Of a stretch of 64,000 bases of DNA, positions 1-64,000 are shown piece after piece. The DNA comes from Candidatus Heimdallarchaeota archaeon (GTDB lineage: Archaea > Asgardarchaeota > Heimdallarchaeia > JABLTI01): assembly GCA_019056785.1 (NCBI GenBank), contig DXJV01000005.1:20716-84715 (forward strand). The letters are read 5' to 3'. Every line of letters begins with the position of its first letter. Positions within the stretch are counted from its first letter, which is position 1. The notes beneath the pieces were generated by a model. The model was not told where the DNA came from and did no database searches. It worked only from the letters and a program-made list of their open reading frames with translations. The position numbers were made by a program, and so were the translations under genes.

Positions 1-579
1 AATGTCTCCTTCCTTTAGTTTAGGCGCAAAGAAATCCATTTTTGCTTTAAAATTAGGGATGCTAATTCCTGCATGTAATTTCCACCGCTTAATTACATGT
101 CCGGTGAGGTCCGTGATGGGCGTTAACCCTTCTTTTGTTATTGTATTTTCAATGACTTCGCCTATGTCGCTTGGCCGAATGCCTGGTTTAATAACTTCGA
201 TTGCTTTTTCAAGTGCTAGCTCAGCAACCCGTCGTAGTTGCTGGTAGGTTTTGGTTCCTCCAACAAGAAAGGTTCGGGCATGATCCGAGATGTAGCCATC
301 GATATGTGCTCCGAGGTCTATTTTAACAATTGCTCTTTCTGGGACTAAAAGATCATCATCAATTGGCGAGGTATAATGGGCGGCTATTTGATTTATTGAG
401 ATATTCACAGGAAAAGCAGGTTTGCCACCTTGTCTCATAATTTCTTGTTCCAAGGTGTCACAAATATATTTGAGCTTCCGCCCTTTTGAGACCAGTTTCT
501 TGGCTTTTCGCATTACTTTATGAGCAATTATCCCGGCCTCGCGATATAAAGCAATTTCATCTTCGGTTAATTCTGACAA
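1..579 (-). CDS. map: Type II methionine aminopeptidase (3' end runs off window)
   Basis: Not in the ORF track. Manual translation from TTG at 579 (AGGTG RBS upstream) gives MSELTEDEIALYREAGIIAHKV...PAFPVNISINQIAAHYTSP...VKIDLGAHIDGYISDHART, with archaeal MetAP2 motifs. Confidence 0.93.
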   Translation of the reverse strand, partial: MSELTEDEIALYREAGIIAHKVMRKAKKLVSKGRKLKYICDTLEQEIMRQGGKPAFPVNISINQIAAHYTSPIDDDLLVPERAIVKIDLGAHIDGYISDHARTFLVGGTKTYQQLRRVAELALEKAIEVIKPGIRPSDIGEVIENTITKEGLTPITDLTGHVIKRWKLHAGISIPNFKAKMDFFAPKLKEGDI

Positions 580-660
580 ATGTTTCTAACACCTAATTAT
601 TTCACTAATGAATATCTAATCAAGAATTCATCATACTAATAAGTTTTGAGAAAGTTCTTT

Positions 661-1506
661 TTACTTTTGAAATAAATTCTTTAACCAGGACCAAAAGGCA
701 ATGGCTAGACTTTTCAACTCATACTTTTCTGGAAGCTGCCAGAGCATCCAAGAAGGAAGTGGGTATTGTTTAATTACTTGGAGGAGAAAGAGCGCAAATA
801 ACCCAAATAAAAGAAGGAGTGTGAGATAATCCCACCATTTGAGTCGTAATGAATACAAAAAGGTGCGTTTCTTCATTGCATTCCATCCTCGGGATTCAAT
901 GGCCTCTGCAAGCTGCCATGAGCGACGAAAAGCAGAAGCAAAAATGGGAATAAGTAAAGGAATCATATTTTTTAAACGTTTGAAAATATTCCCACGATCG
1001 ATTTGCAGTCCCCTTGCTTTCTGAGCGGCAACAATAATAGCTGTCTCTTTTGTTAAAGTAGGAATGAACCTATAAGCCGTACTAATGGCCCAGGCAAGAG
1101 AATAGGGAAACCTAAATTTAATGAACATTTGAGAAAGCTCGTCTGGTGAAACCGTTTGAAAGAAAATGCCAAACACTTCAGCCAGAATCAAAAAGCGAAA
1201 CCCCATAGCAAGTCCGGCTGTGGTTGGTGAGGGGACGTTTTTCAATAAGAGAGCATTAAGAATTATGATCAAGAGCACCAAAGGTAAAACTGTAATCATT
1301 GCTCGCAACCATTTCTTGAAAAACTTTGCAAGGAGGACTAAGGGGGTCACACCAGCAAAAAGAAGCATCAATGGGACAAGGTCTCTAAAAAGAATGGTGT
1401 AACAAGTTAAAACTATAACGAAAAGCATTTTTGTTCGGGGATCGAAGCGATGGATAAGCGACTTGTCTTGCTCATAATTGAAATACTCTAAAATTCGTGT
1501 GCTCAT
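661..1506 (-). CDS. ecfT: ECF transporter transmembrane component T
   Basis: IHRFDPRTK N-terminus, AYRFIPTL, AQKARG and AIESRG (X-R-X) motifs; hydrophobic. Confidence 0.93.
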   Translation of the reverse strand: MSTRILEYFNYEQDKSLIHRFDPRTKMLFVIVLTCYTILFRDLVPLMLLFAGVTPLVLLAKFFKKWLRAMITVLPLVLLIIILNALLLKNVPSPTTAGLAMGFRFLILAEVFGIFFQTVSPDELSQMFIKFRFPYSLAWAISTAYRFIPTLTKETAIIVAAQKARGLQIDRGNIFKRLKNMIPLLIPIFASAFRRSWQLAEAIESRGWNAMKKRTFLYSLRLKWWDYLTLLLLFGLFALFLLQVIKQYPLPSWMLWQLPEKYELKSLAIAFWSWLKNLFQK

Positions 1507-2351
1507 TTTTTACCCTCCTGAGACGCCGCTTGAAGTAGAATATCCTTAAACTTTTCAATGAATTCTACTTCCGATGTTGCCGGTAAGTATTCTTGGTTGG
1601 TCATTTTTGCAACTTTCTCTTGGATTTCCAATAAAATGGGTTTTTCCAAGTCCGCTTGTTGTATTAACAACTCATCCTGCAGGATTGTCTTTGACTCACC
1701 GTCAGCAATTATTTGTCCATCAACCAAAACAATTACTCGAGGGAAGTAGTCTAGGATAAAATCTATGTCGTGAGTAACAATGAATACTGTTATACCTTTG
1801 TTTCTCAAATCGCATAAATAGGTGCCAAGTCTTTTCTTCTGCCGGTAATCTTGCCCAAAAGTGGGTTCATCAAGAACCAAAATCTTTTGCCCCATAGTCA
1901 AAACAGAGGCGATAGAAACAAGTCTTCGTTCTCCTCCAGAAAGCTCTAAAGGACTTTTCTGAAGTAAATGAGTAATATTAAAATTTTCAGCAATTTTTTG
2001 AACCATTCGCTCCTGTTCCTCTTCCGGCATTCCAAGATTTTTGGGGCCAAATGCTAATTCTTTTTCAACGGTTTCCGCGAAGAGTTGATGATTCGGATTT
2101 TGAAAAGCCAAGCCAACTGTTTGTGCTAATTCAGAAATGGGCTTTTTAATGATGTTTTCATTATTTATCCACACTTCTCCTTTCGTGGGCTTTAATAGGC
2201 CAATTATGTGTTTTAAGAGCGTTGTTTTTCCTGCGCCGTTTTTCCCAACAAGCGCAACTAATTCTCCATCGGTTATTTTAAAACTAATGCCTTTCAAAAC
2301 ATCGGGATTTTTTTTAGCATACCGGAAATAAACGTCTCGAAATTCTATCAT
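1503..2351 (-). CDS. ecfA: ECF transporter ATPase
   Basis: GKNGAGKTT, FQNPNHQLF, LSGGE, LDEPT; overlaps ecfT by 4 nt. Confidence 0.92.
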   Translation of the reverse strand: MIEFRDVYFRYAKKNPDVLKGISFKITDGELVALVGKNGAGKTTLLKHIIGLLKPTKGEVWINNENIIKKPISELAQTVGLAFQNPNHQLFAETVEKELAFGPKNLGMPEEEQERMVQKIAENFNITHLLQKSPLELSGGERRLVSIASVLTMGQKILVLDEPTFGQDYRQKKRLGTYLCDLRNKGITVFIVTHDIDFILDYFPRVIVLVDGQIIADGESKTILQDELLIQQADLEKPILLEIQEKVAKMTNQEYLPATSEVEFIEKFKDILLQAASQEGKK

Positions 2352-3238
2352 ACGCTTTCTCTCCCTCCTTTGATAAACAATAAAAAGTCATCAATAGTCA
2401 GCGGTTCTGGGACTGCCAGTAGTTGTTTGCGGTGCTTTTCCGGGAGAATGGCAAAATTATCAGTTACTTTTTTGAGCTGTTCGTATAAGCTTGTAATTCT
2501 GGGATATAATTCGAGTGGATAGTTCTTGTTGTGCAGTACCTCTCTTGGTGGTCCAAAGGCTTTCAATTGTCCAGATTCAATATACGCAATTTTAGTAACA
2601 TATTGTAGATTCCTATCCAATCGATGTTCCGAAAGAATAACAGTTTTTCCTTGTTCTCGATTTAACTCGGCAATTTTTTTAATAATTTTGGTGGCACTTT
2701 GTGGTGAAAGGTGGGAGGTTGTTTCATCGAAAACAAGAATGGGTGGGTCAAGAGCAAGTGCAGAACCAATTGCTGTTAGTTGTTGTTCTCCACCTGAAAT
2801 GGCAAAAGGTGATTTATCCTGTATTTTTTCGAGGTCTAATAATGCAATAATCTCATTAACTCGGCGCCTTATCTCCTGTCGTGGAATGGCAAAATTCTCA
2901 AGTGGAAAAGCAATCTCGCGTTCCACAGTTAAAGCCGATAATTGGTTCTCAGGGTTTTGAAAAACAAAGCCGATAGTTTTGGCAAGTTGCGCGGTCTTTT
3001 TCTCGGCAATACTCTCACCAAATAACTTGACATCCCCCCCAAACAGCCCAGAATAAAAATGCGGGATTAATCCATTCAATGTTTTCAAAAGGGTCGATTT
3101 CCCAGAGCCACTATAGCCAACCAGGAGAACAAAATCCCCTTGTGCAACTTGAAAATTAACATTCTCCAGAGCAAATTTGTCGCAATTTTTGTACTTGAAA
3201 GTGACATTTTTGAGCTCAATCACAGGAGTGTATGTCAT
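2348..3238 (-). CDS. ecfA: ECF transporter ATPase
   Basis: GYSGSGKST, LNGLIPHF, FQNPENQL, ISGGEQQ, SEHRL; completes the A-A'-T module. Confidence 0.92.
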   Translation of the reverse strand: MTYTPVIELKNVTFKYKNCDKFALENVNFQVAQGDFVLLVGYSGSGKSTLLKTLNGLIPHFYSGLFGGDVKLFGESIAEKKTAQLAKTIGFVFQNPENQLSALTVEREIAFPLENFAIPRQEIRRRVNEIIALLDLEKIQDKSPFAISGGEQQLTAIGSALALDPPILVFDETTSHLSPQSATKIIKKIAELNREQGKTVILSEHRLDRNLQYVTKIAYIESGQLKAFGPPREVLHNKNYPLELYPRITSLYEQLKKVTDNFAILPEKHRKQLLAVPEPLTIDDFLLFIKGGRESV

Positions 3239-3262
3239 TTTTCCTGAACCTTGTTCTTACCC

Positions 3263-4276
3263 TTATTTCAAACACTTTCTCAGCAGTTTAAAAGTTTCGT
3301 TCTTCAACTCATTTTCGGGAATTTCTGCTTCGATGGTTAATGCTGCTGCGGTGGAATGGCCGCCACCATCACCATGGAAGTGTTCCCCCAAGGGGCGCAT
3401 AATATCACTTCCAAAATTGATGTTTGTTTCCCGATAAAAGTTACTTGTTGCTCGAACGATTAAACGAGTGAGTTTTTTACGCTTTGTATAAACAAGAGCA
3501 ACATCTGCTCCTAAATCTAGAATTCCTCGGGCAGCAGAACCCTCATAAGAACCAACTCGACTCCAGACTATGACCCAATTATTCAGTTTTTCTAATTGCA
3601 ATCTCGAAGCACACTTTAATCTTGCGATTTTCTCAGGCGGTTCCAAAGGGTTTTGCAGTAAAGAGACTGCTAAATCATAGTCACCTCCCAGTTCAATTAA
3701 GGTTCCGGTTGTCCGTAATAAGGAGAGGTTCAGATGATAAAACCGGCGACTGTCGTATATAATCCCTGCTAACAAAGCTGTTAAGAGTTTTTTTGGCGGT
3801 TTTAATCCTAATTCAATAATTAGCTCAGCAATTATTTCTGCGGTGGAGGATTTGTTTTCATCTATAAATGCAAGGGCATTTTTTTCGCTTAGTTCGGAAG
3901 GAGTGTGATGATCAATAATAATAACATCTTTTTCGAGATGTTTTTCCACCAATGATTTGAATTTCCCGAGCTGGATAAGAACATTCACATCGACAATTAT
4001 TAGTAAGTCATACTCTTTGTCAGTTTTTGTTAGGTATTCTCTATTGTAGAAATCCATTAATCTTGTAGTATGAGGGCTGACGCCGTCAACTAAAATGTCA
4101 ATTGTTGCTTTGGGCTGTAAATGCTCAAGAATAAATGCCATTGCAAAGGTTGAAGCAATAGAATCAGGATCAACGCTATTATGCCCCAGGATAGCAACAG
4201 ACTGCAATTGTCTTGAGCGAAGCTCATTAATTAATTGTGTGTACCAATTCACTGAGAAAAATTCTCCTTTAGCCAT
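3263..4276 (-). CDS. DHH/DHHA1 family phosphoesterase (NrnA-like)
   Basis: HNSVDPDS, IVDV, IDHH and GGGHSTAA motifs. Confidence 0.9.
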   Translation of the reverse strand: MAKGEFFSVNWYTQLINELRSRQLQSVAILGHNSVDPDSIASTFAMAFILEHLQPKATIDILVDGVSPHTTRLMDFYNREYLTKTDKEYDLLIIVDVNVLIQLGKFKSLVEKHLEKDVIIIDHHTPSELSEKNALAFIDENKSSTAEIIAELIIELGLKPPKKLLTALLAGIIYDSRRFYHLNLSLLRTTGTLIELGGDYDLAVSLLQNPLEPPEKIARLKCASRLQLEKLNNWVIVWSRVGSYEGSAARGILDLGADVALVYTKRKKLTRLIVRATSNFYRETNINFGSDIMRPLGEHFHGDGGGHSTAAALTIEAEIPENELKNETFKLLRKCLK

Positions 4277-4566
4277 TGATCCAAGTTTGCAAAGGTTTCT
4301 TCTAAAATCTTTTGAATAACTTCTTCTTCAGCTTTCTGACGCTGAGGTCGCGTCAGTAGTAATTCGGCATTAATAATCAATTCTTTACCGGTATTGTAAT
4401 TGACATCCACAATAATTTCGTAATTCTTTACTGTTGCTGGAGCAACTCGCTTTTCGAGAGTGGTATGAATGAAAGAATGCACTGTTTCTGAAATCTTGAG
4501 TAGGTCGTCCTCTGTGAGTTCCCGCAAACCAAGATTTACTATTGCTAACTTTTTTTCGTCTTTCAC
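4249..4566 (-). CDS. Small archaeal conserved protein (DUF3194-like)
   Basis: 105 aa; lies between prefoldin-beta and a DHH protein, the usual archaeal context of DUF3194. Confidence 0.55.
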   Translation of the reverse strand: MKDEKKLAIVNLGLRELTEDDLLKISETVHSFIHTTLEKRVAPATVKNYEIIVDVNYNTGKELIINAELLLTRPQRQKAEEEVIQKILEETFANLDQWLKENFSQ

Positions 4567-4597
4567 GAGAATCTACCAAAAAGTTAGTAAGTATGGT

Positions 4598-4948
4598 TTA
4601 TTTACCACCTTCGAAAGCGGCTTTCAGCTCTTTCTCAATCTCATCGAATTGCTTCTTGAGTTTGTTCAAGCTCTTTTCTGAAAGTTCTATGCGCGTTTTA
4701 GCTAATTCTTTTTGATCTTTCAGTTTAGTTTTCGTTTCTTTAATGGTAGATTTTACCAGTAACCGCCCGATGCTTCGATAACAAATCTCATCATCAGGTC
4801 GCTCTTCAATTTCCTTTAAAGCTTTATCGATATCCATTTGTTCAATTTTCAGTGCTTGTATCTGTTGTTGCACTGAACCAATTTGCTGTTGGAGAGATTG
4901 GTAACGTTTAATTTTTTCCTCTAATTGTGGGCTTAATCCTTTTGCCAA
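4598..4948 (-). CDS. pfdB: Prefoldin subunit beta
   Basis: Coiled-coil - YRSIGRLLVK hairpin - coiled-coil. Start moved to TTG 4948, which has GGAGG upstream (ORF track start 5014). Confidence 0.93.
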   Translation of the reverse strand: MAKGLSPQLEEKIKRYQSLQQQIGSVQQQIQALKIEQMDIDKALKEIEERPDDEICYRSIGRLLVKSTIKETKTKLKDQKELAKTRIELSEKSLNKLKKQFDEIEKELKAAFEGGK

Positions 4949-5109
4949 AGGGAATCCTCCTTTTATCTGATTTACAACAACGAAAAGTGCCTTTAAATAA
5001 ACTTTCGGTAGCAATCATAAAGAAGGAGAAAAGTTTTTTCTTTTCATTATCCAAATTTTTTTAATTATGTTGTGTCAATTCCTTTTTTACAAAGTCCAAA
5101 AAGGATTAA

Positions 5110-6339
5110 TTGCGGATGACTGTCTACTTGGCTTTTCTGTTGCACATTTACCAACCTCCTACACAGAAAGCAAAAGTGTTAAAACAAGTCATTAAGGAAT
5201 CTTATGAACCTCTTTTTGCAACCTTGCTAAATTATACTTCTACCAAATTGACCTTTAATATCAATGGTTCGTTACTCGAGTTACTCGAGTTATATCAAGA
5301 AGAAGGGTTATTGGGTGACATCCGGAAAGCTGTTTTTTCCGGTCAGATTGATTTAGTTGGTTCGAGTTGTTATCATGCCATTTTACCATTAATACCAAAA
5401 GAAGAGATTATTCGCCAAATCGAACTGAATGAAAAACTTCATGATAGAATCCTGGGACAAGGGGCAATCGCTTCTCACGGTTTTTGGCTTCCAGAGATGG
5501 CTTACGATCATCGGGTTATTGAACCCCTCGTCGAGAAAAATTATGCTTGGAGTGTTCTCTCGAGTGTTGCTTTACCAACAAAGGAATTGCCCCAAAATTT
5601 CATCCCCACAGTGAACGGTTCCTTTTCTACTTTTTTCAGAAATGACCTTCTCTCAAATTTCATTTCTTTTAAACATCCAACTGTTGAGAACTTTTTTAAC
5701 CAGATGCTTAAAGGGAAAAATGTCCGAGAAGATAGTTATGTCATTCTGGCAATGGATGGGGAGACATATGGCCATCACGTGAAGGGGCTTGTTGAAGACT
5801 TTCTTGCACCATTGATCTCTAAAGTACAAGACGATCCTGATGTAACTTTTGCGAAGATAGCTGATTTGCCGGCATTGTTTAAAGAGCGACGGGCAGTTGT
5901 TCCACGTTCAAGTTCATGGTCAACAACAGAGGAAGACATTCAACGTGGGATACCTTTTCCCTTGTGGTCTGACCCGAATAATCATATTCACAATTTACAA
6001 CTATTGGTAATGAACCATACCCTTCATTTGGTGGCAACGGCACAACAGTACCAAAAGCTGAAAAAATTCGCCCAGGAAGAAACTATTCAGCAGAAGTTTC
6101 AGAATTCCCGTTCATGGTTAGACCGGGGATTGCACAGTTGTCAACTCTGGTGGGCATCAAAACGCCCCTGGTATTCTGCGGAAATGATTTTGGAAGGTTT
6201 GAATCAGCTGATTCTGGCAGCATCTGAAGCATTAAAAGTTATTCTTTTTACAAGCGAAAAGGAGGAAGAGAAAAAGAAAGCTATGGCTATTTTTGATGAA
6301 ATTTTTCACGCACAAAAAGAGATTTACTTAACTGTTTAA
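5110..6339 (+). CDS. Glycoside hydrolase family 57 protein
   Basis: HIYQP, YHAILPLIP, FWLPEMAY (nucleophile Glu) and MDGETYGHH (acid/base Asp). Confidence 0.9.
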   Translation: MRMTVYLAFLLHIYQPPTQKAKVLKQVIKESYEPLFATLLNYTSTKLTFNINGSLLELLELYQEEGLLGDIRKAVFSGQIDLVGSSCYHAILPLIPKEEIIRQIELNEKLHDRILGQGAIASHGFWLPEMAYDHRVIEPLVEKNYAWSVLSSVALPTKELPQNFIPTVNGSFSTFFRNDLLSNFISFKHPTVENFFNQMLKGKNVREDSYVILAMDGETYGHHVKGLVEDFLAPLISKVQDDPDVTFAKIADLPALFKERRAVVPRSSSWSTTEEDIQRGIPFPLWSDPNNHIHNLQLLVMNHTLHLVATAQQYQKLKKFAQEETIQQKFQNSRSWLDRGLHSCQLWWASKRPWYSAEMILEGLNQLILAASEALKVILFTSEKEEEKKKAMAIFDEIFHAQKEIYLTV

Positions 6340-7605
6340 TTGCTTTTCTTTTTGCTGTGTTGTTTTTCTTTTTGTTACAGTTTGATATTTTAAATGGTCT
6401 TTTCGCGTTTTCCACCAATGGTTGCGCCATTCTTTGAAGATTTTTTGATAAATTTCAATTGTTTGGTCCGCAATAATCTCCCAGTCAAAAACATGAATCA
6501 ATTTTTCATAGGCATTTTTGACTATTTTTTGGCGTAATTTTTCATCATCCAGCAATTTTATCAGTGCTTCAGCGATGGCATGCGAATTATCCGGTGGGAC
6601 TTTATAACCGGTCCAATGGTGATCAATGATCTCTGAAAGCCCTCCCACATCTGAAACGACTACTGGTGTTTTCGTAGCCATTCCTTCGAGGGCGACGATC
6701 CCGAATGGCTCATATGTTGAGGGAACGACAAGAATATCGGCAACGTTCAAATAGGCAAGAAAATCCTCTTCAGGAAGGTAGCCTGTAAACAGTACTTTGT
6801 TATTTAAACCGAGTTCTTGAGCAATGCGCTCGAGCTCTTTCCGGTGCCAACCTTCGCCGGCAATAACGAATTTTGTATTTGGTTTTTTTTCCAAAACCGC
6901 AGGAATTGCTCCCAGCAAAACATTAACCCCTTTCTCCGGGACCAAACGGCCAATATAGGCAACTATTTTTTCTTCGGGTTTAGCATATTTCAAGTGATGT
7001 TTTTTCTGTTCTTCTTTTGATAATTTTATATTGAACTCTTTATAACGAACTCCGTTTGGAATGATACTCATTTTGTCTTGTGGGAAGTCAAAGGCGAAAT
7101 GACAAAGTGATTGCATATATTGGCTACAAACAATCAAATGCCATGATTCTTGGATGAGCAAATTCTCAATCTGATCAATCATTCGCTGACCATCATTGTA
7201 GAGCCCATTCCGTCTTCCTCGCTCGAGAGAATGAATCGTCACCAATAAGGGTTTTCGGAAGAGGTGTTTAAGACCTATAGCTGCCAGTGCAACGAGCCAG
7301 TCATGAGCATGGATGATATCGATGTCATATTTTCTGACAAGTTCAATAGCCTTTTGCTCCATCAAGAGGTTCATATTGAGGTCCCAATGAAGGAAGTCCG
7401 GTGCAGGAATTGCATAGGCATCAAAGCGATGGACATGAACCCCATTAACAACTTCATACTCCTTTGCGCCGGGAAAGCTGCAGGTTAAAATATGAACTTC
7501 TAAACTTTTTTGCACAAGCATTTGTGAGAGATCATTAACATGGGCCGCCAAGCCACCTACTTTGAATGGGGGAAATTCCCAACTAAGCATTAGTACACGA
7601 AGCAT
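6328..7605 (-). CDS. GT4 family glycosyltransferase
   Basis: SWEFPP...GGL, HAHDW, GRLVPEKG and YEPFGIVALEGM. Confidence 0.92.
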   Translation of the reverse strand: MLRVLMLSWEFPPFKVGGLAAHVNDLSQMLVQKSLEVHILTCSFPGAKEYEVVNGVHVHRFDAYAIPAPDFLHWDLNMNLLMEQKAIELVRKYDIDIIHAHDWLVALAAIGLKHLFRKPLLVTIHSLERGRRNGLYNDGQRMIDQIENLLIQESWHLIVCSQYMQSLCHFAFDFPQDKMSIIPNGVRYKEFNIKLSKEEQKKHHLKYAKPEEKIVAYIGRLVPEKGVNVLLGAIPAVLEKKPNTKFVIAGEGWHRKELERIAQELGLNNKVLFTGYLPEEDFLAYLNVADILVVPSTYEPFGIVALEGMATKTPVVVSDVGGLSEIIDHHWTGYKVPPDNSHAIAEALIKLLDDEKLRQKIVKNAYEKLIHVFDWEIIADQTIEIYQKIFKEWRNHWWKTRKDHLKYQTVTKRKTTQQKEKQLNS

Positions 7606-7610
7606 CTTTT

Positions 7611-8252
7611 TTAGCTCTCCTCCTTGTACTCTGAGGGCAATAAAGTAAGGTACTGTTGAAAAATCTTCGGCGCAATTTTTCTCTGACGTATTTTTTGGGT
7701 TATAACTTTCGCTGGATCTAAATTATATTCTTCAATAGCATTCAACATCAATTGGTCTGTATCCACTAAAATTAAATCTACATTTTTTAGTGCTTTTTCT
7801 TCAATCTTTTTTAATCCTTGATGATAAGGGAAGTGAGCATTCTCTCTAGATATCTGTATGGAAGTGGTTGTATAAACAACTTTAGGTTGAATGTTACCAT
7901 CCCACGGAACAAGCAAAGGGAGTGTCTGCCATTCAAATAAATGGATGATATCTACTTGATGTTCATGCATGATCGCAGCAATGGCTGCTTGATAAGCGCA
8001 TTTAAGATTTAATATGATGGTTAAGTCAGAAATGTTATTTGGTATGTGATTTGGAATTCGATTAACAACAATTCCATTCTCATTCGTAATGTCCGAACGC
8101 CAATCATCGAATGTAACGACCCAAACATTTGTCTCCTTTTTCAGGCAGAAGGTGGCAAGCTGAAAGACAACATCACTGATGGGTGAGAGTCGTCGAGGTG
8201 GATATTCAAATGAAACTAGAATTACACCTGATAAGGATTTTTCGCTAGTCAT
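7611..8252 (-). CDS. Stand-alone GT4 N-terminal domain protein
   Basis: SFEYPP and DIIHLFEW align with SWEFPP and DIIHAHDW of the neighbouring GT4; no C-terminal EX7E domain. Confidence 0.7.
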   Translation of the reverse strand: MTSEKSLSGVILVSFEYPPRRLSPISDVVFQLATFCLKKETNVWVVTFDDWRSDITNENGIVVNRIPNHIPNNISDLTIILNLKCAYQAAIAAIMHEHQVDIIHLFEWQTLPLLVPWDGNIQPKVVYTTTSIQISRENAHFPYHQGLKKIEEKALKNVDLILVDTDQLMLNAIEEYNLDPAKVITQKIRQRKIAPKIFQQYLTLLPSEYKEES

Positions 8253-8346
8253 TTATTTATCCACTCTTGTTCAATATTTCTCTGTAGCTCAAAGGATAAG
8301 CTTTACATTTTATACTAAGAGAATTGGTCGTTTCAGCATTTAATTG

Positions 8347-8583
8347 TTAGGTGAAAATCGCTGCCACAGCGATAATTCCTTTCCCCAGAAGGAAGTACCT
8401 ATCGTTAAATTGTCCAATATATCCTTGTTCAACCAATTCTTTGATGATTTCTTCTAAATTATACCCAGGGATATTTTGAATCAGATTATTTAGTTCTTCA
8501 AAAGTAAGGGCTGATTTAGGTTTAGTGATGCCATTTGAAAAAAGTAAATGGCAAACATGAAAGAGCTTATTTGTTTGAGCCAT
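8347..8583 (-). CDS. Small winged-helix-like protein
   Basis: LTFEEL...LEEIIKELVEQGYIGQFNDRYFLLGKG resembles a wHTH recognition helix plus wing. Confidence 0.55.
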   Translation of the reverse strand: MAQTNKLFHVCHLLFSNGITKPKSALTFEELNNLIQNIPGYNLEEIIKELVEQGYIGQFNDRYFLLGKGIIAVAAIFT

Positions 8584-8655
8584 TTTATCACAGTATTTGA
8601 TTTAGGTTAGGGCATTAAAAAGATTTTCAATAACTCCTATGAAAAACTGCTTTTA

Positions 8656-9207
8656 TTATCGTAACACCGGTGGTTCAATTTCTTCTGTTTGAACGATTTC
8701 TATTTCAATGTCAGTCGAAGAGACTCTCCCTGAGAAGATGACTGAATATTGGTTGTCAGCTTTCCGGTAACGAACAATATTGTATTCCCCTTCTCCTTCA
8801 TTAAAGTAGATATAAAGTAAAACCTCTGCAAGGTCTTTGAAATAGGAGCCACGAAGTACTTTGGAAATATCAAATTTTGATTGTAATGGAATCCTTACCA
8901 CAAGTAAAATGTCATCTTCAAATGGTCTGAAATTTTTCCCTTTAGTATAGCGGAGCATAATTTGTCCTAATTGTCTATCACATCTCGGGCAAAACGGTTT
9001 CAATTGCCCATGCACCATTCGAAAACCCACCCCTCGTTTGCACAGATAAAGAATGCCATCATTCACGCAATAGTAGGAACCATGTAAAAATCGATCATCA
9101 AAACTACTAATCTTGAAAATCCGTCCATAGGGACAACTGACGCAGGGTGAATCACAATCTAGATAAATGTCACTCAATTTACAATTGCTCTCCAGTGTTT
9201 TATTCAT
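8656..9207 (-). CDS. Hypothetical Cys-rich (putative Zn-binding) protein
   Basis: ATG-start 183-aa ORF with CDSPCVSC, YYC, YLC and CPRC. Confidence 0.65.
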   Translation of the reverse strand: MNKTLESNCKLSDIYLDCDSPCVSCPYGRIFKISSFDDRFLHGSYYCVNDGILYLCKRGVGFRMVHGQLKPFCPRCDRQLGQIMLRYTKGKNFRPFEDDILLVVRIPLQSKFDISKVLRGSYFKDLAEVLLYIYFNEGEGEYNIVRYRKADNQYSVIFSGRVSSTDIEIEIVQTEEIEPPVLR

Positions 9208-9436
9208 TAAACTAAATAATGAATCATGTACCTATTTATCTTATAGACTGATTACTTAAAAGATTAACTTATCTCATTAAAAGATTGTTGCCTAAGAAAA
9301 AGGCTCGTTAAAATGTTCTTTTTTACACCAAACGAATCTTTTGAAAGAAGGGCTCTGTTAGTTGCTTTTTCAAAGCGCGTGAGGATTAAATAGCGAAAGG
9401 AGAAATTAATAAATTAAAGAAGATACTGGTAGAAAT

Positions 9437-10399
9437 ATGAAGTATATTGGCTCAATTGGTGAGGTTTTAATTGATTTCATTGCTCAAGAAAGACAGCAAA
9501 AAGACTCTGTCGCTACGTTTCTCAAATTGCCGGGTGGTGCTCCTGCGAACTTTGCAGTTGGAATTGCAAGGTTAGGAGCCAAGGTGCGTTTTTTCGGAAA
9601 GGTGAGCGATGACCCTTTTGGCCAATTCTTAGTAAAAAAACTTGCCGAAGAGGGTGTGGGGATTGAAAATCTTGTCACCGCGAAAAATGGCGAAAAGACA
9701 TCACTAGCGTTTGTCTTTCTAAATGCTTCAGGTGAACGGAGTTTTCTTTTTTATCGAGAGAATGCTGCGGATGCAGCCCTCACTCCTGAAGAACTTGATC
9801 CTTTACTGTTTAAGGACCTCCAATATCTTCATTTTGGAGTGATCTCTTTATTAAGCGAGCCAAGTAAAAGTGCAACCTTCAAAGCGATCGAGTATTGTAA
9901 AAACAATGGTGGAGTTATTTGTTTCGACCCAAATATCAGGAAAGATTTACTTCGTAATGAAGAGGAATTTCGAGCGCTACTTAACGCTGCCCTCCAAACA
10001 GTGGATATCTTTTATCCATCAGAAAAAGAGCTGACTTTTATTCTTGACCGAAAAATGCCCCCTCAGAAGGCCATTCTCGAGATAATGGCAAACTATCCGT
10101 TGAAAATTGTTGCTTTAAAATTAGGGAAGGATGGTTGCCTCCTAAAATCACGAGACGGCTTTTTCTCCACAATACCTTCTTTCGAAGTGCCAGTAGTAGA
10201 TACAACAGGAGCAGGTGATGGCTTTAATGCCGGGTTCATTTTCGGGCTGTCACAAGGCATGTCGCTCGAGGAAGCAGGAATATTAGGTAATGCTGTGGGT
10301 GCCTTGGTTGTCGGGAAAAAAGGAGCAATGACTGCTTTACCGACTCTAACAGAATTGAAGGCTTTTTTGACTGCTCAGAAGATTCAAATATTAAAATAA
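9437..10399 (+). CDS. PfkB family carbohydrate kinase (fructokinase-like)
   Basis: GGAPANFAVGIARLG, FDPNIR and VDTTGAGDGF. Confidence 0.93.
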   Translation: MKYIGSIGEVLIDFIAQERQQKDSVATFLKLPGGAPANFAVGIARLGAKVRFFGKVSDDPFGQFLVKKLAEEGVGIENLVTAKNGEKTSLAFVFLNASGERSFLFYRENAADAALTPEELDPLLFKDLQYLHFGVISLLSEPSKSATFKAIEYCKNNGGVICFDPNIRKDLLRNEEEFRALLNAALQTVDIFYPSEKELTFILDRKMPPQKAILEIMANYPLKIVALKLGKDGCLLKSRDGFFSTIPSFEVPVVDTTGAGDGFNAGFIFGLSQGMSLEEAGILGNAVGALVVGKKGAMTALPTLTELKAFLTAQKIQILK

Positions 10400-19896: not shown

Positions 19897-22800
19897 ATGT
19901 CAGAATTGGTTAAAAAAGCCATGGTGTTCGAAGAAAAAGGAAAATGGAGCAATGCTGCGAAAAGCTATTTACAAGCAGCGAGAGAAGCCGTTGAAACTAA
20001 CCAAACAAAAGACGCCAAGAATCTCTTTTTAAAAGCAATTGCTGCTTCTGAAAAAACCGAAGACAATCTCTTATTAGTGGAAAGTGTTTTTGCGTATGAA
20101 AAAATTGCCACTAAAGCTGAGAAAAAAGAAGTGCTCCCAAAGGCACTGCCGGCTGTTAAAAGTTTGTTAGCTCTGGCATTAACTAAGAAGAAGAATCTAC
20201 TGGCCTTTGAATATTTAGAAAAGAAAGAACTTATTAGTAGAAGTACAGGTGTGGATTTAGAAGAGACCTTAAGAGAGAAAGGCGAGGTCTCAAGACGTCT
20301 AGCCTTAAAAATGGTTATCAGTAAAAAAGTGGAGGAACGAGAACGTGGTTTTGCTTTCCTGAAAGAGGCTGCAAAATGCTTTTTAGAAATTAATGCCATT
20401 AAAGAGAAATTTAAAGGTGATTTCCAAGCTTTCCAGTTGTTAATGGAAAAGGGTTTTATAAAAGAGGGGTTCAGTTTATTTGAAAAGCTCATCAGTTTTT
20501 GTGAAACTAATCAACTTGCAGAGGAAGCAACAACCGTTCTTCAGCAAATAATTACTTATGCAAATGCAATTTTAAATGGAAAAGGATCGAAAAAATTGGT
20601 CAAAGCGCTTCAAGCAACTTTCTCTTCTGCGGATCCTGGTGGAGAACTCTTGAAAATAGGCATTGAAAAAGCGCAGGAAATAGGCGCAAATGAAGTTATA
20701 GTCGCTGCAGCAACCATACAAGTTGAGCAAGGCAACCTGCAATTCAATAAAAAGAAATTTGATATTGCTAAACGCCTTTATGAAAAGGCTTTACTTCTTC
20801 TTACAACAATTCAAGCTGTAGATACTGCGAAAAATGTTTTCAAGCAAATTGCCACCAAAGCGTACACCTTACTTGATACGAAAGGGAAATTCCAACTTGC
20901 ACTCGATTATTTTGCAATGCTTCAAATTATGGAAGAGCTCGATAAAGGCTTTCTCGCTGACTTCTTTGTCGAAAAAGGAGCCAACATGTTTCAACGGGAT
21001 CTCATCACTTTGGCGTTAGAGGATTACAAAAGTGCTTGTAGAGTTTATCTCTCTGGTCAGCTAACTGTAAAGTTCGAAAAAACTGTTAGTATAATTTTTG
21101 AAAAAAGTTTGGAGCTTATAGCGCATGCGGACTTTCAAAATGCCCTCATTTATTCACATGATGCAATTTCCATTCTCCTTAAGGTTGAGAAATTTGAAAA
21201 CATAGGTGAGCAGGCTTCTAAAATCGCGCATGCCTTACTCGAAAACAATCAACTCCCTGAAGCAGAAGATTTTGTAAAAATCGCATTTGACAACTTCCTC
21301 AAAGCCGGAAAAACCGTAGAAGCAGCCACTACTTACAAAACCATGGGTGAATCTTTCCTTGCTCTTGAGCGATTTGAAACAGGGGCTGGATATCTCATTC
21401 AGGCAGCAAAAACATATCGAAGTGCCGAAGCTGAAGATAAAATCATGCAGACAGCAAAGCCTCTCCTTAAAGCTGCCATCGATCAACTTATAGATGGGAA
21501 TGCAGACCTCGCACAATCATTAAATCTTAAGGCTATTGAATGTGCGAAAGAAAAAGGTCCATTGGCACAAGTCGAAGTACTTCAGGAGTTTAATACTCAA
21601 GCGATGATTTCTAACCAACCAAAGTTAGTTTTAAACAACATTCAGCTGGCCACTAAAATTGTTGGAGCGAATTTTCCGGCTGAAAAAAGAGCTCTGGCGG
21701 AGAAAGCGATATCCTATGGTCAGCAACTGATAATTTCGAATCAGCAATTTAAGCTGGGAACTGATTTTATCACACATGCTGTTTTAACTCTGGCTGAACT
21801 TGGAGACAGTACCCAGAGTAGTCAGATCATCTTTGAAATTGGTTCTTTACTTTTTGAGAACAAACAACCGGAACTGGCAAAAGGACTGTTGCAATTAATT
21901 ACTCAAGTCTTAAAAACAGAGGAGAATCCTGAAGTTTTCGGAACAAACGTTGCGAATGTTGCCAAACTTCTGATTGAAAATCGATTTGTTGATGATGGTA
22001 TTGATCTCTTGCGCAAGAGTGTTGGCTCCTATCTTAACGTAGGCGGCGTTGAGCCGGTCATTAAATTGGCTCGCTATTGTGCTCTAAAAGCACAGGAAAA
22101 TATGGCAGCGGGTGATGTTGTGTTTGCCAAACACTTGTTTATTGCTGCAATGGAGTTCAGTACCCTCGTTGATTTGGAAGTTCAGAGCGAGATTTTAACT
22201 TCCGCAACAAATGCTTTTCTCGAGATTGGTGATTTCTATACTATAAATGAATTTTATGACTTTGCTAAGGCAAATCTCGAGGGTGAAAAAGACTATTTGG
22301 GAAAAGTGGGCCGCTTACAAATTTTCCAAGGGAGTACTTTGCGTGATCAAAAAGGGTTGGTAGATGAAGCCTCAGAATTTATACACAATGGTATTGCAAC
22401 CTTAAAAGAAGTTGATATGATTGCCGAAGCTGGCGAGGTTGCGCTCAATCAAGGAAAAGCTTTCATTGAGAAGGGGAATTTTGTCTATGGTGAAGAATTG
22501 ATTGAAACTGCAGCTCAAATCTTCATTCAGTTAAATGATATTGAACGTTCTGGCGATGCCTTCTTATCCCTTGCAGAAATTAACATGCAAAAGTCGCAAT
22601 GGCAAGATGCTTTTCAGCAGATTGAACTTGCGAATAAATCCTATAGTCAAACCAACTTGGACAAACTTGCTTCCACAATTATTATCACTGCAGATATCGG
22701 ACAAAAAGCATTAATAAATAAACCCGCTGAAAACAAAGAATTTGCTTTACAATGTTTTGATAGAGCAATCCAACTCGCCAATGAGCATAAGCTCTTTGCC

Positions 22801-25800
22801 AGTGAGGTAGATGTTACTTTACTCGAAGGACGGGCGTTTGCAACAATTAAAGATCACCAAACTGCTTACAACTTCTTTTTACAACTTGCAAACTTGCTCG
22901 AAGAGAAGGATGAAACCGAGAAATCCCCGCTAATCGCTGAAGAACTCACTACTTTTGCGACAATATTCATTGCTGATAATGAAGTTGAGTTAGGACTCCA
23001 ACTGGTAGATTTAGCAACAGCTATTTATTTGCGTCTTGGCCAGCCAATAAATGCTTCGGAGACTTATATGAAAGCCTGTAATGCTTTATTGAAGATGAAC
23101 AAAATCGTTCAAGGCGTAAAGCTTGTGCTTCTTGCTTCTGATACTTTAATGGTAGCAAATGAATACAAACATGCTGTGAGAATTTTAACTGAAATTGTTG
23201 ATTTCCTGTATGATTTGAAAGACTATCAAAATGCTGCCATTGTTGCTGGCCAAATCGTCACTGTTCATCAAAAAACCGGCGAAGTTGAAGAACAAAAGAA
23301 AGTGATAAATCGATTAGTCGAAAAGGCAATCGAAGTGATCAATGAGGGCAGAATCATGGAAGGAGAACAACTTTGGGAGCAGGCAGCCAATTTTAGCATC
23401 TCCGTTGACTTGGATTATGCACTTCAAATCAATGACCAAAGAATTGAAAATCTCTTGAACGCCGGCATGTATAACTCTACTAATAATGCCTTCAAACAGT
23501 TTTTGCCAATTCTAGAAGAAGATAAGGAAAAATTACTTTCACAAGTTGTAAAGATAGCCGAAATTACTGATGATCTTTTTGCGAAAGAAGAATTCAAACT
23601 GGCAAAGGATTTTGTTTTCACGGCAGTTGATTATTACCTTAAAGCTGAGGAATTTGATCAGGTAATAACTTTCTGTTTGGATGTTGGTCAACGGTTTATT
23701 GTTGCTAATGAGGAAACAAGTGGCATTGAGTTGATTGACAAGGCAGCATTTATTGCTAACGATTCTCTAGGTGCACATGAAGCTGCGAAAATCTACCTTC
23801 GCACAGGATTCTTACTTGTTGAAAAGGACTACAATGAAAGTGGTTTTCTGGCAATAAATAAAGCTGTTGACATTGAACTTCAAACGCAAAATATGGAGGG
23901 GTGTAATGAACTTGGTGAGATTGCTATTGAAAAAGCAAATGAACTCATTAACCATAACATTCCTCTTGCAATTAAAATTTATGAGCAAGCTTCGCAAATC
24001 TTTCAGAAAGCATCTAATTTTATTAAAGCAGGAGAAGTACAAACAACGATTCTTAATGCCTTCTTAAGTCTTGGAGATGCAGTTGGAGCAATAAAAGCTT
24101 GCGAACAAGCAGTTGATTATTATCTAAAAGGGAAAAATAGCGAACTTGCCGCAACCGCTGCAAGACAAATAATTGAGTCTTCGAGGAGATTTTTCGATGA
24201 AAATGACTTTCCAAAAGCCGTGTTAATTCTCGAGCGCGGACGATTCTTGGTGGAAAAGACAACAAGATATGATCTTTTGGATTTGATAGTCAGTATCTAC
24301 ATGAACGCTGCAAATCAGAACCTTCCAAATAGAAAATCTGCCATTGGTGTGTTTTTCTTGAAGCGTGCAATTGCAATTGCCGAAAGCAGCCCCGACCCAG
24401 AAGAAATCAAAAAAGTAGTAAACCTCTCATTAACTATTGCTTTGGAAACCATTAAAAAGAAAAACTCTCTTGCAGGAGCAAAAGTCCTGGAAATGATCTC
24501 TCGACTCGAGATTTCTAAAAATGCTCTCTTGTCTCAATTAACCGCGACTCTTCTTGATGCTCTAAAACTCACTTTAGAAACAGAATGGAATATGATCGGG
24601 AAAGTACTTCGAGATGCTTTTCATTTCTTTAAAGGCGCCAATCAAGATGAAGCAATTAAAGAGTTAATTTCCATTTTGACAAAAAGAGCAAATGCTGACT
24701 TGCTCCTCAATAAACCCCAACTTGGCTTCTTCTTTTTAGAGCATGCAATCCGGATTGTTAATGAGTCTGGAGACAAAGAACTAATGTTTTATCTTGGCAA
24801 TGACCTTCTCGAACAGTTCCTCGTTTTGCATGAGGAGGTAACTTTCGATTCTCTCTATCGGTTGCTTGGATATTGCTACCAAATTTTCCAACAGATTCAA
24901 GACTTGGAATCCATCACTCGTGTTGGGGCAGAGTTTGCTAAATTGGGTTCAAAGGACCTTATTAATAATATGCAATCAATCCGTGGCTATGAGTCTCTCT
25001 TAACTGCAAGAGATATTGCAAGTCAGACACAAAATAGTGCGCTTATGAAAGCTGTTGTGCTTGCTCTCTTAGATTTTGCGATTCAACAATCTGCGAAAAA
25101 TGCCAATTCTGTGCTGTCAACCTTAGAGGATATTGTTCAAGGGTTAAAAGAATTCGAAATACCAAAGTCAACATCAGTAGCTATTGATTACGCTTCCTTG
25201 CAAAGTTATCTTAAAACTCTCACCTCTTTTGGCAATAAAGTCAGTAAAAATGATAAAACATTCAAGCTTGGGAAGAAGATCATTCAAAATTGCTCTAGAT
25301 TACTCGCCCTCACCGGCAACCATCTTGAACTCGAAAAAGATTTAGCTGATGTCAAAAAGAACATGCAGAAACTTTGTCGCCGGGGCAATCAAGAGGCAGC
25401 TTATAAATTGCGAGAAGCAGCCATTGTTTTTATTGATTTGAATGAAACAAACCAGGCCATTAAAATTGCTGAAGATGCTTTTGCAGCTTCCCAACAACTA
25501 CTAGAGCGGAAAAAGTACCTCGATTCTGTGGAATTTGCTAAAGTGAGTTTGGTTGTTAACCAAAAACTCGATATCACTTCTGAGTTAAAAAACATCGGCT
25601 TATTTGCCTACAGTTCAGGTGACCGGCTTATAAATGAAGGCAAAATTCTGGAGGCAATGGACTTTTATGATATTGCAATCGAGGCCTTCGATTTATCAAA
25701 TGACGATGAGAATTCTAATCGCTTGATCAACAAGATTGTACAGACGCGTGAATGGGATGCCAATAAAATGGTTGCTTTTCAAGTCTATAAAATAGCCTCC

Positions 25801-26808
25801 GAATCAGCCATTCGAATGAAAAACTGGCAGAAGGCTCATGAAATTGCCAATAAATGTTATAATCGTGGTATTGCTTTTATCGACCAACCACGGGTTCCAA
25901 CTGAAATATCGCTAAAATTCATCACCCTTGCCGGGCGAATTTTTGAGGATATAGGTGCAATCAAAGATGCTGCCAATTCCTATGATTCTGCCATTCTAAA
26001 ATTCATTCGCTTAATGAGAACCAGAAAAAACATTGAATCAATAATTACTGAGCTTCTTGTAAAAACGGGAATAAATCGAATGGCTGGTTGTGATATGGAC
26101 TCACTTGAGACCATCTTTCTGCGAGTCATGGAATTAGCTGAAATGAAGAAGTCCAAATACACGAAGATCATCTCTCGCGTCTTAAAACTCATTAATTCTT
26201 CTAAGGTTGGTCAAGCATGGGACTTGATGGTTTCTCTTCCTTATGTCTCCCATGGGCGAATCCGGAAAATTATTGGAACAACAAAGCGTCGGATAATTTA
26301 CGACCTTCAGTCCAAAGGAACTTTCGATCGTACGGTTCTCTCTACAACAGACCGCTCTTTACCGCTTTCAGATTATCTCATCGAAAATCTCTTAATTTCC
26401 CGTAAAATTGATGGGCAATCAATAAACAAAGATGTCTTTATTTCTGCTACGAAAATTAAAGCCATTCGTTCGTACTTTTATAATGAATATGAGCTTTGGG
26501 GTCGAGTTGATTTAGAGGCTCTTACAAAGGAATTTGGCGTCCTCCCCACCGATGCAGCATCCATTGTCCGGCGGGAATTTCTCCCCACAATTTATATGGC
26601 GGTACTTGATACAGAGCAAAAAGTCTTCTATTCTTTTGACCGCTTAAAAGCTGAAATCTCTCTTATTCTTGGACGTGAACGTAAAAAGAACGCTCATTTT
26701 GATCCCATGCAAGTTGCTTCGGAAATGCATGTCCCTCCTGATATCATTAAAGAGGTTCTTCGGGAAATTTCTTGCGATGAAGTAGTGGAAAATGCTCCTA
26801 CAATGTGA
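19897..26808 (+). CDS. Giant alpha-solenoid (SNAP/TPR-like repeats) with C-terminal PCI-like winged helices
   Basis: About 2300-aa open frame; ATG 19897 follows GGTGA. Recurring A-xx-Y/F-xx-A/G helical-pair motifs. C-terminal WGRVDLEALTKEFGV...AVLDTEQKVFY. Confidence 0.8.
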   Translation: MSELVKKAMVFEEKGKWSNAAKSYLQAAREAVETNQTKDAKNLFLKAIAASEKTEDNLLLVESVFAYEKIATKAEKKEVLPKALPAVKSLLALALTKKKNLLAFEYLEKKELISRSTGVDLEETLREKGEVSRRLALKMVISKKVEERERGFAFLKEAAKCFLEINAIKEKFKGDFQAFQLLMEKGFIKEGFSLFEKLISFCETNQLAEEATTVLQQIITYANAILNGKGSKKLVKALQATFSSADPGGELLKIGIEKAQEIGANEVIVAAATIQVEQGNLQFNKKKFDIAKRLYEKALLLLTTIQAVDTAKNVFKQIATKAYTLLDTKGKFQLALDYFAMLQIMEELDKGFLADFFVEKGANMFQRDLITLALEDYKSACRVYLSGQLTVKFEKTVSIIFEKSLELIAHADFQNALIYSHDAISILLKVEKFENIGEQASKIAHALLENNQLPEAEDFVKIAFDNFLKAGKTVEAATTYKTMGESFLALERFETGAGYLIQAAKTYRSAEAEDKIMQTAKPLLKAAIDQLIDGNADLAQSLNLKAIECAKEKGPLAQVEVLQEFNTQAMISNQPKLVLNNIQLATKIVGANFPAEKRALAEKAISYGQQLIISNQQFKLGTDFITHAVLTLAELGDSTQSSQIIFEIGSLLFENKQPELAKGLLQLITQVLKTEENPEVFGTNVANVAKLLIENRFVDDGIDLLRKSVGSYLNVGGVEPVIKLARYCALKAQENMAAGDVVFAKHLFIAAMEFSTLVDLEVQSEILTSATNAFLEIGDFYTINEFYDFAKANLEGEKDYLGKVGRLQIFQGSTLRDQKGLVDEASEFIHNGIATLKEVDMIAEAGEVALNQGKAFIEKGNFVYGEELIETAAQIFIQLNDIERSGDAFLSLAEINMQKSQWQDAFQQIELANKSYSQTNLDKLASTIIITADIGQKALINKPAENKEFALQCFDRAIQLANEHKLFASEVDVTLLEGRAFATIKDHQTAYNFFLQLANLLEEKDETEKSPLIAEELTTFATIFIADNEVELGLQLVDLATAIYLRLGQPINASETYMKACNALLKMNKIVQGVKLVLLASDTLMVANEYKHAVRILTEIVDFLYDLKDYQNAAIVAGQIVTVHQKTGEVEEQKKVINRLVEKAIEVINEGRIMEGEQLWEQAANFSISVDLDYALQINDQRIENLLNAGMYNSTNNAFKQFLPILEEDKEKLLSQVVKIAEITDDLFAKEEFKLAKDFVFTAVDYYLKAEEFDQVITFCLDVGQRFIVANEETSGIELIDKAAFIANDSLGAHEAAKIYLRTGFLLVEKDYNESGFLAINKAVDIELQTQNMEGCNELGEIAIEKANELINHNIPLAIKIYEQASQIFQKASNFIKAGEVQTTILNAFLSLGDAVGAIKACEQAVDYYLKGKNSELAATAARQIIESSRRFFDENDFPKAVLILERGRFLVEKTTRYDLLDLIVSIYMNAANQNLPNRKSAIGVFFLKRAIAIAESSPDPEEIKKVVNLSLTIALETIKKKNSLAGAKVLEMISRLEISKNALLSQLTATLLDALKLTLETEWNMIGKVLRDAFHFFKGANQDEAIKELISILTKRANADLLLNKPQLGFFFLEHAIRIVNESGDKELMFYLGNDLLEQFLVLHEEVTFDSLYRLLGYCYQIFQQIQDLESITRVGAEFAKLGSKDLINNMQSIRGYESLLTARDIASQTQNSALMKAVVLALLDFAIQQSAKNANSVLSTLEDIVQGLKEFEIPKSTSVAIDYASLQSYLKTLTSFGNKVSKNDKTFKLGKKIIQNCSRLLALTGNHLELEKDLADVKKNMQKLCRRGNQEAAYKLREAAIVFIDLNETNQAIKIAEDAFAASQQLLERKKYLDSVEFAKVSLVVNQKLDITSELKNIGLFAYSSGDRLINEGKILEAMDFYDIAIEAFDLSNDDENSNRLINKIVQTREWDANKMVAFQVYKIASESAIRMKNWQKAHEIANKCYNRGIAFIDQPRVPTEISLKFITLAGRIFEDIGAIKDAANSYDSAILKFIRLMRTRKNIESIITELLVKTGINRMAGCDMDSLETIFLRVMELAEMKKSKYTKIISRVLKLINSSKVGQAWDLMVSLPYVSHGRIRKIIGTTKRRIIYDLQSKGTFDRTVLSTTDRSLPLSDYLIENLLISRKIDGQSINKDVFISATKIKAIRSYFYNEYELWGRVDLEALTKEFGVLPTDAASIVRREFLPTIYMAVLDTEQKVFYSFDRLKAEISLILGRERKKNAHFDPMQVASEMHVPPDIIKEVLREISCDEVVENAPTM

Positions 26809-26816
26809 AAGATGCT

Positions 26817-28211
26817 TTACTCAAGAACTTTGGTTACTGCTCCCATTTTGGCTATTTTCGCTAAATAACGGGGGTTGGTCTCTTTTATAAGCAAGAACGC
26901 TAATAGAAGTGCTAATAAGCCAAAGAATATTGGGAAGAGCGGGATGACAAAAATCCCTTGGGGAATATATTTTGGTAATATCGTCCCCGGAAAAATGTCT
27001 GCTATATAGCAACCAAAAATCGCTCCAATATTTCCAAAGAAGACTTGTTCCATTTGTATCAAGCTCATCCCCCTCCCCCGTTCATTTTCTTTTGTTAAAT
27101 CTGCCATAATAGTGTTGGCAGTTGGAACTTTCAATGCATATAATGGATACAGATAAACAATAAAGAGTGCAATGGGATACATGGAAAGAGTAAATATTAA
27201 CGTATAGACAATTGGATAAGCTAGTATTGAAAAAATGAAGACTCGTTTTCGACTTGTCCTATCCAAAATAGAACCACTAATGAGTAAGATAACCATTCCA
27301 AGGGCTGTAGCAATAGTATTGGACTTTGCTATAAGCATATTTGACAATCCAGCCGCTTTAAAGTAGACAGAAGTGATAACATTAAAAGGCCCGAAACCGA
27401 AGTCCAGAATTGCGAGAACAACAATAAGAGAGACTACATTTTTTCGCTTAAAAATGTCAAAATATGATGCATATTTTTCTGCCTCTTTTATGTCGCTGGT
27501 AACTCGACTTTCCATAACCGTTGGCTTTTCTCCCTTTTCTTCTATTGTTGCAGTTGTGGATAAGAATTCTTCTGGTAAAGGGACAAGAAGTGGTTCAATT
27601 ATTGAACCCTTTGCTTTGGAAGGTGAAAACAGTGAAAGAATTCCCGCTAGTATTGCAAATCCGGCCGCGAAGCTTAATGTGCCAATAATTCCTTTCCAAT
27701 CGTAAATGATGTCTGATAAGGCACTGCCGATCATCCAACCTGCACTGGCAAAAAAGACTTGATAACTGGACACTTGCCCCTTTCTATTTTGTGGGCAAAT
27801 AATTGTTATTAATGCACTATGTTGTGTATAGTAAATTTGTGTGAAAATGCCAAAAATAGCTAAAATAAGTAAGATAGACCAAATGGTTTTATTAAAAAAC
27901 AAGAGGAGTAAAAATTGAACCATCGAGAGTACTTTTGCGATAAAAATGAGCAACTTTCGTTTCCCTGTTTTATCGGAGAAAGAACTTAAAACAGTTGTGC
28001 CAAGAATTGAGACAATCGCTGGAATAGCAAGAACAATCGCGATATTGAGGTAAGAGTTCGTTACTTTCTCACTGAGGAAGATGCCGAAAAAAATCCAGTA
28101 GATAGATAAAGCGATATGTTCGAGTAGGTAAGAAAACAAAAGCGGCAAAAGATAGGCTGGTGGCAATAGTTCTTTAAGGGTTCGGTCTTTTTCCTCAATC
28201 ATACTTGTCAC
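26817..28211 (-). CDS. MFS transporter
   Basis: About 12 TM; SDKTGKRK and LDRTSRKR motif A; ENERGRGMS. Confidence 0.9.
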   Translation of the reverse strand: MTSMIEEKDRTLKELLPPAYLLPLLFSYLLEHIALSIYWIFFGIFLSEKVTNSYLNIAIVLAIPAIVSILGTTVLSSFSDKTGKRKLLIFIAKVLSMVQFLLLLFFNKTIWSILLILAIFGIFTQIYYTQHSALITIICPQNRKGQVSSYQVFFASAGWMIGSALSDIIYDWKGIIGTLSFAAGFAILAGILSLFSPSKAKGSIIEPLLVPLPEEFLSTTATIEEKGEKPTVMESRVTSDIKEAEKYASYFDIFKRKNVVSLIVVLAILDFGFGPFNVITSVYFKAAGLSNMLIAKSNTIATALGMVILLISGSILDRTSRKRVFIFSILAYPIVYTLIFTLSMYPIALFIVYLYPLYALKVPTANTIMADLTKENERGRGMSLIQMEQVFFGNIGAIFGCYIADIFPGTILPKYIPQGIFVIPLFPIFFGLLALLLAFLLIKETNPRYLAKIAKMGAVTKVLE

Positions 28212-28225
28212 AGTTATTTATTTAT

Positions 28226-30112
28226 TTATTCCTCTGTTTGCAACTTTTCTCCATTTAAATCCTTTTCTTGGTTTTTGAACTGAAGCTGATACAAGCGGTA
28301 ATATTCTCCTTTTCTTGCGAGAAGCTCAGCATTTGTGCCTTCTTCGACAATTTTCCCATCCTTAAGAACTATGATCCGGTCAGCATTTCTGACTGTAGAA
28401 AGTCGGTGGGCAATAATAAATGAGGTTCTCCCTGAAAGGAGTTTAGTTAAAGCTTTCTTAATGAGTAATTCTGTATATGCATCAACTGAAGAGGTTGCTT
28501 CATCCAAAATGAGGATTTTCGGGTTGGGGAGTAAAGCTCTAGCAAAGGAGATTAATTGTCGTTGACCAAGGGATAGTTTGCTTCCTCGCTCGCCGACTTC
28601 TGTTTCATATCCTTTTGGTAGCCGTGAGATGAATTCGTGGGCATTTACTTTTGTTGCCGTCTCAATTACCTCGTCCATACTGACATCTTTTTGATTGAAG
28701 ATAATGTTCTCTGCTATTGTCCCTGAAAAAAGATAGGGGTCTTGTAAAACAATGCCTAACTGTCTGTGGAGTGATTTATGAGTGACGTCTTGTATATTAT
28801 GCCCATCAATAGTAATTCTCCCCTTTTGAATTTCGTAAAACCTTGCAAGCAGGTTAACAATCGTTGTTTTTCCGGAGCCTGTCGGTCCAACAATCGCCAA
28901 CGATTCACCGGGTTGCACTTCTAAATTAAAGTCTTCCAATACAGGCTCCCCTTCTTTGTAACTAAAATTGACTCCTTCGAATTTCACTTTCCCTTGAATT
29001 TCAGGCATATCATAGGCTGTGGGTTTCTCCACAACATCAGAGTTGCTGTGATTTAAATCATATACCCGTTCTGTTGCAGCCATTGTTGACTGAAATGTGT
29101 TGTAAAACATCGTCAAGTTCAAAACGGGCCTGAAGAAATTCCCGACATACTGTGTAAAAGCTATTGCGGTTCCCAAAGGAATGGCAAATAATATCCCGAC
29201 AGAACCATAAATAGTTGTGTAGCCTGCATAGAAGTAAACGAATCCGACGACAGCTGTTGCTAAGAAGTTAAAGAGTGGAAAAGTTGTGGCAAAAACACCA
29301 ATAGCTTTCATATTTGCTTGCCGGTTCTCTTCATTAATCGATGCAAATTCCTGGATGTTTTTTTGCTCTCTTGAAAATGATTTGGAAATTTTAACGCCGG
29401 AAATGCTCTCTGAGAGGTTGGCAGTGACGGTGGCAATTGTTTTCCTTGTTCGGCGATAGGCCTTTCGTGCTCGTCGTTTGAAGAAATAACTGATTAGTAA
29501 TGTGATTGGAATCGATAAGAACATACACCATAGGGCTAAACGCCAGTCCAGTACGAAGAGCACAATGGAAATTCCAATTAGAGTAATAAAGTCAATTAAG
29601 GAAGTAATTATCCCTCCACTCACTAATTCATTGATTTTATCGCAGTCATTGGTGACTTTGGAAATCAGTCGCCCTGCTTCTTGGTTATCGAAGAATTTCA
29701 TTGAAAGACTTTGCATATGTCGGAAAGTGTCAGTACGAATCTTTTTTACAGTATTATAGCCTATCTTATAGAGTAAAATCGTTCTGAAAATTTGCACGAC
29801 TGCTGTCAGAATTGTTGTTCCGAGGAGTGCAAGTGTCAAGATTAACAAAAGTCTCTTTAATTCTGCAATAGTACTAGTGGCGTTTTTAAATACGTTATCA
29901 ATAATGAATTTCATGATAAGGGGCGATACAAGGTCCAGTACCGAACTAAAAGCAACCAGTAACAGCGCAACGATTGCTAATCCTTTATATTCACCGAAGA
30001 TAAAACTTAGAATCCATTTTGCAAGTGTCCAATCACTTGTTACTTTCAAACGTTTCTTCTCTTCATCATCTTCTATTAATGCACTAAAGTGTCCGCCTCG
30101 ATGCCAGCCCAA
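28226..30112 (-). CDS. Heterodimeric ABC exporter subunit (TMD-NBD, consensus site)
   Basis: GPTGSGKTT, LSLGQRQ, LDEATSSVD and IAHRL. Confidence 0.93.
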   Translation of the reverse strand: MGWHRGGHFSALIEDDEEKKRLKVTSDWTLAKWILSFIFGEYKGLAIVALLLVAFSSVLDLVSPLIMKFIIDNVFKNATSTIAELKRLLLILTLALLGTTILTAVVQIFRTILLYKIGYNTVKKIRTDTFRHMQSLSMKFFDNQEAGRLISKVTNDCDKINELVSGGIITSLIDFITLIGISIVLFVLDWRLALWCMFLSIPITLLISYFFKRRARKAYRRTRKTIATVTANLSESISGVKISKSFSREQKNIQEFASINEENRQANMKAIGVFATTFPLFNFLATAVVGFVYFYAGYTTIYGSVGILFAIPLGTAIAFTQYVGNFFRPVLNLTMFYNTFQSTMAATERVYDLNHSNSDVVEKPTAYDMPEIQGKVKFEGVNFSYKEGEPVLEDFNLEVQPGESLAIVGPTGSGKTTIVNLLARFYEIQKGRITIDGHNIQDVTHKSLHRQLGIVLQDPYLFSGTIAENIIFNQKDVSMDEVIETATKVNAHEFISRLPKGYETEVGERGSKLSLGQRQLISFARALLPNPKILILDEATSSVDAYTELLIKKALTKLLSGRTSFIIAHRLSTVRNADRIIVLKDGKIVEEGTNAELLARKGEYYRLYQLQFKNQEKDLNGEKLQTEE

Positions 30113-30113
30113 T

Positions 30114-31940
30114 TTATTTTCGCCCTCCTGCTATTTCTTTTGCTGTTGTTGTTTTGCTGCTTGTTTCTTGTAGCGGTTCTTTAATTGGTCCAAATTCCTG
30201 TTCAATTAATTGTGTTTCGTAGAGATACTTGTACAATCCTTCTTTTGCCATCAGTTCTTCATGTGTACCTGCCTCAATTATTCGCCCTTTATCCATCACA
30301 ATTATTTTTGTTGCGAATTTAATTGTTGAGAGCCTTTGAGTTATTATCAGCGTGGTTCGGTTTTTGATCAATTCATTTATTGCCTTTTGGAATTGATATT
30401 CGGTTTCAAAATCCAAAGCACTCGAGGAGTCATCCATGATTAATATTGGGGTGTTTAATAACAAGGCACGAGCAATAGTCAGTCTTTGTTTTTGCCCGCC
30501 ACTTAATGTCACTCCTCGCTCACCAACAATAGTATCATAGCCATTCGGAAAGCTCATAATGAAATCATGTGCTTGAGCAATTTTGGCAGCGCGAATGATC
30601 TCTTCTTCTGTGGCATCTGGTTTGCCAAAAGCAATGTTCTCCCGGATAGTTTTGGCGAAGAGAAAAGCTTCTTGTTGAACAATAGAAATTTGCTGTCGTA
30701 AAGTTTCCACAAGCACATCACGAATGTCTATGCCGTCTATTTTTATCACTCCTTCTTGAGGGTCGTAAAACCTAGGGACCAAGCTAACAATTGTACTCTT
30801 CCCCGAACCCGTTGTTCCTAAGAAGGCAACTATTTCGCCCGGTTTAATCTCTAAATTAATGTTTTTCAGTACTGGGGGATTTCCTTCCACATAACTAAAA
30901 GTAACATGTTGAAAAGAGATTGCTCCTTTGATCTCTGGCATGGGTATTGCCTCGGGCTTATTTTGGATTTTCTTTTCCATGTCAATAATCTCAAAAATTC
31001 TGTTCAGAGAGGCACTCCCTTCTTGGAAATGGAGGATTGCAAAGGACATAAAACGCGTGGGCATTTGGAGCATGATAAGATAGCTGTTGATAGCGATAAG
31101 CCGTCCAATGTCCATATCTCCACCAAGGATAATCATTCTCCCTCCGACAAAGAGCAAGAGAAATGACCCTATACCCAATATGAGTGGAAACATGGTTGTT
31201 AGAAAAGCTCGTAAACGAGCCATTTGCATGTTCATTTGCAAGTAGCGCTCATTTTCGCGCTCAAATTTATCGAACTCATAATCCTCTGCTGCAAAAGCCC
31301 GGACGACACTGGCGCCATATACATTCTCAGCGAGAACAGAATTCATATCACCAAATTTGTTTTGAATTTTGCGCATTAATGGTCGGATCTTTCTTGCATA
31401 TGTAAACATGATTATAAACAATACCGGCGCCAGGGCTGTGAGAATCAGCATTAATTTCCAATCCATCAAGCCAACCATAACAAAAATACCCAGATACAAA
31501 CAAATGGAGCGTAAAAAAATCCGCATGCCGATACTTAAAAGCCTTCGAATTGCTTCAATGTCACTTGTTCCTCTCGAGATTAATTGCCCCGTTTCGATCC
31601 TGTCGAAAAAGTCGATGGATTGTTTCTGAATTTTCGCATAAAGAGTATTTCGAATGTCATAGATGACTGATTGTGAAACATATTCATTGATATATCGCTG
31701 AAGGAAGCGAAAAATCGACGCAAAAAAGCCAATCCCGATATATACCGGCACCCAAAGTTTCAAAGCATGAAGCTGGGTTGTGAAATCGCCTGACTCGAAA
31801 ATTAGATTAATGATGTTTTTCGCCACCCAAGGCGTTAAAAGCGTAAAGATTGAATCGAGCATTGCAGCAAAAATAACAACTACTAATGCGAACCAAGTTT
31901 TTCGTGTCATGTGATGGAATAGTCGGAAAATTGGGTGCAT
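30114..31940 (-). CDS. Heterodimeric ABC exporter subunit (TMD-NBD, degenerate site)
   Basis: GTTGSGKST and LSGGQKQ; degenerate MDDSSS Walker B and ITQRL switch, the TM287/288-type asymmetry. Confidence 0.93.
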   Translation of the reverse strand: MHPIFRLFHHMTRKTWFALVVVIFAAMLDSIFTLLTPWVAKNIINLIFESGDFTTQLHALKLWVPVYIGIGFFASIFRFLQRYINEYVSQSVIYDIRNTLYAKIQKQSIDFFDRIETGQLISRGTSDIEAIRRLLSIGMRIFLRSICLYLGIFVMVGLMDWKLMLILTALAPVLFIIMFTYARKIRPLMRKIQNKFGDMNSVLAENVYGASVVRAFAAEDYEFDKFERENERYLQMNMQMARLRAFLTTMFPLILGIGSFLLLFVGGRMIILGGDMDIGRLIAINSYLIMLQMPTRFMSFAILHFQEGSASLNRIFEIIDMEKKIQNKPEAIPMPEIKGAISFQHVTFSYVEGNPPVLKNINLEIKPGEIVAFLGTTGSGKSTIVSLVPRFYDPQEGVIKIDGIDIRDVLVETLRQQISIVQQEAFLFAKTIRENIAFGKPDATEEEIIRAAKIAQAHDFIMSFPNGYDTIVGERGVTLSGGQKQRLTIARALLLNTPILIMDDSSSALDFETEYQFQKAINELIKNRTTLIITQRLSTIKFATKIIVMDKGRIIEAGTHEELMAKEGLYKYLYETQLIEQEFGPIKEPLQETSSKTTTAKEIAGGRK

Positions 31941-32046
31941 GTTCTTCTTCTCACAATTTTTCTTACTGTAATACTACCCTTTCCTTTATAAAATTATTTT
32001 GACTGAATTAATTATTAAAAATAAAATGAACGTTTCAAACACCTTT

Positions 32047-33087
32047 TTAATTTTCACGAAGCTTCTGCAATGCTTGGTAAGCTGCTTCAGAAACAATCTT
32101 GTAGTTGCTTTTTTTGGCACTTTTTAATGCTTCTTTAACAGATGGGTCGCCAATTTTTCCCAAGGAAAGAATAATCTCTCGACGAACGAAGGGGTTTGTA
32201 TCGGTTCCTAATATTTCAACTAAATTTGGCACAGTACGCTGATCAGTCAATTTTCCCAACGCTTCTGCACACACTCGCCGGACAATGTAGGATTGGTCTC
32301 GCAATAAGGTCCGGCTGAGAATACGGACTGCTATGTCCTTTATTTTTTCAAATCCTTCGATCTCTTCTTTTCTACTTAAATGGTGTTGTAAGATATTACC
32401 GATAGCAAAAACGATTTCTCTTTTCGCAAGTTCAAAGGATTCTTTTTCGAGGGCTCTACAAAGGACTTGGATAGATTCAATAGCTTTTATTCGATGGAGT
32501 GCCCATGCTGCAAGCATTCTATTTGTGGCGGTTGTGTCTTGTTGCAAGGTTTTTTCAAGAGCTACTCTCGCCGGTCGGACTTGAACTTTCCCCAGAAGCC
32601 AAATAACTGCACGCCGAATCATTTGAGACCTGCTAGATGTCAGTAGTTTTAACAATTGATCGAGGATCGATTTGAAATTATAATTTTGGAGCCCAATTAT
32701 CGCCCAATACTTAACCTCTTCACTAGTATCATTTAAGGCTTTCAAGAGGATTTGATAAGCTTCTTTTGTTTGTAATTTTCCGGCAATCCAAATGGCTCGT
32801 GCGCGTAAATAACGATGTTCAGAAGTGTCAAAAAAAAGGTGTTTAACAATCTCAAATAATTGTCTGTCTTGTTTATCGAATAAAAGAAGGAGTGCCAGTT
32901 CACAAACGATATAGTCAGGGTCCTTGTTAATAATTGTCTTTAAAAGGTCATTAACTTCTGGTGTTTGCATATCTTTTAAGTAGAGAACTGCATTAAATCG
33001 TTCAAAGGGATTTGTTGATTGTAATTGTAGTTTGATCTGTTGTAAAGTTAGTTGTTCTGGTGGCTTTTCGGCGTTTAAATCTGTCAT
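32047..33087 (-). CDS. HEAT-repeat (PBS lyase-like) protein
   Basis: Repeats such as VRRVCAEALGKL, VRREIILSLGKIGD and RARAIWIAGKL. Confidence 0.88.
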   Translation of the reverse strand: MTDLNAEKPPEQLTLQQIKLQLQSTNPFERFNAVLYLKDMQTPEVNDLLKTIINKDPDYIVCELALLLLFDKQDRQLFEIVKHLFFDTSEHRYLRARAIWIAGKLQTKEAYQILLKALNDTSEEVKYWAIIGLQNYNFKSILDQLLKLLTSSRSQMIRRAVIWLLGKVQVRPARVALEKTLQQDTTATNRMLAAWALHRIKAIESIQVLCRALEKESFELAKREIVFAIGNILQHHLSRKEEIEGFEKIKDIAVRILSRTLLRDQSYIVRRVCAEALGKLTDQRTVPNLVEILGTDTNPFVRREIILSLGKIGDPSVKEALKSAKKSNYKIVSEAAYQALQKLREN

Positions 33088-33231
33088 TCAGCTTTCCCAT
33101 CATGTTGGATAAATAAAAGGCTGTTTAAATTTTTTTAAAAGATATGAAATAAAGTTTGGCAATGCAGCTTAAAAAAAAGGAAAAGTATTCCCCCAAGAAG
33201 GGGTAAATTATTTCTTTTGTTTTCTGTTTCT

Positions 33232-34470
33232 TTACTCTGTAATGATTTTTGCTTGCATCTTTGAAAGCTCGATTTTTCTTCCTTCATGAACCCAATCGGT
33301 GAAAATTTGATATTGTTTAAAGGTATCACCGATGATGTCATCAATTGGGTGTTTGAAGAAGAAAGCCAATTCATGAATAGCGCCAAATTCACCTCTGGAT
33401 TTAGCGAATAAAAGGCATCGAGCGATATCGATTGCTATTGGTGCTGCTAAAATAGAGTCAATTCCATGCCATGTGAATTGCAACGCCATTTTCGTTCCAA
33501 GAAATCCGCGATATGAGATATAGTCCCAAGCAACTTTGTGGTCAACTAGGGGTGGGAAATATTTGATTTCCGTAATAGAGAATGGAGAATAACCAATACT
33601 ACTTGAGATTGCTTTGTCTTTGCTTTCGATCTTGCTTTCTTTGTTCTTATCTTTGCTTAGTGTTACACCATCGTCGTCCCCGAGGATGTTGAACCCAGCC
33701 CAACCAAGGATCTTGAGATTCCTCATTTTGAACATTGGTGCGAGCGTTGTTTTCATCAGCGTTTCGCCTGTCTTTCCATCATCGCCCATATGGGGCACTT
33801 TGTTTTTGATGGCTAATTCACGAATTGCCGGAACAGTTGCTCCATGTGATGGTGTGAAATTTCCGTAAGGTATTTTCAGCTTCAATGCGGCATAGGCATA
33901 GAGCATGCTTGCAGTTACTTTTTCGACTTTATTTTCGTCGATTAATCCTTCAAAGGCATCTAGCGATTGATGCTCTTCACTGAGTGGTATGTGCTGTTCT
34001 GTTGATGCAACATTCATCATGACGACTTCGCCATTTTTGTTCTTAAAACTCTCAAAGTCCTTCATCAATTGTCCTACTATCTCAGGGAGTGTTAAGCCAT
34101 CAGCCTCGAGTGTTTGCAGGTTGCCAAGAGCCTGTACACCTGGTCCACAATTAATTGCCGTCCCTTTTTTAGCATAAACCTTCGAAAGCTCATTTTTAGC
34201 AGCATCTAGATAATGTCTTTGAAAATGATAGTTTTCTTCCCAAATCTTTTCTGAAGCTTGAAATGCGTTCTTGTCCAAAAAACGCACTTCTGTACCTCCA
34301 AGTTTGATGTCATCTAAGGGAAACTTACTTCGAATGGGATCGCATTCGGGACTTTCTGTGACTATTCCTGCTTGTACTCGTGGCGCAGCACCCTTCTTAA
34401 TAGCAGCAAGTCCTGTCAAAGTTGTGGTTGCGACTGCACCATAAGCACCGATAAACCAAATTCCAGTCAT
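33232..34470 (-). CDS. ino1: myo-inositol-1-phosphate synthase
   Basis: IGAYGAVATT, NVASTE, NFTPS, GDDGKTGETLMKT, NILGDDDG and DSILAAPI. ATG 34470 follows GAGTTGAT. Confidence 0.94.
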   Translation of the reverse strand: MTGIWFIGAYGAVATTTLTGLAAIKKGAAPRVQAGIVTESPECDPIRSKFPLDDIKLGGTEVRFLDKNAFQASEKIWEENYHFQRHYLDAAKNELSKVYAKKGTAINCGPGVQALGNLQTLEADGLTLPEIVGQLMKDFESFKNKNGEVVMMNVASTEQHIPLSEEHQSLDAFEGLIDENKVEKVTASMLYAYAALKLKIPYGNFTPSHGATVPAIRELAIKNKVPHMGDDGKTGETLMKTTLAPMFKMRNLKILGWAGFNILGDDDGVTLSKDKNKESKIESKDKAISSSIGYSPFSITEIKYFPPLVDHKVAWDYISYRGFLGTKMALQFTWHGIDSILAAPIAIDIARCLLFAKSRGEFGAIHELAFFFKHPIDDIIGDTFKQYQIFTDWVHEGRKIELSKMQAKIITE

Positions 34471-34598
34471 TTCGATCAACTCACGTGAATCGTTTATTAT
34501 ATGGTCATATAATATTTACTCTTTAAAATACTTTAGGTTTTAATTTAAAAAAGGTAATAAAAAAATTTTAAGAAAAAGTTAAAAGGAAAAATATGCGT

Positions 34599-35198
34599 TC
34601 AAGCCTTCATGGCTTTTAAATTCTCGAAAAGAACTCTTCCGGCTTCGGTTGCTTTTCCTTGTCTGTTTGGGATAACTAAAAGTAGTGCACCTGTTTTTTG
34701 CCCGATAGAGGCCGCAACTATTTTGTTTAGAAGCTGGTGTTCCATAAGCAAGTCCAGTGAATCTTCGTCTCGTGCACGGCTTGTGTCTAATTCCCGCCTC
34801 TTTTTAATCTCTTCAGCAGTAGTTTCGATTAAAACCAGTAGTTTCGGATGAAATGCCTCTGAGACCCAGGAAGGAATGCCTTGAAGAAAGCTCCCTATAC
34901 CGGTTTTAATAGTAAAATGGGTGTCTACTATAACCACTTTCCCTTTGGCTCTTTCAGCAATCTCTAAAGCAGCTTGGCGTTGAATCTCCTTTTGGGCTCT
35001 TGGTGGAAGCTTTCGCATAGCATCTCGGTGTTTTACATTATAGTTTTTTTCAGCAATTTCCATCATAACAGTTCCATAGATAATTACAGAGATGTCGAAA
35101 TTCTCTGCTCGTGCAATTTTTAATGCTTCATTAATTACAGTAGTCTTTCCTACCCCAGGTATGCCACCAACAATAGCAATATAGCTTTCGTTGTTCAT
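34599..35198 (-). CDS. adkA: Archaeal adenylate kinase
   Basis: GIPGVGKTT, YGTVM, HRDAMRKL and VDTH. Confidence 0.93.
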   Translation of the reverse strand: MNNESYIAIVGGIPGVGKTTVINEALKIARAENFDISVIIYGTVMMEIAEKNYNVKHRDAMRKLPPRAQKEIQRQAALEIAERAKGKVVIVDTHFTIKTGIGSFLQGIPSWVSEAFHPKLLVLIETTAEEIKKRRELDTSRARDEDSLDLLMEHQLLNKIVAASIGQKTGALLLVIPNRQGKATEAGRVLFENLKAMKA

Positions 35199-35213
35199 TT
35201 TTCTACCTCAAAA

Positions 35214-36773
35214 TTAAAACATTAAATTGGTCAACAATTCGTTGATCTTTTTATATGTTCGTTTAGAAATGATGTTGTTCGTAAGCAGATATTCGAGTCC
35301 TTGTTTGACAGCCCCGGCAAATTCGCCTGTTGCAAGAAGATTTGTTGCTCGCAAGTTGTCAAAGGATTGTTTCAATTTCCTGTTAAATACCAATTCTTCT
35401 GCAAGTTTATCCGCAACCTCTTTGCCTCCGATCAGGGCGGAGTCTCGGTCGGCATTTGGATAATCAATTCGAGATCCTCCTCGTGGTTTAGTTAATGGTG
35501 GGATAACAAAATAACGGGTCTCTTTTTTATCTTGAAACCGAATTAAATAAAGAGAAAGCAAAATCGAGCGAGGAATGTTGCCGCTTATGGAAAAAGCTGA
35601 TTTATTTATCATTTCCTTGCGATTCTTGACAACGGCATCCATTTTTTTACAAAGCTCATCTGTATTTTGCTTAATCCTGTCTTTCATCTCTAGTAAATCC
35701 CCAAGAGAGCGGTCCCGTTGCATGCGAAGTTCGTCTAGTTCGTTTTCAGCATTGGCTTTCTTAACCTCATACTCAGTAATGGCTTTTTGTTTTCCCTCTT
35801 CAAAATTTTTCGTAATTTCATTCAAAGCCTTTGCAAGATTTTTCCGGTCATTTTCGAGAGTTTTAACTTTGTTAGCGATATTATCAATTTGCCCTTTGCT
35901 CTTGGACAAAAAAGATTGCATATTCTCACGGAATTTTGGTGTTTCAATAGAAGGGATGTCGTTTAATATTTTGCGTGCATGTTCTTGAATGGGATTGATC
36001 ATTCCTGTTAGACCAAGTGTACTGGATTCAAACTTCGAAAGCTCTCGAAAAATCGCTTGGTTAGCTTTTTCTAATTGAGAATCGATTATGTCATCTAAAC
36101 GCTCTTTGTAGCGTTCAATGCGTTCTTGAACCTCCTCTTGTTTGCTCTGGATTCTTGATGTAAATGTTCTTTCGATGTTCTCAATCTCCGAATTAATTTC
36201 TGCTAACCATTGGCGAGCGAGCTCTTGAAATCGTTCTTTAATTTCCGAGAACTGGGGGATTTCATTCAAATAGGTTATTACTTCAGCATTAATGCTATCC
36301 TCAAAACTGGGCAAAATCAATGGTTTGTCGATACGCCCTAATTCACTCGCAGTTTTTGCCAGAGTTATTGTGGATTTTGAGAAATTGTGATTAAAAAGTG
36401 GATAATTTTGTGTGTTTAAAATTAATGTATCATTTGCATCCTGTAAATTATTGGTAAAAGCTTTTAAAGTAGACGCATCTTGGACCGCTTTTAGATGGGC
36501 AATAACATTTGAAAGAGAAAGGTCATTAACTGATGTACCTCCACCATATATTCCAAGAGAATCGATAACCACAAGTCGTTGCTGCACAGAATCAAAATAA
36601 AGGCGCCAATAGAATTTCGATACTTGTGTTAAACGTTCTTTTGTCCGTTTAAAAAGTCCACCTTTTTTTATCTTATCACCAACCACTCCTATAACAAAAG
36701 CTAGTTCTGCTTCGAGAGGAATGTCTTTTCTATCTACAATAAAGGGAATAACTGTTTCCTCTTGGATACTCAT
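35214..36773 (-). CDS. Hypothetical long coiled-coil protein
   Basis: 519 aa; globular ends flank about 220 aa of E/K/Q-rich heptads. Confidence 0.75.
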   Translation of the reverse strand: MSIQEETVIPFIVDRKDIPLEAELAFVIGVVGDKIKKGGLFKRTKERLTQVSKFYWRLYFDSVQQRLVVIDSLGIYGGGTSVNDLSLSNVIAHLKAVQDASTLKAFTNNLQDANDTLILNTQNYPLFNHNFSKSTITLAKTASELGRIDKPLILPSFEDSINAEVITYLNEIPQFSEIKERFQELARQWLAEINSEIENIERTFTSRIQSKQEEVQERIERYKERLDDIIDSQLEKANQAIFRELSKFESSTLGLTGMINPIQEHARKILNDIPSIETPKFRENMQSFLSKSKGQIDNIANKVKTLENDRKNLAKALNEITKNFEEGKQKAITEYEVKKANAENELDELRMQRDRSLGDLLEMKDRIKQNTDELCKKMDAVVKNRKEMINKSAFSISGNIPRSILLSLYLIRFQDKKETRYFVIPPLTKPRGGSRIDYPNADRDSALIGGKEVADKLAEELVFNRKLKQSFDNLRATNLLATGEFAGAVKQGLEYLLTNNIISKRTYKKINELLTNLMF

Positions 36774-36914
36774 ATCAAATCACAACATCTTGATTATTGA
36801 ACTACTGCTTCAAAGATTCTTTTTAATTGTTCATTTAACGTACTTTTACAGCTATTTTAAAACTTAGGATAGAGCAAAAAGAACGCGTAAAAATTAATGT
36901 TGGGTTAATCTTTT

Positions 36915-37961
36915 CTATCGCCTTTTCTTTCGCTTTTGTTTCTTTGTTTTTTCTTCCAATATTCTCTCCTCCTTAAGATAAGGGCAATTAACTTCATAAA
37001 GCGACCAAAGGCGTTCTAATTGATAGGCAATGTCTTCATTAGGTTTGCCCCCTTTCAATGAATAGAAACTACCATCATGAAGAGCATAAAGAATGGCTAA
37101 AGCTTGTAAATTGTCAAATTGCAAGTAATTTGAATATCCTTTCTTTTCTTCCACAACACAAAGTTTTCGATAGTGCTTACAGGGTTTGGGACAATTAAGG
37201 CATTGAGTGATGTTAGCTTTGACTTGATTCCGGTAAAAATCAACCTCAAAAGTGAATTTTTTATCGTGGACAAGCACAATGCCATCAGGTAATAATTCAT
37301 ACCCAATTTTCATAACTAAATTTTTGACCTTTTCAAAAGTATTCTTGTTAAAAATTTTGTAAATATTGGCTGGTTTGTTGCTGTTGGAAATGAAGGTATG
37401 ATACTCCCCGGAAATAATATCTTGGGCAATTTTTTGACCGATGATTTCAAAAACCGAGGAAATTTCTTCCAGGGAATTAATTTTCTTATAGAAAATGTTC
37501 CTTGATTGATCAGAAACATTGAGGTTATTTATTGTTCGATTAACTACTTCTCTATTGAAATTTTGCTCTTGGTTCATAGCTACAAAAGTGATGGGAATTC
37601 CTTTTGGGGCAATGCTTGCTAATCCTCTGACCAATTCAATATCCGAGGGGTTTTTTGTGACGATAATTGAATGGCAAACCCCAGAGAAATATGCTGCACG
37701 AAAGAGGTCAAAACGGGCTTCATTATTTATCAACCAAATGGACATGCATAAAGTGCCTAAACGTGTTTGAACTTTTGAAATTACAGGGTACATTCCAATA
37801 GTGTTTAAACAATTAACGTTGATGGCAGATTCTGACCAATTTCTTAATTGTTGGGCAAGTGTTTTAATGTCATCTGAAAAAAGTAGCAATTTGCTAAGAT
37901 AAATGTTTGGGGTTGTTTCTATTTCATTCTCTTCTGAGAAGCCTCTTCCAGATAAACTCAA
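36915..37961 (-). CDS. Degenerate Rab-like small GTPase domain + Cys-rich C-terminal domain
   Basis: YLSKLLLF...NTIG...SIWLINNEARF...YFSGV..IIV follows the Rab G-domain pattern; CLNCPKPC..C. Confidence 0.7.
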   Translation of the reverse strand: MSLSGRGFSEENEIETTPNIYLSKLLLFSDDIKTLAQQLRNWSESAINVNCLNTIGMYPVISKVQTRLGTLCMSIWLINNEARFDLFRAAYFSGVCHSIIVTKNPSDIELVRGLASIAPKGIPITFVAMNQEQNFNREVVNRTINNLNVSDQSRNIFYKKINSLEEISSVFEIIGQKIAQDIISGEYHTFISNSNKPANIYKIFNKNTFEKVKNLVMKIGYELLPDGIVLVHDKKFTFEVDFYRNQVKANITQCLNCPKPCKHYRKLCVVEEKKGYSNYLQFDNLQALAILYALHDGSFYSLKGGKPNEDIAYQLERLWSLYEVNCPYLKEERILEEKTKKQKRKKRR

Positions 37962-38194
37962 TTAATTGCCCTCAATATACTTACTAAGTATTGTTGAATA
38001 TATGAATTGAATTACCATTACTTTCGATTATAATTTTATTTATTGTTCTATCTTATAAATAAGTTATGTTTTACAAAAAGAAATGCAATAAATGTGCTCG
38101 AGAATGGTATAATTTGGTTAATGAACTATCTTTTTTATCAAAAGACTTTTTAATATAGGACTCACAAATGATTTAATGAAAAATAAAAAGGATT

Positions 38195-38590
38195 GTGAAA
38201 AATTTAAGTCAAAGAAAACCAAAACCTAAGAAAGGACAAAAAAGATCCTATCGCTCACGCCAAGAACAAGGCACCTCCTTCCAAATTACCGGTGCAGATG
38301 GGCAACCAGAGCACATACGAGTGAGATTGCCAAAAGAGGGCGAAGTTTTGGGTATTGTAACACAAATTCTTGGAGCCGACAGAATAAAAGTCAGATGCAC
38401 AGATGGAAAAACGCGAACAGTGCGCATTCCTGGAAAGCATCGCAAACGTCTGTGGATCAGACAAAACGATGTAGTTAGTGTGATGCCGTGGTACGGCTTA
38501 CAAGAAGATACTCGTGCAGATTTAGTTTATCGTTATAATCGAAATCAAGCAAATTGGTTAGAAGATAAGGGCTATATCTCTTTAGATTAA
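38195..38590 (+). CDS. eif1a: Translation initiation factor aIF-1A
   Basis: RVRLPKEGEVLG..QILG...VRCTDGKTR..RIPGK..KRLWIR. Confidence 0.96.
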   Translation: MKNLSQRKPKPKKGQKRSYRSRQEQGTSFQITGADGQPEHIRVRLPKEGEVLGIVTQILGADRIKVRCTDGKTRTVRIPGKHRKRLWIRQNDVVSVMPWYGLQEDTRADLVYRYNRNQANWLEDKGYISLD

Positions 38591-38682
38591 ACTAGTTATT
38601 GTTAGAAACAACAATTAATGGTCTCGAGTTTTCACTTTGCGTGTAAAGTACATTGCTTGCATATGACAGGAGGAGTAGCAAT

Positions 38683-39576
38683 TTGACAAAAAAACGAAAG
38701 CGGGCAAAAGCACCACCATCTGATGAGCTAGAAGAGGATTTTTTGGGTTTCGAAGACAATGCTGCAATAGATAAACAGCTGAAGGACATCGACCGGTTAG
38801 AAGTAGAACGGATTGACGAGAAAAAACAGAAGTTAAAAGATAGCGATGAGCAAAAAGTTGCTGAGTCGGTTTTAGACGTTGAAACACGAACAACACTATT
38901 CAAGATGCGCCAGAAAAATGTTTTTGAAACGATGACGGGTGTTATTTCGACTGGAAAAGAAGCTAATGTATATCATGCCTATACAGCTGATGGCTCTGAA
39001 GTTGCAATTAAAGTCTACCGCACTTCCACGAATATTTTCAAAGGGCTTCAAATGTATATTTTGGGAGATCCACGGTTTGCAAAAATAAAACGTGACCAAC
39101 GCTCGTTTGTCTACGCTTGGGCAAAAAAAGAGTTTAAAAATCTCTCGCGAGCATACAAAGCCTCTGTGTCTGTACCAATACCGGTTATCTGTGTCAAAGA
39201 TGTTGTTGTCATGGAATTTATTGGCAAAAATGGCATTCCATATCCACTTCTTAAAGATGAACTAATTCGAAAAGCAGAGAAAGTTTACAAAGAAGTGCTG
39301 GAAAACATCAAAAAACTCTATCATAAGGCAAGACTGGTTCATGCAGATCTTTCGGAATACAATATAATTTATACGCCAAAAATTTATTTTATTGATATTT
39401 CACAAGCAGTGCTTTTGGAGCATCCCTTATCCCTGACTTTTCTCTATAGAGACATTAAGAATGTTAATCACTTTTTCCAAGCACTTGATGTACCAATAAT
39501 TGAAAATGATGCATTTTTTGAAGAAATTGTTGGAGAACCTCCCTCACCACGCATCAAATCTTTCATAATTAAATAA
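38683..39576 (+). CDS. rio1: Rio1 atypical Ser/Thr kinase
   Basis: ISTGKEANVY, AIKVY, WAKKEFKNL, LVHADLSEYN and IDISQAV. TTG 38683 follows AGGAGG. Confidence 0.95.
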   Translation: MTKKRKRAKAPPSDELEEDFLGFEDNAAIDKQLKDIDRLEVERIDEKKQKLKDSDEQKVAESVLDVETRTTLFKMRQKNVFETMTGVISTGKEANVYHAYTADGSEVAIKVYRTSTNIFKGLQMYILGDPRFAKIKRDQRSFVYAWAKKEFKNLSRAYKASVSVPIPVICVKDVVVMEFIGKNGIPYPLLKDELIRKAEKVYKEVLENIKKLYHKARLVHADLSEYNIIYTPKIYFIDISQAVLLEHPLSLTFLYRDIKNVNHFFQALDVPIIENDAFFEEIVGEPPSPRIKSFIIK

Positions 39577-39658
39577 ACTTGAAAACAATTAAGTGATAGT
39601 GATACAAAATCATTAAAAATAGAAAAATGAAAAAAGGTTTGACTGGAGGAAAAAGCTG

Positions 39659-40318
39659 TTGGACTTTCACGAAGAAGAAGAAGAATTCACAGACCAAGAA
39701 GCATTAGATGATGAAGAATTTACAGAGGAAGATATAAGTCGGTTTCTAGTAACAATCCCTCACAATCGAATTGGCGCATTAATCGGTCCGAAGGGACGTG
39801 TAAAATCCCGTTTGGAAAAACTAACAGGTGTTGATATTGAGATTGACAGTTCCTCAGGTGAGGTGCTCATTAGTTCAACAGCAAATTTGAAGGATCCTTT
39901 TCTCATTTTTAAAGCGAGAGACTTTGTGCAAGCAGTAGGTCGAGGATTTAACCCAGAAGCGGCTTTTACTCTCTTAGATGATGACATTTATCTCGAGATT
40001 ATTAATTTAAAATATCTTCTAGGAAATAATCCAAACAAGTTACGACGTTTTAGAGGGAGAATAATCGGACGGGAAGGGAAAACGCGACAAATTATTGAAG
40101 AAACAACTGGTACCAAAATTTCTGTCTTTGGGAATACCGTAGGTATAATCGGGACACATGACCGGTTGCGAGTGGCGAAAGAAGCAATAGAGATGCTTAT
40201 TGGTGGCTCAAAGCATGGCACTGTCTATTCTTACCTCGAGGAGAAAGCACAAACATTCAAATTAAGTTCTCGTGAGTTGTGGGAAAAAGCTTCGAAGGAT
40301 GCCAGAAAACCATTCTAA
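39659..40318 (+). CDS. KH-domain pre-rRNA processing protein (Dim2/Pno1-like)
   Basis: RIGALIGPKG, AVGRGFNPE, GRIIGREGKTR and GSKHGTVY. Confidence 0.94.
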   Translation: MDFHEEEEEFTDQEALDDEEFTEEDISRFLVTIPHNRIGALIGPKGRVKSRLEKLTGVDIEIDSSSGEVLISSTANLKDPFLIFKARDFVQAVGRGFNPEAAFTLLDDDIYLEIINLKYLLGNNPNKLRRFRGRIIGREGKTRQIIEETTGTKISVFGNTVGIIGTHDRLRVAKEAIEMLIGGSKHGTVYSYLEEKAQTFKLSSRELWEKASKDARKPF

Positions 40319-40334
40319 GACTAAAGTGTTGAAA

Positions 40335-41546
40335 ATGCCGTTAAAAATACGACAAGCAGTAAAAAGTGATTTCGAAAAAATTCATGAATTAACTGCTTAT
40401 TGTTATGGATTGGACCCTGCAGCTTATAGAGAGCGTTTTGCAAGAAAATGGCAGTTGACTTTTCAAGAAAATTATCTTGTTGAATTGGACAGGCATGTTG
40501 TAGCAAATGCGCGGTTAATTCCCTATGAGCAAAACATTCGCGGCGTCTGGAAGAAAATGGGCGGCGTTGGAATGGTCGTGAGCGAACCTTCCACCCGACG
40601 AAAGGGGCATGTTCGAAAATTAATGGTCTATCTTCTCGAAAAAATGGCTGCGGAAAATTATGCCATTTCTTGTCTTTATCCTTTCAAAGATACTTTTTAT
40701 TCCGCCTTTAATTATACAAATATTACCGCTAATCAATTTATCAAGTTTAACCCCAAATTTCTAAAACGCTGGGAAAACTTGCCAAAAGGTTACAGCCTTA
40801 AACGATTCTCGCATTCTGAAGGGTTTGTTTTTTTAAAAAGCCTCTATGAAAAGGCAATGGCAAAAATACATGGTGGTGTTAAACGAGGAGAAAATCAATG
40901 GGCAACGCAGAATTTTCCCAACTCCCTCTCTTATGTCGTTTGTTTTAATCCAAATGGTGTGGCCGAAGGTATTTTGCGGGCCATTCCTCAGGGTTTTTCT
41001 AAAGGATTTGATTGGGCAGAAACAGGTCAACTTGAAATCAAGGACTTCTTTTCTTTAACGCCAAAAGCAAAACAAGCATTGTTGCATTTTCTCTACCTCC
41101 ATACAGATCAAATTATTGAAGCACTTTTACCAATCAATCCACAAGAGTCAGAACTCTACCCTTGGTTACATGATTATTATCTTACCACTATTAAAACAAC
41201 CAATATTTGGCAAGCAAGAATTATAAATATTCAATTGTCTTTGGAAAATCTTCCGGTGCCATGCGAAGGGGAGACAATCATCCGGGTTAGAGATCCATTA
41301 CTCCCAGCTAATGATGCATCTTATCTTCTAGTATCAAAAAATCGAAAACTAACTGTCCAACAAACTGAAGGGCAGAAAGCCGACTTTGAGTTTTCGATTG
41401 AAGGACTGACAGCATTACTTTATGGAATTTTGAGCCCGGCAGAACTCGAGGCATTTGGTTGGTTGAAAATTCTAACCGTTCAAAAGACACCCCTCCTTAC
41501 TACTTGGTTTCCGAGAGTCTCCCCATTTATGAGTGAAGAATTCTAA
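40335..41546 (+). CDS. Eis-family GNAT acetyltransferase
   Basis: MGGVGMVVSEPSTRRKGH and LYPFKDTFY; C-terminal SCP2-like region. Start moved to ATG 40335. Confidence 0.88.
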   Translation: MPLKIRQAVKSDFEKIHELTAYCYGLDPAAYRERFARKWQLTFQENYLVELDRHVVANARLIPYEQNIRGVWKKMGGVGMVVSEPSTRRKGHVRKLMVYLLEKMAAENYAISCLYPFKDTFYSAFNYTNITANQFIKFNPKFLKRWENLPKGYSLKRFSHSEGFVFLKSLYEKAMAKIHGGVKRGENQWATQNFPNSLSYVVCFNPNGVAEGILRAIPQGFSKGFDWAETGQLEIKDFFSLTPKAKQALLHFLYLHTDQIIEALLPINPQESELYPWLHDYYLTTIKTTNIWQARIINIQLSLENLPVPCEGETIIRVRDPLLPANDASYLLVSKNRKLTVQQTEGQKADFEFSIEGLTALLYGILSPAELEAFGWLKILTVQKTPLLTTWFPRVSPFMSEEF

Positions 41547-41582
41547 GAAGCATGTATAGGGATAAAGTTTTTTCTGTTTTTT

Positions 41583-42740
41583 TTAATTGTTAGCGGAAAA
41601 AAGAAGAGCGTTTTGAAATCGTTCTTTAATCTGGCGGGCAGTGTAAGGGATGTTTTTGACATTCGCATTTTCTGGTTTTACAATGATTTGCAACAATCGA
41701 GGACCTTTTGGAAGCGTTCGTAACCCCCGGAGAATCTCTTCCGGAAGGTCCGCTTTCAGCGTGTTTTTTATGCCGTAAACACGAGCAAGAAATTCCAAAT
41801 CTACTTGTTTGTAGGCAATTGTCAGTTGATTCCCAGTCGAGCCACATGTCCCATTATCCATTAAGAGGATTGTTAAATTCTGGCATCTGTCACCGACCTG
41901 TGAAATTGTCCCGAGAATATTTGGGTTTGTCAAAAGGCTTGCATCACCATCAATAACGAAAACATCTTTCTCTGTACAAAGCGCTACCCCAAGACCAATG
42001 GCAGAAGCCATGCCGAAACTACCAAGCATATAGAAATTGCTGGGTTGATCAAGGATGTCAAAAAGCTCTTTGCTGGGAATGCCAATATTACTAATAACGA
42101 TTTTATCTTGAATTTCACCGGACAAGATTTCAATAGCTTGATATCTTGTCAAAGTTGGCTTTGAAAGGATCGCTTCTGTTAATCCAATGTTGAAATAAAT
42201 ACTCCTCTCTGGAAAAGGACTCTTGATTATTGGTTCTTCTTCCTTAAACTTGCTTTTTTCCCAGAATTCAGGCGAAATTAGGATCGCAGTTGGAAGGCTC
42301 TTTTCGTAGCAGGTCTTCAAAGCTTGTTCGATTTGCATAACATCCGTAGCTTTATGGATTTCTACAAATGGGATTTTTGCGGCCTTTAAAATTGCTGGTA
42401 AATACTTTCCCATAGGTATTTGAGCTTCGATGCCTTCTTTATATATCCCCCGCCAGGAAATAATGATCGGGATGGGAATATGATATACCATTGCCAGAGA
42501 AAGAAGAGCATTTAAGGAGTTGCCAATACCACCGCTTTGAATCATCAAAATACTTCGTTTTCCAGCCAGATGAATTCCCGTTGCAATCCCAATACCTTCT
42601 TCTTCCCGCGAGAGGGGAATGTGGGTAAATGATTCTGCCGCCAAATAAATTAACCGTTTTATCTTTGCGCAGGGAAGCGTTAAAGCGAAGTCGATATTAA
42701 AACTCTTGATAAGTTCAATGGTCTTTTTCTCCAAGTCCAT
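41583..42740 (-). CDS. comDE: Fused sulfopyruvate decarboxylase alpha/beta (ComDE-like, ThDP-dependent)
   Basis: TLPCAKI, SREEEGIGI, QSGGIGNSLN, SWRG, NFYMLGSFG and IDGDAS...DNG. Confidence 0.8.
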   Translation of the reverse strand: MDLEKKTIELIKSFNIDFALTLPCAKIKRLIYLAAESFTHIPLSREEEGIGIATGIHLAGKRSILMIQSGGIGNSLNALLSLAMVYHIPIPIIISWRGIYKEGIEAQIPMGKYLPAILKAAKIPFVEIHKATDVMQIEQALKTCYEKSLPTAILISPEFWEKSKFKEEEPIIKSPFPERSIYFNIGLTEAILSKPTLTRYQAIEILSGEIQDKIVISNIGIPSKELFDILDQPSNFYMLGSFGMASAIGLGVALCTEKDVFVIDGDASLLTNPNILGTISQVGDRCQNLTILLMDNGTCGSTGNQLTIAYKQVDLEFLARVYGIKNTLKADLPEEILRGLRTLPKGPRLLQIIVKPENANVKNIPYTARQIKERFQNALLFSANN

Positions 42741-42812
42741 ATTATCATCTCTTCGAAAGGGGTATTAGTCTTTTGTTGGCTGTAAGTAATATAAAAATAG
42801 GAATTGTTGGTT

Positions 42813-43934
42813 TTATAACTTTCCAGCTTTTTGTAATTCTTTGATTTCTTTAAATTTCTCAGGAAGGTATTCATCGACAACAAAGGTAAGGCTTTTTGAG
42901 GTCAATGATTGTTGTTCTGCCTTCTTTTTCAGTTTGATGAATTTCCTCAGCTCTTGCTGGAGATAGGGTGTTTGATAGCGGGGGTCTTTCAGCAATTGGA
43001 AGGTACGAGTAATGTCTCCTTTTGTGAAATGATCTGTTGGAAGATCATATTTCATTATATCACTTGCTGTGAGTCCCATCCAAATTGCATCTGGTGTTGT
43101 CAAACCAACAAGGTGGGCGGCAGCAGCGCTACCCGAAGCAATAACATTATAGATATGTACTCCCCAAGGGTCGCCATCTACAAAAACATAGACCGGTAAG
43201 TTTAATTCTTCATTTAGTCTTCTAATCAGCCTTCTTGTTCCTCTTGGTGCTTGTCCTGCGAGATGAATGAGAATAGCATTAAATTCTTCATCGGCATTTT
43301 CTTCGACTAGTCTTTGAAACATACCGCCTGACTCTATACAAATGACTTTGTCGGCAGAGGTTTTAACAAAGTCACTGCGAACAAGTGTGGGGCCAATTGT
43401 CTGTCCATCAGGATTGAAGGTGAGTGTAATCTCCCGTTTCGACCCAGTTTTCTTGTCGCGGAATGCAACTGTTAGGTCGCCAAAAATAGTGCTACGTGCA
43501 TCTGGGAAAATATTAAAGTCTTCACGTGCCATACCAATAATCGCTTCTAAATCGGTGATGATATTATCCGATTCAGACTGGTCCGAAAACATTTTTGCCA
43601 TTGCAGACTCAGAAGAGTAATATAAATCTCGGAGGGTGCTTGTTCGACCAGGTTCGAGTAAATCCCGCGCAGCAAAAGATGCAACAAATAATGTTTGAAG
43701 GAAAGGTTTCAAATGCCGGACATTGCCTGCATGGCGCTTAATTCGCTTCTCTCCAACAGTATATTGGCGCATTGTTTCGTCGTAATAAATATTGGAACTC
43801 GAGCGCATAGGCATCTCAAATTCAGGATATCTCTCATTCATCAATTGTTCGTAGACTTGTCTCCCAAGTGCAACCAATTTTTCGAATGCTTGTTGCTTTA
43901 TTATTTCAGCATGATCTTTTTTGGACCTTGACAT
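42813..43934 (-). CDS. top6A: DNA topoisomerase VI subunit A
   Basis: STLRDLYY (catalytic Tyr), DQSESD, CIES, VDGDPWG and KAEQQ. Confidence 0.96.
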   Translation of the reverse strand: MSRSKKDHAEIIKQQAFEKLVALGRQVYEQLMNERYPEFEMPMRSSSNIYYDETMRQYTVGEKRIKRHAGNVRHLKPFLQTLFVASFAARDLLEPGRTSTLRDLYYSSESAMAKMFSDQSESDNIITDLEAIIGMAREDFNIFPDARSTIFGDLTVAFRDKKTGSKREITLTFNPDGQTIGPTLVRSDFVKTSADKVICIESGGMFQRLVEENADEEFNAILIHLAGQAPRGTRRLIRRLNEELNLPVYVFVDGDPWGVHIYNVIASGSAAAAHLVGLTTPDAIWMGLTASDIMKYDLPTDHFTKGDITRTFQLLKDPRYQTPYLQQELRKFIKLKKKAEQQSLTSKSLTFVVDEYLPEKFKEIKELQKAGKL

Positions 43935-43958
43935 TATTTTTCACACTCTGCTTGACTT

Positions 43959-45476
43959 TTATTCTTCTCCTTCTTTTCTACCTCGGGCAATGAAATCAAC
44001 AGGTGGAACTTTTGTAGCGCCACTTAATTTTGTAGCAAATTGAGCAATATAGGGCATATATTTCTCAAAGATGCTTGTCCGTTTAGCAATACGTTCCTCT
44101 CGTTCGACACGGGAGAGATACACTCGAAGTTTGCGAGCGCAGACTTGCATTGCCAGTCGCATTTCCCGCTCAATTTCTGGCCGGTCAGAAATGGATTCTT
44201 TCCCGGCGGTTCGATAAGGTACTTTTGTGGAGGCAATATGAGTTATTATTGCTAATTTTGCATTTTCAGGTACTTTATACATACGCCAATTAAAAGAGCG
44301 AATTACTTTTGCAGCAACATCGGCATATTGGTCATATAATAAAGGAATGCGATTAGCATATCGAAAGAGTGTCGGCTCACTGGAAACTTCAATATTCGGT
44401 CCGCCGTAAGCCATAGCAATTTCAATGATAAAGGGGTGGCCTCCATAGGCTCGAGGTTTTCTTGTAATTGCCGTGACAAAGTCTGGTTGGAGCTCTTTTG
44501 TAATTCCCGCGATCAATACTTCTTCTCCGATTGGAGATAGGCATTTTGTCTCAGGTGCGAGGAAGTCTTCGTAATTGTTCATCCCTTGAACGAGTTTGAC
44601 AATTTCGTCATGTGTGAGTTTTCGCGGGTCCTTTTCGGGTTTCAGCTCTATACTTTTAAGAAATGCCAGAGCAGTTTTTTCTCCGACTCTCTGAAAATTG
44701 CTTTGAAGGAATTTCGCTAAGGAGCGTTGTTTTGCGATTCGTAAGAGTCTCAGCATTTTTTCTGTGTCAATACCATATGGGTGTGGTAACACCGCTTCTC
44801 CCAGTTTTGGGACTTCATCAATAACTTTGTTAAAACGATATAATATGCCATAGGCATCTATGAATGTGATTGTTGCATAGGGAGCAACTAGAGCGGTTGC
44901 TTTGATATAATCCAGTATTTTGTTATGTGCTCGTCGATAGTCCCCTTCGATGTTGACCTCAACTGCGACACCATGCCAGTTCTTTTTATTGGGGATCTGT
45001 TGGTGATAACGCACAATAGGTTCATTTCTTTGGATATCGATCATCAAATGATATTCATCAATAACTTTGCTTCCTCGGGTTGCACTTAAAACGCGTGTTG
45101 GTAAATTGGTGGTAATTTGGGAATAGAGGACTGTCATTGATGCTCCAAGGCCAAAATGACCTCTCGACTGTCTTTCAACATATTTCCCGCCGAAAAGGAG
45201 TTTTGCAAGGGCATTTGGTACTTTGTTCCCCGGAATACCAATACCATTATCTGAAATGAAAATTGTGTATACATCTTCTGACCGTTCTTTAATTGTGACA
45301 AAGATGTCAGGATTGATACCACCGATTTCGGCTCCATCGAATGAATTCTCAATTATTTCTCGAAAAGCAGTGTAAAGGCTTTTTGCCGGAGTGTCAAATC
45401 CTGCTAGCTCACGATTGCGGTAAAAGAAGTCCGCTGGTGAGAGTTGTCTAAATTCAACTTTACTCAATGATATCAC
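43959..45476 (-). CDS. top6B: DNA topoisomerase VI subunit B
   Basis: FFYRNRELAGF, REIIENSFD, DNGIG, QSRGHFGLG and RYANRIPLL. Confidence 0.96.
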   Translation of the reverse strand: MISLSKVEFRQLSPADFFYRNRELAGFDTPAKSLYTAFREIIENSFDGAEIGGINPDIFVTIKERSEDVYTIFISDNGIGIPGNKVPNALAKLLFGGKYVERQSRGHFGLGASMTVLYSQITTNLPTRVLSATRGSKVIDEYHLMIDIQRNEPIVRYHQQIPNKKNWHGVAVEVNIEGDYRRAHNKILDYIKATALVAPYATITFIDAYGILYRFNKVIDEVPKLGEAVLPHPYGIDTEKMLRLLRIAKQRSLAKFLQSNFQRVGEKTALAFLKSIELKPEKDPRKLTHDEIVKLVQGMNNYEDFLAPETKCLSPIGEEVLIAGITKELQPDFVTAITRKPRAYGGHPFIIEIAMAYGGPNIEVSSEPTLFRYANRIPLLYDQYADVAAKVIRSFNWRMYKVPENAKLAIITHIASTKVPYRTAGKESISDRPEIEREMRLAMQVCARKLRVYLSRVEREERIAKRTSIFEKYMPYIAQFATKLSGATKVPPVDFIARGRKEGEE

Positions 45477-45657
45477 TCAAGTCTTTGCGCTCTATTTTCT
45501 TATGCTCTTTATTACATTATAACTTTTTGCAATGTGTCAGTGAAAATTATCACTTCTCTCTTATTGCATTCATTATTGTTGTGTGAAATTCTTATGTGAA
45601 TTCTTTCAATTTGCAAGGAAAAAATACTTTTTAAGACAACATTCATACTCCTTTTTG

Positions 45658-46998
45658 ATGAAAATGAGTGAAGACGAGCATCATTTTGAAGAAGCTGATA
45701 GTGAGGAAGAAGAGATTTTAAATGCGCTTTCAGATGGGATTCAACCTTTTGTAGGCTCGGATGAACTTCCCGAGAACTATGAAGAGGAGAATGAGGGCCA
45801 AGAAGAGTTGGAAAGGGTTGAAAGCCTTGAAGAAGAAGGAGAAGAGCAGTTTGAAGAACAAGAGATGGAAGCAGAAGAACAGCCATTTGTGGAAAATCGC
45901 ATCCCCGGAGGCATACTCGAAGAAGTAGAACCGGAAAGCGAGCCTTTAGAAGTAAAATCCACTCGAGATAAGCAACAGCTTGAAAAAATAAAAAGAAGAA
46001 GGAAAGGAAACAGCTGTTAGCATTCAAACGATCCCCCTCCAAGAAAACAATACGAAATATTATTCTGGTCTTACTTTTTAGCTCACTTTTTAATTATCTG
46101 ATTATGGGCATTACAATGCATTTCTCGCCAAACACTATCAACAAGGCGGCAAATGGGATTTTACTTTTGCCGGGAAATTTCATTGCAGAAATGATGGAGC
46201 TTTGGCTGATTATCGTTGCAGGCTTTTTTTATTTTGTATCCTTTATTCCCCTATATCTCCAAAGCCTATCTGTTTCTCCATAAGCTGGTGAAATTGAAGC
46301 GATTTCAATATAGCGTTGTAACAACAGATGAACATCATTTGAGTTTTAAAGAAGCCTTGGGACGTTTTATGATTCCTTATCTCTTTAGTTTTGTTCTGGG
46401 TTATTGGTTTTCAACTTGGTTTTTCATTCCCGGCCTTAATATCCCACCACAGAATTATCATGCCGTAACCACACTGGTCTATTTTTTATTCTCCCTTATA
46501 CTTATGCCTGTTGTCATCTTCCTTATTTCACCTCTCTGGCTTCTGGATGATGCAGGAATAATTGCCATGAAAAAACGAAAGGAAGGAGAACGAAGTATTC
46601 CAGATATCGAAGGCCCTTCAGTCTTTTTCGTCAATATTTATACAGGGTCAGCCTACACTTTAGCACTTGTTACTATTGGCGACTTTTTCATAACCGTTTT
46701 TAGTGCCGGCTTCCAGATTGATATTTTCTTATCTTTTCTCTTTATCATATTTATTTTAATGCCAAATACCATTTTACTTATTGTCTATATGTACGACTTG
46801 TTCTTTAAGAAGGCAAAAAGAAAGCTTTTGAAAATCGTTCCAACGAAGCTTGTCGATAAAATGCCAAAGACAGTTGTAGATATAACCGCTTTTGACCCCT
46901 TCTTTATCCCAGAAGGATTAGAATTGGTAGGGCAAGAAGAGACGTTGGACACTCTAAAAGAGCCGCCGGACTTTGACATCGAGACCGAAGAAACGTAA
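45658..46998 (+). pseudogene. Membrane protein with acidic N-terminus, interrupted by two compensating frameshifts (real or assembly error)
   Basis: The ORFs 45583-46020 and 46216-46998 are in the same frame. An open -1 frame (45984-46283: KKKERKQLLAFKRSPSKKTIRNIILVLLF...) bridges them, switching at A5 (45990-45994) and T7 (46224-46230). Confidence 0.65.
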
Positions 46999-48246
46999 TT
47001 TGTTGAAGAATTTTTCTTCAACAATATCCTCCTTGATATTCCGCACAAAATTGATGTTCAGATCATTAAAGTAAGTGATAAATCCACAACCGGTTTTAAA
47101 GTAGGGATGATTCATTGGTAAAATATTGATGTCTTTCACTTCATTACAAATTTCTGGTGGGAGGTTTGTTTTGCCGAGATTTGTTAAAAATGCCGAGAAC
47201 AGTTCTTCCCCCATTTTCCGGTAAAGCGGTTTCACCAAGAGCAGTTTTAAAAAGCTCGGAAGGGCATTTACGAATGGATTCACTTCAATGGCAACATAGT
47301 AAGATATCTGCTGGAGAATGTATTTCTTATTCAAATAGCGCTTTTTGTAATAATGTACGCGCTCAACAATTTCTTCAAAAGAATATCTTCCCTTCCGCGG
47401 GTCAATTCCCGGGGCAATAAAAGTAATGAAATTTCTCATGGTTTTTGAGGGGATGATCCTACGGGTATCAATTGGTAACATAACATTAATGTGTCTTTTC
47501 CGTCTTCGTCTTACTCTTTCAGGCAATTCAAACATAATCTCTTGAAGTACATCAATATAAATGGCTGTGAGAAATTCGGTTAACGTACAGTTCCATTTCT
47601 TAGCAATTGCTAGTATATCATTCACATTCACTTTCCCTGATGTGACATATGCAACACCTTTATTTTCTCGTTTAAAAGGTAAATGAAAGGCGCGATGGAT
47701 TTTCGGGATCTTTGGGATGCCAACCTTGAAGTTTTTTCGATAGGCATATTCTGTTTCCTCGAGTGGGACAGGTTCTCCCGGGAGAAAAACATCCCCCCAA
47801 TTATCAATAGTGAACCCTTTCAAAGAAAGATATTGCGTAATTAGTGTTCGTAAGAATTGTAGCGCACCATTACCATCAGTTAGACCATGAAAGAATTCAA
47901 TCACAATTTGATTCTGATTGGCGATAATTCGGTAGGGAAAAGTGTTTTTATTTCTTATTGGGATGAATTGGCAAGGATATTTCTTTTCTTTTTCAACTCG
48001 AGGAGGGTACAAGGCTTTTTTCCAACGATGCCAAAAAAGTCCTCTTGTCAGTTGGACTTGGAAATAAGGGAAGCGAGTAAACGTTGTATTTAGGGCTTTT
48101 TGAAGTATATCAACATCGACGAGTTCCTTCATTTCTGCCCAGAAACGATAGACACAAGGAATTTTACGTGAAGATGAATAAGTAAATAGTTTGCCGGCCG
48201 AATCCAGACGACATTTTTTCTTTTCCTTCTCTGTATTCATCGGCAT
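46954..48246 (-). CDS. CoA-dependent acyltransferase (alcohol acetyltransferase / condensation-like)
   Basis: RLDSAGKLF, FHGLTDGNG (HxxxDG), PIDTRRIIPSKTMRNF and LTNLG. Confidence 0.85.
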   Translation of the reverse strand: MPMNTEKEKKKCRLDSAGKLFTYSSSRKIPCVYRFWAEMKELVDVDILQKALNTTFTRFPYFQVQLTRGLFWHRWKKALYPPRVEKEKKYPCQFIPIRNKNTFPYRIIANQNQIVIEFFHGLTDGNGALQFLRTLITQYLSLKGFTIDNWGDVFLPGEPVPLEETEYAYRKNFKVGIPKIPKIHRAFHLPFKRENKGVAYVTSGKVNVNDILAIAKKWNCTLTEFLTAIYIDVLQEIMFELPERVRRRRKRHINVMLPIDTRRIIPSKTMRNFITFIAPGIDPRKGRYSFEEIVERVHYYKKRYLNKKYILQQISYYVAIEVNPFVNALPSFLKLLLVKPLYRKMGEELFSAFLTNLGKTNLPPEICNEVKDINILPMNHPYFKTGCGFITYFNDLNINFVRNIKEDIVEEKFFNKLRFFGLDVKVRRLF

Positions 48247-48398
48247 ACAATAAATTTCCTGAAACAATTTTCTTTCCTTGTGCACTTCGTTAGACTTCCA
48301 TATCAAATAAACTTTTTATTTGAGTTGTTAAAGGGAAAATTAGCATTTAACAGTTTGCAAAAGTAAAGAATAGTTGAATACTTCAATGAAATTTTAGT

Positions 48399-48896
48399 TC
48401 ATTTATCTGTTGCCATACAATTAAGGAGTTTTTGTACCCATCTTTTAATTCGCTTCTGAATTAACTCAAGTTCTTCTTGTAAAGGCTCTTTGAACCCTAT
48501 TTCTGAAATAATGTTATTACCTTTAAGCGCTTTTTTAAAGTGGTTGCTTATTCTCCCACGTTTGACTGTGAAGCAATAAAAAAGGGCTATCTTTTTATGC
48601 TCGATTTTTTCTTGCATTAGAAAAGTTCGTATTGCTGGGGCAAACGTTCCAGACCAAATGGGCGTCCCAATAATTATCAGGTCAAAATCCTTAAGTTTAA
48701 GTTGATAAGGCTGTAGTTTTGGCGTTGTTTTCATTAAAACTTGCTTTTCTCCAAGATAATATTTCATGTAGTCCTTTGATTTTGGTTCTGTTTCCAGCTT
48801 AAGCTCCAAAATTTCAGCTCCAAGTTCTTTTGCGATGAGATCCCCCACAAATTTAGCATTCTTTTCAAATGAATAATAAACAACTAATGACTTCAA
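48399..48896 (-). CDS. Flavodoxin-family protein
   Basis: LVVYYS and DLIIIGTPIWSGTFAPAIRTFL. Confidence 0.85.
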   Translation of the reverse strand: MKSLVVYYSFEKNAKFVGDLIAKELGAEILELKLETEPKSKDYMKYYLGEKQVLMKTTPKLQPYQLKLKDFDLIIIGTPIWSGTFAPAIRTFLMQEKIEHKKIALFYCFTVKRGRISNHFKKALKGNNIISEIGFKEPLQEELELIQKRIKRWVQKLLNCMATDK

Positions 48897-49059
48897 GGCT
48901 TTCCACTCTGTTACCTATTTCGTAATGAAGCATTTTAATTTTAAGCTTTATTAAATAAACTCCCTCTCTCTTCAAGTGCCTAGTTGGAGACTTTTCGCTT
49001 AAAGAGAATAATTCTACAGTTTTGAGGTAAATTATTAAAAGAATTTGCTTACCTAAATA

Positions 49060-50436
49060 ATGTATAAGTGGTTTGGAATGATGAAAAGCAATTACGACCT
49101 TGTTGTTATTGGTGCTGGAACAGCCGGAACACTTGCGGCTTTTGCTGCCAAAGAAGAAGGCTTGGAGAATGTTTTACTGATTGATAGAAAATCGCGGGAA
49201 AACATTGGCCGGAAAATTTGTGGAGATGGTATTGGTACCAAGCATATGACCTTTCTCCAGGAACAGGGCTTTCCAATAAAAGAACAATCTGTCATTAAAA
49301 ATAAAATTGCCCTGGCAAAAATTGTCGCACCAAATTCAAAGGTTGTAAGTAGGATCCCTGTGTTGGGGCATTTAGTTATTCTTAATAGATATCAATTTGG
49401 GCAAACTTTACTCGAGCGTACATTGGCAGAGGGTGTGACTTTAATGGATAAAACCACTTTCTCAGACATTAAGAGAGAAAATGGAGAAGTAAAAATCGCC
49501 CTTACTAAAGCAGGCCATAAATCCGAAGTTATAACCACTCCACTGGTAATTGATGCTTCGGGGATAAATTCTAAAATCCGAGAAAATCCCCACTTTTTCG
49601 CGCCGGAAAATTCTTTGGCAGATGATGAACAATATTACTGCTATCGTGAAATTGCTAAGATCCCTTCCCTCCCCTTTAAATACCGGCAAACGGCTATTTT
49701 CGAGTTCAGCTTTGAAAGAACTAGGGGAGGTTATCTGTGGTTTTTCAGCCGGGGGAATGGCGAGCTTAATATGGGTTGTGGCATCCCAAAGAGTTGGATA
49801 AATCAAATAAATCCGAAAGAAGTGTTTCAGCGGTACATCGCCTCTCGTTTTAAAAAATATCAAACATTGGATGCGGGTGGGGGTTTTGTTCCTACAAGGC
49901 AACCCATTCCTTCTTTTGTGAAAGATAACATCATTCTCGTTGGTGATGCTGGAACACTTGTTAATCCAATACATGGGGGCGGATTAAGCCCCTCATTGAA
50001 TGGTGGTTTTCTTGCAGGTAAAATTGCCGCGCAAAAAATTACAGAAGAAGCGGTGACAGAAGCTGATTTATGGCCCTATAATATCAAAATCGTAGAGCGT
50101 TATTGTCAACGCTATGCTATTCTGGACCTTTACCGAATCCTCTTACAAAACATTCCTGATGAGGAACTTCTTCAGGCGTTAGAAAAAGGCTATTTCCCAT
50201 TAGGGAAGATTTTCTACGCACGAAAATATGAAAAGCTTTTAGCATTATCTAGAAAGCTGGGAGAACAATGGGCGCAACTCCCTGACCCGCGCTTTAATTT
50301 GCTTCCAGAATATCTCGAGTCAATCCATACCTTGACATCTAATTACCCGACTACCCCCACAGAACTTGATTCCTGGGCAACAAAGTATCGCTCGATTTAT
50401 CGGAGTTATCAGCAAAAAGTACAATTCACTCCCTGA
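49060..50436 (+). CDS. Geranylgeranyl reductase family FAD oxidoreductase
   Basis: GAGTAG, KICGDG, GGYLWFF and LVGDAG...NPIHGGG. Confidence 0.9.
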   Translation: MYKWFGMMKSNYDLVVIGAGTAGTLAAFAAKEEGLENVLLIDRKSRENIGRKICGDGIGTKHMTFLQEQGFPIKEQSVIKNKIALAKIVAPNSKVVSRIPVLGHLVILNRYQFGQTLLERTLAEGVTLMDKTTFSDIKRENGEVKIALTKAGHKSEVITTPLVIDASGINSKIRENPHFFAPENSLADDEQYYCYREIAKIPSLPFKYRQTAIFEFSFERTRGGYLWFFSRGNGELNMGCGIPKSWINQINPKEVFQRYIASRFKKYQTLDAGGGFVPTRQPIPSFVKDNIILVGDAGTLVNPIHGGGLSPSLNGGFLAGKIAAQKITEEAVTEADLWPYNIKIVERYCQRYAILDLYRILLQNIPDEELLQALEKGYFPLGKIFYARKYEKLLALSRKLGEQWAQLPDPRFNLLPEYLESIHTLTSNYPTTPTELDSWATKYRSIYRSYQQKVQFTP

Positions 50437-50515
50437 AAGGGAAAAAAATCCTATTGAAAGTTTTTTTAATAATAACTAAACCCTTAAGATAGCATTTATT
50501 CATGGAGCATCGTCC

Positions 50516-51922
50516 TTGCCAAATCAAACTGTTGAGCAAAAAATAACTGCAACTCCCGCTTCAAAGCCAAAAATAGGTGAAGTACTGACAAATACTCCTT
50601 TCATGTTACTTTTTTCTGCTCAATTTACTCAAAATATTGGCTCAGCAGTTTCATGGTTAGCCTTGCAATTTTTATTATTTAAGTTGACTGAAAGTCCTGG
50701 CTTAATGGGGATTTTGTCCATAATCTTTTGGCTTCCATACGTACTTTTTACACCATTTGCCGGTGTGTTTGTTGACCGGTATGATCAGAGAAAACTCCTC
50801 CTATTTTCGAATTTGTTAAGTTTTGTAGCCTCATTTGGTTATATCATAATTTACCAGTTCCTAAATGAGTTGATGAAGTGGGAAGTTGTAACAACAATTA
50901 CCGAGACAGGAACGACAATAATTACCCGGATTGCCAACCCGATAAATATTATCTGGCCCATTTTCATTTTGGTGTTTCTAAACTCAACTGCTGCATCCAT
51001 TTTTTTCCCCACAAGAAATGCCTATACACGATTAATCGTTAAAAAGAAGAATTTATTAATTGCAAATTCAATTGGGTCAACTGTCTTTCAAATAGCAACA
51101 ATTGTTGGATACGTTATTGCAGGAGTATTGGCCGGAAGAAGTTATTTGGGGAGTTTCATATTTGATGCTTCAACGTATGCTTTTTCAGCAACGATGATTG
51201 TCTTCATTCTTCTTCTAGGGCAAAAGCCCCCCGAAGTTGTCCGTCCGAAAGAGGAAACAATTCGTGCCCAGATTAAAGGTGTTTTTGATGATCTGATGAT
51301 TGGGTATCGAACCATTCGTGACCGACCAAAAATCACTTACTTGCTAATTATTTTTGCCTCTGCCATTTTTTCCTTCTCCGCTTTTAATGTACTGTTTATT
51401 GTTATCCTGCAAGGGGAGATGGGTTTGAACGAAACATGGTATGGTATTTTACAATCAATAATGGGCGTTTCAGGTATTGCCACCTCACTTTTCTTTATGA
51501 GTCTTGGAATGATTAAACGAAAAATACGTATCTTGAATTTCGCTTTAATCGGCGCGACAATCTTCTTAGGATTGTTTTCTTTTATTCGAAATACTTGGGG
51601 GATTGCTGTGCTCCTTTTTGCTTTTGGAGTTGTTATTGCCACGATAAATGTTACTGCGCCAACATTAATTCAAGAGCAGGTTTCCTATGAAAAGCAGGGG
51701 CGTGTCTTTGGTACCCAGCAACTATTCCAAGGAATTGCACGTTTAATAGGTATGGGAATCGTTTCTATCATTGCAGAATACGTGATACCAATGTATGTCC
51801 TCTTGGCCGGGGCGGTGCTACTTGCCTGTATAATGATTTGGGCACTCTTTTACTCAAGGAAAAAAGGTCTTACTAAAGTAGATGATCAACTCGAGGATGT
51901 TGCAGGGTTGAATAAAAATTAA
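50516..51922 (+). CDS. MFS transporter (DHA3/MefA-like)
   Basis: AGVFVDRYDQRK and QGRVFG; multiple TMs. Confidence 0.9.
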   Translation: MPNQTVEQKITATPASKPKIGEVLTNTPFMLLFSAQFTQNIGSAVSWLALQFLLFKLTESPGLMGILSIIFWLPYVLFTPFAGVFVDRYDQRKLLLFSNLLSFVASFGYIIIYQFLNELMKWEVVTTITETGTTIITRIANPINIIWPIFILVFLNSTAASIFFPTRNAYTRLIVKKKNLLIANSIGSTVFQIATIVGYVIAGVLAGRSYLGSFIFDASTYAFSATMIVFILLLGQKPPEVVRPKEETIRAQIKGVFDDLMIGYRTIRDRPKITYLLIIFASAIFSFSAFNVLFIVILQGEMGLNETWYGILQSIMGVSGIATSLFFMSLGMIKRKIRILNFALIGATIFLGLFSFIRNTWGIAVLLFAFGVVIATINVTAPTLIQEQVSYEKQGRVFGTQQLFQGIARLIGMGIVSIIAEYVIPMYVLLAGAVLLACIMIWALFYSRKKGLTKVDDQLEDVAGLNKN

Positions 51923-52060
51923 TTAGTGGTGGCAAAGCTCGTTCCAATTTAAGAACCAGAAAAAAACTGCTAACTCGAAAGTGATAAAGAATAAACAAGT
52001 TTTAATGTTAGTTATTTTAATAACAAGTTAAAAGTACTTCATAAGAAAACTGCTTGACTA

Positions 52061-53071
52061 ATGGGAAATGCTATGACTCAAGGAAATGCAATAGAGTGTT
52101 ATAATTTAACAAAAACCTATGAAAGAAAAGGCCATAAAGAGAAAGAAAGAGTCTTTGCTGTAAAACAAATCAATTTATGTGTGCCGAAAAACAGCATTTA
52201 TGGTTATTTGGGGCCAAATGGCGCAGGAAAATCAACAACGATAAAGATGTTGATGGCTGGCTTGCAACCGACAGAAGGAGAAATATGGATAAATGGCTTT
52301 GATCTCCTCTCCGAGAAAAAAAGGGCGCTGGCTTCTGTGGGGTATATACCAGAAAATGCCACTGCTTATTTTCCCGATATTTCGGCAAAGAAATTTGTTC
52401 GTTTTATGGGGCAATTACGAGGTCTTACGAGAACCGAAGCAGAAAAAAGCGCTCAAGAACAATTGCTTTTTGTTGGGTTAGAAGAGCAGCAAGATAAAGT
52501 CATTAGTAAATTATCTGAGGGGCAGAAACAACGTGTTGGTCTTGCTCAAGCTTTGATTGGTGACCCTGAAATTCTTATCTTGGATGAGCCCACAGCTAAT
52601 TTAGATCCTATGGGAAAAGCTGAAGTTGCAACTCTATTTGAAAAACTGCGAGAAGAGGGGAAAACATTATTCATTAGTTCTCATCTGTTGGCAGAACTTC
52701 AAACAATAACTGACAGGATAAGTGTAATAAACAAAGGCGTTATTATCATCTCTGGAACAGTTGAAGAATTACTCGCTAAATTCCAGCCGACAAGCTTTTT
52801 TATTTCCGTATCAGAACAAGAACCTTTAATCAAACGCTTACAGCGAACAGCAATAGTAGAAGAAATAATCGTACAAGCAAATGGCCTTGTTATTAAAACA
52901 AATGACCCCGAAACAATCGGTCGAGTCCTTCCGGTGATGCTTGCAGAAGAAAAAATAATCCTGAAAGAGTTTAAACCGCTCTTAAGTCCTTTAGAGCGAA
53001 TCTTTTTTGGGGCAGTAGAAAAATCGACTTTGGAGGAAAGTTTCAATGAGCATGCAACAACCACCAACTGA
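52061..53071 (+). CDS. ABC transporter ATP-binding protein
   Basis: GPNGAGKSTT, LSEGQKQR, LDEPTANLDP and SSH. Confidence 0.92.
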   Translation: MGNAMTQGNAIECYNLTKTYERKGHKEKERVFAVKQINLCVPKNSIYGYLGPNGAGKSTTIKMLMAGLQPTEGEIWINGFDLLSEKKRALASVGYIPENATAYFPDISAKKFVRFMGQLRGLTRTEAEKSAQEQLLFVGLEEQQDKVISKLSEGQKQRVGLAQALIGDPEILILDEPTANLDPMGKAEVATLFEKLREEGKTLFISSHLLAELQTITDRISVINKGVIIISGTVEELLAKFQPTSFFISVSEQEPLIKRLQRTAIVEEIIVQANGLVIKTNDPETIGRVLPVMLAEEKIILKEFKPLLSPLERIFFGAVEKSTLEESFNEHATTTN

Positions 53072-54005
53072 CAAAGAGAACTTTTCTGATTTAACAAATC
53101 AAGAACAACCAGAGAGCCGGCAAGCTAAGCTCCTGGCGGTCCTCTTTCGATTCGAATTAGAACGGACTTTTCGATCGAAAAGCTTGATTATTTTTCTCGC
53201 TATTTATTTTACACTGGCTTTATTGGTTGCTATCTTACTTGGCTCCTCATATGATACTTTCTTGGAACAGCTGGCCGAGAATCCTTTTCCCAGTGATTTT
53301 CCACTCTTTAAAGAGATTGAAATTAACTCAAAAACTTGGGCAAACTTTTTCTCAGTAAATATGAGCATCAATTCTTTTGTGACCCAATTAGGCTTAATTG
53401 TGACTGCCTTTTATGGGGCGCAAATAGTCACTCGAGACCTGAAGAATGAGAGTATCTTATTAGTTACTGGAACTCGAGTGGAGCGATGGACGATTCTTTT
53501 AACCAAATATTTCACAGCTTGCATTACGAGCCTAACCATTGTCCTTTCCTCCACTTTCTTCTCTATAATTTGCATGGATATTGTTCCATTAATAACCGAA
53601 AAAGAAGTGGTTTTTAAAGAGGTGGTTGGCTATTCCATGATTTATTTCCTCCGGGCGATTTTGCCAATAATACTCTATGTCGTAACTATTACTGCTGTAA
53701 GTATGCTTGTAGGTGTTTTTGTGAAAACCCCAACATTCGCTATTATAGGCTCAATTGTTGTGTTGCTCTTTTACGATTCAATTTTTTCCACTGCTTATAT
53801 GTTCGCTCCCTCAAACTGGCATTTGGAATACTTTTCACCAAGTGCGAATCTTCTGGAGATTATTTTTTGGGCAGTAGGTATAGTTTCAGGTGGTGAAGTC
53901 ATTTTTCAGCCTGCCCCTTGGGGTTCTCTGGTAATTTTCCCACTTTTGTTGCTTGGGGCACTGTGTGGTGCCTTCTTCCGCTTCCAAAAAATGGATTTTA
54001 AGTAA
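53046..54005 (+). CDS. ABC-2 type permease
   Basis: About 6 TM, VERWTILLTKY motif; overlaps the ATPase. Confidence 0.85.
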   Translation: MSMQQPPTDKENFSDLTNQEQPESRQAKLLAVLFRFELERTFRSKSLIIFLAIYFTLALLVAILLGSSYDTFLEQLAENPFPSDFPLFKEIEINSKTWANFFSVNMSINSFVTQLGLIVTAFYGAQIVTRDLKNESILLVTGTRVERWTILLTKYFTACITSLTIVLSSTFFSIICMDIVPLITEKEVVFKEVVGYSMIYFLRAILPIILYVVTITAVSMLVGVFVKTPTFAIIGSIVVLLFYDSIFSTAYMFAPSNWHLEYFSPSANLLEIIFWAVGIVSGGEVIFQPAPWGSLVIFPLLLLGALCGAFFRFQKMDFK

Positions 54006-54140
54006 AATTTTCCACTAAACGTAAGAAAAATGGCACTTTTGGGGACCTTTTTTCATTAAAAACTGGTTAAAAAACCGGTTCATCTGCCTTTCACAAAAAA
54101 AATCACAGTATCTTTAAAAATCAAACAAGAGTTAAAATAA

Positions 54141-54157
54141 AGCTAAAGCTTATAAAT
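54141..54157 (+). promoter_or_regulatory. Putative BRE/TATA promoter of tRNA-iMet
   Basis: TTATAAA at 54150-54156, preceded by purine-rich sequence, about 40 nt upstream of the tRNA. Confidence 0.4.
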
Positions 54158-54195
54158 CAATTGTTTACAAAAACTACTAGAGACCGTCTTTCTGA

Positions 54196-54273
54196 AGCGC
54201 GGTGGGGTAGCTAGGTTGGCCCACAGGGCTCATAACCCTGGGATCGGTGGTTCGAATCCACCCCGCGCTACCA
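54196..54273 (+). tRNA. tRNA-Met (initiator, CAT), CCA encoded
   Basis: Acceptor AGCGCGG/CCGCGCT with A1:U72; anticodon arm CAGGG-CTCATAA-CCCTG with three G-C pairs; T arm GGTGG-TTCGAAT-CCACC; ACCA end. Confidence 0.97.
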
Positions 54274-54427
54274 ACCTTTTCTTGTTTTCTCTCGGTAATT
54301 TTCTGGATTGCGAGTTGGCACTTTTTTTAATCATTAGTTTTCCTTAACATTTTTAAATGGAAGCAACTGCAACATCTCATAGAAGGATTTCCTTCAATAA
54401 GAGAAAACAAACAGTTGAGGTTTAGAT

Positions 54428-55615
54428 ATGACGGATATGAAAACTCCTTTGTATGATTGGCATGCTGCTCATGGAGACATGGCTTCTTTTGGAGGGTGGG
54501 CGCTTCCGATGCAATTTTCCTCCATTAAAGAAGAGCATCTCGCTGTGAGGGAGAATGCAGGATTGTTTGACGTCAGCCATATGGGTCGCTTTCGTTTTAC
54601 TGGTAAAGATGTTTTTCCCATTCTTGATAAAATCTTACCTCGCAATCTTATGAAATTGGCTGATGGTCGTTGTGGTTATAGCTACCTTTTAGATGAAAAT
54701 GGCGGTATGCTTGATGATTGTGTTACGATGCGAAAAGCTGAAGATTACGCTATTTTCGTTTGTAATGCCGGCCCGCGAGTGAATGTCTGGAACCATATGA
54801 TTAATTTTATTGATGGTGAAAAACAAAAAAACTCAAACCTGGATATTCAATATTATGATTTCACTCTTGATTCAGCTATGTTTGCTCTTCAGGGGCCAAA
54901 AGCAGTGAAGATCCTCGAGACAATGACCGATGTCGAGATTCCCAGGAGCTGGGGCTTTTTTGAAGCAACATTAGCCGGCATTGATGTTATTGCTTCTCGC
55001 ACAGGCTATACCGGTGAAGATGGTTTTGAAATCACTGTTGTTGACACGAAAGAGACCATTAAAGAAAAAGCAACAAAATTATGGGAAGCACTCTTAGAGA
55101 CTGGAAAACCATTTGGTCTTTTACCTTGTGGCTTGGGCGCCCGTGATACTTTACGATTAGAGGCAGGCCTTCCTCTTTCCGGGCAAGACTTTAATCCTGA
55201 ATATGATCCCTTCGAGATGGACCTTGGTTTACAAGGGATTTTTATTGATATGACTAAACCTTTCTTCATCGGACAAGAAGCTTTGAAAACGAAATACCCC
55301 TCTGTAGGGGAAGATGGAAAGCTGACTTTGAAGGAGTTGCAACGAAAGCGTGTAGGGCTTGAATTGCTGGAGAAAGGCATTCCTCGACATAACTATGAAA
55401 TAACAGATGCAACCGGGAAAAAGATTGGAGTAGTTAGTAGTGGTACTATCTCCCCACTCACTAACAAAGGTATTGCAATGGCAGTACTTCCAATTAAGTA
55501 TACAGAACTGGATACCCAGCTAAATATCATTATTCATGATAAACCCCGGAAAGCAAAAATCGTTCGCTATCCGTTCTTTGATATCACAAAATATGGTCGT
55601 CGGAGGACGCAATAA
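54428..55615 (+). CDS. gcvT: Glycine cleavage system aminomethyltransferase T
   Basis: KTPLY, FGGWALP, GLFDVSHMG, ALQGP, SRTGYTGEDGFE and GLGARDTLRLEAG. Confidence 0.96.
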   Translation: MTDMKTPLYDWHAAHGDMASFGGWALPMQFSSIKEEHLAVRENAGLFDVSHMGRFRFTGKDVFPILDKILPRNLMKLADGRCGYSYLLDENGGMLDDCVTMRKAEDYAIFVCNAGPRVNVWNHMINFIDGEKQKNSNLDIQYYDFTLDSAMFALQGPKAVKILETMTDVEIPRSWGFFEATLAGIDVIASRTGYTGEDGFEITVVDTKETIKEKATKLWEALLETGKPFGLLPCGLGARDTLRLEAGLPLSGQDFNPEYDPFEMDLGLQGIFIDMTKPFFIGQEALKTKYPSVGEDGKLTLKELQRKRVGLELLEKGIPRHNYEITDATGKKIGVVSSGTISPLTNKGIAMAVLPIKYTELDTQLNIIIHDKPRKAKIVRYPFFDITKYGRRRTQ

Positions 55616-55636
55616 AGAGAGAATGATTTTCTTCTC

Positions 55637-55924
55637 TCATTTTTTCTTTTCTTGTTTAGTTAAAAGATCATCGAGTTTTGGGGGAATGGTGTCTTTTTGA
55701 TCTGGAAGCTGCAGCATAGCATTCCAAATTTCTCCTTCCATCACCCGGCCGAAAACACGGACTTTTTTTCCAACATAAGGAGCAAATTTTCCGCTATCAA
55801 AATCAGGTGGCACTGATTCCCATGGTTCAATAGCATAAAGTTTGTATTTTTTTCCCTTTTTAGTTGTTAAGAAATACTCATTTTGCTCGTATGATATTGT
55901 TCCTAAAAGTACATCCTCTTTCAA
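55637..55924 (-). CDS. Small hypothetical beta-rich (OB-fold-like) protein
   Basis: YFLTTKKGKKYKL...YVGKKVRVFGRV pattern. Confidence 0.55.
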   Translation of the reverse strand: MKEDVLLGTISYEQNEYFLTTKKGKKYKLYAIEPWESVPPDFDSGKFAPYVGKKVRVFGRVMEGEIWNAMLQLPDQKDTIPPKLDDLLTKQEKKK

Positions 55925-55927
55925 ACT

Positions 55928-56749
55928 TTAACCTTCCTTATCGTCCATAATTTCTTTTACTAGTTGATCGAATTGCTGTTCTTCTTGTCGTTTAATTTCG
56001 ACTATTTGCTTAACAGTTAATTCTTTATATTCTTTTATTTTTTCCTCTGGAAAGACCAGCACTGGTTTTTCTTTCTTTAATTTTGCAAGCATTTCCTTCA
56101 GCTGAGACTTAACCGCCCGCTTTTGGTCTATCTGGAGGTTTTTAATTTGTTTTTCAGTTCCTTCCTTCTTTTTGAGGCGATTGATTTTTCCTTGAAGACG
56201 AAATACTTCATTTATTGCTCGTTCAAGAAAAACGCGTAGATCATAGAGCAAAAATTTGTAGGCAAGTTCATCAATTGGATTCGTGTCTTCTTCGATGTCT
56301 TTAATTAGCTCCCTCAATTCTTGTCCGAAGGATTTTGCTTCATTCATTTCTGCTTTAAAATCCTCTAATGTTAAATCCATTTCCAATGGTGAGAACTCAT
56401 CTTTTAGCTCTTCCGCTGACTCTAAATCCATTCCCATTTCTAGCATTTGCAATTCCATATCGATAATGTCTTCTGAACCTTTTTCCCTCAATAAGTCTTG
56501 TTCACTTAATTTTTCAATCCATAGCATTTTTCCATCGAGAAGAATAAGACTCTGACGAATTGCTTTTAGACTCATGTGGTTCAGATCGTTATAAAACGCA
56601 GCAATTTCATCAAAGAGGAGATTGTAGATATTATTGGAAATGGTTTCTTCTTTTGCTATTGATTGTGCCTGTTTCTTTTTCTTTGCTTTCTCTTTCTTCT
56701 TTTTGGGAGGTTTTTGCTTGCGTTCTCGTTTTGGCATAAGGAATCCCAA
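55928..56749 (-). CDS. Hypothetical charged helical/coiled-coil protein
   Basis: 273-aa ORF with a Lys-rich N-terminus and an acidic core. Confidence 0.65.
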   Translation of the reverse strand: MGFLMPKRERKQKPPKKKKEKAKKKKQAQSIAKEETISNNIYNLLFDEIAAFYNDLNHMSLKAIRQSLILLDGKMLWIEKLSEQDLLREKGSEDIIDMELQMLEMGMDLESAEELKDEFSPLEMDLTLEDFKAEMNEAKSFGQELRELIKDIEEDTNPIDELAYKFLLYDLRVFLERAINEVFRLQGKINRLKKKEGTEKQIKNLQIDQKRAVKSQLKEMLAKLKKEKPVLVFPEEKIKEYKELTVKQIVEIKRQEEQQFDQLVKEIMDDKEG

Positions 56750-56914
56750 ATAAAGAAATTAACCTTCTTTATTTAAACGCTTTGACTTTCATCGGTGCTT
56801 CCTCCTTCCAAATCTCATAGCAAAAAGTTGGTTTCATAAGAAAAGTTTTATATTTTAAAAAGTGAACTGAACACTATTTATCTTGACCAAATTTAGACAG
56901 GAGACTCTGCATAA

Positions 56915-57817
56915 GTGTTCTATATAGTGGATGTGTTCTCTGAGAAACCCTTTTTTGGCAATCCAACGGCAGTTGTTCTTGAAAAGAAACAGAAAAAATT
57001 TCCACCACCAGTTAGGGCGAAGATTGCTCGTGAATTAAATTTAGCAGTCACTGTTTTTGTTTCAGAGAGTGAAAAAGCAGACTATCACTTTTCTTTTTAC
57101 ACTCCAAAACAAGAAATCTCTCTCAGCGGGCATGCATGTCTTGCTGCAGCATGGCTTTTGGCTTCCCAAAAGAAACTATCCCCTGAAAAAAAGAAACTTA
57201 CTATTGAAACCAAAATCGGCAGTTTTACTTGCGAGCTCCACTGGCAAGCAGAAACGCTGGAAAAGATTTACCTCGTCTTGAAAAATCCTTCTTACAAAGA
57301 GCTCACATTTGACAAGAACAAACTTGCAGATGTATTAGGCATTCGTTCAGATAAAATCGAATCTAATGAAAAGCTGCCTTTAGTTGTTGCTGATGCTGGA
57401 AGCCCGAAACTTTTGGTGTTAATCTCGAGTAAAGAAATGGTTGATGCCCTTGTGCCGAAATTTGATGAATTAGAACGACTTTGTCGGCGGTTCAAAGTCT
57501 CCGGACTTCACCTTTACACTTTTGATACTTATTATGAGGGTTCAACCTGTTACACACGACAATTTGAAATTATTCGTGGTGTTCCTGAGTCCCCTGCGTC
57601 TGCCTTAGCCAATGGTGCTTTAGCTGCTTTTCTTGTGGAACGTGGCTTTGCCCAGCCTGGTGTTCATGTCATTGAACAAGGCGAGTCGCTGGAACGTGAA
57701 AACAAAATCGAGGTTCATGTAGCGGCTTCAAATGGCAAGGTCTCGTCGGTCAAAGTCGGTGGAAAAGCTTGTGTAGTCTTTGAATTCAAGCCATTGCTAA
57801 AATTGCCAACAGAATAA
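56915..57817 (+). CDS. PhzF/DAP-epimerase-like family protein
   Basis: VDVFSEKPFFGNPTAVV, FYTPKQEISLSGHA, IEQG and VKVGGKA. Confidence 0.88.
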   Translation: MFYIVDVFSEKPFFGNPTAVVLEKKQKKFPPPVRAKIARELNLAVTVFVSESEKADYHFSFYTPKQEISLSGHACLAAAWLLASQKKLSPEKKKLTIETKIGSFTCELHWQAETLEKIYLVLKNPSYKELTFDKNKLADVLGIRSDKIESNEKLPLVVADAGSPKLLVLISSKEMVDALVPKFDELERLCRRFKVSGLHLYTFDTYYEGSTCYTRQFEIIRGVPESPASALANGALAAFLVERGFAQPGVHVIEQGESLERENKIEVHVAASNGKVSSVKVGGKACVVFEFKPLLKLPTE

Positions 57818-57927
57818 GAAGAGACAAGCGATCAAAACTCTATTAAGAAGTGGATAGTAATATTTAATAATAGTTTTAAACGCTTCCAACAATAAGCTCT
57901 AACAAATACTCAGAAGTTAGTGTTTGT

Positions 57928-58039
57928 TAAGAAAGATGGCTGAAATGCTATCTGTTCGTAATCGGGTCACTTTTCCCCGAGGAAAAGCCATTTTCTTAGG
58001 ACGGGAATGGGATGGTGCCCACGATACGAAACATCAGCA
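57928..58039 (+). promoter_or_regulatory. Structured 5' leader of uS15 (putative ribosomal-protein leader)
   Basis: Long helix 57946-57970/58015-58039 encloses hairpins 57970-57987 and 57988-58010; ends just before the GGTGA RBS. Confidence 0.6.
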
Positions 58040-58054
58040 AAACTGGTGAAAAAA

Positions 58055-58510
58055 ATGGCGAAAATGCATTCTAGACGTAAAGGTAAATCGGGGTCAAAAC
58101 GCCCCTCCCATGCGACAATCCCGGAGTGGATTACGCAAACTCCTGAAGAAATTGAACAAAAAATTATTGAATTAGCAAAACAAGGGTTAACTTCTGCAAT
58201 GATAGGGACAGTCTTACGTGACACCTATGGTATTCCTTCTACAAAGTTAGTGATTAAGCAGAAAATCACTGAAGTTATGAAACGTGAAGGATTATATCCT
58301 GCCTTTCCGGAGGATTTCCGAAATCTTGTAAGGCGTGCTCTTGCCTTGCGCCGGCATTTGGAGGGCCATCCAAAAGATCTCCATTCAAAGTATGGCCTCC
58401 AAAAAATCGAATCTAAAATACGCCGATTGCAGAAATACTACAAAAAGAAAGGGGTTATCCCTCAGAACTTTAAATACAACCCTGAAACAGCAGCAACGAT
58501 TATTAGATAA
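58055..58510 (+). CDS. rps15: 30S ribosomal protein uS15 (S13e-like)
   Basis: [27 protein letters not shown] and [19 protein letters not shown]. Confidence 0.97.
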
Positions 58511-58615
58511 AAAAAAGTCGTTTTTTATCGCTTTTTCCCCTCTTTTTTCTTATTTTTAAGTGTTCTTTATAAATGAAATAGATAAAGATACTTAAGTAGC
58601 ACTGTAACGTATTCC

Positions 58616-60229
58616 TTGTGTGGTGTAATCTGTTTGTCAACTAATGCTCCGAAACCAAAGAAAGACTACAATGCCTTCATTGCAAAAATAAAAGAAGCAG
58701 TTGATTTTGTACAGGACATGAAAGGAACAGTTCTTTGTATAAGTCATATTGATGCTGATGGATTAACCTCGGCGGGGATAATCGGGAAGGCAATGCACCG
58801 CGCTCAAAAGATTTATCACATTCGATGCATCAGACAACTTGAGTTACCCATTATAAGTGAAATTTCGCGAATGCATAAAGTGAACAATATCATCTTCACT
58901 GATTTAGGAAGTGGCCAGCTGGCCGGTATTAACAAGTATCTTGCGAATCGCAAAATTCTAATTTTGGATCATCACCCTGCAATTACAGAACCCGCTCATG
59001 AGTCAATCATACACATCAACCCTTTTGATTACAATTATAATGGCACTGATGAAATCAGCGGAGCAGGAATGACTTATTTCTTCGCCAAACACCTCGATGA
59101 ACGCAATATCGACTCCGCGCCAATAGCAGTTGTTGGTGCCCTTGCCGACAGGCAGGATAAAGGAAAGAAAAAAGCATTGAAAGGCTTGAACAAAAAAATC
59201 GTTCAAGATGGCATTAAAGCCGGCTTATTAGAAGAGCGACTCGATATCCGGCTCTTTGGGCGCGAAACCCGACCCATCTATCAAGCACTTGAATACACCA
59301 CTGACCCCTTTCTTCCGGGTTTAACCGGTGATGGCGACATGTGCTTACGTTTCATGCGGGACACAAAAATACCGCAACAAAAAGGAGATGAATGGCGTTC
59401 TCTTCAAGATTTGTCCAGTGAGGAGCGACGAACACTTGTCGAAGCACTAATAACCTATGGATTACAAAACGGTATGTCAGCTGAAGAATCTCAAAGCATT
59501 CTTGGCATGGTTTATGTTCTAACAAAAGAACAGAAAGGAACATTATTGCGTGATGCAAGAGAATTTGGTTCACTCTTGAATTCTTGTGGACGGTTGCATG
59601 CTACCGGTATTGCTATAGGTATTTGTATGGGGGAGCGAAAATTCCTGCTCCAGGAAGCAGAGAATATTATGTCGGAGTATCGTAGGAAGATTTCAAAATT
59701 TATTGAAATTATTAATACTGATAGCGAACACTTGAAAGAATATCCAAATTTGTTAGTATTTGATGGCCGGGACCTTATCGATGACTCAATGATTGGCACC
59801 GTAACTTCCATTGCCATTTCTACGAAGAAATTCATTAATAAAAAGAAACCGCTGGTTGGTTTTGCTAAATCTGATGATGGAACAATAAAGGTCAGCAGCC
59901 GGGGGACAACCCAATTAGTCGAAAAAGGGCTAAATCTGGGGCTTGCACTTCGGGAAGCAGTTGAAAAACTTGGCACTAAAGCAGAAGGTGGAGGGCATAA
60001 TATTGCTGCAGGAGCACGCATTCCTCAAGGAACCGAAGCATTACTAATCGAGAATTTGAATGAAGCATTAGAAAAGCAAATTGGTGAGAAAAAACCAGAA
60101 GTGAAACAAACAACGCTAATACCAAAAAAAGATAAAAGTACAGGTAGTTCTTCCTCGAGTAAACATTCCAAGTCAACTACTAAGTCTTCAACAAAGACGA
60201 AAAAAACCAATTCATCAAAGAAAAAGTGA
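58616..60229 (+). CDS. Archaeal RecJ/Cdc45-like DHH nuclease
   Basis: SHIDADG, FTDLGSG, LDHH, GALADRQ and GGGHNIAAG; conserved rps15-recJ-pcc1-rps3ae context. Confidence 0.9.
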   Translation: MCGVICLSTNAPKPKKDYNAFIAKIKEAVDFVQDMKGTVLCISHIDADGLTSAGIIGKAMHRAQKIYHIRCIRQLELPIISEISRMHKVNNIIFTDLGSGQLAGINKYLANRKILILDHHPAITEPAHESIIHINPFDYNYNGTDEISGAGMTYFFAKHLDERNIDSAPIAVVGALADRQDKGKKKALKGLNKKIVQDGIKAGLLEERLDIRLFGRETRPIYQALEYTTDPFLPGLTGDGDMCLRFMRDTKIPQQKGDEWRSLQDLSSEERRTLVEALITYGLQNGMSAEESQSILGMVYVLTKEQKGTLLRDAREFGSLLNSCGRLHATGIAIGICMGERKFLLQEAENIMSEYRRKISKFIEIINTDSEHLKEYPNLLVFDGRDLIDDSMIGTVTSIAISTKKFINKKKPLVGFAKSDDGTIKVSSRGTTQLVEKGLNLGLALREAVEKLGTKAEGGGHNIAAGARIPQGTEALLIENLNEALEKQIGEKKPEVKQTTLIPKKDKSTGSSSSSKHSKSTTKSSTKTKKTNSSKKK

Positions 60230-60253
60230 CCCAAAAAACAGGTGTGAAAGGCA

Positions 60254-60520
60254 ATGGCAGAGCAAAACCATCTGATAACATTGAACCTAACCTTAAAACT
60301 TCCTTTTAAAACTCCGAAATTGGCTGAAACCGTAAACAAAGCCACAGCACCAGAAAATATCGAAGCTCCTTCAACAATTACGCTCTCATCGCAAGTTGTT
60401 GATAAGCAGCTCATTATAACAGTTAAAGCTGAGAATAACATTAGAGATTTCATTACTACTTTAGATGATTACCTCGAGAAAATCGATCTTTCTCTAAAAA
60501 CCGTCGCAGTTTTAGAATAA
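60254..60520 (+). CDS. pcc1: KEOPS complex subunit Pcc1
   Basis: 88 aa; ATAPEN and LIITVKA...LDDYL; conserved gene context. Confidence 0.75.
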   Translation: MAEQNHLITLNLTLKLPFKTPKLAETVNKATAPENIEAPSTITLSSQVVDKQLIITVKAENNIRDFITTLDDYLEKIDLSLKTVAVLE

Positions 60521-60662
60521 TCGTTAGTCTTTTATTCTATTCTCAATTTTAAGGAAAATATTTTAATAGGGACAAGGGTGTCTCGAATACATTTGGTAAG
60601 GAAAACATACCAAAAATCATTAGACTATCCAATTATTAAAAGAATAAAATGGAGAATAAAAA

Positions 60663-61322
60663 TTGAGTAAAAGAACCGCAGGAAGAAAAAGAAAAGGTCA
60701 AGAGAGTAGACGTGTCGTCGATAAATTCTCTCTAAAAACGTGGTATAAAATCATAGCGCCAGAAAATTTCGGTGGAGAGCAAATTGCCGAAACGCCGGCG
60801 GCAGACCCTGACATGGTTGTTGGGCGAACAGTACAAACCACCATGATGGACCTTACCAACGATTATAAAAAGATGCATGTGAAAATTACTTTCAAAATTA
60901 AAAAAGTGAAGGGTGATATTGCTTATACTCACTTTCGAGGGCATGAATACACACGCGACTATCTTCGTTCCATGATCCGACGAAGGCGGACACGTATTGA
61001 TGGCATCTTTAATATCACATCGAAAGATGGTGCAAGGTTACGAGTAAGTATAATTGCTCTTACGCCTTTCCGATGTAAATCAAGCCATGAAAAAGGCATT
61101 CGAAAAGTGATGCAAAACATCGTTTTAAAACGAGCTGAAAAACTTCCTTTCGATAAATTGGTGAGAGATATCGTCTCAGGGAAAATGGCTACAGAAATTT
61201 ACAAGAAAGCAAAGAAAATCCATCCGATACAAAATGTAGATGTTTGGAAAAGCCGCGTTCTGAATCTGCCAACAATAAAGTTAGAAGAGGAAGTAAAACC
61301 GGCTGAACCTGCAAAAGCCTAA
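60663..61322 (+). CDS. rps3ae: 30S ribosomal protein eS1 (S3Ae)
   Basis: KTWYKIIAP, GRTVQTT, TRDYLRSMIRRRRTRID and KKIHPI. Confidence 0.96.
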   Translation: MSKRTAGRKRKGQESRRVVDKFSLKTWYKIIAPENFGGEQIAETPAADPDMVVGRTVQTTMMDLTNDYKKMHVKITFKIKKVKGDIAYTHFRGHEYTRDYLRSMIRRRRTRIDGIFNITSKDGARLRVSIIALTPFRCKSSHEKGIRKVMQNIVLKRAEKLPFDKLVRDIVSGKMATEIYKKAKKIHPIQNVDVWKSRVLNLPTIKLEEEVKPAEPAKA

Positions 61323-61384
61323 AGAAACAGTAAAAGAAGAGACAAAGGAAGAAGCAAAACCTTCTTCTACTGCTTGAATTTCTG

Positions 61385-61422
61385 AGCAGAGATATACCCT
61401 CTGCTAATCACTTTCTTTTTTC
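61385..61422 (+). terminator. Hairpin plus U-rich tract downstream of rps3ae
   Basis: AGCAGAG-7nt-CTCTGCT followed by CTTTCTTTTTTC. Confidence 0.4.
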
Positions 61423-61512
61423 TTACAAGAATTTCTTCCGATTTTTAGTTTGTGAAGATGAAGACTTTAAAGGAACCGTTCTTATGTGTTCTTACAGTAT
61501 TTTTAATCGTTT

Positions 61513-62544
61513 GTGATGAAGATGACACGAAAAAGGCAAGAAGAACAGCCAGAAGAAAAAGACTTACAATTCCAAAAGATCTCACTCTTATCTTCCACTA
61601 TGCGTCACTGGGAAAATCACCAAAAGAAAGGCTACGACCCCAATGAAACGAGAATTTCAGATCTATTGGAATGTTGGTCAGGAGAAAGTGGGCCGGCAAT
61701 AGGTCTTCTTGGCATTCCCTTTGATTCGGCAGTGTTGGGAAGGAAAGGTGCAAAAGGTGGCCCTAAAAAAATCCGCGATTCGATACGTTATTTTAAAGCC
61801 TATGATTGGCGGAGAGACTTTTGGTTTGGCGATAAAAAAATCTATGATTTTGGCGATATCATTTTTGATGCCCAATCTGTGCTCGAATGTCATAACCACA
61901 TAACAGAAATAATCACAAAAATAGTGGCAAAAAACTTCACAGTTATTACTCTGGGGGGTGATCATTCCATTACTTATCCCCTTGTGAAGGGAATGAAAGA
62001 ACATTACAGAGAACCGATCGGGTTGATAAACATTGATGCCCATTTAGATGTTCGGGAAGTGATAAATGGGCGGATAAGCAGTGGTACACCCTTCCGTCGT
62101 TTATTGGAAAAGAATGTTATCGCCGGGAAGAATTTTGTAGAGCTCGGAATTCGAAATTTCGCGAATGCTAAAAAGTATCGGCAATATGCTGAAAAACAAG
62201 GTGCCACAATCTTCACTGTCGAGGAAATTCAGATTATGGGGTTGGAAAGCGTTTTAGCTACAACACTCGAGAATATTACAGCTGAGACAGAATTTACCTA
62301 TATCTCGTTGGACTTGGACAGTTTAGATCAAATTTTTGCTCCCGGAGTAAGTGCACCAACACCTGCTGGTTTAACACCAACACAAATCGCGCAAATCATT
62401 CGGAAAGTTGTTTCCGAGACAAACACAATTGGTATGGATATCGTCGAGTTGAACCCCATATACGACACAGCTGATACGACTGCAATTAATGCTGCTTTAT
62501 TTCTCGTTGAGTTTTGTGCGAGTCACTTTTACAAGCACTCTTAA
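61513..62544 (+). CDS. hutG: Formimidoylglutamase (arginase/ureohydrolase family)
   Basis: GRKGAKGGP, LGGDHS, NIDAHLDVR, SSGTPFRRL and DLDSLD...APGVSAP. Confidence 0.85.
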   Translation: MMKMTRKRQEEQPEEKDLQFQKISLLSSTMRHWENHQKKGYDPNETRISDLLECWSGESGPAIGLLGIPFDSAVLGRKGAKGGPKKIRDSIRYFKAYDWRRDFWFGDKKIYDFGDIIFDAQSVLECHNHITEIITKIVAKNFTVITLGGDHSITYPLVKGMKEHYREPIGLINIDAHLDVREVINGRISSGTPFRRLLEKNVIAGKNFVELGIRNFANAKKYRQYAEKQGATIFTVEEIQIMGLESVLATTLENITAETEFTYISLDLDSLDQIFAPGVSAPTPAGLTPTQIAQIIRKVVSETNTIGMDIVELNPIYDTADTTAINAALFLVEFCASHFYKHS

Positions 62545-63628
62545 CGCCGCCTTCGAAAGATCATGAAGAAATAAAATATCACGAAAAGCACTCCAGCACC
62601 GCCAAGAATTGATCCACCAATAATGAAGAGAAGTTCCCATTTCCAATGTGTTGGCGTAAAATAGAGAGAATCAACTCTATTTTTAATGGCAATTAAACAT
62701 TTAGAAAATTGTTCCGGCTTAATGACAAAAGCTTTTGCTTCCTCCGCCTGTCGCCATTCATCAACCCCATTCGATTGAATGGCAATTTGATAAAAGGAAT
62801 CGTAATAATAATCATATCCTGGCGCTCTGTAATAATCTTTTAGCTGGAAAAAGCCAAGAGAAATCAGTTCATTAAGTAATTCTTGAATATCTGAGCTTGA
62901 CATGTCTTTATTTTCCATCAGATCAGCATCGCCAAATTTGAAGGAGACATGGCCATTACTTGAGATGGCAAAATGATAATAAGGATTTAATCCATCAGGG
63001 TCGTAATAATAATATCCATAAGAGAAACCTTCCCCAGGCCAATGAAAGAGATGGATGGTAAAGTTTTCTAAATTAATGGCAGGCGTTTCTTTCAAGTTGC
63101 CGATCGTCATGCCAATTGAAGCGGTATGATTTCTCGAGGGATCACTTTCTTGGTAGAAAAAAGCAGAGACATTGATGAAATTGCCAGCCGAATAATGGGA
63201 AACATTCCAGTCATAACCCAAATTCCAATAATGTTGATTATACTTCGCAAATTCATAGCTAGAATTGAAGATAGTCGTTTCATTTGCGTACATTTCAAAA
63301 ATATATTCCTCTTCATCAGAATAGAAAGGCAAGGAATTCCAATAATGATAGTTCACAAAGAGAATCACCGGATTATACGAGATGTTAGCGCCATCAGGAA
63401 GATCCCAGAAAATTGGCTCCTCAGATGCACTAGTTATAAAATCGCCCTCTGGTCTAGAATTGCTTTGAGGTATGTTGAAAAAATTTTCAAAAGCACTTGT
63501 TTGTTCTTTAAATGGCTGTGAGAAATAAAAGCACGTGTTTGTGCAGAAAGAGTGAAACATATTGTGAGAAGAAAAAGGGTTAGAATTGCCAAGACTTTAA
63601 CTGAATTTTGGCATTGTCTCTTTGGCAT
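62541..63628 (-). CDS. Cell-surface type I membrane protein; signal peptide is in a different frame (-1 frameshift)
   Basis: ORF 62541-63560 has an ectodomain, a C-terminal TM and RRRR but no signal peptide. The overlapping ORF from ATG 63628 supplies MPKRQ...VLAILTLFLLTICFTLSA. Confidence 0.65.
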
Positions 63629-63676
63629 TTTGACAACCACTTTTAAAAAAAGCGTTCTATAAATAATTAAATCTAT

Positions 63677-64000
63677 TTAATGATGAAAATGATCTCTTAC
63701 TCTCGAGTCATTTGCAAGTTTCTTATGATGCCATTGCAAGTGTTCAGAGAAAATCTTGTACCAGCCGATTTCCAAGCGTGAAAGAACAACAGCAATAACA
63801 ATTGCCCCGACAAAAATTAATACTGCTGCGAGAAAGAAAATAGCTGTTATAAGAGAAGAATCTAAAACAGTGATACTATCAACGACAATAGAATCCCCAC
63901 CAAAAGCAAACATTGCCAAATAGCCCAAAAGGAACAAGTCTAAAAGAACGTATGACCAAAAAATTGTTTGGCCTTTTTGAGGAAGAGGATGGTCTTCTTG
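63677..64000 (-). CDS. Membrane protein (5' end runs off window)
   Basis: Frame is open to the window edge (QEDHPLPQKGQTIFWSYVLLDLFLLGYLAM...); two hydrophobic helices. Confidence 0.65.
   Translation of the reverse strand, partial: QEDHPLPQKGQTIFWSYVLLDLFLLGYLAMFAFGGDSIVVDSITVLDSSLITAIFFLAAVLIFVGAIVIAVVLSRLEIGWYKIFSEHLQWHHKKLANDSRVRDHFHH

What the first reader, a model, noticed from the sequence alone, without database searches (positions are those of the whole stretch)
19897..26808. Giant SNAP/TPR-like solenoid capped by a PCI-like domain and a further winged helix
Seen: recurring units such as KGKWSNAAKSYLQAA, AFDNFLKAGKTVEAATTY, AAQIFIQLNDIERSGDAF, ATAIYLRLGQPINASETY, AVDYYLKAEEFDQ and AVDYYLKGKNSELAA. 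From about 26490, YELWGRVDLEALTKEFGVLPTDAASIVRREFLPTIYMAVLDTEQKVFY fits the PCI winged-helix consensus, and a second HTH follows (FDPMQVASEMHVPPDIIKEVL). Known: helical repeats + PCI-WH define proteasome-lid, CSN and eIF3 subunits, which oligomerise through the WH; tandem WH domains occur in UFL1/DDRGK1. Inference: an unusually long PCI-type scaffold that may self-assemble.
Basis: partly seen in the sequence, partly recalled or inferred. Interest (0 to 1): 0.72.

Follow-up and report, generated by a model that had tools for sequence, protein, structure and literature searches.

The report
Twin giant solenoids with winged-helix tails
An Asgard archaeon of the Gerd lineage makes a real 2,303-residue rod-like repeat protein ending in three small winged-helix docking domains, and every genome of its family also carries a very diverged twin of the same length, which points to a lineage-specific scaffold built from eukaryote-like parts whose job is not yet shown.

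Summary
Confirmed. Window 19897-26808 encodes a soluble 2303-aa protein of a Gerdarchaeales (GTDB JABLTI01) Asgard archaeon. About 51 SNAP-type 40-43-aa hairpins are followed by three winged helices, not two. The WH trio best matches UFL1/DDRGK1 (Foldseek E 9e-5, TM 0.5). Solenoid end plus WH ranks PCI subunits first, but with low TM, and Pfam PCI is not met. The genome has a second 2308-aa paralogue at 18% identity, collinear block by block with no repeat gained or lost. Both occur in 12 of 12 family genomes; no full-length relative was found elsewhere. No UFC1 or free Ufm1 was found, and the two MPN/JAB proteins do not look like lid subunits, so neither a UFM1 E3 nor a lid/CSN subunit is supported. 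Best reading: a non-enzymatic, length-constrained scaffold docking through its WH tail, probably with its twin (0.4). The scan noted this family before in other genomes, mostly the twin. I found no paper describing it, but UFL1/PCI-like WH arrays in Asgard are published.

The parts
19897..26808 (+). Gene for paralogue A, 2303 aa (P0001), soluble, no signal peptide or TM segment seen
   Evidence: highest 19-residue hydropathy 1.4
19897..26250 (+). SNAP-type alpha-solenoid, residues 1-2118, about 51 hairpins of 40-43 aa, net acidic (about -57)
   Evidence: Pfam SNAP over cut-off; periodicity; gamma-SNAP/Sec17 Z 13-14 for the last hairpins; charge. Only the last 180 residues were modelled
25894..26445 (+). 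Conserved basic zone specific to paralogue A (last hairpins, helical bundle and WH1; residues about 2000-2183)
   Evidence: net +9 in the 2001-2200 block and +5 in WH1 across 16 orthologues, against -2.5 and -1 in paralogue B; 39% invariant residues in 1940-2183
26251..26445 (+).
   Evidence: AF2 models; eIF3k and PCID2 alignments run across bundle and WH1
26446..26634 (+).
   Evidence: UFL1-DDRGK1 8b9x Z 9.8, rmsd 2.9 over WH2-WH3
26635..26793 (+). WH3 (residues 2247-2299), three helices without the wing hairpin; paralogue B keeps a full PCI-like ending here
   Evidence: B's WH3 is the part hit by Pfam PCI below cut-off
17607..19760 (+). Upstream co-directional gene: FG-GAP/BBS2-like beta-propeller, Zn ribbon, longin-like tail; possible but unproven partner
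   Evidence: Pfam (the longin call is from sequence appearance and note e1-5518672, no Pfam hit); directly adjacent in 10 of 11 loci examined, but the whole block is syntenic

Best explanation
A cytoplasmic, non-catalytic scaffold of fixed length. A rod of about 51 SNAP-type hairpins (contour of roughly 50 nm if each adds about 1 nm; inferred from general TPR/SNAP geometry) presents binding surfaces along its length. The PCI-like end (helical bundle plus WH1) and the UFL1-like WH2-WH3 serve as the docking and assembly module. It most likely works with its twin, paralogue B (G000:C18:33088-40011), as a two-subunit, MPN-free assembly like the Sac3-Thp1 PCI pair or the UFL1-DDRGK1 pair, in protein sorting at membranes or the ubiquitin/ESCRT interface. 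Shown: gene, repeats, three WH, twin, co-occurrence, collinearity, restricted range. Inferred: no catalysis, docking through WH, A-B binding, pathway.
For: No catalytic domain in Pfam or NCBIfam. The tail is the most conserved part, with 38-39% invariant residues against 6% in the first 700. Its closest folds are assembly modules: UFL1/DDRGK1 and PCI subunits. A and B are both found in 12 of 12 family genomes, including 64% and 69% complete ones. All 8 blocks of A best match the same-position block of B; offsets stay within -21 to +25 residues and the largest gap is 20, so no 41-aa repeat was gained or lost at 18% identity. Only 11 of 2309 columns have a gap among 16 A orthologues. A and B differ at the tail (A wingless WH3 and basic zone, B complete WH3 and neutral), as specialised partners would. 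The nearest distant relatives of the WH trio are roughly 790-aa proteins with UFL1/PCI/DDRGK WH arrays and a Vps28 domain, a fusion type linked to ubiquitin-dependent membrane remodelling in 10.1101/2020.10.19.343400 and PMC10936438.
Against: A and B lie on different contigs in unrelated neighbourhoods. Co-occurrence is within one family, so it is not independent evidence. The low indel rate is matched by several compact neighbours, so it is striking only for a repeat protein. Conservation peaks of A and B along the rod differ, which fits separate partners equally well. The pathway rests on weak homology (E 1e-7 to 1e-11) to a promiscuous module. About 85% of the chain was not modelled.
Confidence: 0.4

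Rival explanations
1. A and B are independent scaffolds: an old whole-gene duplication in which each copy docks by its WH tail onto a different partner. For A this could be the upstream propeller-longin protein, giving a split protocoatomer/tether-like unit.
For: Different loci, different conservation peaks and different tail charge. The propeller gene is co-directional and directly adjacent in 10 of 11 loci. A small longin-like gene lies two genes downstream of B in most loci.
Against: The whole neighbourhood, including rubrerythrin, thioredoxin, MFS and ABC genes, is equally syntenic. A glyoxalase gene separates the pair in the most diverged locus. Independent functions do not explain why the repeat count stayed equal in A and B.
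Confidence: 0.22
2. A scaffold-type E3: the WH trio binds a charged E2 as the UFL1/DDRGK1 minimal ligase does, and the solenoid recruits substrates, using archaeal ubiquitin E2s or a Ufm1-like modifier.
For: The WH trio's best fold is UFL1/DDRGK1; three tandem WH suffice for E3 activity in UFL1/UFBP1 (PMC9627666). B scores at the Pfam E3_UFM1_ligase cut-off. Three UBC-fold proteins are in the genome. A tandem Ufm1-like protein lies 3.4 kb upstream of B in all loci that reach it.
Against: UFC1 is over cut-off in 0 of 12 family genomes. No free Ufm1 was found; the Ufm1-like domains are N-terminal in a membrane protein. The ThiF gene beside it is absent from one diverged locus. A itself has no Pfam UFL1 hit. 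PMC10183829 argues that Asgard UFL1/DDRGK1 predate UFM1 and may act independently of it.
Confidence: 0.13
3. The tail binds RNA or the ribosome, as SelB WH arrays, the TREX-2 PCI pair and UFL1 on 60S do; the solenoid is an adaptor.
For: SelB tandem WH ties with UFL1 in the wide structural search (Z 10.0 against 9.4). PCID2/TREX-2 aligns at Z 9-11. A has a conserved basic zone around WH1.
Against: WH2 and WH3 of A and all WH of B are neutral or acidic, and the rod is strongly acidic. Identity to SelB is 8%. A shared WH fold shows no function.
Confidence: 0.13
4. One reading: a true PCI subunit that homo-oligomerises into a WH horseshoe and takes MPN/JAB partners, a proto-lid/CSN.
For: The top 39 Foldseek hits of the last 364 aa are lid, CSN and eIF3 PCI subunits; 7 of 10 Atlas shape hits are eukaryotic PCI families. 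Two JAB proteins are over cut-off in the genome.
Against: TM is only 0.2-0.33. There is no Pfam PCI hit for A. WH1 is followed by two more WH rather than a free tail. The JAB proteins are unlinked and end in a coiled coil plus TM helix or an Ig-like domain. The other PCI-HMM hits are WH in HEAT, membrane or Zn-ribbon proteins, not helical-stack PCI subunits.
Confidence: 0.1

Closest known systems
UFL1-DDRGK1 (UFBP1) tandem winged-helix array (PDB 8b9x, 8qfc, 8c0d; PF09743/PF09756)
   Same: Three head-to-tail PCI-like WH units; best Foldseek hit, E 8.8e-5, TM 0.5, 17% identity; a truncated terminal WH
   Different: The array is C-terminal after 2100 aa of solenoid; there is no UFL1 N-terminal helix/partial WH; A's WH3 lacks only the wing; no UFC1 found in the family
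PCI proteins (Rpn6/Rpn5, CSN1/2/4, eIF3c/k, PCID2/Thp1-Sac3)
   Same: [quoted passage not shown]
   Different: Five to six times longer, three WH, below Pfam cut-off, TM 0.2-0.33, no lid-type MPN set
alpha/gamma-SNAP (Sec17)
   Same: 40-43-aa hairpins, Pfam SNAP over cut-off, Z 13-14 including the terminal bundle
   Different: About eight times longer; the C-terminus is capped by WH domains; generic SNAP-like repeats are common across Asgard
Asgard multidomain proteins with UFL1/PCI WH arrays and Vps28-C (about 790 aa; fusion type described in 10.1101/2020.10.19.343400 and PMC10936438)
   Same: Homologous WH array, profile E down to 1e-11 locally and 7e-8 per genome
   Different: They carry an N-terminal Zn finger, an appendage-like region and Vps28-C, and have no giant solenoid; they are found in another class
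SelB C-terminal WH array
   Same: Tandem WH geometry, Z 10
   Different: 8% identity, no GTPase, WH2-3 not basic

Membership tests
PCI proteins | Helical stack directly followed by a winged helix | tested here: met
   AF2 models; PCI subunits fill Foldseek ranks 1-39; eIF3k Z 8.4, PCID2 Z 9-11
PCI proteins | Pfam PCI (PF01399) at curated cut-off | tested here: not met
   No hit for A; B 13.9-15.4 bits against 22, on WH3
PCI proteins | Single C-terminal WH followed by a tail | tested here: not met
   Three tandem WH units
PCI proteins | Set of six PCI plus two MPN subunits in the genome | tested here: inconclusive
   Two JAB proteins with non-lid C-termini, unlinked; no other helical-stack PCI protein recognised; genome 83% complete
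PCI proteins | Assembly by side-by-side WH packing | not testable with these tools
   Needs biochemistry or a solved structure
UFL1/DDRGK1 UFM1 E3 | Tandem PCI-like WH array | tested here: met
   Foldseek ranks 1-5 are UFL1 entries; VIA Z 9.1-9.8
UFL1/DDRGK1 UFM1 E3 | Pfam E3_UFM1_ligase at cut-off | tested here: inconclusive
   A has no hit; B scores 21.9-23.8 against 23.2; 12 of 33 A+B members hit weakly, best 1e-5
UFL1/DDRGK1 UFM1 E3 | N-terminal helix and partial WH that completes the partner's partial WH | tested here: not met
   Array is C-terminal in both paralogues; B's WH3 is complete
UFL1/DDRGK1 UFM1 E3 | Cognate E2 UFC1 and free Ufm1 in the genome | tested here: not met
   UFC1 over cut-off in 0 of 12 family genomes (64-92% complete); only a membrane-protein-fused Ufm1-like pair found in G000
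UFL1/DDRGK1 UFM1 E3 | Ligase activity | not testable with these tools
   Needs an in vitro assay
SNAP/Sec17 | SNAP-type hairpin repeats | tested here: met
   Pfam SNAP 36 bits against 25; period 40-43; Z 13.9
SNAP/Sec17 | About 290 aa with a free C-terminal ATPase-binding end | tested here: not met
   2303 aa; WH trio follows the bundle
Protocoatomer (beta-propeller + alpha-solenoid) | Propeller and solenoid in one chain or an obligate pair | tested here: inconclusive
   Separate genes; adjacent in 10 of 11 loci inside a wholly syntenic block; split by a glyoxalase gene once

The most novel reading that the evidence does not exclude
A and B form a heterodimeric rod of evolutionarily fixed length, joined or polymerised through their WH tails, that acts as a cage, tether or molecular ruler in Gerdarchaeales cells: a eukaryote-style structural machine built independently from SNAP repeats and UFL1/PCI winged helices.
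Probability: 0.2. Interest if true: 0.8.

Novelty: new variant of a known kind. Interest (0 to 1): 0.5.

Why it matters
Gerdarchaeales belong to the Heimdall group near the root of eukaryotes (PMC10936438). PCI subunits, SNAPs and UFL1/DDRGK1 are separate eukaryotic scaffolds; here one chain joins SNAP repeats, a PCI-type junction and a UFL1-type WH array. It shows that the full PCI layout exists in an Asgard archaeon, and it offers a test of what UFL1-like WH arrays do without UFC1, a question raised in PMC10183829. The limit is that the family was found only in one order, so it is more likely a lineage-specific invention than an ancestor of lid, CSN, eIF3 or UFL1.

Tried and rejected
Complex prediction of the A and B C-terminal 274 aa gave no verdict (score 0.00); the tool states that this is no evidence either way. 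No RNA holder was listed for the locus. PDB sequence searches found nothing significant for the tail and only weak TPR/SNAP hits for the rod; NCBIfam found nothing. ESM Atlas feature hits were all 0.80 or lower; the top one is a 282-aa Thorarchaeota cluster with 19% PCI, a lead only. The sigma-70 promoter scan was at chance level and does not suit archaea. Gene neighbourhood as functional evidence was rejected because whole blocks, housekeeping genes included, are conserved in the genus. An artefact (frame, repeat DNA, misassembly) was rejected because orthologues at 48-55% identity keep the length. Bacterial TPR-CHAT/NB-ARC was rejected: no such domain. The low indel rate is not unique when compared with neighbours. 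Paper searches for Asgard + UFL1 + winged helix and for Gerdarchaea + solenoid returned nothing; the library is incomplete.
Full report
Observation. The window holds one open frame at 19897-26808 (+), 2303 aa from the ATG. Pfam gives SNAP at 36 bits (cut-off 25) and only sub-threshold TPR/MIT hits. Profile autocorrelation peaks at lags 20 and 40-43 in both this protein and its paralogue, so the repeat is the longer SNAP-type hairpin rather than the 34-aa TPR; about 2118 residues give about 51 hairpins. No segment is hydrophobic enough for a TM helix.

Source. Homologues are 2302-2306 aa at 48-55% identity and are labelled Heimdallarchaeota or Asgard. The JABLTI01 assembly has the same contig as genome G006, which is in the window's genus. 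JABLTI01 is the GTDB order for Gerdarchaeota (PMC9723677). The lineage assignment is therefore indirect but firm.

The C-terminus. An AF2 model of the last 364 aa (pLDDT 79) and one of the last 199 aa (pLDDT 86) show a helical stack, then WH1 (2119-2183), WH2 (2184-2246) and a wingless WH3 (2247-2299). For the 364-aa model, Foldseek ranks 1-39 are lid, CSN and eIF3 PCI subunits (best E 3e-4, TM 0.2-0.33). The rigid aligner prefers SNAPs for the helical part (Z 13.9) and aligns eIF3k and PCID2 across bundle and WH1 at Z 8-11. These Z values are within the range expected for helical repeats, so the PCI resemblance is architectural. For the WH trio alone, ranks 1-5 are UFL1/DDRGK1 (E 8.8e-5, TM 0.5), with SelB tied in the wide search. 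Peter et al. class UFL1/UFBP1 WH units as PCI-like (PMC9627666), so the two resemblances are one.

The twin. The same genome encodes a 2308-aa paralogue B at C18:33088-40011, 18% identical. Profile alignment is collinear end to end: 8 of 8 blocks of A match the same-position block of B best (two only narrowly), offsets stay between -21 and +25, and the largest gap is 20 residues. Each WH matches its positional counterpart. This is a whole-gene duplication after which no full repeat was gained or lost. B ends in a complete WH3 and reaches the Pfam UFL1 cut-off marginally. A has a conserved basic zone at the last hairpins and WH1 that B lacks.

Range. Both paralogues are found in 12 of 12 genomes of the family. 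A profile of the tail run against 1.84 billion representatives returned 10 clusters, all at E below 1e-100, and nothing weaker. Among 400 genomes of the phylum, matches outside the family are weak and partial: about 790-aa proteins whose WH arrays hit PCI, UFL1 and DDRGK and that end in Vps28, and generic SNAP-like repeats of 65 bits or less. The Vps28 plus UFL1-domain fusions are already described as Asgard-specific architectures (10.1101/2020.10.19.343400; PMC10936438). The WH module is thus a known Asgard part; its fusion to a giant twin solenoid is what I could not find described. A recent preprint reports alpha-solenoid scaffolds shared by Asgard and eukaryotes but has no mention of PCI, UFL1, SNAP or winged helix (PMC13734099).

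Partners. Two JAB proteins pass the cut-off but are unlinked and end in a coiled coil plus TM helix or an Ig-like domain. The other PCI-HMM hits are WH domains in HEAT, membrane or Zn-ribbon proteins. UFC1 is not found in 12 family genomes; three UBC-fold proteins exist in G000. A membrane protein with two Ufm1-like domains lies upstream of B, and a ThiF gene usually lies beyond it, but ThiF is gone from that position in one diverged locus and no free Ufm1 was found. Asgard Ufm1 homologues, some with multiple hit regions, are published (PMC12962969). Upstream of A lies a propeller-longin gene, adjacent in 10 of 11 loci and separated by a glyoxalase gene in one. Because entire blocks are syntenic, neither linkage is strong evidence.

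Mechanism. Shown: a conserved, soluble, fixed-length SNAP-type rod with a PCI-type junction and three WH, in two diverged copies. Inferred: it is a scaffold that docks through the WH tail. Precedents for two paralogous WH-bearing subunits acting as a pair without MPN proteins are Sac3-Thp1 (PMC3675071) and UFL1-UFBP1 (PMC9627666). An A-B assembly best explains the kept repeat count and the tail asymmetry, but no result here shows binding. I give it 0.4, against independent scaffolds 0.22, scaffold E3 0.13, RNA/ribosome binding 0.13 and a proto-lid 0.1.

Verdict. It works like a PCI/UFL1-type scaffold but fails the membership tests for PCI subunits, UFL1 and SNAP. It is a new variant of a known kind, limited to one Asgard order. 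The scan had noted the family in other genomes, mostly paralogue B; those notes agree but are not independent support. Interest 0.5.

Noticed in passing
L001:3411-5657 (-), G000:C18: 748-aa protein with two N-terminal Ufm1-like domains (Pfam Ufm1 E 0.011 on the second), a long acidic linker, a probable Ig-like domain and C-terminal TM helices; conserved upstream of paralogue B in the family. The domains are internal, so it is not a free modifier.
   Followed up: partly
L001:17311-17727 (+): 138-aa longin-like gene (by appearance, no Pfam hit) two genes downstream of paralogue B, conserved in 10 loci.
   Followed up: no
G000:C41:22760-23650 (+): Stand-alone tandem WH protein (297-aa frame) hitting UFL1 at cut-off and DDRGK/PCI weakly; a candidate WH-docking partner of A or B.
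   Followed up: no
L022:1492-2307 (G000:C14): JAB/MPN protein with a C-terminal coiled coil and a predicted TM anchor, a membrane-tethered Rpn11-like protein.
   Followed up: partly
L054:6714-9086 and related loci L055-L058, L063, L064: About 790-aa proteins of another Asgard class with Zn finger, PCI/UFL1/DDRGK WH array well over cut-off, appendage-like region and Vps28-C; better UFL1 homologues than the protein studied here.
   Followed up: partly
L073 (DATKZI010000004.1) and protein P0005: Record titled Bathyarchaeia is the contig of G009, which GTDB places in the window's Gerd genus; probably an NCBI mislabel. The 'Thorarchaeota' labels of P0022 and P0046 may be similar and were not checked.
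   Followed up: partly
G000:C14:28097-30196 and C14:37362-39215: Two HEAT or helical proteins with a PCI-like WH and C-terminal Zn ribbon/RING-like cysteine clusters; possible E3-type proteins.
   Followed up: no
G001:C396: One TAG inside the match to paralogue B in a 64%-complete, fragmented genome; assembly error or a broken copy, not examined.
   Followed up: no
window 14181-17302 (-): Rubrerythrin, desulfoferrodoxin, flavodiiron-type and thioredoxin-fold genes form an oxidative-stress block that is syntenic with the giant gene throughout the genus.
   Followed up: no

Follow-up and report, generated by a model that had tools for sequence, protein, structure and literature searches.

A gene on the reverse strand of the window, the 64,000-nucleotide stretch of DNA analysed here, probably codes for a cytosolic adaptor of two modules, resting on a Rab-like domain that is catalytically dead. 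The intact open reading frame (36915..37961, minus strand) specifies 348 amino acids, in which a pseudo-Rab G domain is followed by an alpha/beta domain carrying a cysteine knuckle and by a polybasic tail. In the mechanism favoured here, the G domain would no longer bind nucleotide (a class-i pseudoGTPase) and its 'switch' face would be frozen in one conformation, possibly like that of a nucleotide-free, exchange-factor-bound Rab. With this face frozen and free of nucleotide, the domain would therefore stay bound to a partner and would not cycle. A second site of protein binding would be the C-terminal alpha/beta domain, made more rigid in most lineages by a Cys4 (probably Zn) knuckle, and the tail would hold the complex by its charge on an acidic surface, either membrane lipids or nucleic acid. 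The likeliest working partner within the window's own family would be a co-conserved 519-aa coiled-coil protein encoded directly downstream. From the sequence we infer, as had the first-pass annotation, a nucleotide-independent role as scaffold or decoy.

The gene is intact and under purifying selection

The 348-aa reading frame opens with a TTG start codon, and a Shine–Dalgarno-like GAGGG lies 7 nt upstream. All peptides quoted in the first-pass annotation occur in its translation. Homologues of the protein (n = 33) were ~345 aa long, shared 43–98% identity and all came from Asgard/Heimdallarchaeota MAGs; the database annotation of every family member was 'hypothetical protein'. The gene displayed a pN of 0.31–0.36 vs a pS of 0.72–0.80, comparable to the adjacent housekeeping genes; the synonymous sites are saturated, so the statement is limited to pN being far below pS and no dN/dS is given. 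The gene is under purifying selection and, with pN so far below pS, is therefore not decaying.

A decaying pseudogene or a mis-called ORF is ruled out by the conservation data and is given virtually no credence. Its support is confined to the missing motifs and the TTG codon, and against these stand full-length intact orthologues in dozens of MAGs, 63 invariant columns among the orthologues, the low pN, a confidently modelled C-terminal fold, conserved synteny and the GAGGG ahead of the TTG.

The N-terminal domain has a Rab-like G-domain fold

Residues 17–186 (37404..37913, minus strand) have a Ras/Rab G-domain fold, as identified by a profile search of the PDB, by Foldseek, by VIA-align and in an AF2 model. 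The profile of 22 orthologues matched Ypt1, Rab1, Rab8 and Sec4 in the PDB at E-values of 5.9e-7 to 1e-5, and the alignment was gapless across beta1–beta4. A Pfam scan of the window's 348-aa protein alone gave no match, Ras included. Weak, sub-threshold matches to Pfam Ras were obtained for 18 of the 22 orthologues, and distant members sharing the C-terminal domain exceeded the Ras gathering score, with 32–70 bits.

The full-length AF2 model was of moderate confidence (pLDDT 74.9, with 75–90 in the G-domain core) and contained the beta-alpha-beta order of a G domain. When this model was compared with known structures by Foldseek, Rab11, Rab8, Rab1 and Ypt32 were recovered (E 6.4e-9, TM-score by target up to 0.69), all named chains among the best 50 matches belonged to the Rab/Ypt family, and the highest TM-scores were to nucleotide-free Rab11–SH3BP5 and Rab8–Rabin8. 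VIA-align gave a Z of 15.3 over 160 residues at 3.2 Å, and its best three matches (Z 15.3, 14.5 and 13.4) were all Rab-GEF complexes, namely Rab23–Fuzzy/Inturned, Ypt32–TRAPPII and Sec4–Sec2. The likeness of the model to nucleotide-free Rabs may be explained by its being ligand-free alone. Collinearity with the Rab consensus, which the first-pass annotation had read from the letters, was borne out by the profile, Pfam, Foldseek and VIA-align, and the fold recognized by the two structural searches was, as had been anticipated, a G domain, the fold defined by a six-stranded sheet with five helices.

Nucleotide-binding motifs have been lost across the family

The G motifs were mapped by alignment against eight canonical Ras-family proteins from the same genome. 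The former G1/P-loop site (SDDIKTLA, residues 29–36; 37854..37877, minus strand) aligned without gaps to the GDGAVGKT of these GTPases, so that S29-D-D-I-K-T-L-A36 leaves the canonical positions devoid of Gly, Lys and Ser/Thr. The K33-T34 pair, previously taken as a remnant of GK[ST], lies two positions off the P-loop Lys/Ser and is unconserved in relatives. At G3, WDxGGQ has become W76-L-I-N-N-E, a dead site inside the switch face (37719–37736, minus strand). The G4 motif NKxD has become NQEQ, which is not conserved among relatives, and G5 ETSAK has become KKINS; the G2 Thr is retained as T54 of TIG. The earlier statement that G1, G3 and G4 are destroyed was correct against the genome's own GTPases, with G5 also gone and the G2 Thr kept.

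The motif loss was common to close orthologues and to distant Loki/Hel/Thor-type members. The G1 pattern GxxxxGK[ST] was found in 0/58 full-length relatives from Asgard lineages vs 30/30 canonical Ras-family proteins of the same genome; for strict G3 the counts were 0/58 vs 24/30, and for NKxD 3/58 (off-register) vs 26/30. Recent decay had been kept in view at first pass, but with intact motifs in none of the 58 relatives, close or distant, the loss is therefore old and fixed. All Asgard relatives found share the fixed, ancient loss of G1, G3, G4 and G5, with which every residue that contacts phosphate, Mg2+ and guanine has gone.

Precedents exist for atypical GTPases with altered motifs, and nucleotide is still bound, in an unusual manner, by some proteins whose G motifs are degenerate. 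A caveat concerning atypical GTPases of this kind has been raised (PMC12490416), and in the present protein the G2 Thr (T54) and a pocket-forming fold are retained. The G domain could on these grounds still bind GTP, ATP or another nucleotide through non-canonical residues and act as an unusual switch. However, helix 1 of the AF2 model begins at residue 32, which leaves a 2-residue loop after beta1, and the P-loop has thereby become a 2-residue turn with no Gly, Lys or Ser. Nothing is left of the G3 Asp, the G4 specificity Asp or G5, and conservation of the residues now in their place is low (0.55 at the former P-loop, 0.52–0.60 at the former pocket positions), which is unexpected for a functional pocket. 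Continued nucleotide binding is thus held to be highly improbable, and a dead G domain is the preferred reading.

Conservation of the G domain peaks at the switch face

The switch I / interswitch / switch II / beta4 face (residues 51–102; 37656..37811, minus strand) carries the motifs TIGMYP, SIW, RF.LFR and AYFSG. Its mean conservation was 0.81 vs 0.56 in the remaining G domain, and seventeen positions (C51, T54, I55, G56, M57, P59, T66, G69, W76, I78, F84, F87, R88, Y91, S93, G94 and I99) were invariant in the 22 orthologues. The family consensus reads TIGMYP..W..RF.QFR.AYYSG. The RabF consensus is IGVDF / KLQIW / RFrsiT / YYRGA; the family's RabF-type motifs TIGMYP, (M)SIW, RFxxFR and AY[YF]SG are invariant or nearly so, yet degenerate relative to it. 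RabF-like surface motifs had been noted as remaining, and they indeed make up the most conserved part of the G domain. The main targets of selection are the C-terminal domain and, within the G domain, the switch I / interswitch / switch II face.

A face of this kind could also belong to a decoy or regulator trap, which would mimic the nucleotide-free or activated form of one canonical Rab-like GTPase and hold its exchange factor, GAP or effector, so that a GTPase pathway would be tuned rather than a complex of the protein's own scaffolded. In favour of this are the switch face, which no other surface equals in conservation, the GEF-bound Rabs that lead the structural matches, and the 35 Ras-family matches and many candidate regulators in the same genome. 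The nearest canonical relative in the genome, a 196-aa GTPase on contig C84, has similar switch motifs (TVGMEP / SIWD / RFDVFR / FFKG). For a pure decoy, however, the second conserved domain and the polybasic tail would be superfluous, and no regulator gene is linked to either the 348-aa gene or that of the C84 GTPase, whose neighbourhood held nothing informative. Divergence from canonical GTPases is moreover very deep, to the extent that Pfam Ras misses the window's protein. A decoy is consequently regarded as rather unlikely, and the two-module adaptor is preferred.

The C-terminal domain contains a cysteine knuckle and ends in a basic tail

Residues 199–326 (36984..37367, minus strand) form an alpha/beta domain that ends at Cys326. 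The C-domain model (~150 aa) reached a pLDDT of 85.5 and a pTM of 0.77, the conservation was 0.75, and the layout comprised a helix, a three-strand meander, the Cys knuckle, a fourth strand, a GYSN loop and helices. No significant match to the domain was found among PDB sequences (profile) or by Foldseek, VIA, the ESM Atlas or Pfam. The best scores were all weak (Foldseek E 0.22; VIA Z 4.5, to an immunity protein; Atlas TM < 0.5), and the weak structural neighbours were non-enzymatic binding modules (UEV/RWD/E2-like folds, T3SS chaperones and the immunity protein). The domain was present in 59/201 Asgard genomes, and stand-alone genes were found as well. The C-domain, confidently folded in its model, is an autonomous alpha/beta domain of no recognized fold, and the cysteine-knuckle domain is previously undescribed. 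An assignment to DUF5844 was rejected, the match being weak, confined to 6/33 members, not reproduced in the genome and shared by unrelated controls.

In one lineage the C-domain adjoins profilin, which may point to a connection with the actin system.

The knuckle CLNCPKPCKHYRKLC (37158..37202, minus strand) includes C254, C257, C261 and C268, which form two close pairs in one short loop, together with H263. All four Cys, spaced C254-x2-C257-x3-C261-x6-C268, were invariant in the 22 orthologues, and the CxxC..C..C pattern was present in 60/64 members. A fifth conserved Cys, Cys326, is near-invariant (at least 90%) at the domain end. The type-B paralogue and the stand-alone forms are without the knuckle and retain the equivalent of C268 only. 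The knuckle was modelled at a pLDDT of about 88–94 in the domain model, and a structural metal (Zn) site is its probable, predicted function. The label 'Cys-rich domain' given at first pass holds for the Cys cluster, which is present and conserved, but not for the region as a whole, which is really an alpha/beta domain with an inserted Cys4 knuckle.

The same residues could instead hold an iron-sulfur cluster, or be redox-active themselves, in which case the protein would be a redox or oxygen sensor whose interactions follow the state of the cluster. Five conserved Cys are present with His263, one beyond the need of a Zn site, and the host is an anaerobic sediment/vent archaeon, such organisms being rich in Fe-S proteins. 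A match to Fer4_10 was also obtained in one relative (E 0.003), but it was weak, restricted to 1/33 members and far below the cut-off, and was dismissed as Cys-pattern noise. CxxCx3Cx6C is no known Fe-S signature, and its spacing varies among relatives (x3–6, x6–12). In addition, the first Cys residues are dispensable in the type-B paralogue and absent from the stand-alone forms, which fits better with a structural insertion. An Fe-S or redox function is distinctly unlikely beside the predicted Zn knuckle.

The protein ends in a C-terminal helix and polybasic tail (residues 327–348, ...KTKKQKRKKRR; 36918..36983, minus strand). The basic tail that had been pointed out earlier is present, with 11 K/R in the last 20 residues of the window protein and 5–11 across all 22 orthologues. 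Its sequence is unconserved (0.48) and its charge alone is kept; it was modelled as a long helix.

Gene neighbourhood and a candidate partner

The next gene downstream (35214..36773, minus strand), 141 bp away, encodes a 519-aa protein that is a candidate partner by virtue of conserved gene order. It has an N-terminal globular part, a central coiled coil and a conserved C-terminal part, and searches against the PDB, Pfam and NCBIfam returned no family, only coiled-coil noise. The order of pseudo-Rab followed by the 519-aa gene was found at five loci (the window, L001, L002, L020 and L021; 47–53% identity), and the two genes had adjacent locus tags in at least five further NCBI MAGs. Strong orthologues of the 519-aa protein were confined to the window's family, where they co-occurred with the pseudo-Rab in 4/4 genomes. 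The 141-bp gap contains oligo-T tracts and a TATA-like element, and the two genes may therefore be transcribed separately. An archaeal adenylate kinase (NF003122, 183.6 bits, cut-off 155; 34599..35198, minus strand) lies 15 bp downstream of the 519-aa gene in conserved order, and these two genes are probably co-transcribed.

Outside the window's family, pseudo-Rab homologues were not found beside relatives of the 519-aa protein, and this partner therefore cannot explain the ancestral function. The 446-aa neighbour of P0040 proved unrelated to the 519-aa protein, and P0042 and P0043, from the representative search, were FN3/repeat proteins and not relatives.

The neighbourhood would also allow a role as an accessory factor in translation or small-subunit biogenesis, with rRNA bound by the basic tail and the protein working together with a divergent aIF-1A / Rio1 / KH (Pno1/Dim2-like) cluster. 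This cluster is kept in the window and at L001, L002, L020 and L021, with aIF1A at L005, and a polybasic tail is compatible with RNA binding. However, aIF1A-Rio1-KH is a widely conserved archaeal cluster that occurs without a pseudo-Rab gene, so that its presence here may be no more than passive synteny in a single family. The neighbours of distant family members are different, and no RNA-binding domain signature was detected by Pfam. A translation-related role is very unlikely, and the two-module adaptor again accounts better for the protein.

Implications

The architecture of a pseudo-G domain joined to the C-domain is Asgard-wide. No description of an archaeal pseudoGTPase, or of a dead Rab-like protein of such architecture, was found in the searchable literature, and the family accessions were not found in the accessible portions of the Asgard GTPase survey supplements. 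Work on pseudoGTPases has to date dealt mostly with eukaryotes, with a few cases from bacteria. Ideas on the origin of eukaryotic membrane traffic give a central place to the expansion of Asgard small GTPases, and published work on these proteins has centred on active switches; the present family suggests that Asgard archaea, long ago and in several classes, also fixed a dead version of the Rab-like fold for constitutive binding and joined it to a domain that has no known counterpart.

A more far-reaching proposal, which we consider doubtful, is that these are Asgard-wide, ancient Rab-derived pseudoGTPases in which a locked, nucleotide-free-like switch face would keep a permanent grip on a partner, either of exchange-factor type (longin/roadblock/TRAPP-like) or coiled-coil, placed on an acidic membrane/RNA surface by the new Zn-knuckle domain and the tail. 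If true, Rab–GEF–tether logic would have a precursor or offshoot, hard-wired and without a switch, in the closest prokaryotic relatives of eukaryotes. The 348-aa protein is small, soluble-looking and conserved, so that nucleotide binding, metal, structure and partners are directly testable, and its conserved switch face is a handle for finding what Asgard Rab-like proteins bind.

Comparison with known systems

The C-domain resembles the UBC/UEV/RWD superfold (E2, Tsg101/Vps23 UEV and kinetochore/FANCL RWD) in size and in the order of its elements, which in the UBC type is a helix, a four-strand meander and two to three helices. About 20 of the best 50 VIA rows were of UBC/UEV/RWD type, at Z 3.0–4.0 and an rmsd of about 4 Å over 85–105 residues, which is below the noise level of the tool. 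Clusters of the CesT/YbjN type (T3SS-chaperone/YbjN fold) were among the Atlas matches, at TM < 0.5. Unlike E2s, the C-domain lacks the HPN motif and has no Cys where the active site would be, the loop after strand 4 reading GYSN...DNL, and its knuckle between strands 3 and 4 is unmatched. No Pfam UQ_con, RWD or UEV match was found at E ≤ 10, with the RWD model silent on its control too. UBC homology was rejected at the profile level, hhalign against the genome's three UQ_con proteins giving a probability of 0.2%.

With Rab-like GTPases (Ypt1/Rab1, Rab8 and Rab11; Asgard RasL/Rab-like) the 348-aa protein shares the fold, homology and the positions of the RabF motifs. It differs from them in the absence of G1, G3, G4 and G5 and in the presence of the extra ~150-aa C-domain, the knuckle and the polybasic tail. 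If nucleotide binding is indeed lost, the protein cannot cycle as a GTP/GDP switch. It also has no prenylatable C-terminal Cys, as has been reported for the MKD1 small GTPases and for Thor-Rab (PMC10933270).

Rup3 is a Heimdallarchaeia-specific group of the Ras superfamily, class-wide and with unusual insertions within the GTPase domain (bioRxiv 10.1101/2024.02.28.582541). Like Rup3, the 348-aa family has branched off from the Ras superfamily and diverged, is restricted to Asgard archaea and lacks a eukaryotic counterpart; by the description of Rup3, the 348-aa protein differs in having no large insertions, no motifs and a C-terminal domain. The close orthologues of the 348-aa protein that were found all came from a single family of the class.

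A class-i pseudoGTPase has a G fold but neither binds nucleotide nor catalyses (PMC12490416, PMC5593906), and a G-domain fold, loss of the G motifs and evolutionary conservation were found together in the 348-aa family. Nucleotide binding is demonstrably lost in CENP-M, in p190RhoGAP pG1/pG2 (PMC5593906) and in the AAGAB/Irc6 psGD (PMC12490416). In all of these, as is proposed for the 348-aa protein, the G fold was kept as a protein-binding module after the motifs were lost. The eukaryotic class-i proteins have no sequence relationship to the 348-aa protein, its C-domain is unrelated to theirs, and its host is an archaeon.

AAGAB is ~300 aa in length. Like the 348-aa protein, it combines an N-terminal class-i pseudoGTPase domain with a C-terminal region, and it acts in the assembly of membrane-traffic complexes. 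Adaptin_binding (PF10199) had no match at E ≤ 1 in the genome or in 22 members of the family, and AAGAB was not among the best 50 Foldseek or VIA matches, these positions being filled by canonical GTPases. AAGAB binds via the face opposite the switches (PMC12490416), whereas in the 348-aa protein the switch face is the conserved one.

A degenerate Rab-like G domain

The gene for the pseudo-Rab, at positions 36915-37961 (-) of the window, encodes 348 aa without interruption. Its start codon is TTG, the earliest possible start past the upstream stop, with GAGGG located 7 nt ahead, and its base composition does not stand out within the window (about 35-39% G+C). Every peptide string quoted for the gene in the first-pass annotation was found in the translation.

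The sequence alone matched no Pfam or NCBIfam family. A homology search recovered 33 close homologues (~345 aa) in Asgard/Heimdallarchaeota MAGs, and a 22-homologue profile searched against the PDB aligned without gaps, from beta1 through beta4, to Ypt1, Rab1, Rab8, Sec4, Rab10, and Rab35 (E 6e-7 to 1e-4). Pfam Ras hits, below threshold, were obtained for 18/22 homologues, and distant members of the same architecture scored above its gathering score. An AF2 model from the homologue alignment (pLDDT 74.9, core higher) retrieved Rab11, Rab8, and Rab1 with Foldseek (E 6e-9), and the independent aligner VIA-align returned Rab23 (Z 15.3), Ypt32 (Z 14.5), and Sec4 (Z 13.4). By homology and fold, the N-terminal half of the protein is a Rab-like G domain. 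The best three VIA-align matches were exchange-factor complexes (Rab23-Fuzzy/Inturned, Ypt32-TRAPPII, and Sec4-Sec2), and the top Foldseek TM-scores belonged to nucleotide-free Rab11-SH3BP5 and Rab8-Rabin8. This likeness of the model to exchange-factor-bound Rabs is suggestive, but its being ligand-free may alone explain it.

Among active GTPases, the pseudo-G domain is closest to a canonical Ras-family protein of 185-196 aa (C84:26422-27009 in the organism's own genome; L028:4956-5513, +), which shares with it an unusual switch I (TVGMEP in the GTPase) and switch II (RFDVFR). The neighbours of this gene (Trm112-like, PIG-L, and AFOR) gave no functional hint.

Motifs were mapped by aligning the family with eight canonical Ras-family proteins from the same genome. 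G1 (canonical GDGAVGKT) has become S-D-D-I-K-T-L-A, G3 (WDxGGQ) W-L-I-N-N-E, G4 (NKxD) NQEQ, which is unconserved among relatives, and G5 (ETSAK) KKINS, while the G2 Thr of TIG is retained as T54. The first-pass annotation had described a Rab-like domain with destroyed motifs, and profile homology, predicted fold, and alignment to own-genome Ras-family proteins all confirm it. Intact G1, G3, and G4 in close orthologues, which it had named as counting against this reading, were looked for and not seen. The tally covered the full-length relatives collected (n = 58; Heimdall type A, that is, the target and close orthologues, type-B paralogues with a reduced Cys knuckle, and Loki/Hel/Thor-type members of 320-400 aa) and the genome's own Ras-family proteins (n = 30). 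GxxxxGK[ST] was present in 0/58 family members compared with 30/30 canonical proteins, strict G3 in 0/58 compared with 24/30, and NKxD in 3/58, all off-register, compared with 26/30. In the most distant members nothing is left but the 'WD' of G3 and P-loop fragments, so the aligned series has the look of stepwise decay from a Ras-like ancestor in which Walker A was apparently gone by the time the C-terminal domain was acquired. By descent, the target belongs to the Ras superfamily as a derived member, yet it lacks the defining G1, G3, G4, and G5 and is not to be classified as a GTPase.

Selection and the conserved switch face

Values of pN (0.31-0.36) and pS (0.73-0.80), with synonymous sites saturated in every comparison, were comparable to those of the neighbouring genes cc519 (the 519-aa protein), adk, and rio1, and the substitution pattern indicates a gene kept by purifying selection. 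That it is a pseudogene is hardly credible, since pN lies far below pS.

Column conservation reached 0.81 across residues 51-102 (switch I, interswitch, switch II, and beta4), which contain 17 of the 26 invariant residues of the G domain, compared with 0.56 in its remainder and 0.52-0.60 at the former pocket positions. A face that still binds Rab effectors or regulators, beside a pocket no longer in use, would be expected to give this pattern. Nucleotide binding in some non-canonical manner is highly improbable, given this poorly conserved pocket and a model in which no P-loop is left, helix 1 beginning 2 residues past strand 1. Under the preferred interpretation, a class-i pseudoGTPase, the G domain would bind no nucleotide and its frozen switch face would hold a partner constitutively. 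It could instead be that the protein is a decoy for regulators of one specific canonical GTPase, although this is unlikely.

The C-terminal domain and its Cys knuckle

The C-terminal alpha/beta domain (C-domain), modelled alone and with confidence from a 33-sequence alignment (pLDDT 85.5, pTM 0.77), consists of a helix, a three-strand meander, a Cys knuckle, a fourth strand, a loop with invariant G-[YFW]-S-N, and three to four helices, the last of them long and leading into a K/R-rich tail. It matched nothing in PDB sequences or Pfam; Foldseek (best E 0.22) and VIA-align (best Z 4.5 among 48,161 chains) returned nothing significant, and TM was < 0.5 throughout the ESM Atlas. The weak structural rows (UEV/RWD/E2-like folds, T3SS chaperones/YbjN, and an immunity protein) are small non-enzymatic binding modules. 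Kinship with E2 was rejected at a profile-profile probability of only 0.2% against the genome's own E2 enzymes, and the domain was therefore placed in no known fold. The genome encodes two E2-like (UQ_con) proteins with long C-terminal coiled-coil extensions (226-255 aa; C52:10049-10813 and C47:89003-89680) and, on C84, one plain 152-aa E2.

C-domain profile matches occurred in 59/201 sampled Asgard genomes from seven families, and strong type-A orthologues were confined, in this sample, to the window's own family. A type-B paralogue of 316 aa is encoded in the same genome (C65; L007:1498-2448, -) and also at L003:5001-5930; its pseudo-G domain matches the type-A profile (E 1.6e-8), its knuckle is down to two Cys, and its tail reads CKKKKQKKEKE. 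In two distant genomes the type-B gene is convergent with the same 446-451-aa protein, which has no Pfam family and begins MGAAGRDFHNFN. Stand-alone C-domains of 119-148 aa without the knuckle were found in two genera of Asgard family f16 (L022:2660-4681, +; L023; L024), in a conserved co-directional trio of Asgard profilin (E 2.8e-24 to PDB 5zza_P), C-domain, and GAPDH. The trio makes a link between the C-domain and the actin/profilin system possible.

The four knuckle cysteines (C254, C257, C261, and C268) are invariant among orthologues, C326 is near-invariant (at least 90%), and CxxC..C..C is present in 60/64 members. Because the own-genome type-B paralogue and the stand-alone forms lack the knuckle and retain just the C268 equivalent, sequence comparison points to its insertion into an older autonomous domain. 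A putative structural metal site, likely Zn, is therefore probably to be favoured over a catalytic or Fe-S role, and the same insertion makes an Fe-S/redox sensor quite unlikely. The C-domain would then be a second, Zn-stabilised binding module, and the polybasic tail may hold the protein on membrane or nucleic acid by its charge.

Gene neighbourhood and a candidate partner

The surrounding genes are of kinds typical for archaea. Divergent from the pseudo-Rab lie, on the plus strand, genes for aIF-1A (38195-38590; 131 aa), Rio1 kinase, and arCOG04150, the KH protein universal in archaea. Downstream are genes for the 519-aa protein, without family (35214-36773, -), and, 15 bp past it, archaeal adenylate kinase (34599-35198, -; NF003122 above cut-off), followed in relatives by inositol-1-phosphate synthase. 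Archaeal adk usually lies beside secY within the ribosomal-protein cluster. The aIF-1A carries a strongly basic N-terminal extension of ~36 residues, its OB-fold match beginning at residue 37, a feature reminiscent of the N-terminal tail on eukaryotic eIF1A; the orthologues at loci L001 and L002 have 132-135 aa.

The divergent aIF1A/Rio1 side and the pseudo-Rab/519-aa pair keep the same arrangement in the window and four related loci (L001, L002, L020, and L021) at 47-53% protein identity, genes beyond the pair being recorded only at loci with annotation or of sufficient length, and the pair occupies adjacent locus tags in at least five further MAGs. This shared divergent side would suit a translation-linked factor, a very unlikely reading because distant family members have other neighbours. 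Co-transcription of the pair is uncertain, as oligo-T runs and a TATA-like element lie in the 141 bp between the two genes.

The 519-aa protein has conserved N-terminal globular and C-terminal parts around a central coiled coil, and is conserved more strongly (51-79% identity) than the pseudo-Rab. Strong orthologues were found in 4/4 genomes of the window's family and none elsewhere in the sampled Asgard genomes; Pfam, NCBIfam, and PDB held no relatives. Atlas feature and model-shape searches, a lead without alignment, suggest that it belongs to a larger archaeal family whose members are uncharacterised (~450-550 aa; Asgard, Thermoproteota, and Bathyarchaeota). This protein is the candidate for a lineage-specific partner of the pseudo-Rab.

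Comparison with known systems

The data support a Rab-derived pseudoGTPase in an archaeon, joined to a partner domain that is new; the pseudo-GTPase interpretation of the first-pass annotation holds overall, the function itself being what we infer. All NCBI entries for the family read 'hypothetical protein', and no description of it was found in the literature searched, by accession or as an archaeal pseudoGTPase. A systematic survey left about 124 divergent Asgard sequences without annotation (159 initially, 35 later annotated tentatively). The class-wide Rup3 group of Heimdallarchaeia is defined by insertions (bioRxiv 10.1101/2024.02.28.582541), a description that probably sets the target apart from it. 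Old, conserved, and amenable to experiment, the family is relevant to the biology of Asgard GTPases.

By analogy, the target may work like the eukaryotic class-i pseudoGTPases CENP-M, the p190RhoGAP pG domains (PMC5593906), and AAGAB/Irc6 (PMC12490416). In architecture AAGAB comes closest, with no sequence relationship found between it and the target. However, the binding face of AAGAB is opposite the switches (PMC12490416), whereas in the target it is the switch face that is conserved.
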